From Candidatus Hodarchaeota archaeon (GTDB lineage Archaea > Asgardarchaeota > Heimdallarchaeia > Hodarchaeales > Hodarchaeaceae): a stretch of DNA of 33,081 nucleotides. The notes under the pieces are model-generated. The model worked only from the letters and a program-made list of their open reading frames with translations. It was not told where the DNA came from and made no database searches. Shown here piece by piece: positions 1 through 33,081 of this stretch (positions are counted from its first letter, which is position 1; each line of letters starts with the position of its first letter). The position numbers and the translations under genes are program-made. The stretch is from positions 1 to 33,081 of the forward strand of contig JAEOTC010000069.1 in the NCBI GenBank assembly GCA_016840035.1. The letters run 5' to 3'.

Positions 1-722
1 AAGATCGGGATTATCAACCCGATTGCAAATCCAGAAAGGACTCCTACTAGAAGAAACGCTCGCATATAAGGGGTCACATTCTCTACAATGCCAGATAGTC
101 TATCCATTTTTGATTGGTCAATATCCTGAATATTGATATCATTTACAAAAATTACAACAAAAATAGTGGCAAGAAAGCCTAATATTCCAGTGAAAGCAAA
201 AGGAATAATAAATGCTGTCAGGACATTAAACATAAATATATCAGTTCCGATCTTAAACAATATTCCTCCTAATGCAGGACCAATGATAAATCCAAAGGAG
301 AATGTAGTGAAATATTTCCCCATCCATGCCCCTCGTTCTTTTACAGCCACAGAATCAACCAACAAAGCTTCAGCAGTAGGAAAAGCAGCTCCAGCTGATG
401 CTCCTTCAATAACTCTGAGAAGTAATAATGATTCAAATGTGCGTGAAAATCCTAGAAGGGTGGTACTAAATGCATAGGTAAGTAATGCTAAGATTAGGAT
501 GATTTTCCTCCCAATTCGATCAGACAATGCAGGGACAAAAGCCGCTGAAAACGCACGTGAAACTGCAAATATTGAGATTACTAGGCCAATTTCAAGAGGA
601 CGAAGGTTGATTTCATCCGCAAGCAATGTTATGAATATTGCCAGTAACCCAAATCCGATATTAACAATCTGGGATGCGAATAACAGCATATAAGCATTTT
701 TAACTAATGTTTTTTGTACCAT
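1..722 (-). CDS. MFS transporter (partial, runs off window start)
   Basis: Read manually on the minus strand from ATG at 722: MVQKTLVKNAYMLLFASQIVNIGFG... It contains a motif A-like ALSDRIGRK, then LLRVIEGASAG, ERGAWMG and GFIIGPALGG, with multiple TM helices. Not in the ORF track because it has no stop in the window. Confidence 0.9.
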   Translation of the reverse strand, partial: MVQKTLVKNAYMLLFASQIVNIGFGLLAIFITLLADEINLRPLEIGLVISIFAVSRAFSAAFVPALSDRIGRKIILILALLTYAFSTTLLGFSRTFESLLLLRVIEGASAGAAFPTAEALLVDSVAVKERGAWMGKYFTTFSFGFIIGPALGGILFKIGTDIFMFNVLTAFIIPFAFTGILGFLATIFVVIFVNDINIQDIDQSKMDRLSGIVENVTPYMRAFLLVGVLSGFAIGLIIPI

Positions 723-941
723 ATTCAGTCCGTCTCATTTGTTTGGCTAAAAAAAAATGGTAAATAAGCACCAACCAATTTTACGATAAGACACAGGCAT
801 GGAAATTTCCTCTTGAAAATCATTCAAACTTAAATCAATGTTATTATTTTACATTTCAATCTACTGAAAACTCAAGTATTCTGTTTTTAACAATGTATAA
901 ATCACTTTTTCATAAAGATAGAACACGGTACGAGAATTAAG

Positions 942-1406
942 GTGACAAGAAGTATGTTGAAAATTGGAGACACAGCCCCTGAATTTGAAGTTTTAACTCA
1001 TTCTGGATCTAAAGTGAGTTCAAACGAACTAAAAGAGAAAAAGTATGTAATCTATTTCTATCCTAAGGATAATACTCCTGGATGTACAAAGGAAGCTTGT
1101 TCATTCCGCGATAATTACCAAGCGTTCATAGATAGAGGAATCCCTGTATTTGGAGTCTCAGGAGGGACCTCACAATCACATCAGAACTTTATCGATAAAT
1201 ACGATCTTCCTTTTCCGTTATTGATGGATGAAAAGCTCGAACTAGCACGAAAGTATGGTGCCTATAAACAAGGTAATCGAGTGGCCAGGATAACTTATCT
1301 TGTGAATGAGGAAGGAATAATTGAAGGTATATTCGGCCTAAAAGGGTTTGATAAAGTCAAATCTGCAGAACATGCAACTCAGATTATTGATTTCTGGAAA
1401 TTATGA
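942..1406 (+). CDS. bcp: Peroxiredoxin, BCP/PrxQ family
   Basis: YFYPKDNTPGCTKEACSFRD (PxxxTxxC plus resolving Cys), FPLLMD, RITYLVN. Start may be ATG 954. Confidence 0.93.
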   Translation: MTRSMLKIGDTAPEFEVLTHSGSKVSSNELKEKKYVIYFYPKDNTPGCTKEACSFRDNYQAFIDRGIPVFGVSGGTSQSHQNFIDKYDLPFPLLMDEKLELARKYGAYKQGNRVARITYLVNEEGIIEGIFGLKGFDKVKSAEHATQIIDFWKL

Positions 1407-1430
1407 TGGATGAAAAACCAAGAATTGGGA

Positions 1431-1811
1431 TTATTTCAGCCGTTCTGGGATATTCTCCCATATCTTCGGGTTCTGACGAACTAAAAATTCAATCGCATCA
1501 GAAAATGTATATCCAGACTTATTGACTTCTACTTTAATACGACTTAAGATTGTGTGAGCGTCTGGTCGTAATAGAATTGTCTTTGAACTCTTTTTTACCT
1601 TGTCCTCTCCAGGAATTTTGGATTCAATTCTATGTCGACCCTCATCATAACCTTTAAGGGCACTTTCTAGTGATTTCGTTCTGTCATAGATCGTGGCATC
1701 TAATTTCAGCAGAACTTCACTATAAGACTTTTCTTTCAGCTCAAATTTAGCCCAGCGAAGCATTTCCCATGCTTTACTAGAGATCTTTACATTTTGAGCT
1801 TCTTTCGACAC
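1431..1811 (-). CDS. Tandem ribbon-helix-helix-like (DUF217/antitoxin-like) protein, putative transcription regulator
   Basis: Two internal copies of a beta-helix-helix pattern: QNVKISSKAWEMLRWAK...SYSEVLLKL and KTILLRPDAHTILSRIK...TFSDAIEFL. Divergent from the Ubl operon. Confidence 0.6.
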   Translation of the reverse strand: MSKEAQNVKISSKAWEMLRWAKFELKEKSYSEVLLKLDATIYDRTKSLESALKGYDEGRHRIESKIPGEDKVKKSSKTILLRPDAHTILSRIKVEVNKSGYTFSDAIEFLVRQNPKIWENIPERLK

Positions 1812-1867
1812 AAAATCTACCTCTTATGATTAAGATATTACACTTTACCTTTAAAAACTTTATGTGT

Positions 1868-1935
1868 GTTACGTGTATTTCGTAAGTCTTATATATGGAG
1901 TGAGTTACGTAGGTTACATGAATTCCATGTAAGTC
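1868..1935. promoter_or_regulatory. Divergent promoter region with TATA-like box and two related palindromes
   Basis: TTACG-N7-CGTAA (1869-1885) and TTACATG-N5-CATGTAA (1914-1932), both framed as GTTAC...GTAAGTC. A third GTTACGT lies at 1904-1910 and TTATATAT at 1889-1896. Confidence 0.55.
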
Positions 1936-1980
1936 AGAAAAATGGGATTCGAGAACAAACGAAAAAAAAGTGAATAAAAA

Positions 1981-2334
1981 ATGAGTGACTTTGAAGATTT
2001 AGATTTTGATCTTGAAGAAACAACAACTGTAAAGGCTAAAACCCCTGCACAGTCAAAAACACCCGTAACTGGGGCAACCTCTGGACCAAAGAAGAATGTT
2101 TTCTTTAAATCTACTGTCGGTCCTGAGAGAACGGAAAAACTCTCTGTTGGTGAAAATACACCTGTACGAGATGTTCGTGACACTTTGGCCAATATTTTTG
2201 GTCTAGATCCTGATGACTTCCACCTTTCTCATGCAGGAAGAACTCTTGACGAAAGTGCACCAATTGGAGATTATGGAATCGAAAATGGTGATGAAATCCT
2301 CTTAATTCCTCATTCAACCGCAGGTTGGAGGTAA
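1981..2334 (+). CDS. Ubiquitin-like modifier 1 (beta-grasp; pro-form ending STAG-WR; acidic N-terminal arm)
   Basis: Ub-like pattern: VRDVRDTLANIFGLDPDDFHLSHAGRTLDE..IGDYGIENGDEILLIP, compared with Ub QRLIFAGKQLED..LSDYNI. Located upstream of E1/E2/JAB/RING genes. Confidence 0.88.
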   Translation: MSDFEDLDFDLEETTTVKAKTPAQSKTPVTGATSGPKKNVFFKSTVGPERTEKLSVGENTPVRDVRDTLANIFGLDPDDFHLSHAGRTLDESAPIGDYGIENGDEILLIPHSTAGWR

Positions 2335-2336
2335 TC

Positions 2337-2368
2337 TGAGGATAACCTCACCTTTTCCCAATTTTTCT
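2337..2368 (+). terminator. Short hairpin plus pyrimidine tract after Ubl1
   Basis: TGAGG-ATAA-CCTCA (2337-2350) followed by ccttttcccaatttttct. Confidence 0.35.
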
Positions 2369-2583
2369 AGAAATAAAATGATCCTTTAAATTAAAATTAG
2401 TCTTAAACTCTTCAGTTCCAAGTAAGCAGCATTAATTCGCAGATTCAGATAGATATTTATGGAATGAGAACGATGAAAATGATAGTATTCTCTCTACATG
2501 TTTTCAGAAGTAAATCGGAATCTTCTGCAATAGATGAGTACTCTCCAAAGCTTATCGTGGAGGATACAAGGGAAGCTGTCATT

Positions 2584-2931
2584 ATGTTAGAAAATGAAGA
2601 GTTTATTGAATTTGAAGAAGAGGAGGAGGAACAGAATGATCCCTCAATCCAATCGAAAGTTCCACAATCTAAAACCCCAACTGGTGAACGAATTTCTCTA
2701 TTTTTTAGGTCAACAATTGGACCTGGTGAAAAACAGGAGAAATTAACAGTTGATCCAGAAATGTCTGTGCGTGAATTAGCAGAAACAATAGGTGAAATTT
2801 TTGCTTTAGACCCACAGGATTTTCACTTATCTATTAGTGGTCGAACATTGGACTCGGATGATGTTCTATCTAATTATGATCTCGAAGATGGGCTAGAAGT
2901 CCTAATAATCCCTGTAAGTACCGCAGGATAG
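2584..2931 (+). CDS. Ubiquitin-like modifier 2 (paralogue of Ubl1, ends STAG-stop)
   Basis: Clear paralogue: FFRSTIGP, EKLTV, IFALDPQDFHLSISGRTLD, LIIPVSTAG. ATG 2584 gives 115 aa, close to Ubl1's length. The ORF-track start at 2464 is probably over-extended. Confidence 0.88.
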   Translation: MLENEEFIEFEEEEEEQNDPSIQSKVPQSKTPTGERISLFFRSTIGPGEKQEKLTVDPEMSVRELAETIGEIFALDPQDFHLSISGRTLDSDDVLSNYDLEDGLEVLIIPVSTAG

Positions 2932-2956
2932 TCTTAATACTAGAGGAATAACCATT

Positions 2957-4195
2957 ATGACAAATTTCACGAGTAAAGCTCTTACAAAAGAAGAAAAACG
3001 ACGATTCGATCGACAATTTCGACTTCCTGGCTGGAATCAGGAAATCCTAAAGCGAAGCTCTGTTCTCATTGCTGGAATTGGAGGATTAGGAGTTGAAATT
3101 GCTAAAAATCTCGCTATGGTCGGTGTAGGGCATTTAATACTCGTGGATTTAGATACTATCGAATATTCTAATCTTAACCGGCAGATACTATTCATTGGAG
3201 CCCCAGAAGGGGCCTCCAAGGCAAAAATGGCTGCAAAGAGACTCAGAGAGATAAACCCATTTATCAAGATTGATGCCTATGATTGTCCTTTACAAGATAT
3301 TCCCCCTCGTATTTACGCCGATGTGGATATGTATATCGCTGGTCTCGACTCTATTGAAGCTAGATCAGAATTGAATCGACGTGCGATCCATAATCAAAAA
3401 TTTCTCATAGATGCAGGGACTGCAGTCTATAATGGGCATACATACGTAATTTCTCCTTTCACCAATGCGTGTTTGGAATGCGATCCTTTAACCGAACGTA
3501 ATCAAGACCAGCTTGGTGCATGTACCTTAGTAGGAAAACCTCGTAGACCCGCTCATTGTATTTTAAAAGGTCAGCTTCAATTCGAGAAAAAAAAGGGCAG
3601 ACCAGTAGATATCCTAAATTCAAAAGAAGTGAATTCTGTGGTTTCATTTGCTAATAATCTCTTGAAGGAATATTTCCCACAACATGAACCGTTCTCTGTG
3701 AATCAGGTGATACAGATAATTGACAATCACGAGCCAACAGTTATCACCATTAATTGTGTGATGGCATCACTTCAATCCCAAGAGGCAGTAAAAATATTAC
3801 ATCACCTACACAGTCCACAGTCTGAAAATCGTTTAGGCAATATCCAATTAAACTATCTAATATATAATGGATTAACGGGAAAATTTTACGAAATAGAAAA
3901 ACCCCGCAATCCGAAATGCGAAATGTGTGGCCAGGAACGAACACCATTATTCCAACTTAAGGTTAAACGTAAGTACCGTTTAACAAAACTAATTCAAAAT
4001 TTTTCTCAAGAGAAGAAGTATCCAATTGACTCCGAATTTCCTCCCATGATGTTTAGGATTGATTCTTCTGAACTCGGTGACATATCTTTAGACCAAACAA
4101 TCTCAGAGGCTGGTATAAGAGATTGTGAAACTGTTCTCGTGACTGGTTTTGATGATGGATCACAAATATATCTCACAATAAATATAGAAGGTTAA
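2957..4195 (+). CDS. Ubiquitin-activating enzyme E1 (ThiF/MoeB adenylation domain, UBA3-like catalytic Cys, probable C-terminal UFD)
   Basis: RFDRQ, GIGGLG, DLDTIEYSNLNRQ, catalytic C189 in CTLVGKPRRPAHCI, Zn-binding CLEC/CEMC, C-terminal ~85-aa Ub-fold-like region. Upstream GAGGA. Confidence 0.93.
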   Translation: MTNFTSKALTKEEKRRFDRQFRLPGWNQEILKRSSVLIAGIGGLGVEIAKNLAMVGVGHLILVDLDTIEYSNLNRQILFIGAPEGASKAKMAAKRLREINPFIKIDAYDCPLQDIPPRIYADVDMYIAGLDSIEARSELNRRAIHNQKFLIDAGTAVYNGHTYVISPFTNACLECDPLTERNQDQLGACTLVGKPRRPAHCILKGQLQFEKKKGRPVDILNSKEVNSVVSFANNLLKEYFPQHEPFSVNQVIQIIDNHEPTVITINCVMASLQSQEAVKILHHLHSPQSENRLGNIQLNYLIYNGLTGKFYEIEKPRNPKCEMCGQERTPLFQLKVKRKYRLTKLIQNFSQEKKYPIDSEFPPMMFRIDSSELGDISLDQTISEAGIRDCETVLVTGFDDGSQIYLTINIEG

Positions 4196-4201
4196 GAAAC
4201 A

Positions 4202-4729
4202 ATGTCAATTCGAATTAAACGCATTGCCGAGGATTATAATCAGCTTAAAACTCTTTACAAGCAGAAAACGATCAAACAGTTGAAAGCTTTTCCAGGCGAG
4301 AAGAAGAGTGTCGAACATATTGCAGTACTCCTTGAAGGACCAAAAGGTACACCATATCAGGGTGGGAAGTTCAAATTGGAAATTAAATTTGGGCCAAACT
4401 ATCCATATTCTCCCCCGTATGTTAGATTACATACAGCTATCTGGCATCCCAACTTTTGGCCGAAACCTGATGAATACAAGGGGAAACGCAATATCTGTCT
4501 TGGATTAGTAGATCCTGACTTAATAGGAAAACCACAGGGATGGTCTCCATCTAAAAACATTACTACGGTAATTTACTCAATTCTAGCAATGTTTAACATA
4601 GACGAAGCTTATACTAATCCCCACGATGTATTCAACAAGAAAGCTGCAATGGAATATCTAAAAGATAAGGGTAAGTTTAAAGAAAAAGCTCGGAAAATTA
4701 CCAAAAAATATGCAAAAAAGAAGTGGTAA
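4202..4729 (+). CDS. Ubiquitin-conjugating enzyme E2
   Basis: GPKGTPYQGGKF, YPYSPP, WHPN (H82-N84), catalytic C99, WSPS. Confidence 0.95.
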   Translation: MSIRIKRIAEDYNQLKTLYKQKTIKQLKAFPGEKKSVEHIAVLLEGPKGTPYQGGKFKLEIKFGPNYPYSPPYVRLHTAIWHPNFWPKPDEYKGKRNICLGLVDPDLIGKPQGWSPSKNITTVIYSILAMFNIDEAYTNPHDVFNKKAAMEYLKDKGKFKEKARKITKKYAKKKW

Positions 4730-4747
4730 GTATCAAATGAGAATTCT

Positions 4748-5584
4748 ATGTCAACAGAAGGTGTTAGCATAATGCCAGAAAAAAAAGATTCTCAATCACG
4801 TAATCTATTTGAGCTTCTTCTTAGGGATACAGCAATGAATTATGATCCTGATAATTCCACTTTAACTTTAAAATTCCCAACCTCTTCTGAAACCAAAGCT
4901 CTTCCCGAAACAAAAGAAACTCTTAACTTAAAGAAGAATATATCACAATCTAAAGAAGCTGTCGAAGATATCGATGACTTAGACCCTGAAATCGATCCTG
5001 TTCGAGTAAAAATACAATTAAAAGCATATATTCGTCTTTGTCTTCATGCATTAAAGTATGCGCATTCATCCATTCCCCAATCTGAGTGGGTAGAAGTAAT
5101 TGGCCTCTTGACAGGTCATATAGAAAACGAAGATACTCCTCTTGCGTGTTTGGTGATAACAGATGCTTTTCCAGTGGGCCATGGAACGAATGTTAATGCT
5201 CAAATTGAGGACCCCCAGAGTATGGTTCGAGTTTTTAATGAAAGTAGAAAGAAAAACGAAATGATACTTGGATGGTACCATTCTCATCCTTCATATGGAG
5301 CATTCATGAGTTCAACTGATTACCAGACACAGGTACGATATCAAAGACTCGGAACAAAAGAGTCTCAATTATCAGCACCAATAGCACTTGTAATAGATCC
5401 AACTCGCATTTCCAGAAGGAGTTATGGATTTAAAATCTTCAGATTGAAAAAAGATTTGAAAAAATGGGAAGAACCTCGTTTTGAAGTTTTAAACTGCTCC
5501 CTAGAAAGTCTTCCGGAATTAATCAGCACCCTGCTACCTTTAGCAGAAGGAAAAACTATGTTCCTGGAATATGATTATGATTGA
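4748..5584 (+). CDS. JAMM/MPN+ metalloprotease (Rpn11/CSN5-like deubiquitinase or Ubl maturase)
   Basis: E116 in EVIGLL; GWYHSHPSYGAFMSSTD matches HxH-x7-S-x2-D; ALVIDPTR; ~85-aa N-terminal extension. Confidence 0.93.
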   Translation: MSTEGVSIMPEKKDSQSRNLFELLLRDTAMNYDPDNSTLTLKFPTSSETKALPETKETLNLKKNISQSKEAVEDIDDLDPEIDPVRVKIQLKAYIRLCLHALKYAHSSIPQSEWVEVIGLLTGHIENEDTPLACLVITDAFPVGHGTNVNAQIEDPQSMVRVFNESRKKNEMILGWYHSHPSYGAFMSSTDYQTQVRYQRLGTKESQLSAPIALVIDPTRISRRSYGFKIFRLKKDLKKWEEPRFEVLNCSLESLPELISTLLPLAEGKTMFLEYDYD

Positions 5585-5607
5585 GAAGATGAGGTCGTGA
5601 AATCTAT

Positions 5608-6714
5608 TTGGTTGGAAGAAATGTCTACATCTCTGTGGTTATCACTGGATTGGTCTTTGCCTTCTTAAGCCAAATTGTGAATCCAGAAAGTTTCATGTCA
5701 ATAACTCTTCTTTATTTTACTCTTGTTTTGGTTTTACTTATTAAATTAATAGATGAATGGCGTTATTATCGTTCGTATAATGCACCACTAGCTTCAGCTA
5801 TTTTTATTAGTATTCCGGCGATGATTGCTATCGGGGGTAGTATCATAGCATTGAATGCTACTTTAGGGGATTCTAATGATATTCTCCAGACTTTGTTTTT
5901 AGAAATGAATCTAAATTTAGAATTTCTTCAGTTGGATTCATTCTATCTTTTCTTAAACCTATTTGGAGCCCTCCTATGTACACCATTTTATGTGGTTTTA
6001 GGTATATTATTTCGTCGATACTACTCTGAAAGATACCCAAATATCTTCATATTCAGAAAGAGATTCCCTTCTGAGTCGATTATTGCATTGAATGTCATTA
6101 TTCTTTTAATTTTCTCTCTAATTTGGATGGAACAAAAAGCCATCGAAATTTCCGCCTTTATTTTCGTATTATTTTGTACAATCATCTTTATTCAGAATTA
6201 TATTCTAAAGATTGTGATTGTTCCATTTAGACGGAGTACTAGAACCACTCCGCGAGTAATACGATCACAAAGTAGAACAATCAGGTCTCCACAAGCATCG
6301 AGGGATGCTAGAAGATCTATTTCTGCGTCATCAAATGTAACACCAAGAGAGAACAGATTAAGTAGATCCTCACAACAATCGACTATTCGTGTAGCTCCTC
6401 CAGTGCAGATACCACGTAGAAGGAAAAGGAAACTTACTCCCGCATTAATTGCTAGTCTGACACCTGCGGGTCAGCATTTATCAAAAGATGATTTTCGATG
6501 TATATTCTGTTATGAGTTTCCAACCGATAAACCAGTAGTTATTTGTCCTCATTGCAGGCATCCAAGTCATGCAGATGAGTTTCAAAAATGGCTCGATGTC
6601 GCTAATATTTGCAGTCGGTGTAATAAACCAATTAATAATATAAAAATGATCAGAATTTCAGGTGCTAGTTATCAGAAAATCATTCAAATGTTTCAAAAGA
6701 AGTACAAAAATTAA
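5608..6714 (+). CDS. Multi-pass membrane protein with C-terminal RING-like finger (putative membrane E3 ligase)
   Basis: About 6 hydrophobic segments in aa 1-205, an Arg/Ser-rich linker, then CIFC-x11-CPHCRHPSHADEFQKWL-x5-CSRC (6499-6621). TTG start downstream of GAGGT. Confidence 0.82.
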   Translation: MVGRNVYISVVITGLVFAFLSQIVNPESFMSITLLYFTLVLVLLIKLIDEWRYYRSYNAPLASAIFISIPAMIAIGGSIIALNATLGDSNDILQTLFLEMNLNLEFLQLDSFYLFLNLFGALLCTPFYVVLGILFRRYYSERYPNIFIFRKRFPSESIIALNVIILLIFSLIWMEQKAIEISAFIFVLFCTIIFIQNYILKIVIVPFRRSTRTTPRVIRSQSRTIRSPQASRDARRSISASSNVTPRENRLSRSSQQSTIRVAPPVQIPRRRKRKLTPALIASLTPAGQHLSKDDFRCIFCYEFPTDKPVVICPHCRHPSHADEFQKWLDVANICSRCNKPINNIKMIRISGASYQKIIQMFQKKYKN

Positions 6715-6732
6715 ACAGGTTATGGGATAAAT

Positions 6733-7317
6733 ATGGCTATACGGCATACAATTGCTTGGTTCATCATGCTTATTGGCGTATCAGCTACTATTTTCTTTTT
6801 TATCCAAAATGAGGATAATCTAGCCCTAAATACACTGTTTATTTCGATTTATACCGCTATTACTATTCTTTATTTTCTTCGAATTTTTTATTATGTAGAT
6901 CATCATGCCACACTCAACGAAATTTACTTTCTATCTCTCGCCAATATCATTCCACTTGTAATAATACTAATAAGCCCATTCTTACCTATTTTTGAGGAAG
7001 CTTTATTGGATTTGGCGATTACTATACAGCCTTCTAATGAGCTCGTTGAGCTTCATATTGCAGTACCTTCATTGTTGGCATTTCCATATCTTATAGTCTC
7101 AACTGCTTTATTGATTCGAAGTTTTACTCGTTATCAGTTTATACGAATAACTTCTCAGTCGGAAAGAGGCCCCTCGGCTGAATGGACTGCAATATTTACT
7201 TTTTTCATCTTTGGATTTCTATTTCTCTTTGCAGGTATATTTGCTTCGGATCTCCTTGGAATTTTATACGGGATCTTTTTCATTTTCTCCGGAATCGGAT
7301 TTTTTTTGGGAAAATAA
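6733..7317 (+). CDS. ~6-TM membrane protein, apparent RING-less paralogue of the E3 membrane domain
   Basis: 18 nt after the RING gene on the same strand. Shares colinear motifs with it (see findings). Confidence 0.75.
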   Translation: MAIRHTIAWFIMLIGVSATIFFFIQNEDNLALNTLFISIYTAITILYFLRIFYYVDHHATLNEIYFLSLANIIPLVIILISPFLPIFEEALLDLAITIQPSNELVELHIAVPSLLAFPYLIVSTALLIRSFTRYQFIRITSQSERGPSAEWTAIFTFFIFGFLFLFAGIFASDLLGILYGIFFIFSGIGFFLGK

Positions 7318-7452
7318 GCATTGATATCTGTTATCCTAGTGAAAATCACGTATTCAAAACTTCTCTAAAGCAGTATGACATCCTTACATTCATTCAGCAA
7401 TTTTCAAGGTAGTTAGTTTGGATTTCTTCTCAACGATTTTCACCATTTGATT

Positions 7453-7995
7453 TCACTGTATAGGTTTTTTCTTAAAAATCCTCACTATAAATCCAGCAAG
7501 AGAAATCGGAACCGCAAAAAATGTGAACACAAGGAAAATAGGATGTAAAAGAAACCCCATAATGAGAGCAACGAAGGCAGATATTAATGTTTGAGTAGCT
7601 CCGTCAGCTAAACCGCAAAAGATAGAACAATACACGCCATTAAGAAAACTAAACCACTTATTCCCCTGTTTCACTTGACAGTAATAACATTGTTGTTCAG
7701 GGTGAGTTCTTCTTGCTACTATTAGGATAAAAGGAATGAATCCAATGATTATGGAAGGAATAATCCATAGGGGTGAGACAATTAATGTTGCAGGCCAAAG
7801 AAACGCACTTGCTACCATCATAACAAATCCTGCTTGAGAAAGGGGTATTTCTAAGTCGATGAAGAATTGTTCTGCAGCATCTGTGAGAAAAGTTGTACTT
7901 AGAAATCCATAAATCGCTCCAATTAGGACATAAGTTAGAACAATGAGTATATAGTCTTGATAATTGCTGGATTTATTGTTTGACATATGTTTCAC
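7453..7995 (-). CDS. Membrane protein with a TRASH/FCS-like zinc motif
   Basis: Hydrophobic helices flank CYYC-x16-YCSIFC. Confidence 0.65.
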   Translation of the reverse strand: MKHMSNNKSSNYQDYILIVLTYVLIGAIYGFLSTTFLTDAAEQFFIDLEIPLSQAGFVMMVASAFLWPATLIVSPLWIIPSIIIGFIPFILIVARRTHPEQQCYYCQVKQGNKWFSFLNGVYCSIFCGLADGATQTLISAFVALIMGFLLHPIFLVFTFFAVPISLAGFIVRIFKKKPIQ

Positions 7996-8222
7996 CTTTT
8001 CATAAACTGGATTTGAGGAATTTCATTAATAGGAAGAAAAACATTACTTTCTCTGCTTCATGCTCTCTTCGTCTCAGTTTTAATTAACCGATTTGCAATT
8101 CTATAAGAATTTTATGGTAGAAAAATTCAAGATTGATGTAATTCCCAAATTAATAAATACTAAGGATTCAATATTAACCTATACTAAGAATTTATTTTGT
8201 TATTATCTGGTGGAGACCAGTT

Positions 8223-8879
8223 TTGCCTCGATTAAAGATTCGAACAAAGAAACCATTGGAAACAATGAAGGAAAAGACTCCAACCCACGAGAACACTCCT
8301 TCTATCATCGAAAAAACTCCAGAGGATTCTAAAGAGCATTTTAAACTTCCACCCCAACGAACAAGAGAAGTTAAGAGTATAGAAAAAGAATCTGTCTCCC
8401 ACCCAACCCGTCGCGGTGCAAAGGACAAAAAAATCAAGGAAGAAAGCCGTAAAAACCTACTACCTCCAATGGAACACTCACAAAAGCGAGGTGAATCTTT
8501 AGTTCCGTCAAATAAAGGTAGTCTACCTAAATCAGTTCGTAAGAAAACTCCGGTAAATCGAAAGATTCCAAGACAACACAAATTCCCCTCAACACAAAAG
8601 ACTGTCCCTCCAACCCGAAAGGGAGTTTCGAAGAAGAAAACAAATCGAATTAGAAATAAAGCACCCCCACAGGTAATGAATGCTAAAAATTTGGATAAAA
8701 AGATTCTTCCTCCTCCAAGTATAAATCAAAAACGGAAAAAAGATACGAAACAATTTTTAAACAAAGTCCCTCCAAAATCTATAGTTAACAAGACACCAGA
8801 TAAGAAAAAATCGGTTCCTCCAACTATTATCAAGTCTAAAATTCCCAAAAGCAAGATTAAATTCAAAAAACCAGAGTAA
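8223..8879 (+). CDS. Lys/Pro-rich low-complexity, probably disordered, basic protein
   Basis: 218-aa ORF filling the gap, with GGAG before the TTG start and recurring hydrophobic-Pro-Pro motifs. No recognisable domain. Confidence 0.55.
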   Translation: MPRLKIRTKKPLETMKEKTPTHENTPSIIEKTPEDSKEHFKLPPQRTREVKSIEKESVSHPTRRGAKDKKIKEESRKNLLPPMEHSQKRGESLVPSNKGSLPKSVRKKTPVNRKIPRQHKFPSTQKTVPPTRKGVSKKKTNRIRNKAPPQVMNAKNLDKKILPPPSINQKRKKDTKQFLNKVPPKSIVNKTPDKKKSVPPTIIKSKIPKSKIKFKKPE

Positions 8880-9028
8880 ATCCAATTAAATTTCGATCAG
8901 AGTGATAGTTGGGTGCTAACCTTCAATTGATACAAAGGGAGAGAAAATCATATACCACAAATCAAAAAGATAAAAGAGAAAATAGATTATGTCTAATTAT
9001 TCTAGTTCCTTTTGAAGCGGTGCAGTAT

Positions 9029-9562
9029 ATGAAAAAGAATTACAAGGAAGCTTTAATTACCTTGGTTGGGGGTGCTGGTGTAATTCCTATATTATTAGCG
9101 ATATTTGTGAGTACTATTGAATTCGGCTATTCGATAGTGATTGCCTTTCCATTTTTTCTCATAGCTGGAGTTCTAAATGGGCTAATAACTGAAACTACAG
9201 ACAGTTCTGGATCTTTTATGTTGCATAAATCGCAAAAAGAAGCGATTATTACAATGGTAGGAGGAATAGGTGTGTTTGTTCTCCTGATTGGTATTTTTGC
9301 GTCATCAGTCGAGTTTGGATATGCCCTTGTTATTGCCTATGGATTTTTTCTTATTACTGGAGTTTTGAGTTCGTTAATTGACGAAAAATCAGAACCAAAA
9401 AAGAAGAAACAATTTCATCCACCTTCCTCTCTTGAGGAAGGTTTGATAAAAAGCTCTCCACTTGGTTCCAAAGGTGGAGCAAGCTGTTCTTCGTGTGGAT
9501 CTTCGATGGATAATGATAGCATATTCTGTCCTCAATGTGGAAAGAAATTTCTCCCCTCTTAG
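9029..9562 (+). CDS. Membrane protein with internally duplicated TM hairpin and C-terminal zinc ribbon
   Basis: KEALITLVGGAGV..EFGYSIVIA..FFLIAGVL repeats as KEAIITMVGGIGV..EFGYALVIA..FFLITGVL. C-terminal CSSCG...FCPQCG. ATG 9029 is preferred to the ORF-track start at 8909. Confidence 0.8.
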   Translation: MKKNYKEALITLVGGAGVIPILLAIFVSTIEFGYSIVIAFPFFLIAGVLNGLITETTDSSGSFMLHKSQKEAIITMVGGIGVFVLLIGIFASSVEFGYALVIAYGFFLITGVLSSLIDEKSEPKKKKQFHPPSSLEEGLIKSSPLGSKGGASCSSCGSSMDNDSIFCPQCGKKFLPS

Positions 9563-9564
9563 GT

Positions 9565-10212
9565 CTACTCTTCAAGATGAGGGGTTGAGGATGACAAATC
9601 AACTCGTGAAAAGCTCCATCGATCTTGAATTCTTTCCTTTTTGACATCAAAGATCATAATACCAGTATTAGGTACAACATATTCGTTATCCCAAATTAAA
9701 TCAAACCTTTCTTCTAATACTGTTAATGCTATTACTTTAATAGTAATCATGTGTGAAATAATCGCAATATTTTGATTCAAATTTTCAAAATCCTTCAGAA
9801 TATTCATCATAGCAGTGTGAGCTCGATCTCGAACATCAGCTAATGATTCTCCACCTGGAAAACAGAACTCCTCTGGTGAATTCCGCCATTTTGCATATTC
9901 ACCTGGAAATTCACCTTTTACTTTGGAAATCAGTATACCTCCCCAATTTCCAACATTAATTGACTTAAATGCTTCGATAGGTACTATTCTAGAATCATTT
10001 GCTACTATTTTTAACGGCTCAGCAGTTTCTAAGGCACGAACGAGAGAGCTAGAGAAAATGGATGAAAACTGAATATTTTGTTTTTGAAAATATTCAGATA
10101 ATTTTTTAGCCTGAAGTATACCCTGATCGCTTAGATGAACATTATTCCAACCTTGAAACGCTTTTTCTTTATTTGCGGTACTTTCTCCATGCCTTATTAA
10201 GTAGAGGTGCAT
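9565..10212 (-). CDS. Histidine phosphatase (phosphoglycerate mutase-like) family protein
   Basis: LYLIRHGES, SSSLVRALETA, GGES, IISH. Confidence 0.92.
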   Translation of the reverse strand: MHLYLIRHGESTANKEKAFQGWNNVHLSDQGILQAKKLSEYFQKQNIQFSSIFSSSLVRALETAEPLKIVANDSRIVPIEAFKSINVGNWGGILISKVKGEFPGEYAKWRNSPEEFCFPGGESLADVRDRAHTAMMNILKDFENLNQNIAIISHMITIKVIALTVLEERFDLIWDNEYVVPNTGIMIFDVKKERIQDRWSFSRVDLSSSTPHLEE

Positions 10213-10367
10213 AATATAATCGTCCTAGAAATTATAACAACAATGTTTTGGACTTTCAAAAGAAACCTGATTTGATCAAAAACATTAGCGAGCTCCTAGT
10301 TTAGGTAAGCTTTTATTGAACCTGTCCTAAAAATACTTAACTTCTCAATGGAGGTTAAAAGTAGAAA

Positions 10368-12224
10368 ATGAAAAAAAAGAATAATCTAGTATTATTATTT
10401 CTTCTCTTGCCATTATTATCTCCATTAATCCCTTTAGCGGGAGCACCAGATGATCTCATATATTTTCAAGACTTTGAAGGTACTCCAGGGTCTTGGACAA
10501 CCATGAATCCCTATAATAGCTCATGGAATTTCGCAAATGGGACTCTGAACGGCTATGGATTGATAAGTGAATGGGATGATATAGTTCTTGATGATCTTTT
10601 CAATTTGAGTGATTATACTGTCGTATTCGATGTGCTCTTATTTTCTGGATATGGAGAAGACCAATTTCACTTCATCTTCGATTACTATTCTGGTTATACG
10701 GTAATGGAATTAGGATCCACTCCAGGATATTGCCATTATATTGACAGATATGGTGGATGGTATGATTTTTCCTATAATTTTCCTTTAGATAAATGGGCAA
10801 CTGTATATTTAATTGCTGAGTTTGGGCAACTGGAACTCTGGGTCAATGATGAAATGATACTTTCCAATATGACCATGAATGTACCAATACTCGAAAATAT
10901 TGGTTTTGGATTCTATTCCTACTCTGCAGGTCACTTTGATAACCTATACGTGTATTCTGGTATCCATAGACCTGATCAACAACCCGTTGATGATACAATC
11001 TTTTACGATGAATTTAGCAGGTATAATTTGGGTCCCTATGTATGGACACATAGCGTCAACTGGTCAATTGATAATTATTGGCTAAGAGGGTATTCTAATC
11101 CAGGTGATAAAGGCTGGTTAATGACCACAGATTTAGATATCCATGAAGATCTTTACGAATATACTATTGAACTTGATTATGATATTCATATAGCCAATGG
11201 TGATATTTTATTACTCGGGTGGCGAATGAATAGTAGTACAGATTTTCACTTCATACGTTATAGCCCACAAAGGGATCTTCTTGAATATGGATATGAGAAT
11301 GAAATTGCACAAAAGTTTACAATTTACACAAAACCAATGGATTATCGTTTAACCTGGGGCCGACTATATGTTGCTACTAGAGTTGATGGTGATCAACAAT
11401 TCACCGAGGTGTTTCTCCAAGAGGAAGATCATAATCCCTATCTGGCGTTTACATACGATGAGACAAATCTTTACAAATGTGGAAATATTGCTTTCGGTAT
11501 TGACAGTACTGGAATTTATAACGAAACATTAGTATTTTGGGATAATATCTGGATCAGAAGAGGATTTTATCCTCCGAAAATTGATGATAAACCAATCGAT
11601 GAAGGTTTTACTATGGATGACTTTGCAATCTCATCTGGAGATACTTTTACCTTTGAGTTATCTGAGTATACAGGTGTCGAACCAGAGGTAGATCTTACAG
11701 GATGGTTTCGCGATGTGACTGTAGATGAAAGCCTTCCACTTTCTTTGGCCCAAGGAGATCAATTAGCCATAAATGTGTTTGATTTTGTGGATTGGGGTAT
11801 TGAAGTCGAAGTCTACAAAAATTCGGACGATTACATCGGTAAAGGGGTCAGTAATTTCCTATTTCTACCAATATATGGAAATCTGAGTAATTTCCGGATG
11901 TTTGAGGGGACCTCTATTGTTGTAGAAAGTGACGCCTACAGTCTTACATGGAATTACAGCGATAATAACGCTTCCGATGATGGAATTCTCGAATTTAGGT
12001 GGAGTAAAATGACAGGAGTGCTTGAATCACTTGAATTAATTTCAGGTTCCATTTCTCCTGAAGGTTCTGCAATAACCACTTTTCTTTTTGAGCTTGTGGA
12101 TTCAACCACGGACGGGCCTGATGACAATACCACTATTCCGACTATCTCACCCGGATGGGAATTCATTAGCCTCATGGGTATCCTCATCTCGATTCCTATT
12201 CTATCCAGAAGAAAGAGAGCATAA
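10368..12224 (+). CDS. Secreted surface glycoprotein with two LamG/concanavalin-like beta-sandwich domains and a C-terminal sorting signal
   Basis: Signal peptide MKKKNN+hydrophobic stretch. Two repeats (YFQDF...FDNLYV and FYDEF...WDNIWI), many N-x-S/T sequons, and a Thr-rich linker then PGWEF-TM-RRKRA. Confidence 0.75.
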   Translation: MKKKNNLVLLFLLLPLLSPLIPLAGAPDDLIYFQDFEGTPGSWTTMNPYNSSWNFANGTLNGYGLISEWDDIVLDDLFNLSDYTVVFDVLLFSGYGEDQFHFIFDYYSGYTVMELGSTPGYCHYIDRYGGWYDFSYNFPLDKWATVYLIAEFGQLELWVNDEMILSNMTMNVPILENIGFGFYSYSAGHFDNLYVYSGIHRPDQQPVDDTIFYDEFSRYNLGPYVWTHSVNWSIDNYWLRGYSNPGDKGWLMTTDLDIHEDLYEYTIELDYDIHIANGDILLLGWRMNSSTDFHFIRYSPQRDLLEYGYENEIAQKFTIYTKPMDYRLTWGRLYVATRVDGDQQFTEVFLQEEDHNPYLAFTYDETNLYKCGNIAFGIDSTGIYNETLVFWDNIWIRRGFYPPKIDDKPIDEGFTMDDFAISSGDTFTFELSEYTGVEPEVDLTGWFRDVTVDESLPLSLAQGDQLAINVFDFVDWGIEVEVYKNSDDYIGKGVSNFLFLPIYGNLSNFRMFEGTSIVVESDAYSLTWNYSDNNASDDGILEFRWSKMTGVLESLELISGSISPEGSAITTFLFELVDSTTDGPDDNTTIPTISPGWEFISLMGILISIPILSRRKRA

Positions 12225-12486
12225 AAACTCTCCTTCTTTTCATTTTTTCAATATACCACGAATGTCTTTTCATATCTAATACCCATGGCCCCTAGAAGCT
12301 TTTGGTAAAGAGATTATGTTTTTCAAATTGTTTATGAAAAGTACATCGATTCTCAATGAAGTCATGATATAAAATCTAGTTCCAATTGAGGGTCATGAAA
12401 AAGTATTTTCCATAGCTAGCAAACACACTGAGTACTAAAAAAGTGAGATCGCGATATCTTTTACGTGCATTGTTTTAGAATAAAAC

Positions 12487-12538
12487 TTATAAATATATAG
12501 GGTATTATCGTAAGTACTGAGTCAGTTAAATGACTCAG
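12487..12538 (+). promoter_or_regulatory. Histone gene TATA box and downstream perfect inverted repeat
   Basis: TTATAAAT at 12487-12494 behind an A-rich BRE-like stretch; CTGAGTCA-GTTAAA-TGACTCAG at 12517-12538. Confidence 0.55.
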
Positions 12539-12569
12539 AACAAGTTATCATTGAGAAAAGGTGAAAAAT

Positions 12570-12773
12570 ATGACTGGATTTGCACGAGCACGTGTAGAAA
12601 AACTTATTCGTAACGCCGGTGCCTTCCGTGTTTCCGCGGATGCAATTAACCGCTTGAATGAGATTCTAACTGACTATGGTATGAATTTAGCCAAATATTC
12701 AGTTGAAATTGCACGTCACAATGGACGAAAAACCGTAAAAGAGAATGATGTCAAATTAGCAGCAGAGAAATAA
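12570..12773 (+). CDS. Archaeal histone (HMf-like, tailless)
   Basis: RVEKLIRNAGAFRVSADA...ARHNGRKTVKENDVKLA histone fold. AGGTGA SD precedes ATG 12570, and a long T-rich tract follows the gene. Confidence 0.96.
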   Translation: MTGFARARVEKLIRNAGAFRVSADAINRLNEILTDYGMNLAKYSVEIARHNGRKTVKENDVKLAAEK

Positions 12774-12800
12774 TTATTTCACGCTCTATTTGGAATCTAA

Positions 12801-12845
12801 TCCTCTTTCCTTCTTTTTTTCACATTTTAACCAACTTTTTTCCCT
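12801..12845 (+). terminator. Oligo-T archaeal terminator after histone gene
   Basis: tcctctttccttctttttttcacattttaaccaacttttttccct. Confidence 0.5.
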
Positions 12846-12906
12846 AATTCTGAAAGTCCTTTTTGAAGGAGAAGACAAAAAATATCTCGTTATTTGATTC
12901 AGTTTT

Positions 12907-13494
12907 ATGGTAAAAATAGCCAAAGATCGACACGATTATTTTGAATATCCCAGACAAACTGTGAAGGTCCAGAAAATTCCCAAAGGAACTATTGTCGATA
13001 TTGGGGGAGGTGGGGAAGGAATTATTGCTCAGATTGGAAAAGAAAGGGTTACTGCTGTTGATAAACTAGAATCAGAAATTAACGAAGCAAAACCTCATGC
13101 CCCAGAAGCCATCTGGATCCTAGCAAATGCAACAAATCTTGAATTTCCAAACGCTCATTTTGACAACGCTACAGCTTTCTTTAGCGGGATGTATATGACT
13201 GATCCAGTATTAGAAAAAGTATTTGAGGAAATCAACAGAGTGATACCGAAGGGGGGAGAATTGTGGATCTGGGATGCAAAAATCTCTTATGAAATAGGGC
13301 CATTTATCATTCCAATTCGAATTATTACCCCTATTGGAAAAGAAATACAAACCGCTTACGGAAAACGTCGGGTGAGTTCGGATCGATCAATAGAGCAAAC
13401 TAGAAATCTACTTAGCCAAGCTGGATTTACTACGCATACTGAAAAAGAAAATGAGTTTTGGTATTTTATTAAAGCAACGAAAAGAGCTTTGTGA
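12907..13494 (+). CDS. Class I SAM-dependent methyltransferase
   Basis: IVDIGGGGEG motif I, AVD, FPNAHFD, RVIPKGG. Confidence 0.88.
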   Translation: MVKIAKDRHDYFEYPRQTVKVQKIPKGTIVDIGGGGEGIIAQIGKERVTAVDKLESEINEAKPHAPEAIWILANATNLEFPNAHFDNATAFFSGMYMTDPVLEKVFEEINRVIPKGGELWIWDAKISYEIGPFIIPIRIITPIGKEIQTAYGKRRVSSDRSIEQTRNLLSQAGFTTHTEKENEFWYFIKATKRAL

Positions 13495-13654
13495 TTGGAA
13501 TAATTCTTCATTTATTTTATAGCCATAAGGATTGATTTTTTAAAATTAAATTATTTCTTTTTCATTGAGTTGGATAAAGTCGAATTCTTATAGAGTTTAC
13601 TAATCAGAGATTGATTTATTCACTACTTTCATTTAAACACTCGTGGTCAACATA

Positions 13655-14383
13655 ATGGGGAAAAGAAAAACTGATTATAGTCTCAGGAACCTTTTATCAA
13701 AGCTAATACGAGGAAAACCAAATGAGGAGAAAGGTAGAGAGTATACATTCAAAAAAGAAGGAGACTCGCTTCGTTTTCATAGATGGATTTCTCGATACAT
13801 TGTCCGAGTTGTAGATCCAATCCCAGGAGTTTCTCCAAATCGAATTACTTGGTTTGGATTCATCCTTGCGGGATTAAGTGGTATTCTCCTAGCATTAGCG
13901 GGAGATGATTTTGTATGGCTCTTAGCAGCAGCTATTGTCTATTGGTTTTCTGCGATTATGGATTGTGTTGATGGACAACTTGCACGTGTAAGAGGTATAT
14001 GTAGTAAGACAGGTGAATGGTTAGACTTTGTTTTGGAAGGGGGAAAAGGAGTGATCCTGTGGATGTCTATTGGATTTAACATTAGTTCAACTAAAGCTGA
14101 TTTATTTGGATTTGAAATCTGGTTCCTAATTACAATTGCTTTAGGATTTCTTGGATTCCTATCAGTAATATCTATTTACTCTAGCTGGATATTTAAGGAA
14201 CCTCAACCTGTTTCACACGATCACGTCTATGTGGTCATGGCTATAATGATATTCAATTTATTAGAACCCGCATTAATCATTTTTGATATTGGAGTGGTGT
14301 TAGTTGTATTCTATACCTTAATAGAAAAGACTTTTCTCTTTGGTCACGAGGAATGCGAAACCGATGAGAGTGTAAACTCCTAA
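13655..14383 (+). CDS. CDP-alcohol phosphatidyltransferase family protein
   Basis: SPNRIT; DCVDGQLAR-x8-GEWLDFVLE; multiple TM helices. Start is ATG 13655 or GTG 13643. Confidence 0.88.
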   Translation: MGKRKTDYSLRNLLSKLIRGKPNEEKGREYTFKKEGDSLRFHRWISRYIVRVVDPIPGVSPNRITWFGFILAGLSGILLALAGDDFVWLLAAAIVYWFSAIMDCVDGQLARVRGICSKTGEWLDFVLEGGKGVILWMSIGFNISSTKADLFGFEIWFLITIALGFLGFLSVISIYSSWIFKEPQPVSHDHVYVVMAIMIFNLLEPALIIFDIGVVLVVFYTLIEKTFLFGHEECETDESVNS

Positions 14384-14469
14384 TCAAAAACCTTTTATCC
14401 TGAAATTACGCCAACTTGTGTTATTCTTTATTTATGACATTTTATGTTGAACATAGTTGGTGAATACTT

Positions 14470-15156
14470 GTGAATATTAAAAATTGGAAAGTTTTATCGT
14501 TTAAATTGGTTTTTCTGGGAGCAGGAGCGTATATCATTCTTACACTGATTGCGATGATATTTTATGCAGGAGGAACGAATGTTGATTCTAATACAGAGGG
14601 ATATTCATTTTTAAATAACTTCTTTAGTGATTTAGGACGAACAGAGGCCTATTCAGAAAAACCAAACACAATTTCTTGGATTTTATTTACACTCTCAATC
14701 TTCATTGTTGGGATTGCGTTGACTTTATTTTATCTAGCATGGGTCAGTCTATTCAAAGATGATGATTCTACTCATAGATTATCTCAGGTTGGTTCCATTT
14801 TCGGGGTTTTCGGTGCTCTTGCATTTATTGGAGTAGGGTTGACTCCAGCTGACTTACTACGAAGTCTTCATATTCTTTCTGTTCGAATTGGATTTATTTC
14901 CGTATTTATTGCTTCAGTAGTGTATTCCTTTGCCTTATATAGACACAATACTTATCCACGAAAATACTTTTATACAATACTAACATTCTCTGGTATTTGC
15001 TTGATATATATTATCCTTCTATTCTTTGGACCTTCCCCTGAAACATCTGAAGGATTGATTATTCAAGTTGTCGGACAAAAAATAATTGTATACATCATGG
15101 CGATTGTTTACGCTATTCAAGGATATGGAGCTCTTGGAGTCTCCTCCTCTGGATAA
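14470..15156 (+). CDS. Multi-TM membrane protein (DUF998-like)
   Basis: GYSFLNNFFSDLG, GVGLTP...H; about 6 TM helices. Confidence 0.7.
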   Translation: MNIKNWKVLSFKLVFLGAGAYIILTLIAMIFYAGGTNVDSNTEGYSFLNNFFSDLGRTEAYSEKPNTISWILFTLSIFIVGIALTLFYLAWVSLFKDDDSTHRLSQVGSIFGVFGALAFIGVGLTPADLLRSLHILSVRIGFISVFIASVVYSFALYRHNTYPRKYFYTILTFSGICLIYIILLFFGPSPETSEGLIIQVVGQKIIVYIMAIVYAIQGYGALGVSSSG

Positions 15157-15282
15157 GAATTTACAGTAATGCTGTTCAAACGAGTTGTATTGCGTAAAAA
15201 TGAGAGTTTTCATTAATTTAGAAGATTAAGAACCGTTTGATCTACCACAATCTTTACAAATATAAAACCTATATAATCTTCA

Positions 15283-15798
15283 ATGAAATTGAGTTTACAT
15301 AATGAGATGAATAGTATGGTCGAAATAGATCACGGATTCAATACAGATATGAAATTTGCGATTGCAGGTACATTTACTGGCGGATTATCCAGTAAAGGAT
15401 TTCGAATCATGAAAGCAGGACTAGAAGATTCTTGGTACTGTATAGAAACAGTATATCCTGTTGTAAAGGACAAGGACGAAGTAGAAGGAGAACCAACGTT
15501 CCCCTCACTGAAATCACTACCAGAACCAGTTGACGTCGTTATCGTAGTTCATAAAAAAGAACGCACTACAGAAGTTGTTGCAGAAGCTGCAAACTTAGAG
15601 CCAAAACCTGCAATTTGGTTCATGCCAGGTACAATTTCAAAAGACAGCATCGCTATTTGTGAAGAAAATGGAATGAAATATGGATCCTCTTGTATGATGG
15701 GGCATAGAGCTATTCCAGGTTTAAAACGACTCTTCAATATTCATTTCATCCATTCTAAACTTGGCGGAATGAATCGTATTCCTAAACAATGCGAATAA
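15283..15798 (+). CDS. CoA-binding domain protein (YccU-like)
   Basis: VYPV, FPSLKSLPEPVDVVIV, IWFMPG, CMM. The true start may be downstream (ATG 15316). Confidence 0.8.
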   Translation: MKLSLHNEMNSMVEIDHGFNTDMKFAIAGTFTGGLSSKGFRIMKAGLEDSWYCIETVYPVVKDKDEVEGEPTFPSLKSLPEPVDVVIVVHKKERTTEVVAEAANLEPKPAIWFMPGTISKDSIAICEENGMKYGSSCMMGHRAIPGLKRLFNIHFIHSKLGGMNRIPKQCE

Positions 15799-15820
15799 GT
15801 AACTTTCAGGAGAATTAAGT

Positions 15821-16258
15821 TTGAAATTACTCCTGGTCTTTTCATCTGAATCTGGAAATACCAAAAAAGTTACCGAAATGCTTCAGTTGGAGCTTGAAAA
15901 ATTATATTATACAATAACTGTAAAGAATGCTCTCACTGTTAAAGCAGTCAACTTAGAAGAGGCTGATTTAATTCTCATCGGAACCCCAGTCCATGGTTAT
16001 ATCCTGTTTGGTCATAAACCAGTAGAAGCGATCACAGATATGGTAAAGAATGCATTACCAGTCGATCTAAAGCAAAAACCTGTGATAGGATTTGCAACTT
16101 ATCTGTTTTTTCCTGCTGGAGCATTAAAACGTATAAAAAATTCAATTGAAAGACGCAACGGAAGCTATGTGGCTTCTTTTGCTAATAGACGTTTTAAAAA
16201 ACAAGTGCTTGTGACTAATATCGTGGATTATATTACAAAGAATTATCCCATAGAATAA
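15821..16258 (+). CDS. Flavodoxin-like protein
   Basis: LLVFSSESGNT phosphate loop, DLILIGTPVH, GFAT. AGGAG SD before the TTG start. Confidence 0.8.
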   Translation: MKLLLVFSSESGNTKKVTEMLQLELEKLYYTITVKNALTVKAVNLEEADLILIGTPVHGYILFGHKPVEAITDMVKNALPVDLKQKPVIGFATYLFFPAGALKRIKNSIERRNGSYVASFANRRFKKQVLVTNIVDYITKNYPIE

Positions 16259-16474
16259 TTTTCTCCCAAAGATAATCTTCTAGGATTTTCTATCTTTCTA
16301 GAATGGGAATTCACCCACTATCTAATCTTCTGAATCATATGACTTGATTTAGGAGAGGGTGTCCTTTTTGGATAGCTGGGTACGTTATAAACTAGTCCAG
16401 ATTGAAGGTACTTGAGAGTAACCAACCCTAACTACATGAGTTAATTTCTCATTACTGGTTGGAGGCGACAACCC

Positions 16475-16906
16475 ATCCCTGCGAAAAAGAAATCGAAGAA
16501 GCTACCGATTCGTGATATTTATCTAATTCATGAATCAGGCTTATGTTTGGTATCAACTCATTATTACAAGGGAGAATCAGAGCCAAATATGATCAGTGGA
16601 TTTCTAATCGCAATGGCAAACTTTGCAGAGAGAATCATGGGGGAGGCAATCCAAGAAATCAAGCTTGATCAACATTTAATCATATACAAAATCATTCGAC
16701 CAATTCTTGTAGCTATTGTCACAAGTCCCCAAGGAGCATCTAAACGAAAAATGAATTTATTAATGAAGGTAATTCTAACTCAGTTTTTCGAAGAGTATGC
16801 AGGATATCTCCAAGAAGGGTTAATTGAGCCTACTATGTTCTCAGATTTTAAGAAAGCCCTTGACAATATGATGAAAGTATATTTTACCATGAAACAGATA
16901 AAATAA
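16475..16906 (+). CDS. Longin-like domain protein (probable non-canonical ATC start)
   Basis: The frame extends upstream of the ORF-track TTG (16547) as IPAKKKSKKLPIRDIYLIHESGLCLVS, followed by MISGFLIAMANFAERIMGEAIQEI, a longin-type beta-beta-alpha pattern. GGAGGCGA lies 6 nt before ATC 16475. Confidence 0.7.
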   Translation: MPAKKKSKKLPIRDIYLIHESGLCLVSTHYYKGESEPNMISGFLIAMANFAERIMGEAIQEIKLDQHLIIYKIIRPILVAIVTSPQGASKRKMNLLMKVILTQFFEEYAGYLQEGLIEPTMFSDFKKALDNMMKVYFTMKQIK

Positions 16907-17004
16907 AACCTTCAATTCACCCTAGACTATTAATTAAATGGATAATAATTAGTATAATTCCAACAGTAAATTCCCCTTTCCTAACCAGCAGTTTAACTCG
17001 ATTA

Positions 17005-20000
17005 TTATTCTCCATTTTTTCTAAATCGACTAGCTCCCTTCAGCCATATGTCTTTTGAAAAAGCCATTATTTGCTTTCGAAAGTAAATTGCCAGAGCAAG
17101 GAGAACAACGCTGGAAATCCCGATAAATCCAACATGTAGTATCGGTATGCTGGAGTCCAAAGGAGCGGGATCTGATCCGTCTTTCCAGCCATCATTGTCG
17201 GTATCAGCATCTAAAGGATCAGTGCCAATAGATAATTCTTCTGAATCGGTTAATCCATCATCATCTGTGTCAGATTTCAAAGGATCAGTAAAATAGGTGT
17301 AAATTTCTTCGTAATCATCTAATTCATCATAATCTGTATCTTTTTGAGCAGGGTTGGTTCCAAATTCATATTCAATCGAATCATTTATTCCATCATTGTC
17401 TGAATCATAATCATGAAGACCCGAAAACCCATCTTTGTCTGGATCCCCAGCTGGATCTTCTCCCCAAAATTGGAAGTAGTCGTGTTCAACACCATCAGTT
17501 AATCCATCATCATCTGTATCGATCTCATAGTATAAAGTTTCGTAAACAATAGTTTCTTCATAATCCGATAAACCATCTTCATCAAAATCATAATCCCATC
17601 CATCTAATATTCCATCATTGTTTTCATCCGAGTTTAGGGGTTGGGTTAGATAATAATTAATTTCCACGCCGTCATATATTCCATCATTGTCTGAATCTGG
17701 ATCAATGGGATCAGTAGAGTAGAAAAAGATCTCCTCAGAATCAATAAGCCCATCATTATCGGTATCATTATAAAATGGATTTGTATCATAAAGATTTATT
17801 TCTTCTCCATCGAGGAGGAGATCATAGTCAGAATCGTTATTCAACGGATGTGTATGCAGAACGGATTTTTCAAGCCCATCAGGTAGACCATCATTGTCTG
17901 TATCAGAATTTTTAGGATCTGTTTTGTTAACAGGGAGAGTAGAATTATAGTATTCAATAAATAACTCATATTTATCAGCTAGCTGATCATTATCGGTATC
18001 ATACGACTTTGGATTTGTATGGTAAACATACAATTCCTCAAAATCACTCAATCCGTCTTGGTCAGTATCACTAATGTGAGGATTGGTAGAATTAACTTCT
18101 GAACCATCGGAAAGTCCATCAGAATCTGTGTCATTATTAACAGGATTAGTGATAATAGATGTAAAGTTCACCTCGTAATCATGAGTTGGAAATCTAATGT
18201 AAGTATAATTTGTCACCCCGTACTTTTCGGTACCTTCAATTAAACCATCATCATCGGTATCATTATCAGTTGGATCTGTTATATATCCCCCACGAAGGGC
18301 AGCGATACTAGTATAATAAGTAGCACGAGTAACTTGAATCTGTAAGGGGGGTCCTTCAGCATTTCCAATTGTCACTACACCTGTCCGATCCCGTGCCTCA
18401 TAAGTCCGCTTGGAGTACCAATTCCAACTATAAACCTCTTCAAAATCGCTAATTCCATCATTATCAGTATCGGGGTGCATAGGGTTAGTTATTACTGATA
18501 AATTATTATTCATAACTGTAACATCGATTCCACTAACCTCTAAACCGTCTATCAACCCATCTCCGTCGGTGTCAATATTTGTGGGATCTGTATACACAAC
18601 ACCTGCATAATATGGAATTCCATTCACTTCTACTCCATCCAATAAACCGTCTGAATCAGTATCATTATTTAATGGATCGGTAAAGTATAGTAGTTGTCCT
18701 GGAAGTCCCGTAAATGGATCAATATAATTGAATCCATATCCTCGAACCTCTTCGTAATCACTAATTAGATCAGTATCGGTATCCTGGATTGTTGGATTGG
18801 TTCCTAAAGCTAACTCTTCTCCATCAAGCAATTTATCATTATCTGAATCATTGTCCTGAATACCCATGATTCCATCAAAATCAAAATCTTCGAGTGGAGA
18901 GAATGGGCCATATGCTTCGAAATAAAATGGTTCATCTCCGTCAAATATCTGGTCATCATCACTATCAGGATCAGTTGGAAAACTATTCCAGAAAATTATC
19001 TCTTCATGATCTGGAAGGCCATCGTTATCACTATCAGGACTAAGGGGATTTGGGTAAACCGTTTTTGAATTTCCATGCCACAAAATAGTTTGGCCCATTA
19101 CTTCTTCAAAATCAGTTAATAAATCTGAATCTGTATCACTCAACGTAGGGTCAGTTCTATGAAGTAAAACTTCGCTTCCATCTTTTAATCCTTCCCCATC
19201 TGTATCTGGATCTGTAACATTCACCAGTCTACCACCATACACCCCGGAAACGGATAAACTTTCTTCAGTTCCATCTAATAATGCATCATTATCTGAATCA
19301 TTATCCATAATTCCTGTAAGTCCATCTCCATCAAAATCGCTTGAAGGAGTGAACGGAGAAGTTAATACTGATTGGAAGTATCCAACTTCTGGTCCATCTA
19401 TTAACCCATCTCCATCACTATCCATTTTGAGAGGATCACTTAACCAAGTTAATACTTCATTCCCATCTGTTAACCCATCATCATCAGTATCTGAATCAAG
19501 AGGGGAAGTTCCATGTTGATATTCCTCTACGTTAGATAGAAGATCAGTATCATTATCAGTGGAGTTATCACTCGGATCGAAGGGATTAAAACCGTACTTA
19601 TCTTCCCACATATTTGGCATTCCATCGTGATCACTATCAGCCCATTTATCATCACTGGGGTCTGTTAAATCGAAAGTATAGGTTACATTGTTGGCTTCTA
19701 CCTCTGCACCATCTCCAACTCCGCCTTCATCAGAATCAAAGTCCATTATTCCGGTCTCACTATCAACGTCATAATTACTTGTTGGGCCAAAACCTGGATC
19801 AATTACTGTAAAGTTGGTTATTTCATAGGCATCCAACAGTCGATCCGCATCACTATCATTTTTAAGCGGTTTACTGTGCCAATAAAGAATTTCTAACCCA
19901 TCTGAAATTGTGTCCTCATCTGTATCCGCAATAGTAGGATCAGTTCCGTAAATTAGATATTCACTATCTAAAAGACCATCGCTATCAGAATCATTTACAT

Positions 20001-22344
20001 CTGGTTTCGTTTGACGTAAATCTGTACCAGTAATTACCTCTTCGTAATCACTAAGGCCATCATTATCAGTATCTTTCTGACGAGGATTACTATAAACGGT
20101 TAATGGAGTTTCTTGCCAGGTAATTTCTGTTCCTACTGACATTTCATCAAAATCTGAAAGACCATCACCATCAGAATCTGTTTTATGGGGATTGGAGGTA
20201 AGCACAAAATCTTGGTACGTCCCAGTAGAGTGATCATACAAATTCACAGCAGTACCAAGAATCTCTTCACCATCTGAAAGTCCATCACCGTCAGAATCCA
20301 TTTGATTCCAAATAATCGAATAAACCCTGGCCTCTTCAAAATCATTTATACCATCATTATCAGTATCGGGCATACTAGGATCGGAATTCATCGTTACCTC
20401 TTCTAAGTCATGTAAAAAGTCACCATCACTATCATAATTCATAGGATCACTATGAACTGAACGGATTATTCCATCAACGATGATTTCCAATGAGTCATCG
20501 ACTTCCTCCTTATCAGTGAGTCCATCACCATCGGTATCAATTTTTAGTGGATTAGAAGTGTAGAAATAGGGATTTATTCCCTTAACCTCTTCACCATCTA
20601 ATAAACCATCATTGTCACTATCTGGATCAAGAACATGACGAAGCCCATCAGAATCATAATCACCAAGAGGATCAACAAATTTGCCTTCAAAATAGCTTAC
20701 TTCTTCACCATCGTTCAATCCATCGTTATCAGAATCAGGATCGGTTGGAAAGGTCTCATACTCCCACAGTTCAACTCCATCAGGTAAGGTGTCGTTATCA
20801 CTATCTAATTTCTGGGGATCGGTCCCAATATCAATCTCGAAACTATCAGTCAATCCATCTCCATCCGAATCAATATTCATTTGCTTTCCTTCTGTTGATT
20901 CTGGGCCGATTTGCCAGCTATGTGTCCATTTATTTCGTTTATCCTTAAAGGGCCAAGGAACATCGATCTCGAAACCATACTCAAGAGTTAAAACTAAGAA
21001 ATTACCTTTACTTGTAAAATGAAAAGCTAGTTCCACTTCTGCTCCTCCTCCTACATCAACAACTGGAACATCTACATTCATGGAAACTCCAAAAAACACT
21101 GCTATAATATATTCATCATTACCATCAGCATTTGAAAAGATCTCGAACTCTCCACCTAAATATGGAGTAACTTTAACACGATTAAGCCCTCGTTTCACCT
21201 TTCCCCGTATTTTCTTTGGTAATTTATCCACTGTTTTTTTTGCTGAAGGCCAAATTTTTTCAATAAGGTCGTAAAGACCGATTGTTCTACTCAGCGTTAT
21301 TCTAACGCGTAAAGACCATTCTAACACTTCAATACGGGATACAGGATCGGTGATTATTTTCAGGAGAAAGGTTCCTTCGCCTTCGACAGCAATCTCCACT
21401 CCCGCTAATGCCTCAAGTAAAGTACCAGTTAATCCTGCCTGTTGTGTGGAGAAAGCAATAAAAATATTCCCTGATACAGTATCTTCTGATAAAACTGAGA
21501 GGGAAAAACTCCATTCTAACCCAAAAGCAGCAGAAACACCTCCTTCAGCAGTGCCATACCCCGAATCCTGGACACTCTCTTCGTATTCCCCTCCAACAGT
21601 TAGTGTCTCTCCCTCAAAGGCTCCTAATATTGAGTCAATGATCAAACCTACAGGGCCAGCATATCCAGATGAATCTGGTAGAGATATAGTGGCTGTTTTC
21701 ATTGGATCTACTGGAAACAAGCTTCGAAAAACGAGGTCAGCAAGATTTGTTTGGATGTACTCAAAAGTCTTTGCCAGGATATCTTCTCCAGATTGTCTAT
21801 ACTGAACCTTTGGATTATCCTGAAGCATTGAGCTAATTGAGATCAATGATTCAATGAGTAAGACTTCGATATCCTTCTCCCCCTCAACTGTGAGAACATC
21901 TTTCCTTCCTTTATGTAGTATATCAAGTTGATTTGAATAACAAGACATAACTGCATGTTTTTTCGTTACAGAATTCTCAATAATTTTTGCAAAATCAATC
22001 CAAGAGGTTTCATCTTCACTTATGGAGATCCCACTTTCAGTTCCATGGAAAAAATAGAAATTCATTAGTCCTTGACCCCTTGAATTTATCAATAACTGAT
22101 TTATTGAGTTAATATCGTAAAAAATAATCGAAGAATAATATGGTTGTACAACTCTCCTTAGGTTGGCGACAGCCTGTTGGATAGCTACATCTGTTCCGTC
22201 ATAAAAAACATTAATTTCTAATGGATCATTAGAAGCGCTAATATTCTTAAATATCGCTTCTGTAGCAGGATTAGTCACCATAGTTATTACTATAACTAAA
22301 AATATTAAATTTCTTAAGCAATGAATACTATAAGATGGTCTCAT
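17005..22344 (-). CDS. Giant membrane-anchored surface protein: clan CD protease-like N-domain, beta-rich domain, long TSP type-3-like Ca-binding repeat stalk
   Basis: N-terminal signal peptide; FFHG (H100)...MSC (C135); dozens of P-x3-D[ST]DxDG[LI]xDxxE repeats from aa ~490; C-terminal TM plus basic tail. Confidence 0.85.
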   Translation of the reverse strand: MRPSYSIHCLRNLIFLVIVITMVTNPATEAIFKNISASNDPLEINVFYDGTDVAIQQAVANLRRVVQPYYSSIIFYDINSINQLLINSRGQGLMNFYFFHGTESGISISEDETSWIDFAKIIENSVTKKHAVMSCYSNQLDILHKGRKDVLTVEGEKDIEVLLIESLISISSMLQDNPKVQYRQSGEDILAKTFEYIQTNLADLVFRSLFPVDPMKTATISLPDSSGYAGPVGLIIDSILGAFEGETLTVGGEYEESVQDSGYGTAEGGVSAAFGLEWSFSLSVLSEDTVSGNIFIAFSTQQAGLTGTLLEALAGVEIAVEGEGTFLLKIITDPVSRIEVLEWSLRVRITLSRTIGLYDLIEKIWPSAKKTVDKLPKKIRGKVKRGLNRVKVTPYLGGEFEIFSNADGNDEYIIAVFFGVSMNVDVPVVDVGGGAEVELAFHFTSKGNFLVLTLEYGFEIDVPWPFKDKRNKWTHSWQIGPESTEGKQMNIDSDGDGLTDSFEIDIGTDPQKLDSDNDTLPDGVELWEYETFPTDPDSDNDGLNDGEEVSYFEGKFVDPLGDYDSDGLRHVLDPDSDNDGLLDGEEVKGINPYFYTSNPLKIDTDGDGLTDKEEVDDSLEIIVDGIIRSVHSDPMNYDSDGDFLHDLEEVTMNSDPSMPDTDNDGINDFEEARVYSIIWNQMDSDGDGLSDGEEILGTAVNLYDHSTGTYQDFVLTSNPHKTDSDGDGLSDFDEMSVGTEITWQETPLTVYSNPRQKDTDNDGLSDYEEVITGTDLRQTKPDVNDSDSDGLLDSEYLIYGTDPTIADTDEDTISDGLEILYWHSKPLKNDSDADRLLDAYEITNFTVIDPGFGPTSNYDVDSETGIMDFDSDEGGVGDGAEVEANNVTYTFDLTDPSDDKWADSDHDGMPNMWEDKYGFNPFDPSDNSTDNDTDLLSNVEEYQHGTSPLDSDTDDDGLTDGNEVLTWLSDPLKMDSDGDGLIDGPEVGYFQSVLTSPFTPSSDFDGDGLTGIMDNDSDNDALLDGTEESLSVSGVYGGRLVNVTDPDTDGEGLKDGSEVLLHRTDPTLSDTDSDLLTDFEEVMGQTILWHGNSKTVYPNPLSPDSDNDGLPDHEEIIFWNSFPTDPDSDDDQIFDGDEPFYFEAYGPFSPLEDFDFDGIMGIQDNDSDNDKLLDGEELALGTNPTIQDTDTDLISDYEEVRGYGFNYIDPFTGLPGQLLYFTDPLNNDTDSDGLLDGVEVNGIPYYAGVVYTDPTNIDTDGDGLIDGLEVSGIDVTVMNNNLSVITNPMHPDTDNDGISDFEEVYSWNWYSKRTYEARDRTGVVTIGNAEGPPLQIQVTRATYYTSIAALRGGYITDPTDNDTDDDGLIEGTEKYGVTNYTYIRFPTHDYEVNFTSIITNPVNNDTDSDGLSDGSEVNSTNPHISDTDQDGLSDFEELYVYHTNPKSYDTDNDQLADKYELFIEYYNSTLPVNKTDPKNSDTDNDGLPDGLEKSVLHTHPLNNDSDYDLLLDGEEINLYDTNPFYNDTDNDGLIDSEEIFFYSTDPIDPDSDNDGIYDGVEINYYLTQPLNSDENNDGILDGWDYDFDEDGLSDYEETIVYETLYYEIDTDDDGLTDGVEHDYFQFWGEDPAGDPDKDGFSGLHDYDSDNDGINDSIEYEFGTNPAQKDTDYDELDDYEEIYTYFTDPLKSDTDDDGLTDSEELSIGTDPLDADTDNDGWKDGSDPAPLDSSIPILHVGFIGISSVVLLALAIYFRKQIMAFSKDIWLKGASRFRKNGE
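17150..20875 (-). repeat. Protein-level DxDxDGLxDxxE repeat array
   Basis: Recurrent ccatcattatcagtatc-like DNA, reflecting the coding repeats. Confidence 0.85.
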
Positions 22345-22633
22345 TCTTGTAAAACTCCTAAAAGTATTAAATTATCATAAACGGATGAGAAGGATAGTTA
22401 CATTGTTGTATTGTAATTTCACTCTAAAAAGGTTTACAGTGTGAATGACTGAAATCATGTATTTTTCTTTGAATAGAATGATTTCTGATTAATATAAACA
22501 AACTCAACAGTTTGCTTTTTCTTTTCTCTAGATAATTCGTTAGTGGATCAATACCTGCGGATGATTGTTTCAATCTAGTTTATTAAGTTGTAAAATATAT
22601 TATACTCGATAACCAATAATTAGGAAGAAAAAT

Positions 22634-22825
22634 ATGCTTGATCCTGAATTTTGGAGTTTACTTGACCAACGTTTAGCTGTCTACGCTCAATATGTTCGAG
22701 AAAATGGAAAAAAAGTGAAAAAATCTCCGAAAAATCAGTTCAAAACAGATAGACAACTATATGAGGATAAATTAGATCATTTTCTCCAATTAATGAATGT
22801 CTATGACAGGCTAAAGAGTCTATAA
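22634..22825 (+). CDS. Small hypothetical protein
   Basis: 63 aa, ATG with AGGAAG upstream, sits alone in an intergenic gap, helical-looking. Confidence 0.55.
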   Translation: MLDPEFWSLLDQRLAVYAQYVRENGKKVKKSPKNQFKTDRQLYEDKLDHFLQLMNVYDRLKSL

Positions 22826-22865
22826 ACAAAATTCCATCAGTCTAATTCTGGTAACCGATTTAGTT

Positions 22866-24047
22866 CTATTCTTCAAGTTTAAAGACTGAGATTTTCTCAG
22901 CTAGCCCCTCTGCAAGTTCTGCTAGAGCTTTTGAGGTTACGGTGAGTTGATGCATCGAAGTTGATTGTTCCTCTGTTGCTGCTGCAACCTGCTCGCTAGA
23001 TGCACTATATTCTTCAGAATTCGTTGCAAATCTTTGTAGGATTTCTTGGAGCTTAATGACATTCCCACCTATATTTGTAACTAGCTTCTCATTTAGTTTT
23101 GCAATATCTCCGGAATAAGAGGCTGTTTCTTCAGCTAGACGTCTTACATTATCTGCAACCACAGCAAATCCCCTTCCATATTCCCCTGCTCGTGCCGCTT
23201 CAATTGCTGCATTGAGAGCCAAGATATTTGTCTGACTTGCCACGTCGTTTATGACTTTCAAAGTTGTTTCGACATCTCCCAATGTGTCCTCAAAATCATC
23301 AGTCATTTTTTGGATTCCATCAATCGCCTTCACTGACATTTCCGTTTGAACTGTTGCTCCCCTACTGATTTGTTGGATAGTTGCTGCGATCTCTTCACTT
23401 AATGCATTTACTTCTTCTGAAGTTGTAGCTAATCCGTCAGAGTCTTCAGCTAGAGTTTTTACACTATTTTTGAGTGAGGTTACAATAACTACAAGATAAT
23501 CAACAAGCGTTCTATAAGCAGTCTGTAATTCAGCGTATTCTTTTCCATATTGGTGGATCGGAGATAATTGATGATGGAGCTCACCTTTTGCTAGTTTCTG
23601 AGTATCATTTGTTATATCAGTGAGTGGTTGTTTCACAGACCGTATAGTGAAGAGGATTAGAAATAAACTAAAAATTGACCCAAAACTATATATGGGGAGA
23701 GTATAGTACAAACTTCCTCCTAAGGACAGGATCATTAATGTGCAATTAATTGATAGGGCTACTACAATTGCTATATTGAAAGATATCTTGTAATAAACAC
23801 TATTCCCATACAAAATTCTAAAGAGCACAATCATGCCAATATCTGAAGTTAACGAAAGCAATAGGAAAAGATTAATTCCTAAATCAGTTTGGGAAAGCTC
23901 TGAAGGAATGAAATTGACTACTATAAATAGAAATCCCGTTATTCCAGCAGATATAAAGAAAAATCGCAAATAACTAAGGATAAAATTTGGATTATCAAAG
24001 AAAAAGGATAGAATTTTCTCTAGGAAGTGTTTTTGTTGCTTGAACAT
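22866..24047 (-). CDS. Methyl-accepting chemotaxis protein (4 TM, HAMP, MCP signalling domain)
   Basis: [35 protein letters not shown]; HAMP-like PLTDI...LAKGEL...EYAEL. Confidence 0.93.
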
Positions 24048-24399
24048 AGGAGAGGATCACACCCTTAAAAGAGATTTGATTGTATATATTTGGAACTCCT
24101 CATTTTAACAGCTGTAGAAATTATATTATAGATACTCGTATTATACACACAACATCTGACTTAAATCGAATGAAAGCAACTCTTCCTTTTTCTTCACTCC
24201 CTCATTAACGCAGATGGGTTATTTTTAAACATATGAACGAGCTGAGTTTTTTGAATCCGTTCTAATCGCCGAAATTTTTGCATAGGGGTAAAACGAGGTA
24301 ATCATTTAAAAATACCAATCTCCGACTCCCTGCTAGATGCTATTATAGTCTCAAGATATAGTGAGTAAGTGGGAATTAAGAAAATATGAGTGAATCCTA

Positions 24400-24828
24400 A
24401 TGATAAAAATAAAACCTTACCTGCAAGTTACCAATGGGAAACGAGCTATTGAACAATACAAAGAGATCTTTAACGCTGAGCTCATCGAACATCAAGCATT
24501 TTCGAAAGAAATTGGAAAAGAATTTGGTTTACCCGAAGATTTTGACTATGAAGATTCCACAATGCACGCTGAATTAAAGATTGGCGACTCAAGCCTTTAT
24601 TTGTCCGATAATACTAATCTTCAACAAGAACTATCTAACAATGTTGAAATTGTTTTAGATCTGGATTCTAAAGAAAAAATCGATACGATTTATTCGAAAG
24701 TTCAGGAACTAAACTTGAAAATCAAAATGGAATTGCAAAAGACTTTTTGGGGGGCTTTTTATGCTCGTTTTGAAGATGAGTTTGGAATCGGATGGCAATT
24801 AAATTTTACTGACACCCAAGAAAAATAA
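24400..24828 (+). CDS. VOC/glyoxalase family, PhnB-like protein
   Basis: IKPYL, MHAELKIGD...LSD, LQKTFWGAFYARFEDEFGIGWQLN. Confidence 0.9.
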   Translation: MIKIKPYLQVTNGKRAIEQYKEIFNAELIEHQAFSKEIGKEFGLPEDFDYEDSTMHAELKIGDSSLYLSDNTNLQQELSNNVEIVLDLDSKEKIDTIYSKVQELNLKIKMELQKTFWGAFYARFEDEFGIGWQLNFTDTQEK

Positions 24829-24850
24829 ATGAAAATTAGGAGCAGGATAA

Positions 24851-25012
24851 ATGTCTAACAAGAATGAAACCAGTAGTTGTGTTGTATGTACTAGTTCTGA
24901 AGAGGAAATACCAGTGATCTCAATAACATATAAATATAATCGAACCTGGGTATGTTTTAGTTGTCTTCCTCAGTTATTACATGGGAAGAAAGATATAAAT
25001 GATTATATCTAA
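24851..25012 (+). CDS. 53-aa zinc-finger-like microprotein (below ORF-track cutoff)
   Basis: MSNKNETSSCVVCTSSEEEIPVISITYKYNRTWVCFSCLPQLLHGKKDINDYI. Two CxxC pairs, AGGAG upstream, 22 nt after the VOC gene. Confidence 0.72.
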   Translation: MSNKNETSSCVVCTSSEEEIPVISITYKYNRTWVCFSCLPQLLHGKKDINDYI

Positions 25013-25244
25013 GTACTTATGAACATCACAAGAACCAAACAATTTTTAGTTAAAAAATTGATTGATAGGAAGAATTCTGTAATATCAGGATTAATCTTCC
25101 TTTTTTTCCTCAAATATTCTTACCTAAATAACTAATTCATTATGTATTTTGGGAAATTATATACCACAAACGCATATTATAAGAATACCCCCTTCTCTAG
25201 GTAGAATTAGTTATCTTAATCCTAAAAAAATTTGGAAAGTGATT

Positions 25245-25745
25245 ATGATGAGTGATGGTGCAAGTGTTATCAAACTTGGATATCGTGGTATTGCAGGATT
25301 CTTTGTTGGATTATTTATGTTCACATTAGGAATAACTGGTGGAGCATTGGCATTCTCAGGTGGAGTAGTTTTAGCTTTATCTTGGGTTCCCCTTGTCTAT
25401 CCAGAGATTGTAGAATACGGAACAATTGAAGGAACGGGTGCACAATTTGTAATTGATAATCCAGAACTTGTCACGCCATTGTTAATTGTTATAGGAATCG
25501 TATTAATCGGAGTAGGTTTTCTTCTTTTATTACTCACCTATAGTATCGGAAAAGGCGCAATCATTGTTGATAAAGAGATTTCTTCAGCTATCGATAGAAA
25601 CTTTCGATCAAAAGATCGTCTTAGTCAATTGGAACGGCTAGCTGATCTCAAAGAACGAGGAATTCTTACTAATGAGCAATTTGAAGCTGAAAGAACGAGA
25701 ATTCTCAATACTCCAACAGAGGAAAAATGGAAAGAAATCCAATAG
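25245..25745 (+). CDS. Membrane protein with C-terminal SHOCT domain
   Basis: TM helices then QLERLADLKERGILTNEQFEAERTRIL. ATG 25245/25248 is preferred to the TTG at 25149. Confidence 0.85.
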   Translation: MMSDGASVIKLGYRGIAGFFVGLFMFTLGITGGALAFSGGVVLALSWVPLVYPEIVEYGTIEGTGAQFVIDNPELVTPLLIVIGIVLIGVGFLLLLLTYSIGKGAIIVDKEISSAIDRNFRSKDRLSQLERLADLKERGILTNEQFEAERTRILNTPTEEKWKEIQ

Positions 25746-25769
25746 GATCAAGAAGATGAATAAAGCATA

Positions 25770-25808
25770 TTCGGGTTTCCCGAAATTTCTTCTATCTCCC
25801 CTTTTTTT
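25770..25808 (+). terminator. Hairpin plus T-rich tract
   Basis: TTCGGG-TTT-CCCGAA (25770-25784) followed by tttcttctatctcccctttttttc. Confidence 0.45.
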
Positions 25809-26130
25809 CGCTTAAACATACCTTGAAAATAATCTCAACTTAAACAATCAAAATACCAAACATTCAGAAATTTTTTTCTTAATTCAACTGCAAGAGGAGG
25901 GTCTATAATGTTTAGACAAGTACATAAAAAAATTAATAGATTAAGGATTCAACTATCCTTTAATCTGCTATAATACAATTACAACTTGAAATCTAATTTT
26001 TATGATTACTGAATTTAATACTGACTCATGTCGAATCGTATTGGCCCACTTCCTTTGTAATAATCCAAATATCTTATAAGTGAAGGCAAGTTATGACTGC
26101 GAGAGGCCTTATTGGTTTTTGGTGAATATT

Positions 26131-27591
26131 ATGTCTTTACAAGATTTAATACCAAGTGATTTGTTCACTTATGCCGCTTATATGCCTGGTTTTGGAGGAG
26201 CATTATTAGCTCTGTACAATTGGTACCAAATGCGACGCGGAGCAGTAGTAAAACTGAATCAACCGGTAAATTTCGGCTTGATTCGCGATGTAGAAAAAGA
26301 TGGAGCAATCAACTATTATTTTCCATTGCTAACATATAATGAGGGGTCAAAAGCTGGAATGATAACGGATGTATCAATCTCTTTTAAATCAGAAGAATTT
26401 GAAAAAAGAATAGATATATCTAGACGAGTTGAAATGGTTCATGAAGAAGGAACCGAGGAAGAAGATACATCAATAATAGGCGCAGAGCCAATGTTCCCAT
26501 TTTTCATTTCTGCAGATGAAGGAAATGTCGCCATTTTCGAATGTGTGGATTACGACCATGAAGTAATCCCACTAAATAAATCATTGACGTGTAGAATCAA
26601 CATTACTTATGATCATAAGAAGAAATCATCAATTGAATTTCCTTTCCAACTTTATTCCGAAGAAATTTCCCTTCTATTGCGAGGAAATATGAAATGGCTT
26701 AAACCAAAGATCCAAGCAGAGAAACCAGGTACTGTTGCAGATCGTGATCATTTAAGGTCTTTACTACAAGAAATGAACATGGAAGATGAATATGAAGTTA
26801 TTCTGGACAGAGAAGGAACACACTTTGATCGAACAGTGAAGTATAACGGTACAAAAATTGTCAGACTTGACCTCTCAGACCTTAAAATTGCGGCCCTACC
26901 AGATAGCATTCAGAACTTTGAGTTATTAGAATATCTTGATTTAAGCAATAATTTTCTGACTCAGTTACCTGAAGGTATTGGAAATTTAAATAACCTGAAA
27001 GAATTGGAGGTAGGTAGAAATAAGGGATTAACAACAATACCATCCTCCATAGGACAATTATCAAATTTAAAATTTCTAGGTTTCTATGGTGATAATTTAA
27101 CCAGCCTTCCTGATACAATTGGAAATTTATCATCACTAGAATGGCTTCAACTATCAGGTAATCAACTTCAGAGACTCCCTGATACTATTTGTACTATGTC
27201 AAGTTTGACACGTCTGGATATCAATGACAATGGGTTGGAGTCCCTACCAGAAAATTTTGGTGCATTATTAAATTTAGTGACTCTAGAGATAAAAAAGAAT
27301 AAGCTCAAATCTGTTCCTGCAAGTTTGTTAAAAAATAAGAAACTTACCGTTCTTAATTTTGAACAAAACAGTATTCAGTCATTTCCTTCCAATCTTATTC
27401 GAGATGGAGAACATCTAACTGGACTACAGTTCAACGATAATGAAATTACAAGCTTACCCGAAGGTTTCGAAAAACTCGAACGACTCTCGGTTATTAGCGT
27501 CCGAAATAATCCCTTGAATGAAATATCAGAATCAGTAAACCGTTCTCTTGAACTTTTGAAAAACAGAGGGTGTAATGTATATCTGGATTGA
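26131..27591 (+). CDS. Leucine-rich repeat protein with N-terminal membrane anchor and beta-rich domain
   Basis: About 10 LRRs of the form LxxLPxxIGNLxxLxxLxLxxN. N-terminal hydrophobic segment then RR. GGTGA SD before ATG 26131. Confidence 0.9.
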   Translation: MSLQDLIPSDLFTYAAYMPGFGGALLALYNWYQMRRGAVVKLNQPVNFGLIRDVEKDGAINYYFPLLTYNEGSKAGMITDVSISFKSEEFEKRIDISRRVEMVHEEGTEEEDTSIIGAEPMFPFFISADEGNVAIFECVDYDHEVIPLNKSLTCRINITYDHKKKSSIEFPFQLYSEEISLLLRGNMKWLKPKIQAEKPGTVADRDHLRSLLQEMNMEDEYEVILDREGTHFDRTVKYNGTKIVRLDLSDLKIAALPDSIQNFELLEYLDLSNNFLTQLPEGIGNLNNLKELEVGRNKGLTTIPSSIGQLSNLKFLGFYGDNLTSLPDTIGNLSSLEWLQLSGNQLQRLPDTICTMSSLTRLDINDNGLESLPENFGALLNLVTLEIKKNKLKSVPASLLKNKKLTVLNFEQNSIQSFPSNLIRDGEHLTGLQFNDNEITSLPEGFEKLERLSVISVRNNPLNEISESVNRSLELLKNRGCNVYLD

Positions 27592-27649
27592 GAAGTCCAG
27601 TTTTCTTTCTCTTTTTTATTAAATAGGAAGTCCTGTGGAGGAGAAAAAA

Positions 27650-28123
27650 CTACACTTTCTCTCCACATTTTGAACAAAAATCTGCATCTTCAGTCTCTAG
27701 GTATCCACAATTTCTGCACTTGATCCTTATGACCTCTTTTCCTTGTGAGAAGGGAGAATCGCCCTCTTTAACAAATCCTCTTGATAGTCCACTTCCGATA
27801 GCTTCAGTCATTATTTCAGCAGCAGGGGCTGTTTCCACTGCAGTATAACGTGCAAGCCCTCTGATATGCGTTACGAAATACAATTTATAGCCAGCACCAG
27901 CACAAGCAGAACCTACACTAAGTAATATGGCCCCGATAATGAAATTACCCATCCTCTGTGAAGAAGAGGCACTGAAATTATCCCAATCGGTTGGAGCAGT
28001 CATAGCACTGAAAATAGATGCTACACCAATTATTAATAGTCCTCCCCCAACAACGAAGAGAACCATTCCAAGTAATCTAAGGTTCTGTTTTTTTGATTCA
28101 TACTCTGTACTCTGATTTCGCAT
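27650..28123 (-). CDS. 2-TM membrane protein with C-terminal zinc ribbon
   Basis: Two hydrophobic helices; KCRNCG...FCSKCG. Confidence 0.8.
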   Translation of the reverse strand: MRNQSTEYESKKQNLRLLGMVLFVVGGGLLIIGVASIFSAMTAPTDWDNFSASSSQRMGNFIIGAILLSVGSACAGAGYKLYFVTHIRGLARYTAVETAPAAEIMTEAIGSGLSRGFVKEGDSPFSQGKEVIRIKCRNCGYLETEDADFCSKCGEKV

Positions 28124-28216
28124 TTAGATCACATGAATGTTTTATGATATTAATTTAAGGTTTACTCTCTCCGAACAGATTTGATATTATGTAGAACAAA
28201 CTCTCAGGGCATATTC

Positions 28217-28933
28217 CTAATTCTCCTCATACTCAACCTTAGATTCCAGCTTCTTGGCACGGGCAATATTATTTTTTAGATCTGATACATATGGTACCAT
28301 TCCATCCCATCCAGCTTTCCCAATATAGTTCTTAAAATGATTATGAAGCTCAATTGGATCCCATTTACTCAGTTCCTGGGGTGTTTGAACCCCTGCATTA
28401 TAATACAAACGGGTTAATTTTTCTTTCACATAACCAAGACGAATTAGATCTGAAATCTTAACTAACTCTAAAATGACATTATAAGGAACCTTTACCTTTT
28501 GTGATAATGCTTTCCTTTGATTTACTGTACTTCCTATATTGAGCATGTGTTCGGTATTCTTAATTCCAACTTTATCCAGTTTTTTAATATATTCTGGATC
28601 AATATCTAATATCTTTTTCAATAAAAATGGAGATTTTTTTGTTTTACGTCCTTCTCGTAATTCTCTGGCCACCTTAAACATTGGATCATTATTTGTTGCT
28701 TTAAAATATTGCATTAATGCGTAGAGTTCTGTTCTTGCAGGTTTTTTCGAGTGATTTTCAAGCTTAGTAATATAATTAATTAGATGAGCCTTTGTAATTG
28801 ATTCTTTTTCCATATTAAGCTTGTTACTTTTGAGGTAGTTTTCCAAACCATGTACAAACTTGATATATTTCTCGGCTACATTTGACTTCCTACCAGATTT
28901 CTTCAAAAAGTCACGAAACACATCTTCTTCCAT
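28217..28933 (-). CDS. DUF4332-like (HhH) protein with N-terminal integrase-SAM-like helical domain
   Basis: KLDKVGIKNT..L, SDLIRL, LYYNAGVQT..EL; N-terminal FRDFLKK.G...YI...L..YFK. Confidence 0.7.
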   Translation of the reverse strand: MEEDVFRDFLKKSGRKSNVAEKYIKFVHGLENYLKSNKLNMEKESITKAHLINYITKLENHSKKPARTELYALMQYFKATNNDPMFKVARELREGRKTKKSPFLLKKILDIDPEYIKKLDKVGIKNTEHMLNIGSTVNQRKALSQKVKVPYNVILELVKISDLIRLGYVKEKLTRLYYNAGVQTPQELSKWDPIELHNHFKNYIGKAGWDGMVPYVSDLKNNIARAKKLESKVEYEEN

Positions 28934-28961
28934 TGTTTATCAATCCCCTATCATCAGACCT

Positions 28962-30164
28962 CTATTTCTTTCTTACTAAAATAAAACAGTACATTAAACT
29001 CAAAAGTGAAAATAACCCAGGGAATGAAATTTTCGATTTTGAGATAGTAGTCTCTTCTGTACTTTCCGTACTAGGAGTGTAATCGGTGATAGAGCGCATT
29101 AAGTAATTTTTGATTAATGAATTCCAGTCGTATGATATTTCGGAAGTTGTAACAAAGATAAGATCTAATTCAGGGAAGCAATGAATCCGCTGGCCAAATA
29201 ATCCAGATGTATAATACATATAATAATCGAATGTTTCCTCTTGAACCCACCATTGATAGCCATAATTCACTGGGTTTCCATTAGTACTAGAAACTTGTGT
29301 ATGTTTATTTCTTGTGCTATCCATGACCCAATTCTTCGATATCACTTGCCTCCCATCCCAAGAACCATTATTCATGAATAGATATCCGAATTTAGCCATA
29401 TCCCGAGGAGTAAGATGTAGATCATGTGCACCACAGACAACGTTACTTGGGCTAGAACCCCATGAACCTGGAGATATTCCTAAGGGCTGGAATAGATATT
29501 GTTGTGCAAATTGGAAAGTTGTGATATTTACCGTCCTATCAATGATTGCTTGAAGTAAATGACTTGCTCCTCCACAATAAACAAAACTAGTGCCGGGAAT
29601 AGTTGCCATTGGTTTATCCAGAGTATATTGTACCCAATCAGGGCTATTCAACATATGATTGTAGTGATTATTGGAATTAAAATAATCATATGTCCATTCA
29701 TTCCAATCTAATCCCGTTTGCATATTCAAAAGATGTTCCACAGTCATATTATGTTTTCTAGAATCGACGTTGGAGAAATTATATTCAGGAAAAAACTCTA
29801 ATACGTAATCATCCACGGTAAATAATCCTTGGTCAACTGCAATTCCAACAAGAGCTGAAGTGACGGATTTTGTCGTGGAATACAACTGATGAGGAAAATC
29901 GACTTGCCAACCTTTGTAATACTCTTCAAAAATGAGATACCCAGATTTTACGATGACTAATCCATTTATACCCAATAATTGGTCAGTTGCATACTCCTTA
30001 AAGTCACTTAGAATGGTTGAATTCATTTGGACTTCTTCAGGACTTTTGGTTATCCATCCCTCCGTTGGCCAATAGTTCCTTGATAGTTCAGATTGAATTA
30101 TAATTGGTGGATTTGTACAAATCAGGAAAACAAAGATTATTAGGAATAGGAAGTATTTTTTCAT
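28962..30164 (-). CDS. Secreted serine hydrolase, class C beta-lactamase-like (NylB type), C-terminally anchored
   Basis: SxxK as YSTTKS, LLNMQTG, PGTSFVY, RDMAKFG, YGYQWW. Signal peptide; Thr/Ser linker then FPG-TM-RKK. Confidence 0.9.
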   Translation of the reverse strand: MKKYFLFLIIFVFLICTNPPIIIQSELSRNYWPTEGWITKSPEEVQMNSTILSDFKEYATDQLLGINGLVIVKSGYLIFEEYYKGWQVDFPHQLYSTTKSVTSALVGIAVDQGLFTVDDYVLEFFPEYNFSNVDSRKHNMTVEHLLNMQTGLDWNEWTYDYFNSNNHYNHMLNSPDWVQYTLDKPMATIPGTSFVYCGGASHLLQAIIDRTVNITTFQFAQQYLFQPLGISPGSWGSSPSNVVCGAHDLHLTPRDMAKFGYLFMNNGSWDGRQVISKNWVMDSTRNKHTQVSSTNGNPVNYGYQWWVQEETFDYYMYYTSGLFGQRIHCFPELDLIFVTTSEISYDWNSLIKNYLMRSITDYTPSTESTEETTISKSKISFPGLFSLLSLMYCFILVRKK

Positions 30165-30266
30165 CTTCGATCATAATATCTGCTTCTCTCTCGCTTAAAA
30201 ACTGCAGTGATTGGTGAAGTTTGATTGTCTTAATGGTCTGTACCAATTATCGATTTGACTTCGTAA

Positions 30267-30485
30267 TATTACCCATAGATCCGAGAAGCTCTCTTGGAAG
30301 AAGATCGACCAATAGATCTAGTATTTTGCAATTGTAGTAGGGGATATTACAAAAACTATTGGGAAACAGTTCTTAACGTCCAGCCCTTAAGAGTGGAATT
30401 ATTAGAGTCTGTGATTGAGGGTAACAAGGTGTGTCGTTTCGCATTGCATTTACCTCAAGAACTAACAAAGAAGGATAAATGTTAA
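30267..30485 (+). pseudogene. C-terminal remnant of a V4R/DUF6144-like Cys-rich protein
   Basis: FCNCSRGYYKNYWETVL...VELLESVIEG..VCRF. The upstream frame reads YYP*IREALL, with in-frame TAG (30276) and TAA (30264), and no N-terminal half. Confidence 0.6.
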
Positions 30486-31684
30486 GAAGAAAAATCACCC
30501 AACGATTTTTCCAAGATATCCATCCCCTTCCTTAAATCTTTCTCAGAGGCCAATGACACATATCTTAGATGACCTGGAGCAACCGATGGCCCATAAGCAG
30601 ATCCTGGTGTTACATAGATTCCATATTCTTGCAGCATGTACTTTGCTAAATCTTCATCCTTGATTTGTGGAAATTTAATTTTGGGAAATACATAGGTACC
30701 TCCAGTTGCTGGTACAAATGAAACTCCCTCTATTTCTATCAATCTCGCATTAAGAAGGGACTGTTTTTTTTTCACACTGTTTACAAAAGATATTATGTGA
30801 TCTTCTGACTCTTGAAGAGCTAGCTTGGCTATTTCTTGAGCTAATAGGGAAACACCAAATTTTGCTTTACAGAGCTGTTCAAGATAGCTCCATACCTCGT
30901 TATACTCCATGTTCGGATCATACCAGCCAATATATCCTAATCGGTACCCTGGTAAACGGTAAACTTTACTAAATCCATTTAAATACACAACTGGTACTTC
31001 TTCGGAATATTGTAGTGGAGATTGGAATTCTGTAAACGTTAAAGTATCATAAATTTCATCAGTTATTATTACAAGATTATATTGACCTGCTAGGTTGATG
31101 AATTCTTTGAGAACTTTCTCTGTGTAGACTGCTCCCGTTGGAGAATTAGGAGTAATAATTAGTAATGCTCTTGTGTCTTTTTCTTTCTCAAGCATTCGGA
31201 TCATTTGATCAAAATCGGGATTCCAAGAATTTTCTTCGAGACATTCATAAAACCACACTTTCCCAAATCGTCTAGCCTGAACCATTAATGGAATGTATGA
31301 GGGATCAGGTATCGCAATACTCCCAAGAGTTGAATGGAATAGTGCTGCAAAAGTTAAAGGAAAGCATTCAGATACCCCATTTGTCATAATTATCCTTTCA
31401 GCAGGAATATGAGCTTCTGTGATGTTTTTTATTCGTATACTTAGCATTGATCTGAGTTCTTCATCTCCATTCCAAGAAGGATATCCTGTATATGCAGAAA
31501 TTTGTAATTGATCAATTTTTCTTATAATATTCGGATCAAGAGTGTACCCATATGCTGGGGGATCACAATTAGACAAGTGTAGGTGTGAAGATCTCTTTTT
31601 TGCAAGTTTATTGAGCTCAGTAAGTATTCCTGAGTATCCAAAAGTCGAAATATCCTGATTTCGTGATTTATAACTATTAGTCAT
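30482..31684 (-). CDS. PLP-dependent aminotransferase class I/II
   Basis: PNSPTG, DEIY, GFSKVYRLPGYRLGY (PLP Lys), PGSAYG...LR. Confidence 0.93.
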   Translation of the reverse strand: MTNSYKSRNQDISTFGYSGILTELNKLAKKRSSHLHLSNCDPPAYGYTLDPNIIRKIDQLQISAYTGYPSWNGDEELRSMLSIRIKNITEAHIPAERIIMTNGVSECFPLTFAALFHSTLGSIAIPDPSYIPLMVQARRFGKVWFYECLEENSWNPDFDQMIRMLEKEKDTRALLIITPNSPTGAVYTEKVLKEFINLAGQYNLVIITDEIYDTLTFTEFQSPLQYSEEVPVVYLNGFSKVYRLPGYRLGYIGWYDPNMEYNEVWSYLEQLCKAKFGVSLLAQEIAKLALQESEDHIISFVNSVKKKQSLLNARLIEIEGVSFVPATGGTYVFPKIKFPQIKDEDLAKYMLQEYGIYVTPGSAYGPSVAPGHLRYVSLASEKDLRKGMDILEKSLGDFSS

Positions 31685-32042
31685 TGAATATCCTTCACAG
31701 AACTATACGAAAGTGTATCGAGTTACTATATTTCTTCAATACTCTGTATGGGGCAAAGAGAAGAAACTCCCAATACTCAAACTTTTACTACTCTAAATCA
31801 AAATAAGTGAATTAGCTCTCTTGACAAAGATATTTTGGTGTAATTATCACTAATTATCATGAATAGTATTTGTTATCCTTCTTATCTTTTGGATGGGGGT
31901 AATTGGTGAATACAAATTAGATAATATAGCTCGATATGAATTTATTTTATAATTAACTCCACTAAAAGTTATTTGCCCAATTTTTTCCGTGTTTACTATG
32001 TTTAAATCAAAAAATATAAAAAGAGATTAGTTCTCACTTTAA

Positions 32043-32585
32043 ATGATGAAATATTCCTTCGATTATATGTATGAAAGAGTTAGAGCAAATGATAATACTT
32101 ATGATGGCTTGTTTTTTACCTGTGTTAAATCCACTCAAGTTTTCTGTGTACCTTCATGCAAAGCTAAAACACCATTGAAGAAGAATATAGAATTTGTAAA
32201 TACTGCCAATGAAGCTCTGAAAAAAGGATATCGTCCTTGTAAACGATGCCATCCACTAAATAAGCCATTTTTTACTCCCGACTGGTTAAATGAAGTAAAG
32301 CAATTTTTGATGACCAATCTCAATAGACGGGTTCCTGATACTGAGTTAGCAGATTTAGTTAATCAAGATATCAGTACTATTCGAAGATACTTTAAAACAC
32401 AGCATGGGTTGTTAATTAAAGATTTCCATCGAAAAAATCGACTTGAGAAGGCATCAGAATTATTGTCTAATGGAATGAAAGAATCTGAAGTAGCTTCTTT
32501 AGTAGGGTATCACTCAGTTAAGGGATTTAAATTAGCTTATACTAAGCAATTTGGCAAAGAAGATAATAACGAACATCGGGGATAG
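32043..32585 (+). CDS. adaA: Ada N-terminal Zn domain plus AraC HTH (AdaA-like methylphosphotriester repair/regulator)
   Basis: FCVPSC...GYRPCKRC (four Ada Cys); C-terminal AraC motif VASLVGY...F...KQFG. Confidence 0.88.
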   Translation: MMKYSFDYMYERVRANDNTYDGLFFTCVKSTQVFCVPSCKAKTPLKKNIEFVNTANEALKKGYRPCKRCHPLNKPFFTPDWLNEVKQFLMTNLNRRVPDTELADLVNQDISTIRRYFKTQHGLLIKDFHRKNRLEKASELLSNGMKESEVASLVGYHSVKGFKLAYTKQFGKEDNNEHRG

Positions 32586-32589
32586 CTCA

Positions 32590-33081
32590 ATGAATCATCA
32601 AGAAGACCAAAGGAACATCTCTCTCTCCAAAGCTGCAACTAGGAAACCTAAACTAGTACTCAAAGAAGTAAAAACATCTATAGGTGTTTTGACTTTTGGA
32701 AGCACTGAAAAAGGACTATGCTTAATGGATTTCAACTTTAGAAGGAGTTTCCCCAGAATCGTAAGTAGAATTAGGAAATACTTTGGAGATTATACATATG
32801 GAACAACAGATATCATTGAACTAGCAGAAAAAGAACTAAAACTCTACTTGGAAAGAAAGTTAAATACATTCACAACTCCATTGGATATTAAAGGATCTGA
32901 CTTTCAACAAAAGGTGTGGAAAGTACTTTTAGACATTAAATATGGAGAAACAGCGTCCTACTTGGATATTGCTAAAAGGATTAATCACCCTAAAGCTGTT
33001 CGTGCAGTAGCAAACGCTAATGGCCAAAATGGGATAGCCATCTTTATTCCTTGTCATCGGGTTATAGGTTCGGATGGTTCA
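32590..33081 (+). CDS. ogt: Methylated-DNA-protein-cysteine methyltransferase (partial, runs off window end)
   Basis: Read manually from ATG 32590: ...GSDFQQKVW...IKYGETASY...AVRAVANANGQN...IPCHRVIGSDGS (PCHR active site). Confidence 0.93.
   Translation, partial: MNHQEDQRNISLSKAATRKPKLVLKEVKTSIGVLTFGSTEKGLCLMDFNFRRSFPRIVSRIRKYFGDYTYGTTDIIELAEKELKLYLERKLNTFTTPLDIKGSDFQQKVWKVLLDIKYGETASYLDIAKRINHPKAVRAVANANGQNGIAIFIPCHRVIGSDGS

Follow-up and report, generated by a model that had tools for sequence, protein, structure and literature searches.

Operon organization

The window, as the whole 33,081-nt stretch of DNA analyzed here is called, comes from an Asgard archaeon of Hodarchaeales type and carries on its plus strand, between positions 1981 and 7317, seven open reading frames in the order Ubl1, Ubl2, canonical E1, E2, JAMM/Rpn11-like protease, a six-helix (6-TM) protein with a C-terminal RING-like finger (TM-RING), and a RING-less 6-TM paralogue. 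These ORFs, and a divergent one upstream, were confirmed at the coordinates given below, in agreement with the one-strand arrangement proposed in an earlier sequence-only reading of this DNA. The intergenic gaps are 129, 25, 6, 18, 23 and 18 nt, those from Ubl2 onward being 6-25 nt; if Ubl2 starts at the ATG at 2587, the Ubl1-Ubl2 gap is 252 nt. That reading had also called the RING of this operon the only one, which holds within the operon but not genome-wide, where 9 further zf-RING_2 matches (6 above the Pfam cut-off) were found. The genome holds 3-4 other E1/E2 loci besides the operon.

The divergent gene (1431..1811, minus strand; 126 amino acids) is a possible RHH/VapB-like regulator. 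Its match to Pfam VAPB_antitox is weak and sub-threshold (E 0.0016); the gene keeps its divergent position in three loci of the same genus or the same order (L038, L039 and L006), and a regulatory role is possible. The 169-nt divergent intergenic region contains the TATA-box-like element TTATATAT (1889..1896, plus strand), a putative promoter element read from the sequence.

Ubiquitin-like proteins, E1, E2 and protease

Ubl1 (1981..2334, plus strand) is a pro-form ubiquitin-like protein with the C-terminus ...STAG-WR; it matches the Pfam ubiquitin family above the cut-off (2.8e-08), and its PDB matches are ubiquitin and the Caldiarchaeum Ubl. Ubl2 (2587..2931, plus strand; 114 amino acids) ends exactly in ...STAG and matches the same family at 1.7e-04 (21.7 bits, under the 25.4-bit cut-off). 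Its ORF is open from 2464, but the start is most likely the ATG at 2587, because homologues are about 115 amino acids long (115 in locus L006) and tblastn alignments of the long ORF begin at residue 41 or later, mostly at 46-68. The operon-linked Ubl ends in STAG plus 0-4 residues in 21/21 loci. The tag is a beta-grasp Ubl whose C-terminal Gly is exposed or exposable, and its penultimate residue is Ala, not Gly.

The canonical E1 (2957..4195, plus strand) comprises an adenylation domain (Pfam ThiF, 7.8e-52), a catalytic-Cys region and a C-terminal extension. In the PDB it best matches eukaryotic UBA1 (2.8e-35, 125 bits), the NEDD8 E1 (UBA3) and SAE2, and the stretch 'GACTL' is aligned to 'PICTL' of UBA1, which we take to be the site of the catalytic Cys. 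The E2 (4202..4729, plus strand; UBC fold, Pfam UQ_con 9.4e-28) has an HPN motif followed by Cys99, with insertions on both sides of the Cys, and is closest in the PDB to the UBE2R2/Cdc34 type (3.4e-18); its loops YPYSPP and WSPS resemble those with which the E2 of Caldiarchaeum binds its E3 (PMC5654768). The JAMM/Rpn11-like metalloprotease (4748..5584, plus strand; JAB 1.9e-16) contains the JAMM motif HSHPSYGAFMSSTD, that is HxHx7Sx2D, and has as best PDB matches the Caldiarchaeum Rpn11-like protein 6fjv (1.1e-12), CSN5 and Rpn11. An NCBIfam scan of the operon gave solely generic ThiF and desampylase matches, all below cut-off. The catalytic motifs of E1, E2 and JAMM had been described as intact, and the translations together with the Pfam and PDB matches confirm this. 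Profile and structure searches of the kind suggested in that reading, here with Pfam, PDB, AF2 and Foldseek, identified Ubl, E1, E2 and JAMM, and assigned the finger to the RING/U-box fold.

Membrane domain of the candidate E3, tether and RING-less paralogue

The membrane domain of the candidate E3 (5608..6228, plus strand) has six helices and two beta-hairpins in a predicted N-in/C-in arrangement. AlphaFold2 (AF2) models support six helices each in this domain (pLDDT 72-95) and in the product of the last gene. The loop charges obey the positive-inside rule (276 vs 34 K+R), a bias that puts both termini and the RING in the cytoplasm. No membrane-domain family was found in a Pfam scan of every member of both paralogues, Foldseek against the PDB returned nothing for either membrane domain, an ESM Atlas feature search with the membrane domain gave no usable match, and cluster look-ups yielded no informative names or taxonomy. 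In a profile search of 1.84 billion proteins, relatives of the membrane domain were confined to its own family.

A disordered, Arg/Ser-rich and Lys-poor tether of about 75 residues (6229..6456, plus strand) follows, with pLDDT <50 for residues 208-273. Across 24 homologous, related sequences it contains 59 K vs 368 R, against a window background K/(K+R) of 0.63. Such a basic yet Lys-depleted segment in a Lys-rich proteome would be expected if free lysines near a charged E2 were selected against; binding to lipids or nucleic acids, for example, is another possible cause.

The last gene of the operon (6733..7317, plus strand) encodes a six-helix protein that is paralogous to the E3 membrane domain but has no RING, a relationship seen with hhalign (probability 94.3%, E 1e-07, 175 columns) and in an AF2 layout that matches that domain. 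The paralogue adjoins the E3 in nearly all of the places listed. It is confined to the class of the window, where it accompanies the E3 in families f1, f2, f4 and f6; both genes are missing from families f3, f5 and f7 of that class.

RING-like finger

The C-terminal finger (6457..6714, plus strand) is RING-H2-derived, as judged from alignments, fold matches and profile matches. Its invariant residues are C298, C301, C313, C316, H321, E324, W328, C335 and C338. Seven Cys/His are thus invariant, ligand position 6 is an invariant Glu, and position 4 (H318) is variable; the extra invariant C313 could replace H318 as ligand. Three features count against reading the protein as an E3, namely this Glu, the replacement of the basic 'linchpin' after the last Cys by Asn, Asp or Ser, and the failure of the finger to reach any Pfam RING threshold, RING matches being sub-threshold in the window and in the family members. 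Weak matches to zinc ribbons and to the ubiquitin-binding zinc finger zf_UBZ (15/24 members) point the same way. Together they would suit a TM-RING that serves the cascade as its main substrate, as an anchor or as a receptor in the membrane, the finger merely binding Ubl, E2 or JAMM while the E2 conjugates without an E3.

We consider this unlikely in view of what the finger resembles. Its fold matches are to RING/U-box structures, not to zinc ribbons (VIA: U-box 3lrq, Z 8.8 over 75 residues; Ring1b, Z 7.9), and the top Foldseek matches are all RING/U-box, with probabilities up to 1.0. By profile, RING-H2 domains are closest, the best matches being active RING-H2 ligases (RNF24 RING-H2 3e-5, RNF4 3e-4), and among its distant relatives by sequence the Pfam domains zf-RING_2 or Prok-RING_1 occur. 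At the E2-contact positions, I299 and W328 never vary in the phylum-wide sample and F300 hardly does. The small RING finger protein (srfp) of Caldiarchaeum has I30 and W58 in place of I299 and W328, and its activity was impaired when these two were mutated (PMC5654768). A role as main substrate is further disfavored by the Lys-poor tether. The ligase reading is the one carried forward below.

Distribution and synteny

The Ubl-E1-E2-JAMM-TM-RING synteny was found in 21/21 loci from seven Asgard families, E2, JAMM and TM-RING being adjacent in all 21. The sequence-only reading would have been refuted by membrane genes that are not conserved alongside E1/E2 in relatives; they are conserved there, and in synteny with E1/E2, so it passes this test. 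The TM-RING was detected at E<=1e-25 in 185/400 Asgard genomes and, among 185,579 species, in Asgard records only. The operon is mostly single-copy and is present in most members of whole families (116/135 in family f20); the genome record for Lokiarchaeum ossiferum, which is in culture, contains it too. The system is not peculiar to this genome, and many Asgard families have it. Five closed or near-closed genomes without the TM-RING contain no E1 match comparable to the full-length orthologues that stand beside the TM-RING elsewhere; one of the genomes, G116, has an intermediate second match. In other lineages the operon is flanked by unrelated housekeeping genes (GTP cyclohydrolase, amidohydrolase, RibD, RuBisCO-like), which offer no functional clue.

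Proposed function

Gene content, motifs, RING fold, topology, paralogy and synteny across many Asgard families make it likely that the operon encodes a self-contained, eukaryote-type Ubl conjugation system working on the cytoplasmic side of the cell membrane, with the TM-RING as E3. The JAMM protease would trim the pro-form of Ubl1 (STAG-WR) and so expose the terminal Gly, whereas Ubl2 would be mature as encoded. The E1 would adenylate the Ubl and then bind it as a thioester on its catalytic Cys, from which it would move to Cys99 of the E2. The cytoplasmic RING-H2-derived finger of the six-helix protein, swinging on its Lys-poor basic tether, would dock the charged E2, and the E3 would promote transfer of the Ubl to lysine residues of membrane-embedded or membrane-associated proteins. 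In the class of the window the E3 would probably act as a heterodimer with the RING-less paralogue, and the JAMM protease may also take the tag off again. It is the location of the E3 that suggests membrane proteins as substrates; the outcome of tagging may be turnover or sorting.

The eukaryotic ubiquitin system is traced back to archaeal ubiquitin operons, and ERAD, endocytic sorting and organelle quality control rest on tagging at membranes. To our knowledge, only small, soluble ligases have been described for the archaeal systems. In the openly accessible literature, no membrane RING was found described in an Asgard ubiquitin operon; an earlier mention elsewhere is possible. A complete Asgard Ubl operon whose probable ligase crosses the membrane with six helices and exposes its RING to the cytoplasm makes it probable that tagging of the ubiquitin type at membranes is older than eukaryotes. 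A bolder proposal, to which we would give only a small chance, is that the E3 and the RING-less paralogue together make up a heteromeric machine in the membrane, which would recognize proteins within the bilayer and tag them for extraction or ESCRT-type sorting with a distinct modifier ending in Ala-Gly. Such a machine would be a prokaryotic functional forerunner, older than eukaryotes, of ERAD or endosomal membrane-protein quality control. The parts of the operon are all small, and the question is testable.

Comparison with eukaryotic membrane ligases

The candidate E3 shares its domain order with the eukaryotic ligases Hrd1, gp78 and Asi1/Asi3, in that a multi-span membrane part is followed by a disordered linker and then, at the C-terminus and in the cytoplasm, by a finger of RING-H2 type; the possible pairing of membrane subunits recalls the Asi1/Asi3 paralogue pair, the partner here being RING-less. 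A candidate ERAD/Asi-like membrane E3 had been seen in this arrangement, with the proviso that analogy rather than orthology was possible. The architectural part of that claim stands, in that a disordered linker connects the sole RING of the operon with a polytopic domain as in the Hrd1/gp78 type. Kinship is not supported, as no sequence homology to Hrd1, gp78 or Asi1 was detectable and the likeness in fold is at noise level; an ERAD-like function of the operon would be an analogy.

A closer link would make the membrane domain a genuine homologue of the Hrd1/Der1 ERAD retrotranslocon, or its forerunner, and the E3 and its partner a two-half channel extracting membrane or secreted proteins for Cdc48-proteasome degradation. 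In addition to the shared architecture, Hrd1 chains do occur among the fold matches of the E3 (9uav_B, Z 7.8, 113 residues, 3.6 A; 9z0e_C, Z 6.5; 6vjz_B, Z 6.2) and of the partner (6vjz_B, Z 6.6). However, these matches were rejected as evidence of homology, the range of Z 6.2-7.8 lying within the helical-bundle noise stated for the tool and designed helical proteins scoring higher. The Foldseek search was empty for the membrane domains, the Hrd1 RING matched the finger profile at E 0.17 only, Hrd1 has eight helices as against six here, and the search of the 1.84 billion proteins retrieved no membrane-domain relative outside the family. A channel of Hrd1 descent is thus very unlikely, and the preferred reading remains a Ubl conjugation system with its own membrane E3.

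Comparison with defense and sulfur-transfer systems

The kinds of genes present (Ubl, E1, E2, JAB) are also those of anti-virus defense of the Bil or CBASS Cap2/Cap3 kind, which would tag viral proteins, and the E1 adenylation domain has weak PADLOC matches to CBASS E1-E2 fusions (62 bits) and BilD (24 bits). Such a role is highly improbable, as PADLOC finds nothing in the Ubls, the E2 or either membrane protein, the match of the JAB protein is weak, the E1 scores far higher against eukaryotic UBA1, and the operon, mostly single-copy, syntenic and shared by most members of whole families, lies beside housekeeping genes rather than in variable islands. PADLOC gave no defense-system assignment, the matches to the Bil and CBASS Cap2-Cap3 models being limited to the generic E1 adenylation domain and the weak one of the JAB protein.

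That the Ubls are sulfur carriers (thiocarboxylates) only, comparable to MoaD/ThiS or SAMP/Urm1, has a probability close to negligible: the E1 does belong to the ThiF/MoeB superfamily, but its NCBIfam MoeB/ThiF scores are all far below cut-offs, it has a eukaryote-type catalytic-Cys stretch, no rhodanese domain was detected with Pfam, and sulfur transfer leaves no part to play for a dedicated E2, a RING protein or a JAMM protease. An E1-only system of the SAMP/Urm1 type was likewise rejected, given the E2, the RING and the Cys stretch of the E1, which reaches 68 bits against the cut-off of 450 for the NCBIfam SAMP-activating E1.

Comparison with other archaeal operons

The operon of Caldiarchaeum subterraneum consists of Ub, an E1-like, an E2-like and the srfp gene, with an adjacent Rpn11 (PMC5654768). 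Both systems unite the five functions in an archaeon. Each has a pro-Ubl and a JAMM protease to trim it (a proposed step in the window), a canonical E1 bearing a catalytic Cys, an E2 of the UBC fold that shows PY and PS loops, and an E3 of RING-H2 type, a probable one in the window. It is to the Caldiarchaeum Rpn11-like protein that the window JAMM is nearest in the PDB. The window E3 is a six-helix membrane protein of 368 residues with Glu at ligand position 6, whereas that of Caldiarchaeum is small and soluble; the tag ends in Ala-Gly instead of Gly-Gly, the JAMM gene lies inside the operon, and a RING-less membrane paralogue follows the E3. The operon does not fall into the soluble-RING archaeal type, its RING being the C-terminal domain of a six-helix membrane protein.

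In Helarchaeia an E1-E2-RING cascade has been reconstituted in vitro (10.1101/2023.07.25.550441). The ESCRT-linked ubiquitin clusters of Asgard archaea have a Gly-Gly ubiquitin and a soluble RING E3 (PMC9192718; 10.1101/2023.07.25.550441), and a membrane RING is absent from the descriptions in these two sources. They are like the present operon in being E1-E2-RING cascades, but differ from it in locus and in the set of paralogues. Contig C184 of the same genome carries an E1, two E2-like genes and a 79-residue RING ORF, a set that may be of the ESCRT-linked, soluble-RING kind.

Operon organization

Seven ORFs lie on the forward strand across positions 1981-7317 of the window. They encode two ubiquitin-like proteins, Ubl1 (1981-2334, 117 aa) and Ubl2 (ORF 2464-2931, 155 aa as ORF), an E1 (2957-4195, 412 aa), an E2 (4202-4729, 175 aa), a JAMM protease (4748-5584, 278 aa), a membrane protein with a C-terminal finger, the probable ligase and here called the E3 (5608-6714, 368 aa), and a second membrane protein (6733-7317, 194 aa). 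The gaps from Ubl2 to the last gene are 25, 6, 18, 23 and 18 nt. A 126-aa gene (1431-1811) is divergent to the operon. The operon seen in the sequence-only reading was confirmed; the Pfam domain matches include ThiF 7.8e-52 for E1, UQ_con 9.4e-28 for E2, JAB 1.9e-16 for JAMM, and ubiquitin. Ubl2 probably starts at ATG 2587, because the annotated homologue in a closed genome of the same genus has 115 aa and alignments with the long ORF start late, at residue 41 or beyond and mostly at 46-68.

A convergent gene (7453-7995, reverse strand), whose end lies 135 nt beyond the last operon gene, encodes a 180-aa membrane protein with no Pfam family. It is followed by a Lys/Pro-rich ORF of 218 aa (8223-8879, forward strand) and a membrane protein with a terminal zinc ribbon (8909-9562, forward strand; Zn_ribbon_3 6.7e-06). 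No connection of these three genes to the operon was seen.

Ubiquitin-like proteins and enzymes

Ubl1 is similar to ubiquitin and to the Caldiarchaeum Ubl; Ubl2 scored 21.7 bits against Pfam ubiquitin, which is under the cut-off. The operon-linked Ubl ends in Ser-Thr-Ala-Gly plus 0-4 residues in 21/21 related Asgard loci, as do most of the extra Ubl genes at these loci; the only three that differ are additional Ubl-like genes encoded on the other strand. The Gly is followed by Trp-Arg in the window's Ubl1 and is the last residue of its Ubl2.

The operon encodes eukaryote-type enzymes. Among solved structures, UBA1 (2.8e-35), the NEDD8 E1 and SAE2 are the closest relatives of the E1, whose scores against the MoeB/ThiF equivalog models were all far under the cut-off. 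Its stretch GACTL aligns to PICTL of UBA1, the stretch that contains the catalytic Cys of that enzyme. The E2 carries HPN and Cys99, the latter flanked by insertions on either side, and is closest to UBE2R2/Cdc34. The JAMM protease has HxHx7Sx2D, and its nearest relatives are the Caldiarchaeum Rpn11-like protein, CSN5 and Rpn11. A conserved acidic C-terminal tail, LEYD(Y/E)D-like, is present on the protease (window 5560-5584) and in several Asgard lineages (loci L044, L046-L049 and L054); it may serve in docking, with the basic tether of the E3 as one possible partner.

The E3 finger

The finger is concluded to be a derived RING-H2, which may bind either one or two zinc ions. Its RING matches in Pfam were all sub-threshold, and the top Foldseek matches were all RING or U-box domains. 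A structural search independent of Foldseek gave a human U-box with Z 8.8 over 75 residues and Ring1b with Z 7.9. The finger profile from the 21 loci matched the RING-H2 of RNF24 (3e-5), RNF4 (3e-4) and EL5 (0.0045), with only 0.17 for Hrd1. Distant relatives in a library of 1.84 billion proteins match the finger alone, and carry Pfam zf-RING_2 or Prok-RING_1. In the RNF24 alignment the ligand positions 1 to 8 map to C298, C301, C316, H318, H321, E324, C335 and C338 of the E3. Position 4 (H318) is variable, with Tyr or Phe in some homologues, and position 6 is an invariant Glu (E324). C313, an additional invariant Cys, could substitute for ligand 4. The E2-contact positions I299 and W328 are both invariant.

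In IFT144 and WDR19, two proteins of intraflagellar transport, the C-terminal zinc fingers likewise match the finger motif CPxCx[FY]P[AS]; the PDB profile search with the finger (window 6457-6714) gave E values of 1.1e-4 and 1.1e-3 for them. Pfam Zf_2nd_IFT121 matches weakly in 17/24 E3 family members, and IFT-A chains are also among the Foldseek matches.

Membrane domain, tether and paralogue

An AlphaFold2 model of the E3, made from a 24-sequence alignment, has a block of six long helices and two beta-hairpins (pLDDT 72-95), a disordered stretch (residues 208-273) and a folded C-terminal domain. The loops of the 24 sequences contain 276 K+R on the predicted cytoplasmic side and 34 outside, which fits the positive-inside rule and puts the finger, like both termini, on the cytoplasmic side. 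The tether is basic and nearly without lysine (59 K vs 368 R in 24 mutually related homologues), compared with a K/(K+R) of 0.63 in the proteins of the window and a RING domain that is mostly K-rich. We infer that such lysine avoidance would be expected for a flexible arm beside a charged E2.

The last gene encodes a paralogue that corresponds to the E3 membrane domain but lacks the RING (hhalign probability 94.3%, E 1e-07, 175 columns). It has no RING match in Pfam, and shares the predicted layout of six helices and a hairpin as well as the charge topology. In the window's class the paralogue was found in 18/21 genomes of family f1, 2/2 of f2, 24/31 of f4 and 9/12 of f6, and the E3 in 19/21, 2/2, 23/31 and 7/12, respectively; neither occurs in f3, f5 or f7, so that their distributions are nearly alike. 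The paralogue directly adjoins the E3 in nearly all of the places listed, and no paralogue-type gene was found 3' of the E3 outside this class. At one f4 locus (L040:10401-10994, forward strand) a further membrane-anchored protein, which combines a canonical RING (zf-RING_2 1e-07, over the cut-off) with about two TM segments, lies between the paralogue and Ubl-E1; it has no counterpart in the window operon.

Comparison with known systems

The operon represents a variant of the type of ubiquitylation operon already known from archaea. The E3 of the Caldiarchaeum operon is a small soluble RING according to the reconstitution paper and its supplement (PMC5654768), whereas that of the window is a membrane RING; a preprint on a Helarchaeia RING E3 also describes a small soluble protein (10.1101/2023.07.25.550441). 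The Asgard ubiquitin-ESCRT paper (PMC9192718), an ESCRT survey, a 2024 review and two recent structure-based ESP surveys do not discuss the E3 in their relevant passages and report no membrane RING for these operons. No published description of a membrane RING in an Asgard ubiquitin operon was found, in a literature coverage that is partial and does not prove novelty.

The sequence-only reading had also likened the operon to ERAD/Asi systems for membrane proteins. Hrd1 chains are among the fold matches of both the E3 and its paralogue, with Z 6.2-7.8. By the tool's own statement, helical bundles commonly reach Z values up to about 13, and for the paralogue Hrd1 ranks behind designed helical proteins. 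Sequence and profile methods, including Pfam and the 1.84-billion-protein library, gave no relative of the membrane domain among known families. The fold matches were therefore not taken as evidence of homology to Hrd1, and the ERAD/Asi comparison holds for architecture only. The sequence-only reading is partly supported: a genuine and complete operon centres on a membrane RING, and an ERAD-like function is a possible analogy. A defence system is very unlikely, the PADLOC similarity being generic and limited to E1 and JAB.

Distribution and other Ubl systems

E2, JAMM and E3 are adjacent on one strand at the 21 loci from seven families (20 regions and one closed genome of the same genus), with Ubl-E1 immediately upstream, or a few kb off in one family. 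The E3 was found in 185/400 Asgard genomes (E<=1e-25), including 116/135 in the largest family, and had no match in whole other families. A pattern scan of the genomes of 185,579 species gave 56 relatives; all named records are Asgard, including Hodarchaeum, Heimdallarchaeota B3_Heim, Promethearchaeum sp., Sifarchaeum, Borrarchaeum and the cultured Lokiarchaeum ossiferum, and the remainder are titled 'uncultured archaeon' only. A single-contig genome of 6.0 Mb, with coordinates that agree with those of the L. ossiferum record, has the orthologous E1 on the strand of the E3 and 1.7 kb upstream of it. Among closed or near-closed genomes, five (G134, G015, G002, G116 and G300) have neither the E3 nor a clear full-length orthologue of the operon E1. 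Their best E1 matches (1e-38 to 1e-45; about 1e-100 for full-length orthologues beside the E3 elsewhere) cover the adenylation domain only, and G116 has a second match (residues 25-336, 2.2e-43). The system was therefore lost from, or never present in, whole lineages.

The window's own genome gives five matches each of the ThiF and UBC types. On contig C184, at about 69.7-80.6 kb, two E2-like genes accompany an E1 and a RING ORF of 79 residues (77452-77583), and E1-type and E2-type genes occur on contigs C112 (about 99.4-102.3 kb) and C114 (about 36.3-37.9 kb). These three further loci rule out the window operon as the sole Ubl system of the genome; the organism therefore has several parallel Ubl systems, of which the window operon is one specialised member.

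Follow-up and report, generated by a model that had tools for sequence, protein, structure and literature searches.

Two ubiquitin-family modifiers ending in Ala-Gly, and their labile C-terminal tails, at the head of a Hodarchaeales operon

The closest described counterpart of the operon reported here is the ubiquitin operon of Caldiarchaeum subterraneum, in which a modifier is clustered with a ThiF-type E1, a UBC-type E2, an Rpn11-like JAMM protease and a RING-type protein (PMC5654768, PMC6043591). Its ubiquitin (CsUb) is made with a propeptide of nine residues at the C-terminus. Rpn11 removes this propeptide, and the E1 does not activate CsUb as long as the propeptide is present (PMC5654768). 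This protease cuts only its own ubiquitin. It tolerates the exchange Gly78Ala and also cuts the Gly77Ala variant, i.e. the Ala-Gly state, but much more slowly, and it is blocked by bulky residues just past the cleavage site (Cys79Glu, Gly80Trp) (PMC6043591).

Similarly, eukaryotic polyubiquitin, SUMO, NEDD8, ATG8 and UFM1 are made as precursors: behind the conserved reactive glycine they carry a short cap, which varies between species and is taken off by a protease. In UFM1, a single terminal glycine stands behind a small hydrophobic residue (Val-Gly) and the cap is Ser-Cys. A Gly-Gly end is usual for conjugatable ubiquitin-like proteins (Ubls) and not defining, UFM1 and ATG8 being without it. 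The order Hodarchaeales, to which we turn here, is among the closest known archaeal relatives of eukaryotes. Tandem Ubl repeats are known from bacterial polyUbl operons of type 6e, where two or three ubiquitin-like domains in tandem adjoin E1, E2 and JAB genes (Iyer, Burroughs and Aravind 2006, PMC1779556). In the literature that we searched, no description of tandem Ubl repeats or of an Ala-Gly end was found for Asgard archaea. A recent study (PMC12962969, 2026) reports Asgard 'Ufm1 homologues', some of them with several hit regions, which may be the family with the terminal motif S-T-A-G (STAG) described below.

An operon headed by two Ubl genes

The window, i.e. the whole stretch of 33,081 nucleotides that was analysed, harbours an operon with all genes on the + strand in the order Ubl1, Ubl2, E1, E2, JAMM and a membrane protein with a RING-like finger, the two Ubls standing at its head. 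Public proteins nearly identical to the Ubls carry the labels Hodarchaeales, Hodarchaeota or Heimdallarchaeota. The features are:

1981-2334, + strand: Ubl1 gene, 117 aa
1981-2085, + strand: Ubl1 residues 1-35, disordered arm, first acidic, then Lys/Thr/Pro
2089-2310, + strand: Ubl1 residues 37-110, beta-grasp domain
2311-2325, + strand: Ubl1 flexible tail HSTAG
2323-2325, + strand: codon of Ubl1 Gly115, predicted mature C-terminus (conservation cliff in alignment A1; HMM alignment to ubiquitin)
2326-2334, + strand: two-residue cap Trp-Arg of Ubl1 (TGG AGG) and TAA stop
2335-2583, + strand: spacer between Ubl1 and Ubl2, 249 nt, with a T-rich and a TATA-like block, both conserved
2584-2931, + strand: Ubl2 gene, 115 aa from the conserved start, ending in VSTAG and directly in TAG (2929-2931)
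2932-2956, + strand: non-coding spacer before E1, with a Shine-Dalgarno-like site AGAGGA
2957-4195, + strand: E1-like activating enzyme, 412 aa (Pfam ThiF, 176 bits)
4202-4729, + strand: E2 conjugating enzyme, 175 aa (Pfam UQ_con, 97 bits)
4748-5584, + strand: Rpn11-like JAMM metalloprotease, 278 aa, motif HSHP...SSTD (Pfam JAB, 60 bits)
5608-6714, + strand: membrane protein with a RING-like finger (weak zf-RING matches)
6733-7317, + strand: membrane partner protein

Ubl1 exceeds the cut-off of the Pfam ubiquitin family (PF00240; 33.9 bits, cut-off 25.4), while Ubl2 stays below it with 21.7 bits; the two proteins are 48% identical over 101 residues. An AF2 model of Ubl1, built with 24 homologues, displays a beta-grasp with a pLDDT of about 90 at residues 37-110 and a disordered arm (1-35) and disordered last residues. 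Its best Foldseek match is Caldiarchaeum ubiquitin complexed with its Rpn11 (TM 0.81, rmsd 1.6); further fold matches are ISG15, ubiquitin and SUMO, and ISG15, ubiquitin and CsUb score at Z 13-15. The profile alignment to ubiquitin places Ala114 on Gly75 and Gly115 on Gly76 (profile position 108 at Ub L69). Both Ubls thus possess an exposed or exposable glycine at the position of Ub Gly76, as conjugatable (type I) Ubls do, and Ala-Gly is found throughout the family, no member of which ends in Gly-Gly. Judged by their sequences, Ubl1 and Ubl2 are ubiquitin-type modifiers in which the di-glycine is replaced by Ala-Gly; the earlier note is supported in this respect, including its placement of the reactive end at the glycine. 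Both paralogues are under strong purifying selection, with dN/dS values against sister species of about 0.02 (Ubl1) and 0.01-0.04 (Ubl2) at a dS of about 1.

The mechanical open reading frame of Ubl2 begins at 2464, whereas the conservation among orthologues begins at ATG 2584 (MLENEEF; elsewhere MSENE[ED]F), and the sequence upstream of this ATG is not conserved between subclades. Across four sister species, the spacer at 2335-2583 reaches a mean column identity of 86%, compared with a dS of ~1 in the flanking genes. Its T-rich block (at about 2348-2368) and its TATA-like block AGATAGATATTTATGGAATGA (at about 2441-2467) are candidates for a terminator and a promoter, respectively. A duplicated promoter ahead of both Ubls was also considered and given up, as the pairwise alignment A2 yielded nothing convincing. 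The short spacer before the E1 gene contains two more stops in the frame of Ubl2, TAA at 2935-2937 and TAG at 2941-2943.

From Ubl2 onward, 6-25 nt separate each gene from the next on the same strand, and the ubiquitin-like, ThiF E1, UBC E2 and Rpn11-like JAMM genes are clustered in the way that characterizes operons of the Caldiarchaeum/Asgard type. This neighbourhood of E1, E2 and JAMM suggests that the E1 would adenylate the terminal glycine of Ubl1 and Ubl2. The best solved relatives of the E1 are UBA1, UBA3 and SAE2, and not UBA5; that of the JAMM protease is Caldiarchaeum Rpn11 (6FJV/6FNN). For JAMM residues that might make room for the alanine, the comparison covered the SSTD/SPTD motif. 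The membrane protein at 5608-6714 scores 14-15 bits with zf-RING, below the cut-off of about 27. The likeness to Caldiarchaeum includes the C-terminal propeptide, which CsUb shares with Ubl1. By contrast, the modifiers described here end in Ala-Gly and not in Gly-Gly, their caps comprise 0-2 residues as opposed to nine in CsUb, there are two paralogues, each with a disordered N-terminal arm of roughly 35 residues, and the E3 candidate is a large membrane protein, whereas Caldiarchaeum has a small RING protein.

Among eukaryotic modifiers, UFM1 resembles Ubl1 in its single glycine behind a small hydrophobic residue and in the length of its cap. A further likeness to human UFM1, an 'IP' five residues ahead of the glycine, can serve as a lead only. 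The Pfam family Ufm1 (PF03671) matched neither Ubl at E <= 0.1 and nothing in the genome at E <= 10, and no UFM1 structure is among the best 50 fold matches listed (Foldseek and VIA), although absence from such a listing does not in itself exclude a family. Given these results and an E1 that is nearer to UBA1/UBA3 than to UBA5, we rejected a membership in the UFM1 family; the E2 of the operon, a canonical UQ_con protein, likewise sets the two systems apart. The bacterial polyUbl operons differ in that their Ubls, E1s and E2s belong to other, bacterial families, whereas the archaeal set analysed here is eukaryote-like.

An invariant end and variable caps

Matches to the family were found in 26 of the 41 related genomes searched. 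For 24 of these relatives the gene ends were read for both paralogues, and 44 of 44 genes end in STAG. When the search was widened to the class, the family was present in 55 of 83 genomes, and 32 further loci all end in S-[TI]-A-G, followed by nothing or by K, C, I, RGY, AI, AY, RGAL, A, WI, NSL, W, HY or AGRVA. The complete metagenome homologues (n = 69) show the same picture: 67 have STAG, and the remaining two have SSAG and SIAG. Tails are missing from about a third of these homologues, most others carry two residues and a few carry 4-12. Altogether, S-T-A-G is nearly invariant in about 150 Asgard relatives and the conservation ends exactly at the glycine. The class yielded 77 distinct genes from representative genomes: 49 are without a tail and 28 have tails of 1-5 residues that share no common sequence. 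The next in-frame stop past the first one is a median of 10 codons away in these genes, and the tails are much shorter than random read-on would produce (Mann-Whitney p = 3e-12, a value that overstates statistical independence since the counts come from related genomes). The stops are kept close to the glycine, yet no particular sequence characterizes the cap.

The distribution of caps within the genus bears on the suggestion of the earlier note that Ubl1 and Ubl2 form a two-tier system, in which Ubl1 is inactive until released by JAMM and Ubl2 is always ready. Such a selected design would account for the state 'Ubl1 capped, Ubl2 mature' that the window shares with three sister species, for the shortness of the tails and for the purifying selection on both paralogues. 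Moreover, exactly one paralogue is capped in 13 of the 17 species of the genus and both in none, which might reflect selection for asymmetry, although few independent events lie behind the pattern. The role is not tied to a paralogue, however. Ubl2 is the capped one in nine species (with the tails I, YY, SIN, FDF, IYY, Y, IK, L and SSNRS) and tail-less in eight, while Ubl1 is capped in four and tail-less in 13 (TGA in nine, TAA in four); neither paralogue has a cap in four species, and both are capped in one species from another family (K and VW). Hence the comparison of orthologues, which the earlier note had called for, bears out the Ala-Gly end and not the tail pattern, which swaps between the paralogues from species to species and whose sequences are not conserved.

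The Gly-Gly modifiers of the same genome provide a control. Two further Ubl-E1 pairs are encoded there, both of the Gly-Gly type (..TTGG-TVK and ..IKGG-stop). In the orthologues of the first, the Gly-Gly ubiquitin of the genus, ITRTTGG is invariant and the tails vary (TVK, TNR, IVR, MVR, ST, LS, FA, LT, FPN, SATRR, NK, H, VDD, KR), with none in six species. As this single-gene ubiquitin is equally labile, the lability of caps is not special to the twin Ubls, and short caps that change readily are common to the ubiquitin-type genes of this lineage in general. Together with the probably recent origin of the Ubl1 cap (see below), these observations make a selected division of labour between the two paralogues an unlikely explanation.

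Codon histories of the two tails

The ends of the two genes read ACC GCA GGT TGG AGG TAA (Ubl1, 2317-2334; T-A-G-W-R-stop) and ACC GCA GGA TAG TCT TAA (Ubl2, 2920-2937; T-A-G-stop-S-stop), exactly as had been described. The amber codon of Ubl2 (2929-2931) is one base from TGG, and a TAA stands two codons further on in both genes. This correspondence is real as a one-base difference but does not represent homology, as the nearest Ubl2 orthologues have the stop TAA directly after the glycine and read GGA TAA TCC CAC.. or GGT TAA ATT ATT... The second TAA, which the earlier note took as a possible relic of an ancestral two-residue propeptide, is CAC or ATT in these orthologues and therefore records no such propeptide, and TGG is a poor candidate for the ancestral state of TAG, since the TGG of Ubl1 itself appears to derive from an orthologous TGA stop. 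A recreation of the propeptide by amber read-through likewise found no support: TAG terminates 13 of the 77 family genes like any other stop, and a genome search for PylS gave a best match of 27.9 bits against a cut-off of 178, for which reason pyrrolysine-type amber decoding was rejected. Stops make up ~6% of the codons over all frames in the window, which has a G+C content of 36%.

Behind the Ubl1 glycine, TGG occurs only in the window and in three sister species (G014, G002, G004), where it is followed by AGG or AAT and then by TAA, so that the cap is WR in the window and WN in sister species. The other 13 Ubl1 orthologues of the genus have a stop at this codon, TAA in the deeper species and TGA in most. 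In the maximum-likelihood tree, the four TGG species form one clade (99/98 support), which is nested among TGA-bearing orthologues. From these codons, the WR cap looks like a stop-loss extension, with a change from TAA over TGA to TGG as the simplest history. The same route is supported by a metagenome protein with the end STAG-WGK, whose close kin read TGA GGT CAG TAA there. Among the first tail codons, 14 of 28 are a single step away from a stop versus a background of 36%, a weak enrichment that is not significant (p = 0.09); this signature was dropped, and the argument is carried by the orthologous TGA/TGG series. We also dropped the idea of selection on the tryptophan, based on the retention of W and TAA in all four sister species, because the spacer downstream is also conserved as a whole and the retention says little either way.

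The contrast between TAG and TGG depends on a single base, and the genome assembly is fragmented into 293 contigs, which might raise the suspicion of a sequencing or assembly error in the amber codon (at position 2930, where the earlier note had asked for a check) or in the TGG at 2326-2328. But the three sister species also stop after the Ubl2 glycine and also have TGG in Ubl1, and P0001, a protein from an independent metagenome with 96% identity to Ubl1, ends in STAG-WR. An artefact is thus extremely improbable.

Fused precursors and the role of the JAMM protease

The two Ubls of the window are encoded by separate genes and not by a fusion of the polyubiquitin type. Relatives of Ubl1 and Ubl2 nevertheless occur in head-to-tail repeats, as in the eukaryotic precursors: at least 14 distinct genes (12 clusters, L035 and the L036/P0052 lineage) join two or three Ubls of the family. 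The 12 clusters comprise three triples (372-380 aa) and nine doubles (229-266 aa). STAG is present at every junction except for one SQAG, and 0-3 small residues lie between this motif and the acidic arm of the next repeat. The last repeat has no cap or ends in FF, FI, VL, KY, MV, LY, FL, IY, AKAC(F) or TTRKITSA. Unlike eukaryotic polyubiquitin, the fused archaeal repeats are divergent, and each has its own acidic arm. One triple-Ubl frame is present at full length in two assemblies. The 3' ends of the two L035 repeats agree at 76 of 76 nt, and the assembly has a gap of 100 N there. On a contig of 169 kb, a di-Ubl gene (L074) heads the same operon, followed by a small ORF, E1, an inserted gene, E2, JAMM, a membrane protein of 413 aa and a partner of 195 aa, the last two in the same order as in the window.

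In ISG15 and FAT10, the first domain has lost the reactive motif. The retention of STAG at internal junctions argues, unlike the situation in these two proteins, that the fused forms would be cut into monomers by a protease acting after Ala-Gly, which would in turn support the protease proposed by the earlier note. Of the maturation scheme put forward there, it stands that Ubl2 is born mature and that Ubl1-WR almost certainly needs trimming: given the mechanism of the E1 and the finding that pro-CsUb is refractory to its E1 (PMC5654768), Ubl1 would have to lose WR before adenylation. The JAMM protease of the operon is the obvious candidate, and the STAG junctions of the fused genes and the Caldiarchaeum precedent both point to a cleavage after Ala-Gly. 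Wherever the contig of a relative is long enough, it carries the JAMM orthologue at a distance of 2-3 kb from the Ubls, and among these relatives are eight species (G017, G001, G006, G022, G023, G030, G032, G040) in which all Ubls of the family are tail-less. As JAMM is kept where every Ubl is born mature, its conserved role is not the trimming of precursors alone, and deconjugation is probably its core function.

The tryptophan directly behind the Ubl1 glycine might be cut poorly, if the block of Caldiarchaeum Rpn11 by bulky residues past the scissile bond (PMC6043591) is a guide. Taken further, the tail might be kept altogether, and Ubl1 of the four-species clade would then be non-conjugatable and either work without covalent attachment or serve as a decoy that occupies E1 or JAMM. 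We regard this as improbable, even more so than a selected division of labour. Ubl1 retains the invariant STAG in this clade at its dN/dS of about 0.02, and the many relatives with F, Y, W or L as the first tail residue would all have to be inactive as well; an isopeptidase pocket, moreover, should in any case have to accept a long lysine side chain.

The reading that we prefer, with a probability of roughly 70%, is that Ubl1 and Ubl2 are paralogues within a modifier of the ubiquitin family that is spread across Asgard archaea, has Ala-Gly in place of Gly-Gly at its end and carries disposable caps, the state of the window being a by-product of drift under selection on length. The residues encoded after the glycine, at which the E1 would act, would represent a short cap free of sequence constraints, most likely removed by the Rpn11-like JAMM. 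With trimming at hand, a shift of the stop by a few codons downstream would be nearly harmless, so that caps, nearly neutral in themselves, could come and go. In the lineage of the window, the Ubl1 stop would have changed from TGA to TGG, with read-on over two codons to TAA giving WR; Ubl2 has no cap there, and Ubl1 would need one more maturation step.

A broader reading is possible, though we hold it only tentatively. Hodarchaeales would already make ubiquitin in the eukaryotic style, with poly-precursors, variable caps and maturation by a deubiquitinase; a third modifier would be kept orthogonal to the two Gly-Gly systems by S-T-A-G, and the recurrent state with exactly one of two paralogues capped would be selected, the role being free to swap between them.

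For the biology of these archaea, the coincidence of TGG and TAG and the two-tier interpretation derived from it should no longer be treated as a designed mechanism, and their value is mainly negative. The family would bring together several hallmarks of eukaryotic ubiquitin biology in a simple operon, i.e. a reactive glycine concealed by a changeable cap, precursors of several fused Ubls, a JAMM protease dedicated to the system and several orthogonal modifiers per cell. Finally, an Ala-Gly end beside two Gly-Gly systems would offer a clean test of how the specificity of E1 and protease reads the tail of a modifier.

The N-terminal arm of the Ala-Gly Ubls

Both ubiquitin-like proteins (Ubls) of the window begin with a conserved arm:

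1981-2085, + strand: conserved N-terminal arm of Ubl1
2584-2700, + strand: conserved N-terminal arm of Ubl2

The layout is the same in the two proteins, with Met-Ser followed by an acidic/aromatic block (DFEDLDFD, ENEEFIEFEE) and then by K-S-K-T-P..S-K-T-P. In an alignment across the Asgard Ala-Gly Ubl family, F4, P22 and K26 of the arm are almost invariant. The structure model predicts the arm to be disordered, and fused poly-Ubls retain it as a linker. Its F-x-x-L/F core with acidic flanks resembles short linear binding motifs.

Regions flanking the Ubl genes

Two further features precede Ubl2, and a third is found in relatives with fused Ubls:

2335-2583, + strand: Ubl1-Ubl2 spacer, with a T-rich block and a ATATTTATGGAATGA block
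2464-2583, + strand: open stretch of the Ubl2 frame, 5' of the conserved start
L035 8497-8709 and L074 7773-7982: small ORF between fused poly-Ubl and E1, conserved in both relatives

The spacer is better conserved than synonymous sites (86% column identity versus a dS of ~1, four species). Its T-rich block lies just 3' of Ubl1 and the ATATTTATGGAATGA block ~120 nt upstream of Ubl2; Ubl1 may form a separate transcription unit. In most members of the genus, the 40-80 codons 5' of the conserved Ubl2 start are free of in-frame stops, and the sequence of this open frame shows no conservation from one subclade to another. Gene callers will tend to over-extend the Ubl2 start.

The small ORF of L035 and L074 encodes 69-70 aa and has no counterpart in the window, where the gap between Ubl2 and E1 is just 25 nt. 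In a further poly-Ubl relative, L036 (GCA_046703885.1, JBJKSQ010000312), an in-frame TGA at 2527-2529 falls within the first repeat of the di-Ubl (KNVYF*STIG), where every relative has K, Q or R; candidate explanations are a sequencing error, recoding or decay into a pseudogene.

Longer Ubl proteins and additional modifier systems

Nine proteins of 270-560 aa from Loki, Hel, Thor and Heimdall records (P0120, P0134, P0146, P0151, P0179, P0193, P0123, P0160, P0181) carry at their C-terminus a Ubl of this family ending ..IPSSTAG, preceded by a zinc-ribbon and coiled-coil domain (YNCPKC..H) or by a Roadblock/LC7-like domain. Such large N-terminal cargo on a conjugatable tag would be unusual.

The window's own genome holds two more Ubl-E1 pairs, at loci L001 (C184) and L004 (C112): an 80-aa ubiquitin ending TTGG-TVK adjoins a 344-aa E1, and a 112-aa Ubl ending IKGG-stop adjoins a 416-aa E1, with a 262-aa zinc-ribbon protein also alongside. 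Together with the Ala-Gly Ubl system of the window, a single cell thus has three modifier systems with differing tails.

Follow-up and report, generated by a model that had tools for sequence, protein, structure and literature searches.

What does a membrane protein without a RING domain do at the end of an archaeal ubiquitylation operon? This question is raised by the locus analysed here, a stretch of 33,081 nucleotides (the window) from a genome of the Hodarchaeales (Asgard archaea), whose closest homologues and loci carry Hodarchaeales or Hodarchaeota names and place it in the Heimdallarchaeia. In this window, the genes encoding two ubiquitin-like proteins (Ubl), an E1, an E2, a JAMM protease and two membrane proteins, here called A and B, follow each other in the order Ubl-Ubl-E1-E2-JAMM-A-B, all on the forward strand and separated by short gaps (18 bp between A and B; Table 1). 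A first-pass annotation of this DNA had described B as an apparent RING-less paralogue of the membrane domain of A and had suggested that both proteins form a two-subunit membrane ligase. The two genes are present as described, and we examine below their relationship, distribution and possible roles.

Table 1. Features of the ubiquitylation operon, with coordinates in the window.
Feature	Coordinates	Strand	Details
Ubiquitin-like protein 1	1981..2334	+	Pfam PF00240, E 2.8e-8; C-terminal STAG plus two residues
Ubiquitin-like protein 2	2464..2931	+	Pfam PF00240, E 1.7e-4, below cut-off; C-terminal STAG
E1-like enzyme	2957..4195	+	ThiF, E 7.8e-52
E2 conjugating enzyme	4202..4729	+	UQ_con, E 9.4e-28
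JAMM/MPN protease	4748..5584	+	JAB, E 1.9e-16
Gene A: 6-TM domain, Arg/Ser-rich disordered linker and C-terminal RING; probable E3 of the operon	5608..6714	+	
Membrane domain of A (A-TM), residues 1-208, N-in/C-in, paralogue of B	5608..6231	+	
Outer beta-hairpin of A, TM3-TM4, residues 96-117	5893..5958	+	AlphaFold DSSP, model numbering +9
RING domain of A	6499..6621	+	Ligands C298, C301, C313, C316, H321, E324, C335, C338, plus W328
Gene B: 6-TM protein without RING, paralogue of A-TM, 194 aa, N-in/C-in	6733..7317	+	
Cytoplasmic loop TM2-TM3 of B, residues 49-63	6877..6921	+	Y54, A59, T60, N62 and E63 nearly invariant
Outer beta-hairpin of B, residues 92-109	7006..7059	+	Acidic, variable
Cytoplasmic loop TM4-TM5 of B, residues 128-148	7114..7176	+	Conserved R129, F131, R133, Y134, F136, I137, R138, S143, G146

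A Caldiarchaeum-type operon with an unusual E3 candidate

Genes for Ubl, E1, E2, JAMM and RING proteins are found together in this cluster, the arrangement by which operon-encoded ubiquitylation is recognized in archaea, and the operon belongs with the Caldiarchaeum-type systems. The operon of Ca. Caldiarchaeum subterraneum encodes Ub, E1, E2, a small RING finger protein and Rpn11 (PMC5654768, PMC6043591), and E1/E2/RING cascades of Asgard archaea have also been described (PMC9192718; bioRxiv 10.1101/2023.07.25.550441). As in the Caldiarchaeum-type system, Ubl, E1, E2, JAMM and a RING protein with a conserved tryptophan are encoded in a single operon. However, whereas the Caldiarchaeum-type E3 is a small RING-H2 protein (C3H2C3), here the RING is carried by a 6-TM domain and has C4-H-E-C2 ligands. 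The operon further differs by the RING-less paralogue that follows the E3 candidate and by its Ubls, which end with Ala-Gly (STAG) instead of Gly-Gly, as do those at nearly all loci examined (L025-L070), in some cases with a short extension. The passages searched in these four sources make no mention of a membrane E3 or of a RING-less twin. A scan of the DNA for sigma-70 promoters and terminators gave matches at chance level, the sigma-70 model being unsuited to archaea. Elsewhere in the window, positions 8223-8879 correspond to a Lys/Pro-rich low-complexity ORF of 218 aa without Pfam match and positions 8909-9562 to a membrane protein of 217 aa that has two repeated hydrophobic segments and ends in a zinc ribbon (Pfam E 6.7e-6).

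The E3 candidate A is a 6-TM protein of 368 aa and not a small soluble RING protein. It is read from a TTG start that is backed by the family consensus. In the AlphaFold model, six predicted membrane helices are followed by a disordered basic linker and by a RING/U-box fold, the latter matching RING/U-box chains with Z-scores of 8-9.7 (3lrq: Z 9.7, rmsd 3.9 over 76 residues); Pfam RING matches are present but below cut-off. The ligand set comprises seven Cys/His and Glu324 in the sixth position, instead of eight Cys/His. The ligands, Glu324 and the E2-binding tryptophan, W328, are invariant in 100 of 100 homologues. From its fold and genomic context, A is predicted to be the membrane RING E3 of the operon.

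Additional RING proteins are encoded elsewhere in this genome: at least five other ORFs, on contigs C185, C112, C159, C85 and C153, match the RING profile (E 4e-8 to 7e-5), one of them encoding a protein of only about 165 aa, and contig C112 carries in addition a second gene for an E2-like protein and one for Cdc48. In another genome (G129, L132:551-961), a separate ORF of 137 aa directly after A is a second and stronger match to the same RING profile.

B is a distant paralogue of the membrane domain of A

The single sequences of A and B are not significantly similar (pairwise BLASTP, best E 0.45), so that homologue profiles are needed to establish a match that can be noted by eye. With profiles built from close homologues, HHalign matched the membrane domain of A to B at 89% (E 2e-6), and with deeper alignments at 98.9% (E 1.3e-17) over 197 columns. 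Reversed profiles remained below 0.4% and 60 column- or block-shuffled profiles reached 8.5% at most, and the match persisted at 95% (E 3.4e-8) when every Hodarchaeales sequence was left out. When the A-TM HMM was run on the 527 multi-TM ORFs of the genome, B scored 42.4 bits and the runner-up 6.3. In an exhaustive search against 1.84 billion proteins, the same HMM retrieved A-type proteins or fragments and three B-type proteins (E 2.5e-8 to 2.6e-4). The profile test is asymmetric, the HMM of B missing the A protein of its own genome (no match at E<1), and the B profile picks up the upstream A unaided in three genomes (G024, G039 and G052).

The AlphaFold models of A and B, which were obtained separately, share the same order of elements: helices 1-3, a beta-hairpin on the outer side, helix 4, a loop on the cytoplasmic side and helices 5-6. 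The prediction of about six TM helices with a longer loop between TM3 and TM4 therefore agrees with the models, in which this loop is a beta-hairpin in both proteins; the two hairpins occupy aligned positions in the profile alignment. The colinear motifs initially noted are also present and in register in this alignment. Those that hold as features of the family are the YY..A.L loop, the proline of TM4 and the RY..I segment. The pairing of RFPSE with RGPSAE is weak, since members of the A family do not conserve PSE, and the match is mostly due to chance.

One could argue that hydrophobic helices of similar composition have simply converged and that B is unrelated to A, as the non-significant BLASTP comparison and the failure of the B HMM to match A in its own genome would suggest. 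Such convergence is nevertheless largely refuted, and we find it scarcely credible, because the match is full-length and colinear with null controls, 36 bits separate B from the next membrane protein and the beta-hairpin is common to A and B. These data confirm that B is a true but very distant paralogue of the membrane domain of A that lacks the linker and the RING. The proposed ancient duplication of this domain, with loss of the RING, is well supported.

Structure searches with Foldseek, VIA-align and Atlas retrieved no clear relative of either membrane domain (A being searched only as part of the whole chain), the best rows corresponding to designed helical repeats; this does not show that the domain has a new fold. 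A PDB sequence search, Pfam scans and an Atlas feature search gave nothing usable.

B is retained together with the whole operon in Heimdallarchaeia

B was found in 54 of 400 genomes of the phylum, all from Heimdallarchaeia. Among 83 Heimdallarchaeia genomes, 51 encode both A and B, 28 encode neither and four are discordant, namely one genome with A only (G064), which has an assembly gap within A, and three with B only, which are 68-78% complete. The orthologue of the operon E2 is also missing in 28 of the 28 genomes that lack A and B, indicating a loss of the whole system. The presence or absence of A and B follows the operon as a whole, so A is not singled out as the partner of B.

B is located directly behind A, usually at a distance of 10-90 bp, in 44 of the 51 genomes, permuted operons included. 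It is inverted nearby in two genomes (G052 and G056), interrupted in one and encoded at a separate locus in four (G013, G045, G053 and G054). B is thus not a passenger, since it is kept after unlinking from A. No intact Heimdall operon lacks it. In one Heimdall family (L051-L063 and L067), the permuted operon consists of E2-JAMM-A-B, one gene on the opposite strand and Ubl-E1.

Full-length A is common beyond Heimdallarchaeia, for example in most of the 135 genomes of one large family that we take to be Lokiarchaeia, and it always lies behind E2 and JAMM in the non-Heimdall loci examined. These Loki-type genomes encode A without detectable B, so that B is no universal requirement for the function of A. 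Ten more genomes from outside Heimdallarchaeia, nine of them with A, yielded no second A-TM-like gene. Multi-TM genes of about 219 aa, convergent on A on the opposite strand in several Loki-type loci (L041, L043, L044 and L047-L050), were considered as candidates for B and rejected, as they match neither HMM. On a single contig (L134:1427-2071; P0200, ENA ERZ23499107), we observed a complete RING-less protein of 214 aa that shares about 40% identity with the membrane domain of Loki-type A and is not B-like. The genes on either side encode an AAA ATPase and TFIIB, and no remnant of a RING follows downstream; the protein is possibly an independent RING-less derivative.

In a quick unrooted tree, all B proteins form one clade with a long stem (SH-aLRT 100) outside all Heimdall A, and Heimdall A are placed on a long branch away from Loki-type A. 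The position of this single clade indicates that the duplication took place before Hodarchaeales diverged from the other Heimdall families. The tree fits equally a duplication on the Heimdall stem and an older one with loss of B in Loki-type lineages. Long branches of A and B are expected if both copies specialised. The identities of A and B are correlated (r 0.91), which is explained by their shared ancestry, and we give this value no weight.

B has the orientation of A and conserved cytoplasmic loops

The two families share the same loop charges, basic in loops 2 and 4 and acidic in loops 1, 3 and 5. This positive-inside pattern indicates that A and B run parallel, both N-in/C-in, and that the RING faces the same side as loops 2 and 4. 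An antiparallel, EmrE-like arrangement of A and B was also considered and is ruled out by the loop charges.

B is under strong purifying selection. In the same genomes, its mean identity is 43%, vs 36% for A-TM (B is higher in 77% of pairs), and its median dN/dS is 0.085, vs 0.149 for A-TM (19 non-independent pairs). B is inserted in the same orientation as A and is kept under this strong selection only where Ubl, E1, E2, JAMM and A are kept.

These results bear on the idea that B acts as a negative regulator, a pseudo-ligase that would bind A or E2 and dampen activity by displacing an active A-A contact. Many RING ligases require RING dimers, B is a RING-less copy with the fold and topology of A, and A occurs without B in Loki-type genomes, all of which would suit such a role. 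We nonetheless consider it unlikely: the presence of B in every intact Heimdall operon, usually so close behind A, speaks for fixed co-expression rather than switchable inhibition, and the constraint is stronger on B than on A-TM.

The conservation of B is highest in its two cytoplasmic loops (0.72) and lowest outside (0.39), the outer hairpin being the most variable part. The best conserved loop, between TM4 and TM5, is the least confident region of the monomer model (pLDDT <60), which would fit a segment that folds upon a partner; this loop is a candidate for a binding surface. Such conservation on the cytoplasmic face could also suit a membrane adaptor working in the same pathway apart from A, through loops that bind a soluble RING protein, the second Ubl or JAMM. 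B sometimes lies away from A, it co-occurs with the operon as a whole, and the other RING proteins of this genome mentioned above, including the one of about 165 aa, would offer partners. This role appears rather improbable, because B is right behind A in most genomes, also in the permuted operons of the order E2-JAMM-A-B...Ubl-E1, and no soluble RING gene was seen beside B.

The membrane core of B contains no conserved charged or amide residue (E150 sits at the cytoplasmic start of TM5), and three are conserved in the membrane domain of A, two of them at helix ends. The absence of conserved polar residues from the core of B argues against both a hydrophilic half-channel and a catalytic site. 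The half-channel suggested for B in the first-pass annotation has, accordingly, no support from the sequence. In that scenario, A and B would be two half-channels providing a conduit or a thinning of the membrane for Cdc48-driven, ERAD-like extraction. There is a precedent in Pex2/10/12, whose paralogous multi-TM subunits form a channel (PMC9279156), and the genome encodes three Cdc48 homologues above the Pfam cut-off. Moreover, TM1-4 of the A and B models align weakly with the last four helices of HRD1 (residues 141-267; Z 7.0, rmsd 3.6 over 106 residues and Z 6.3, rmsd 4.2 over 117 residues for the two models). At an identity of 6-7%, these alignments are not significant and lie within the noise for helical bundles, with Z-scores that are common among such bundles and below those of unrelated designed proteins. 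The likeness to HRD1 is only a lead, and we give the half-channels a slim chance.

Finally, B could be a dedicated substrate of A whose function is switched by attachment of Ubl. B adjoins A and is co-distributed with it, and cytoplasmic-loop lysines are partly conserved in many homologues (position 58 is a lysine in about 58% of them). However, no lysine is invariant in the family, and the only lysine in the B protein of this genome is its very last residue, a lysine content lower than that of 99% of 127 small multi-TM proteins. K/(K+R) in B is 0.19 in Hodarchaeales vs 0.46 in other Heimdall, and A-TM follows a similar trend. A role as substrate would also leave the paralogy of A and B unexplained, and we regard it as highly unlikely.

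A putative two-subunit membrane ligase

We favour the reading that A and B together form a membrane E3 to which B contributes as a non-catalytic subunit, and we judge it somewhat likelier to be right than wrong. Co-occurrence, gene order, same-side topology and conservation are best explained by the two-subunit ligase put forward at the outset, although all of them bear on it indirectly. The low lysine content of B in this genome also fits this reading, but is not shared by other Heimdall B. The complex prediction for A-TM and B, each with its own alignment, gave ipSAE values of 0.01 and 0.10, below the mark of 0.32, and speaks neither for nor against binding.

In a ligase of this kind, the tethered RING of A would recruit the charged E2 and tag membrane or membrane-adjacent proteins. 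B would pack beside A in the membrane, taking the place of one copy in an ancestral homo-oligomer of A (assuming that ancestral A was an oligomer), a state that Loki-type genomes with A alone would have kept. The conserved cytoplasmic loops of B could be part of a composite surface binding A, E2~Ubl or the substrate, and its helices may assist in the selection of membrane substrates. B may also be a substrate receptor, the other role envisaged for it in the first-pass annotation. In a bolder version, the pair would be a pseudo-symmetric ligase by which membrane proteins are captured, labelled with the Ubl of the operon and passed to Cdc48. This would make it an archaeal counterpart of ERAD or Asi quality control that evolved from a homomer into a heteromer within the class nearest to eukaryotes, possibly with a four-helix core in common with Hrd1; we consider this version unlikely.

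In the literature searched, outside which most subscription papers fall, we found no description of the A/B pair. Prokaryotic ubiquitylation cascades described so far use small RING proteins. The A/B pair is suggestive of a two-subunit membrane ligase in an Asgard archaeon that stands close to the eukaryotic ancestors. If this is true, multi-subunit membrane ligases, so far a eukaryotic design, are present in Heimdallarchaeia. A membrane E3 also bears on the question of the membrane cargo of Asgard ubiquitin-ESCRT systems. Loki-type A alone and Heimdall A plus B would provide a natural before/after pair for the change from homomer to heteromer, and the presence of the whole set of components in one operon makes reconstitution feasible.

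Comparison with eukaryotic membrane ligases

The comparison with the Asi and Pex2/10/12 complexes made in the first-pass annotation holds as an analogy only. The yeast Asi1/Asi2/Asi3 complex is a membrane RING ligase in which a RING-less membrane subunit, Asi2, binds TM segments of substrates (PMC6941229). With a RING ligase and a RING-less membrane subunit, Asi is the closest functional analogy to A and B, homology not being claimed. In Asi, it is the RING subunits that are paralogous to each other, and Asi2 is not known to derive from their membrane domain, whereas B derives from that of A.

The nearest evolutionary analogy is provided by Pex2/Pex10/Pex12. These three membrane subunits probably share a common ancestor, and each of them has five hydrophilic TM segments and a cytosolic RING (PMC9279156). 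A and B resemble them as paralogous, putative membrane subunits associated with a cytosolic RING, but have six apolar helices each, and B has no RING. No Pex2_Pex12 domain is among the Pfam matches listed for A and B. Searches of the genome with the DER1, TRC8_N and Pex2_Pex12 profiles, run without positive control, gave no match.

As in Hrd1 and the RING-CH ligases (MARCH/Doa10), a multi-TM domain is combined in A with a cytoplasmic RING, whose ligand order resembles C4HC3. Unlike in the Hrd1-Der1 pair, in which Der1 is a rhomboid-like protein and not a paralogue of Hrd1, B is a paralogue of the membrane domain of its putative partner. RING-CH domains are N-terminal and have a Cys at the ligand position in question, whereas the RING of A is C-terminal and has a Glu in place of this Cys.
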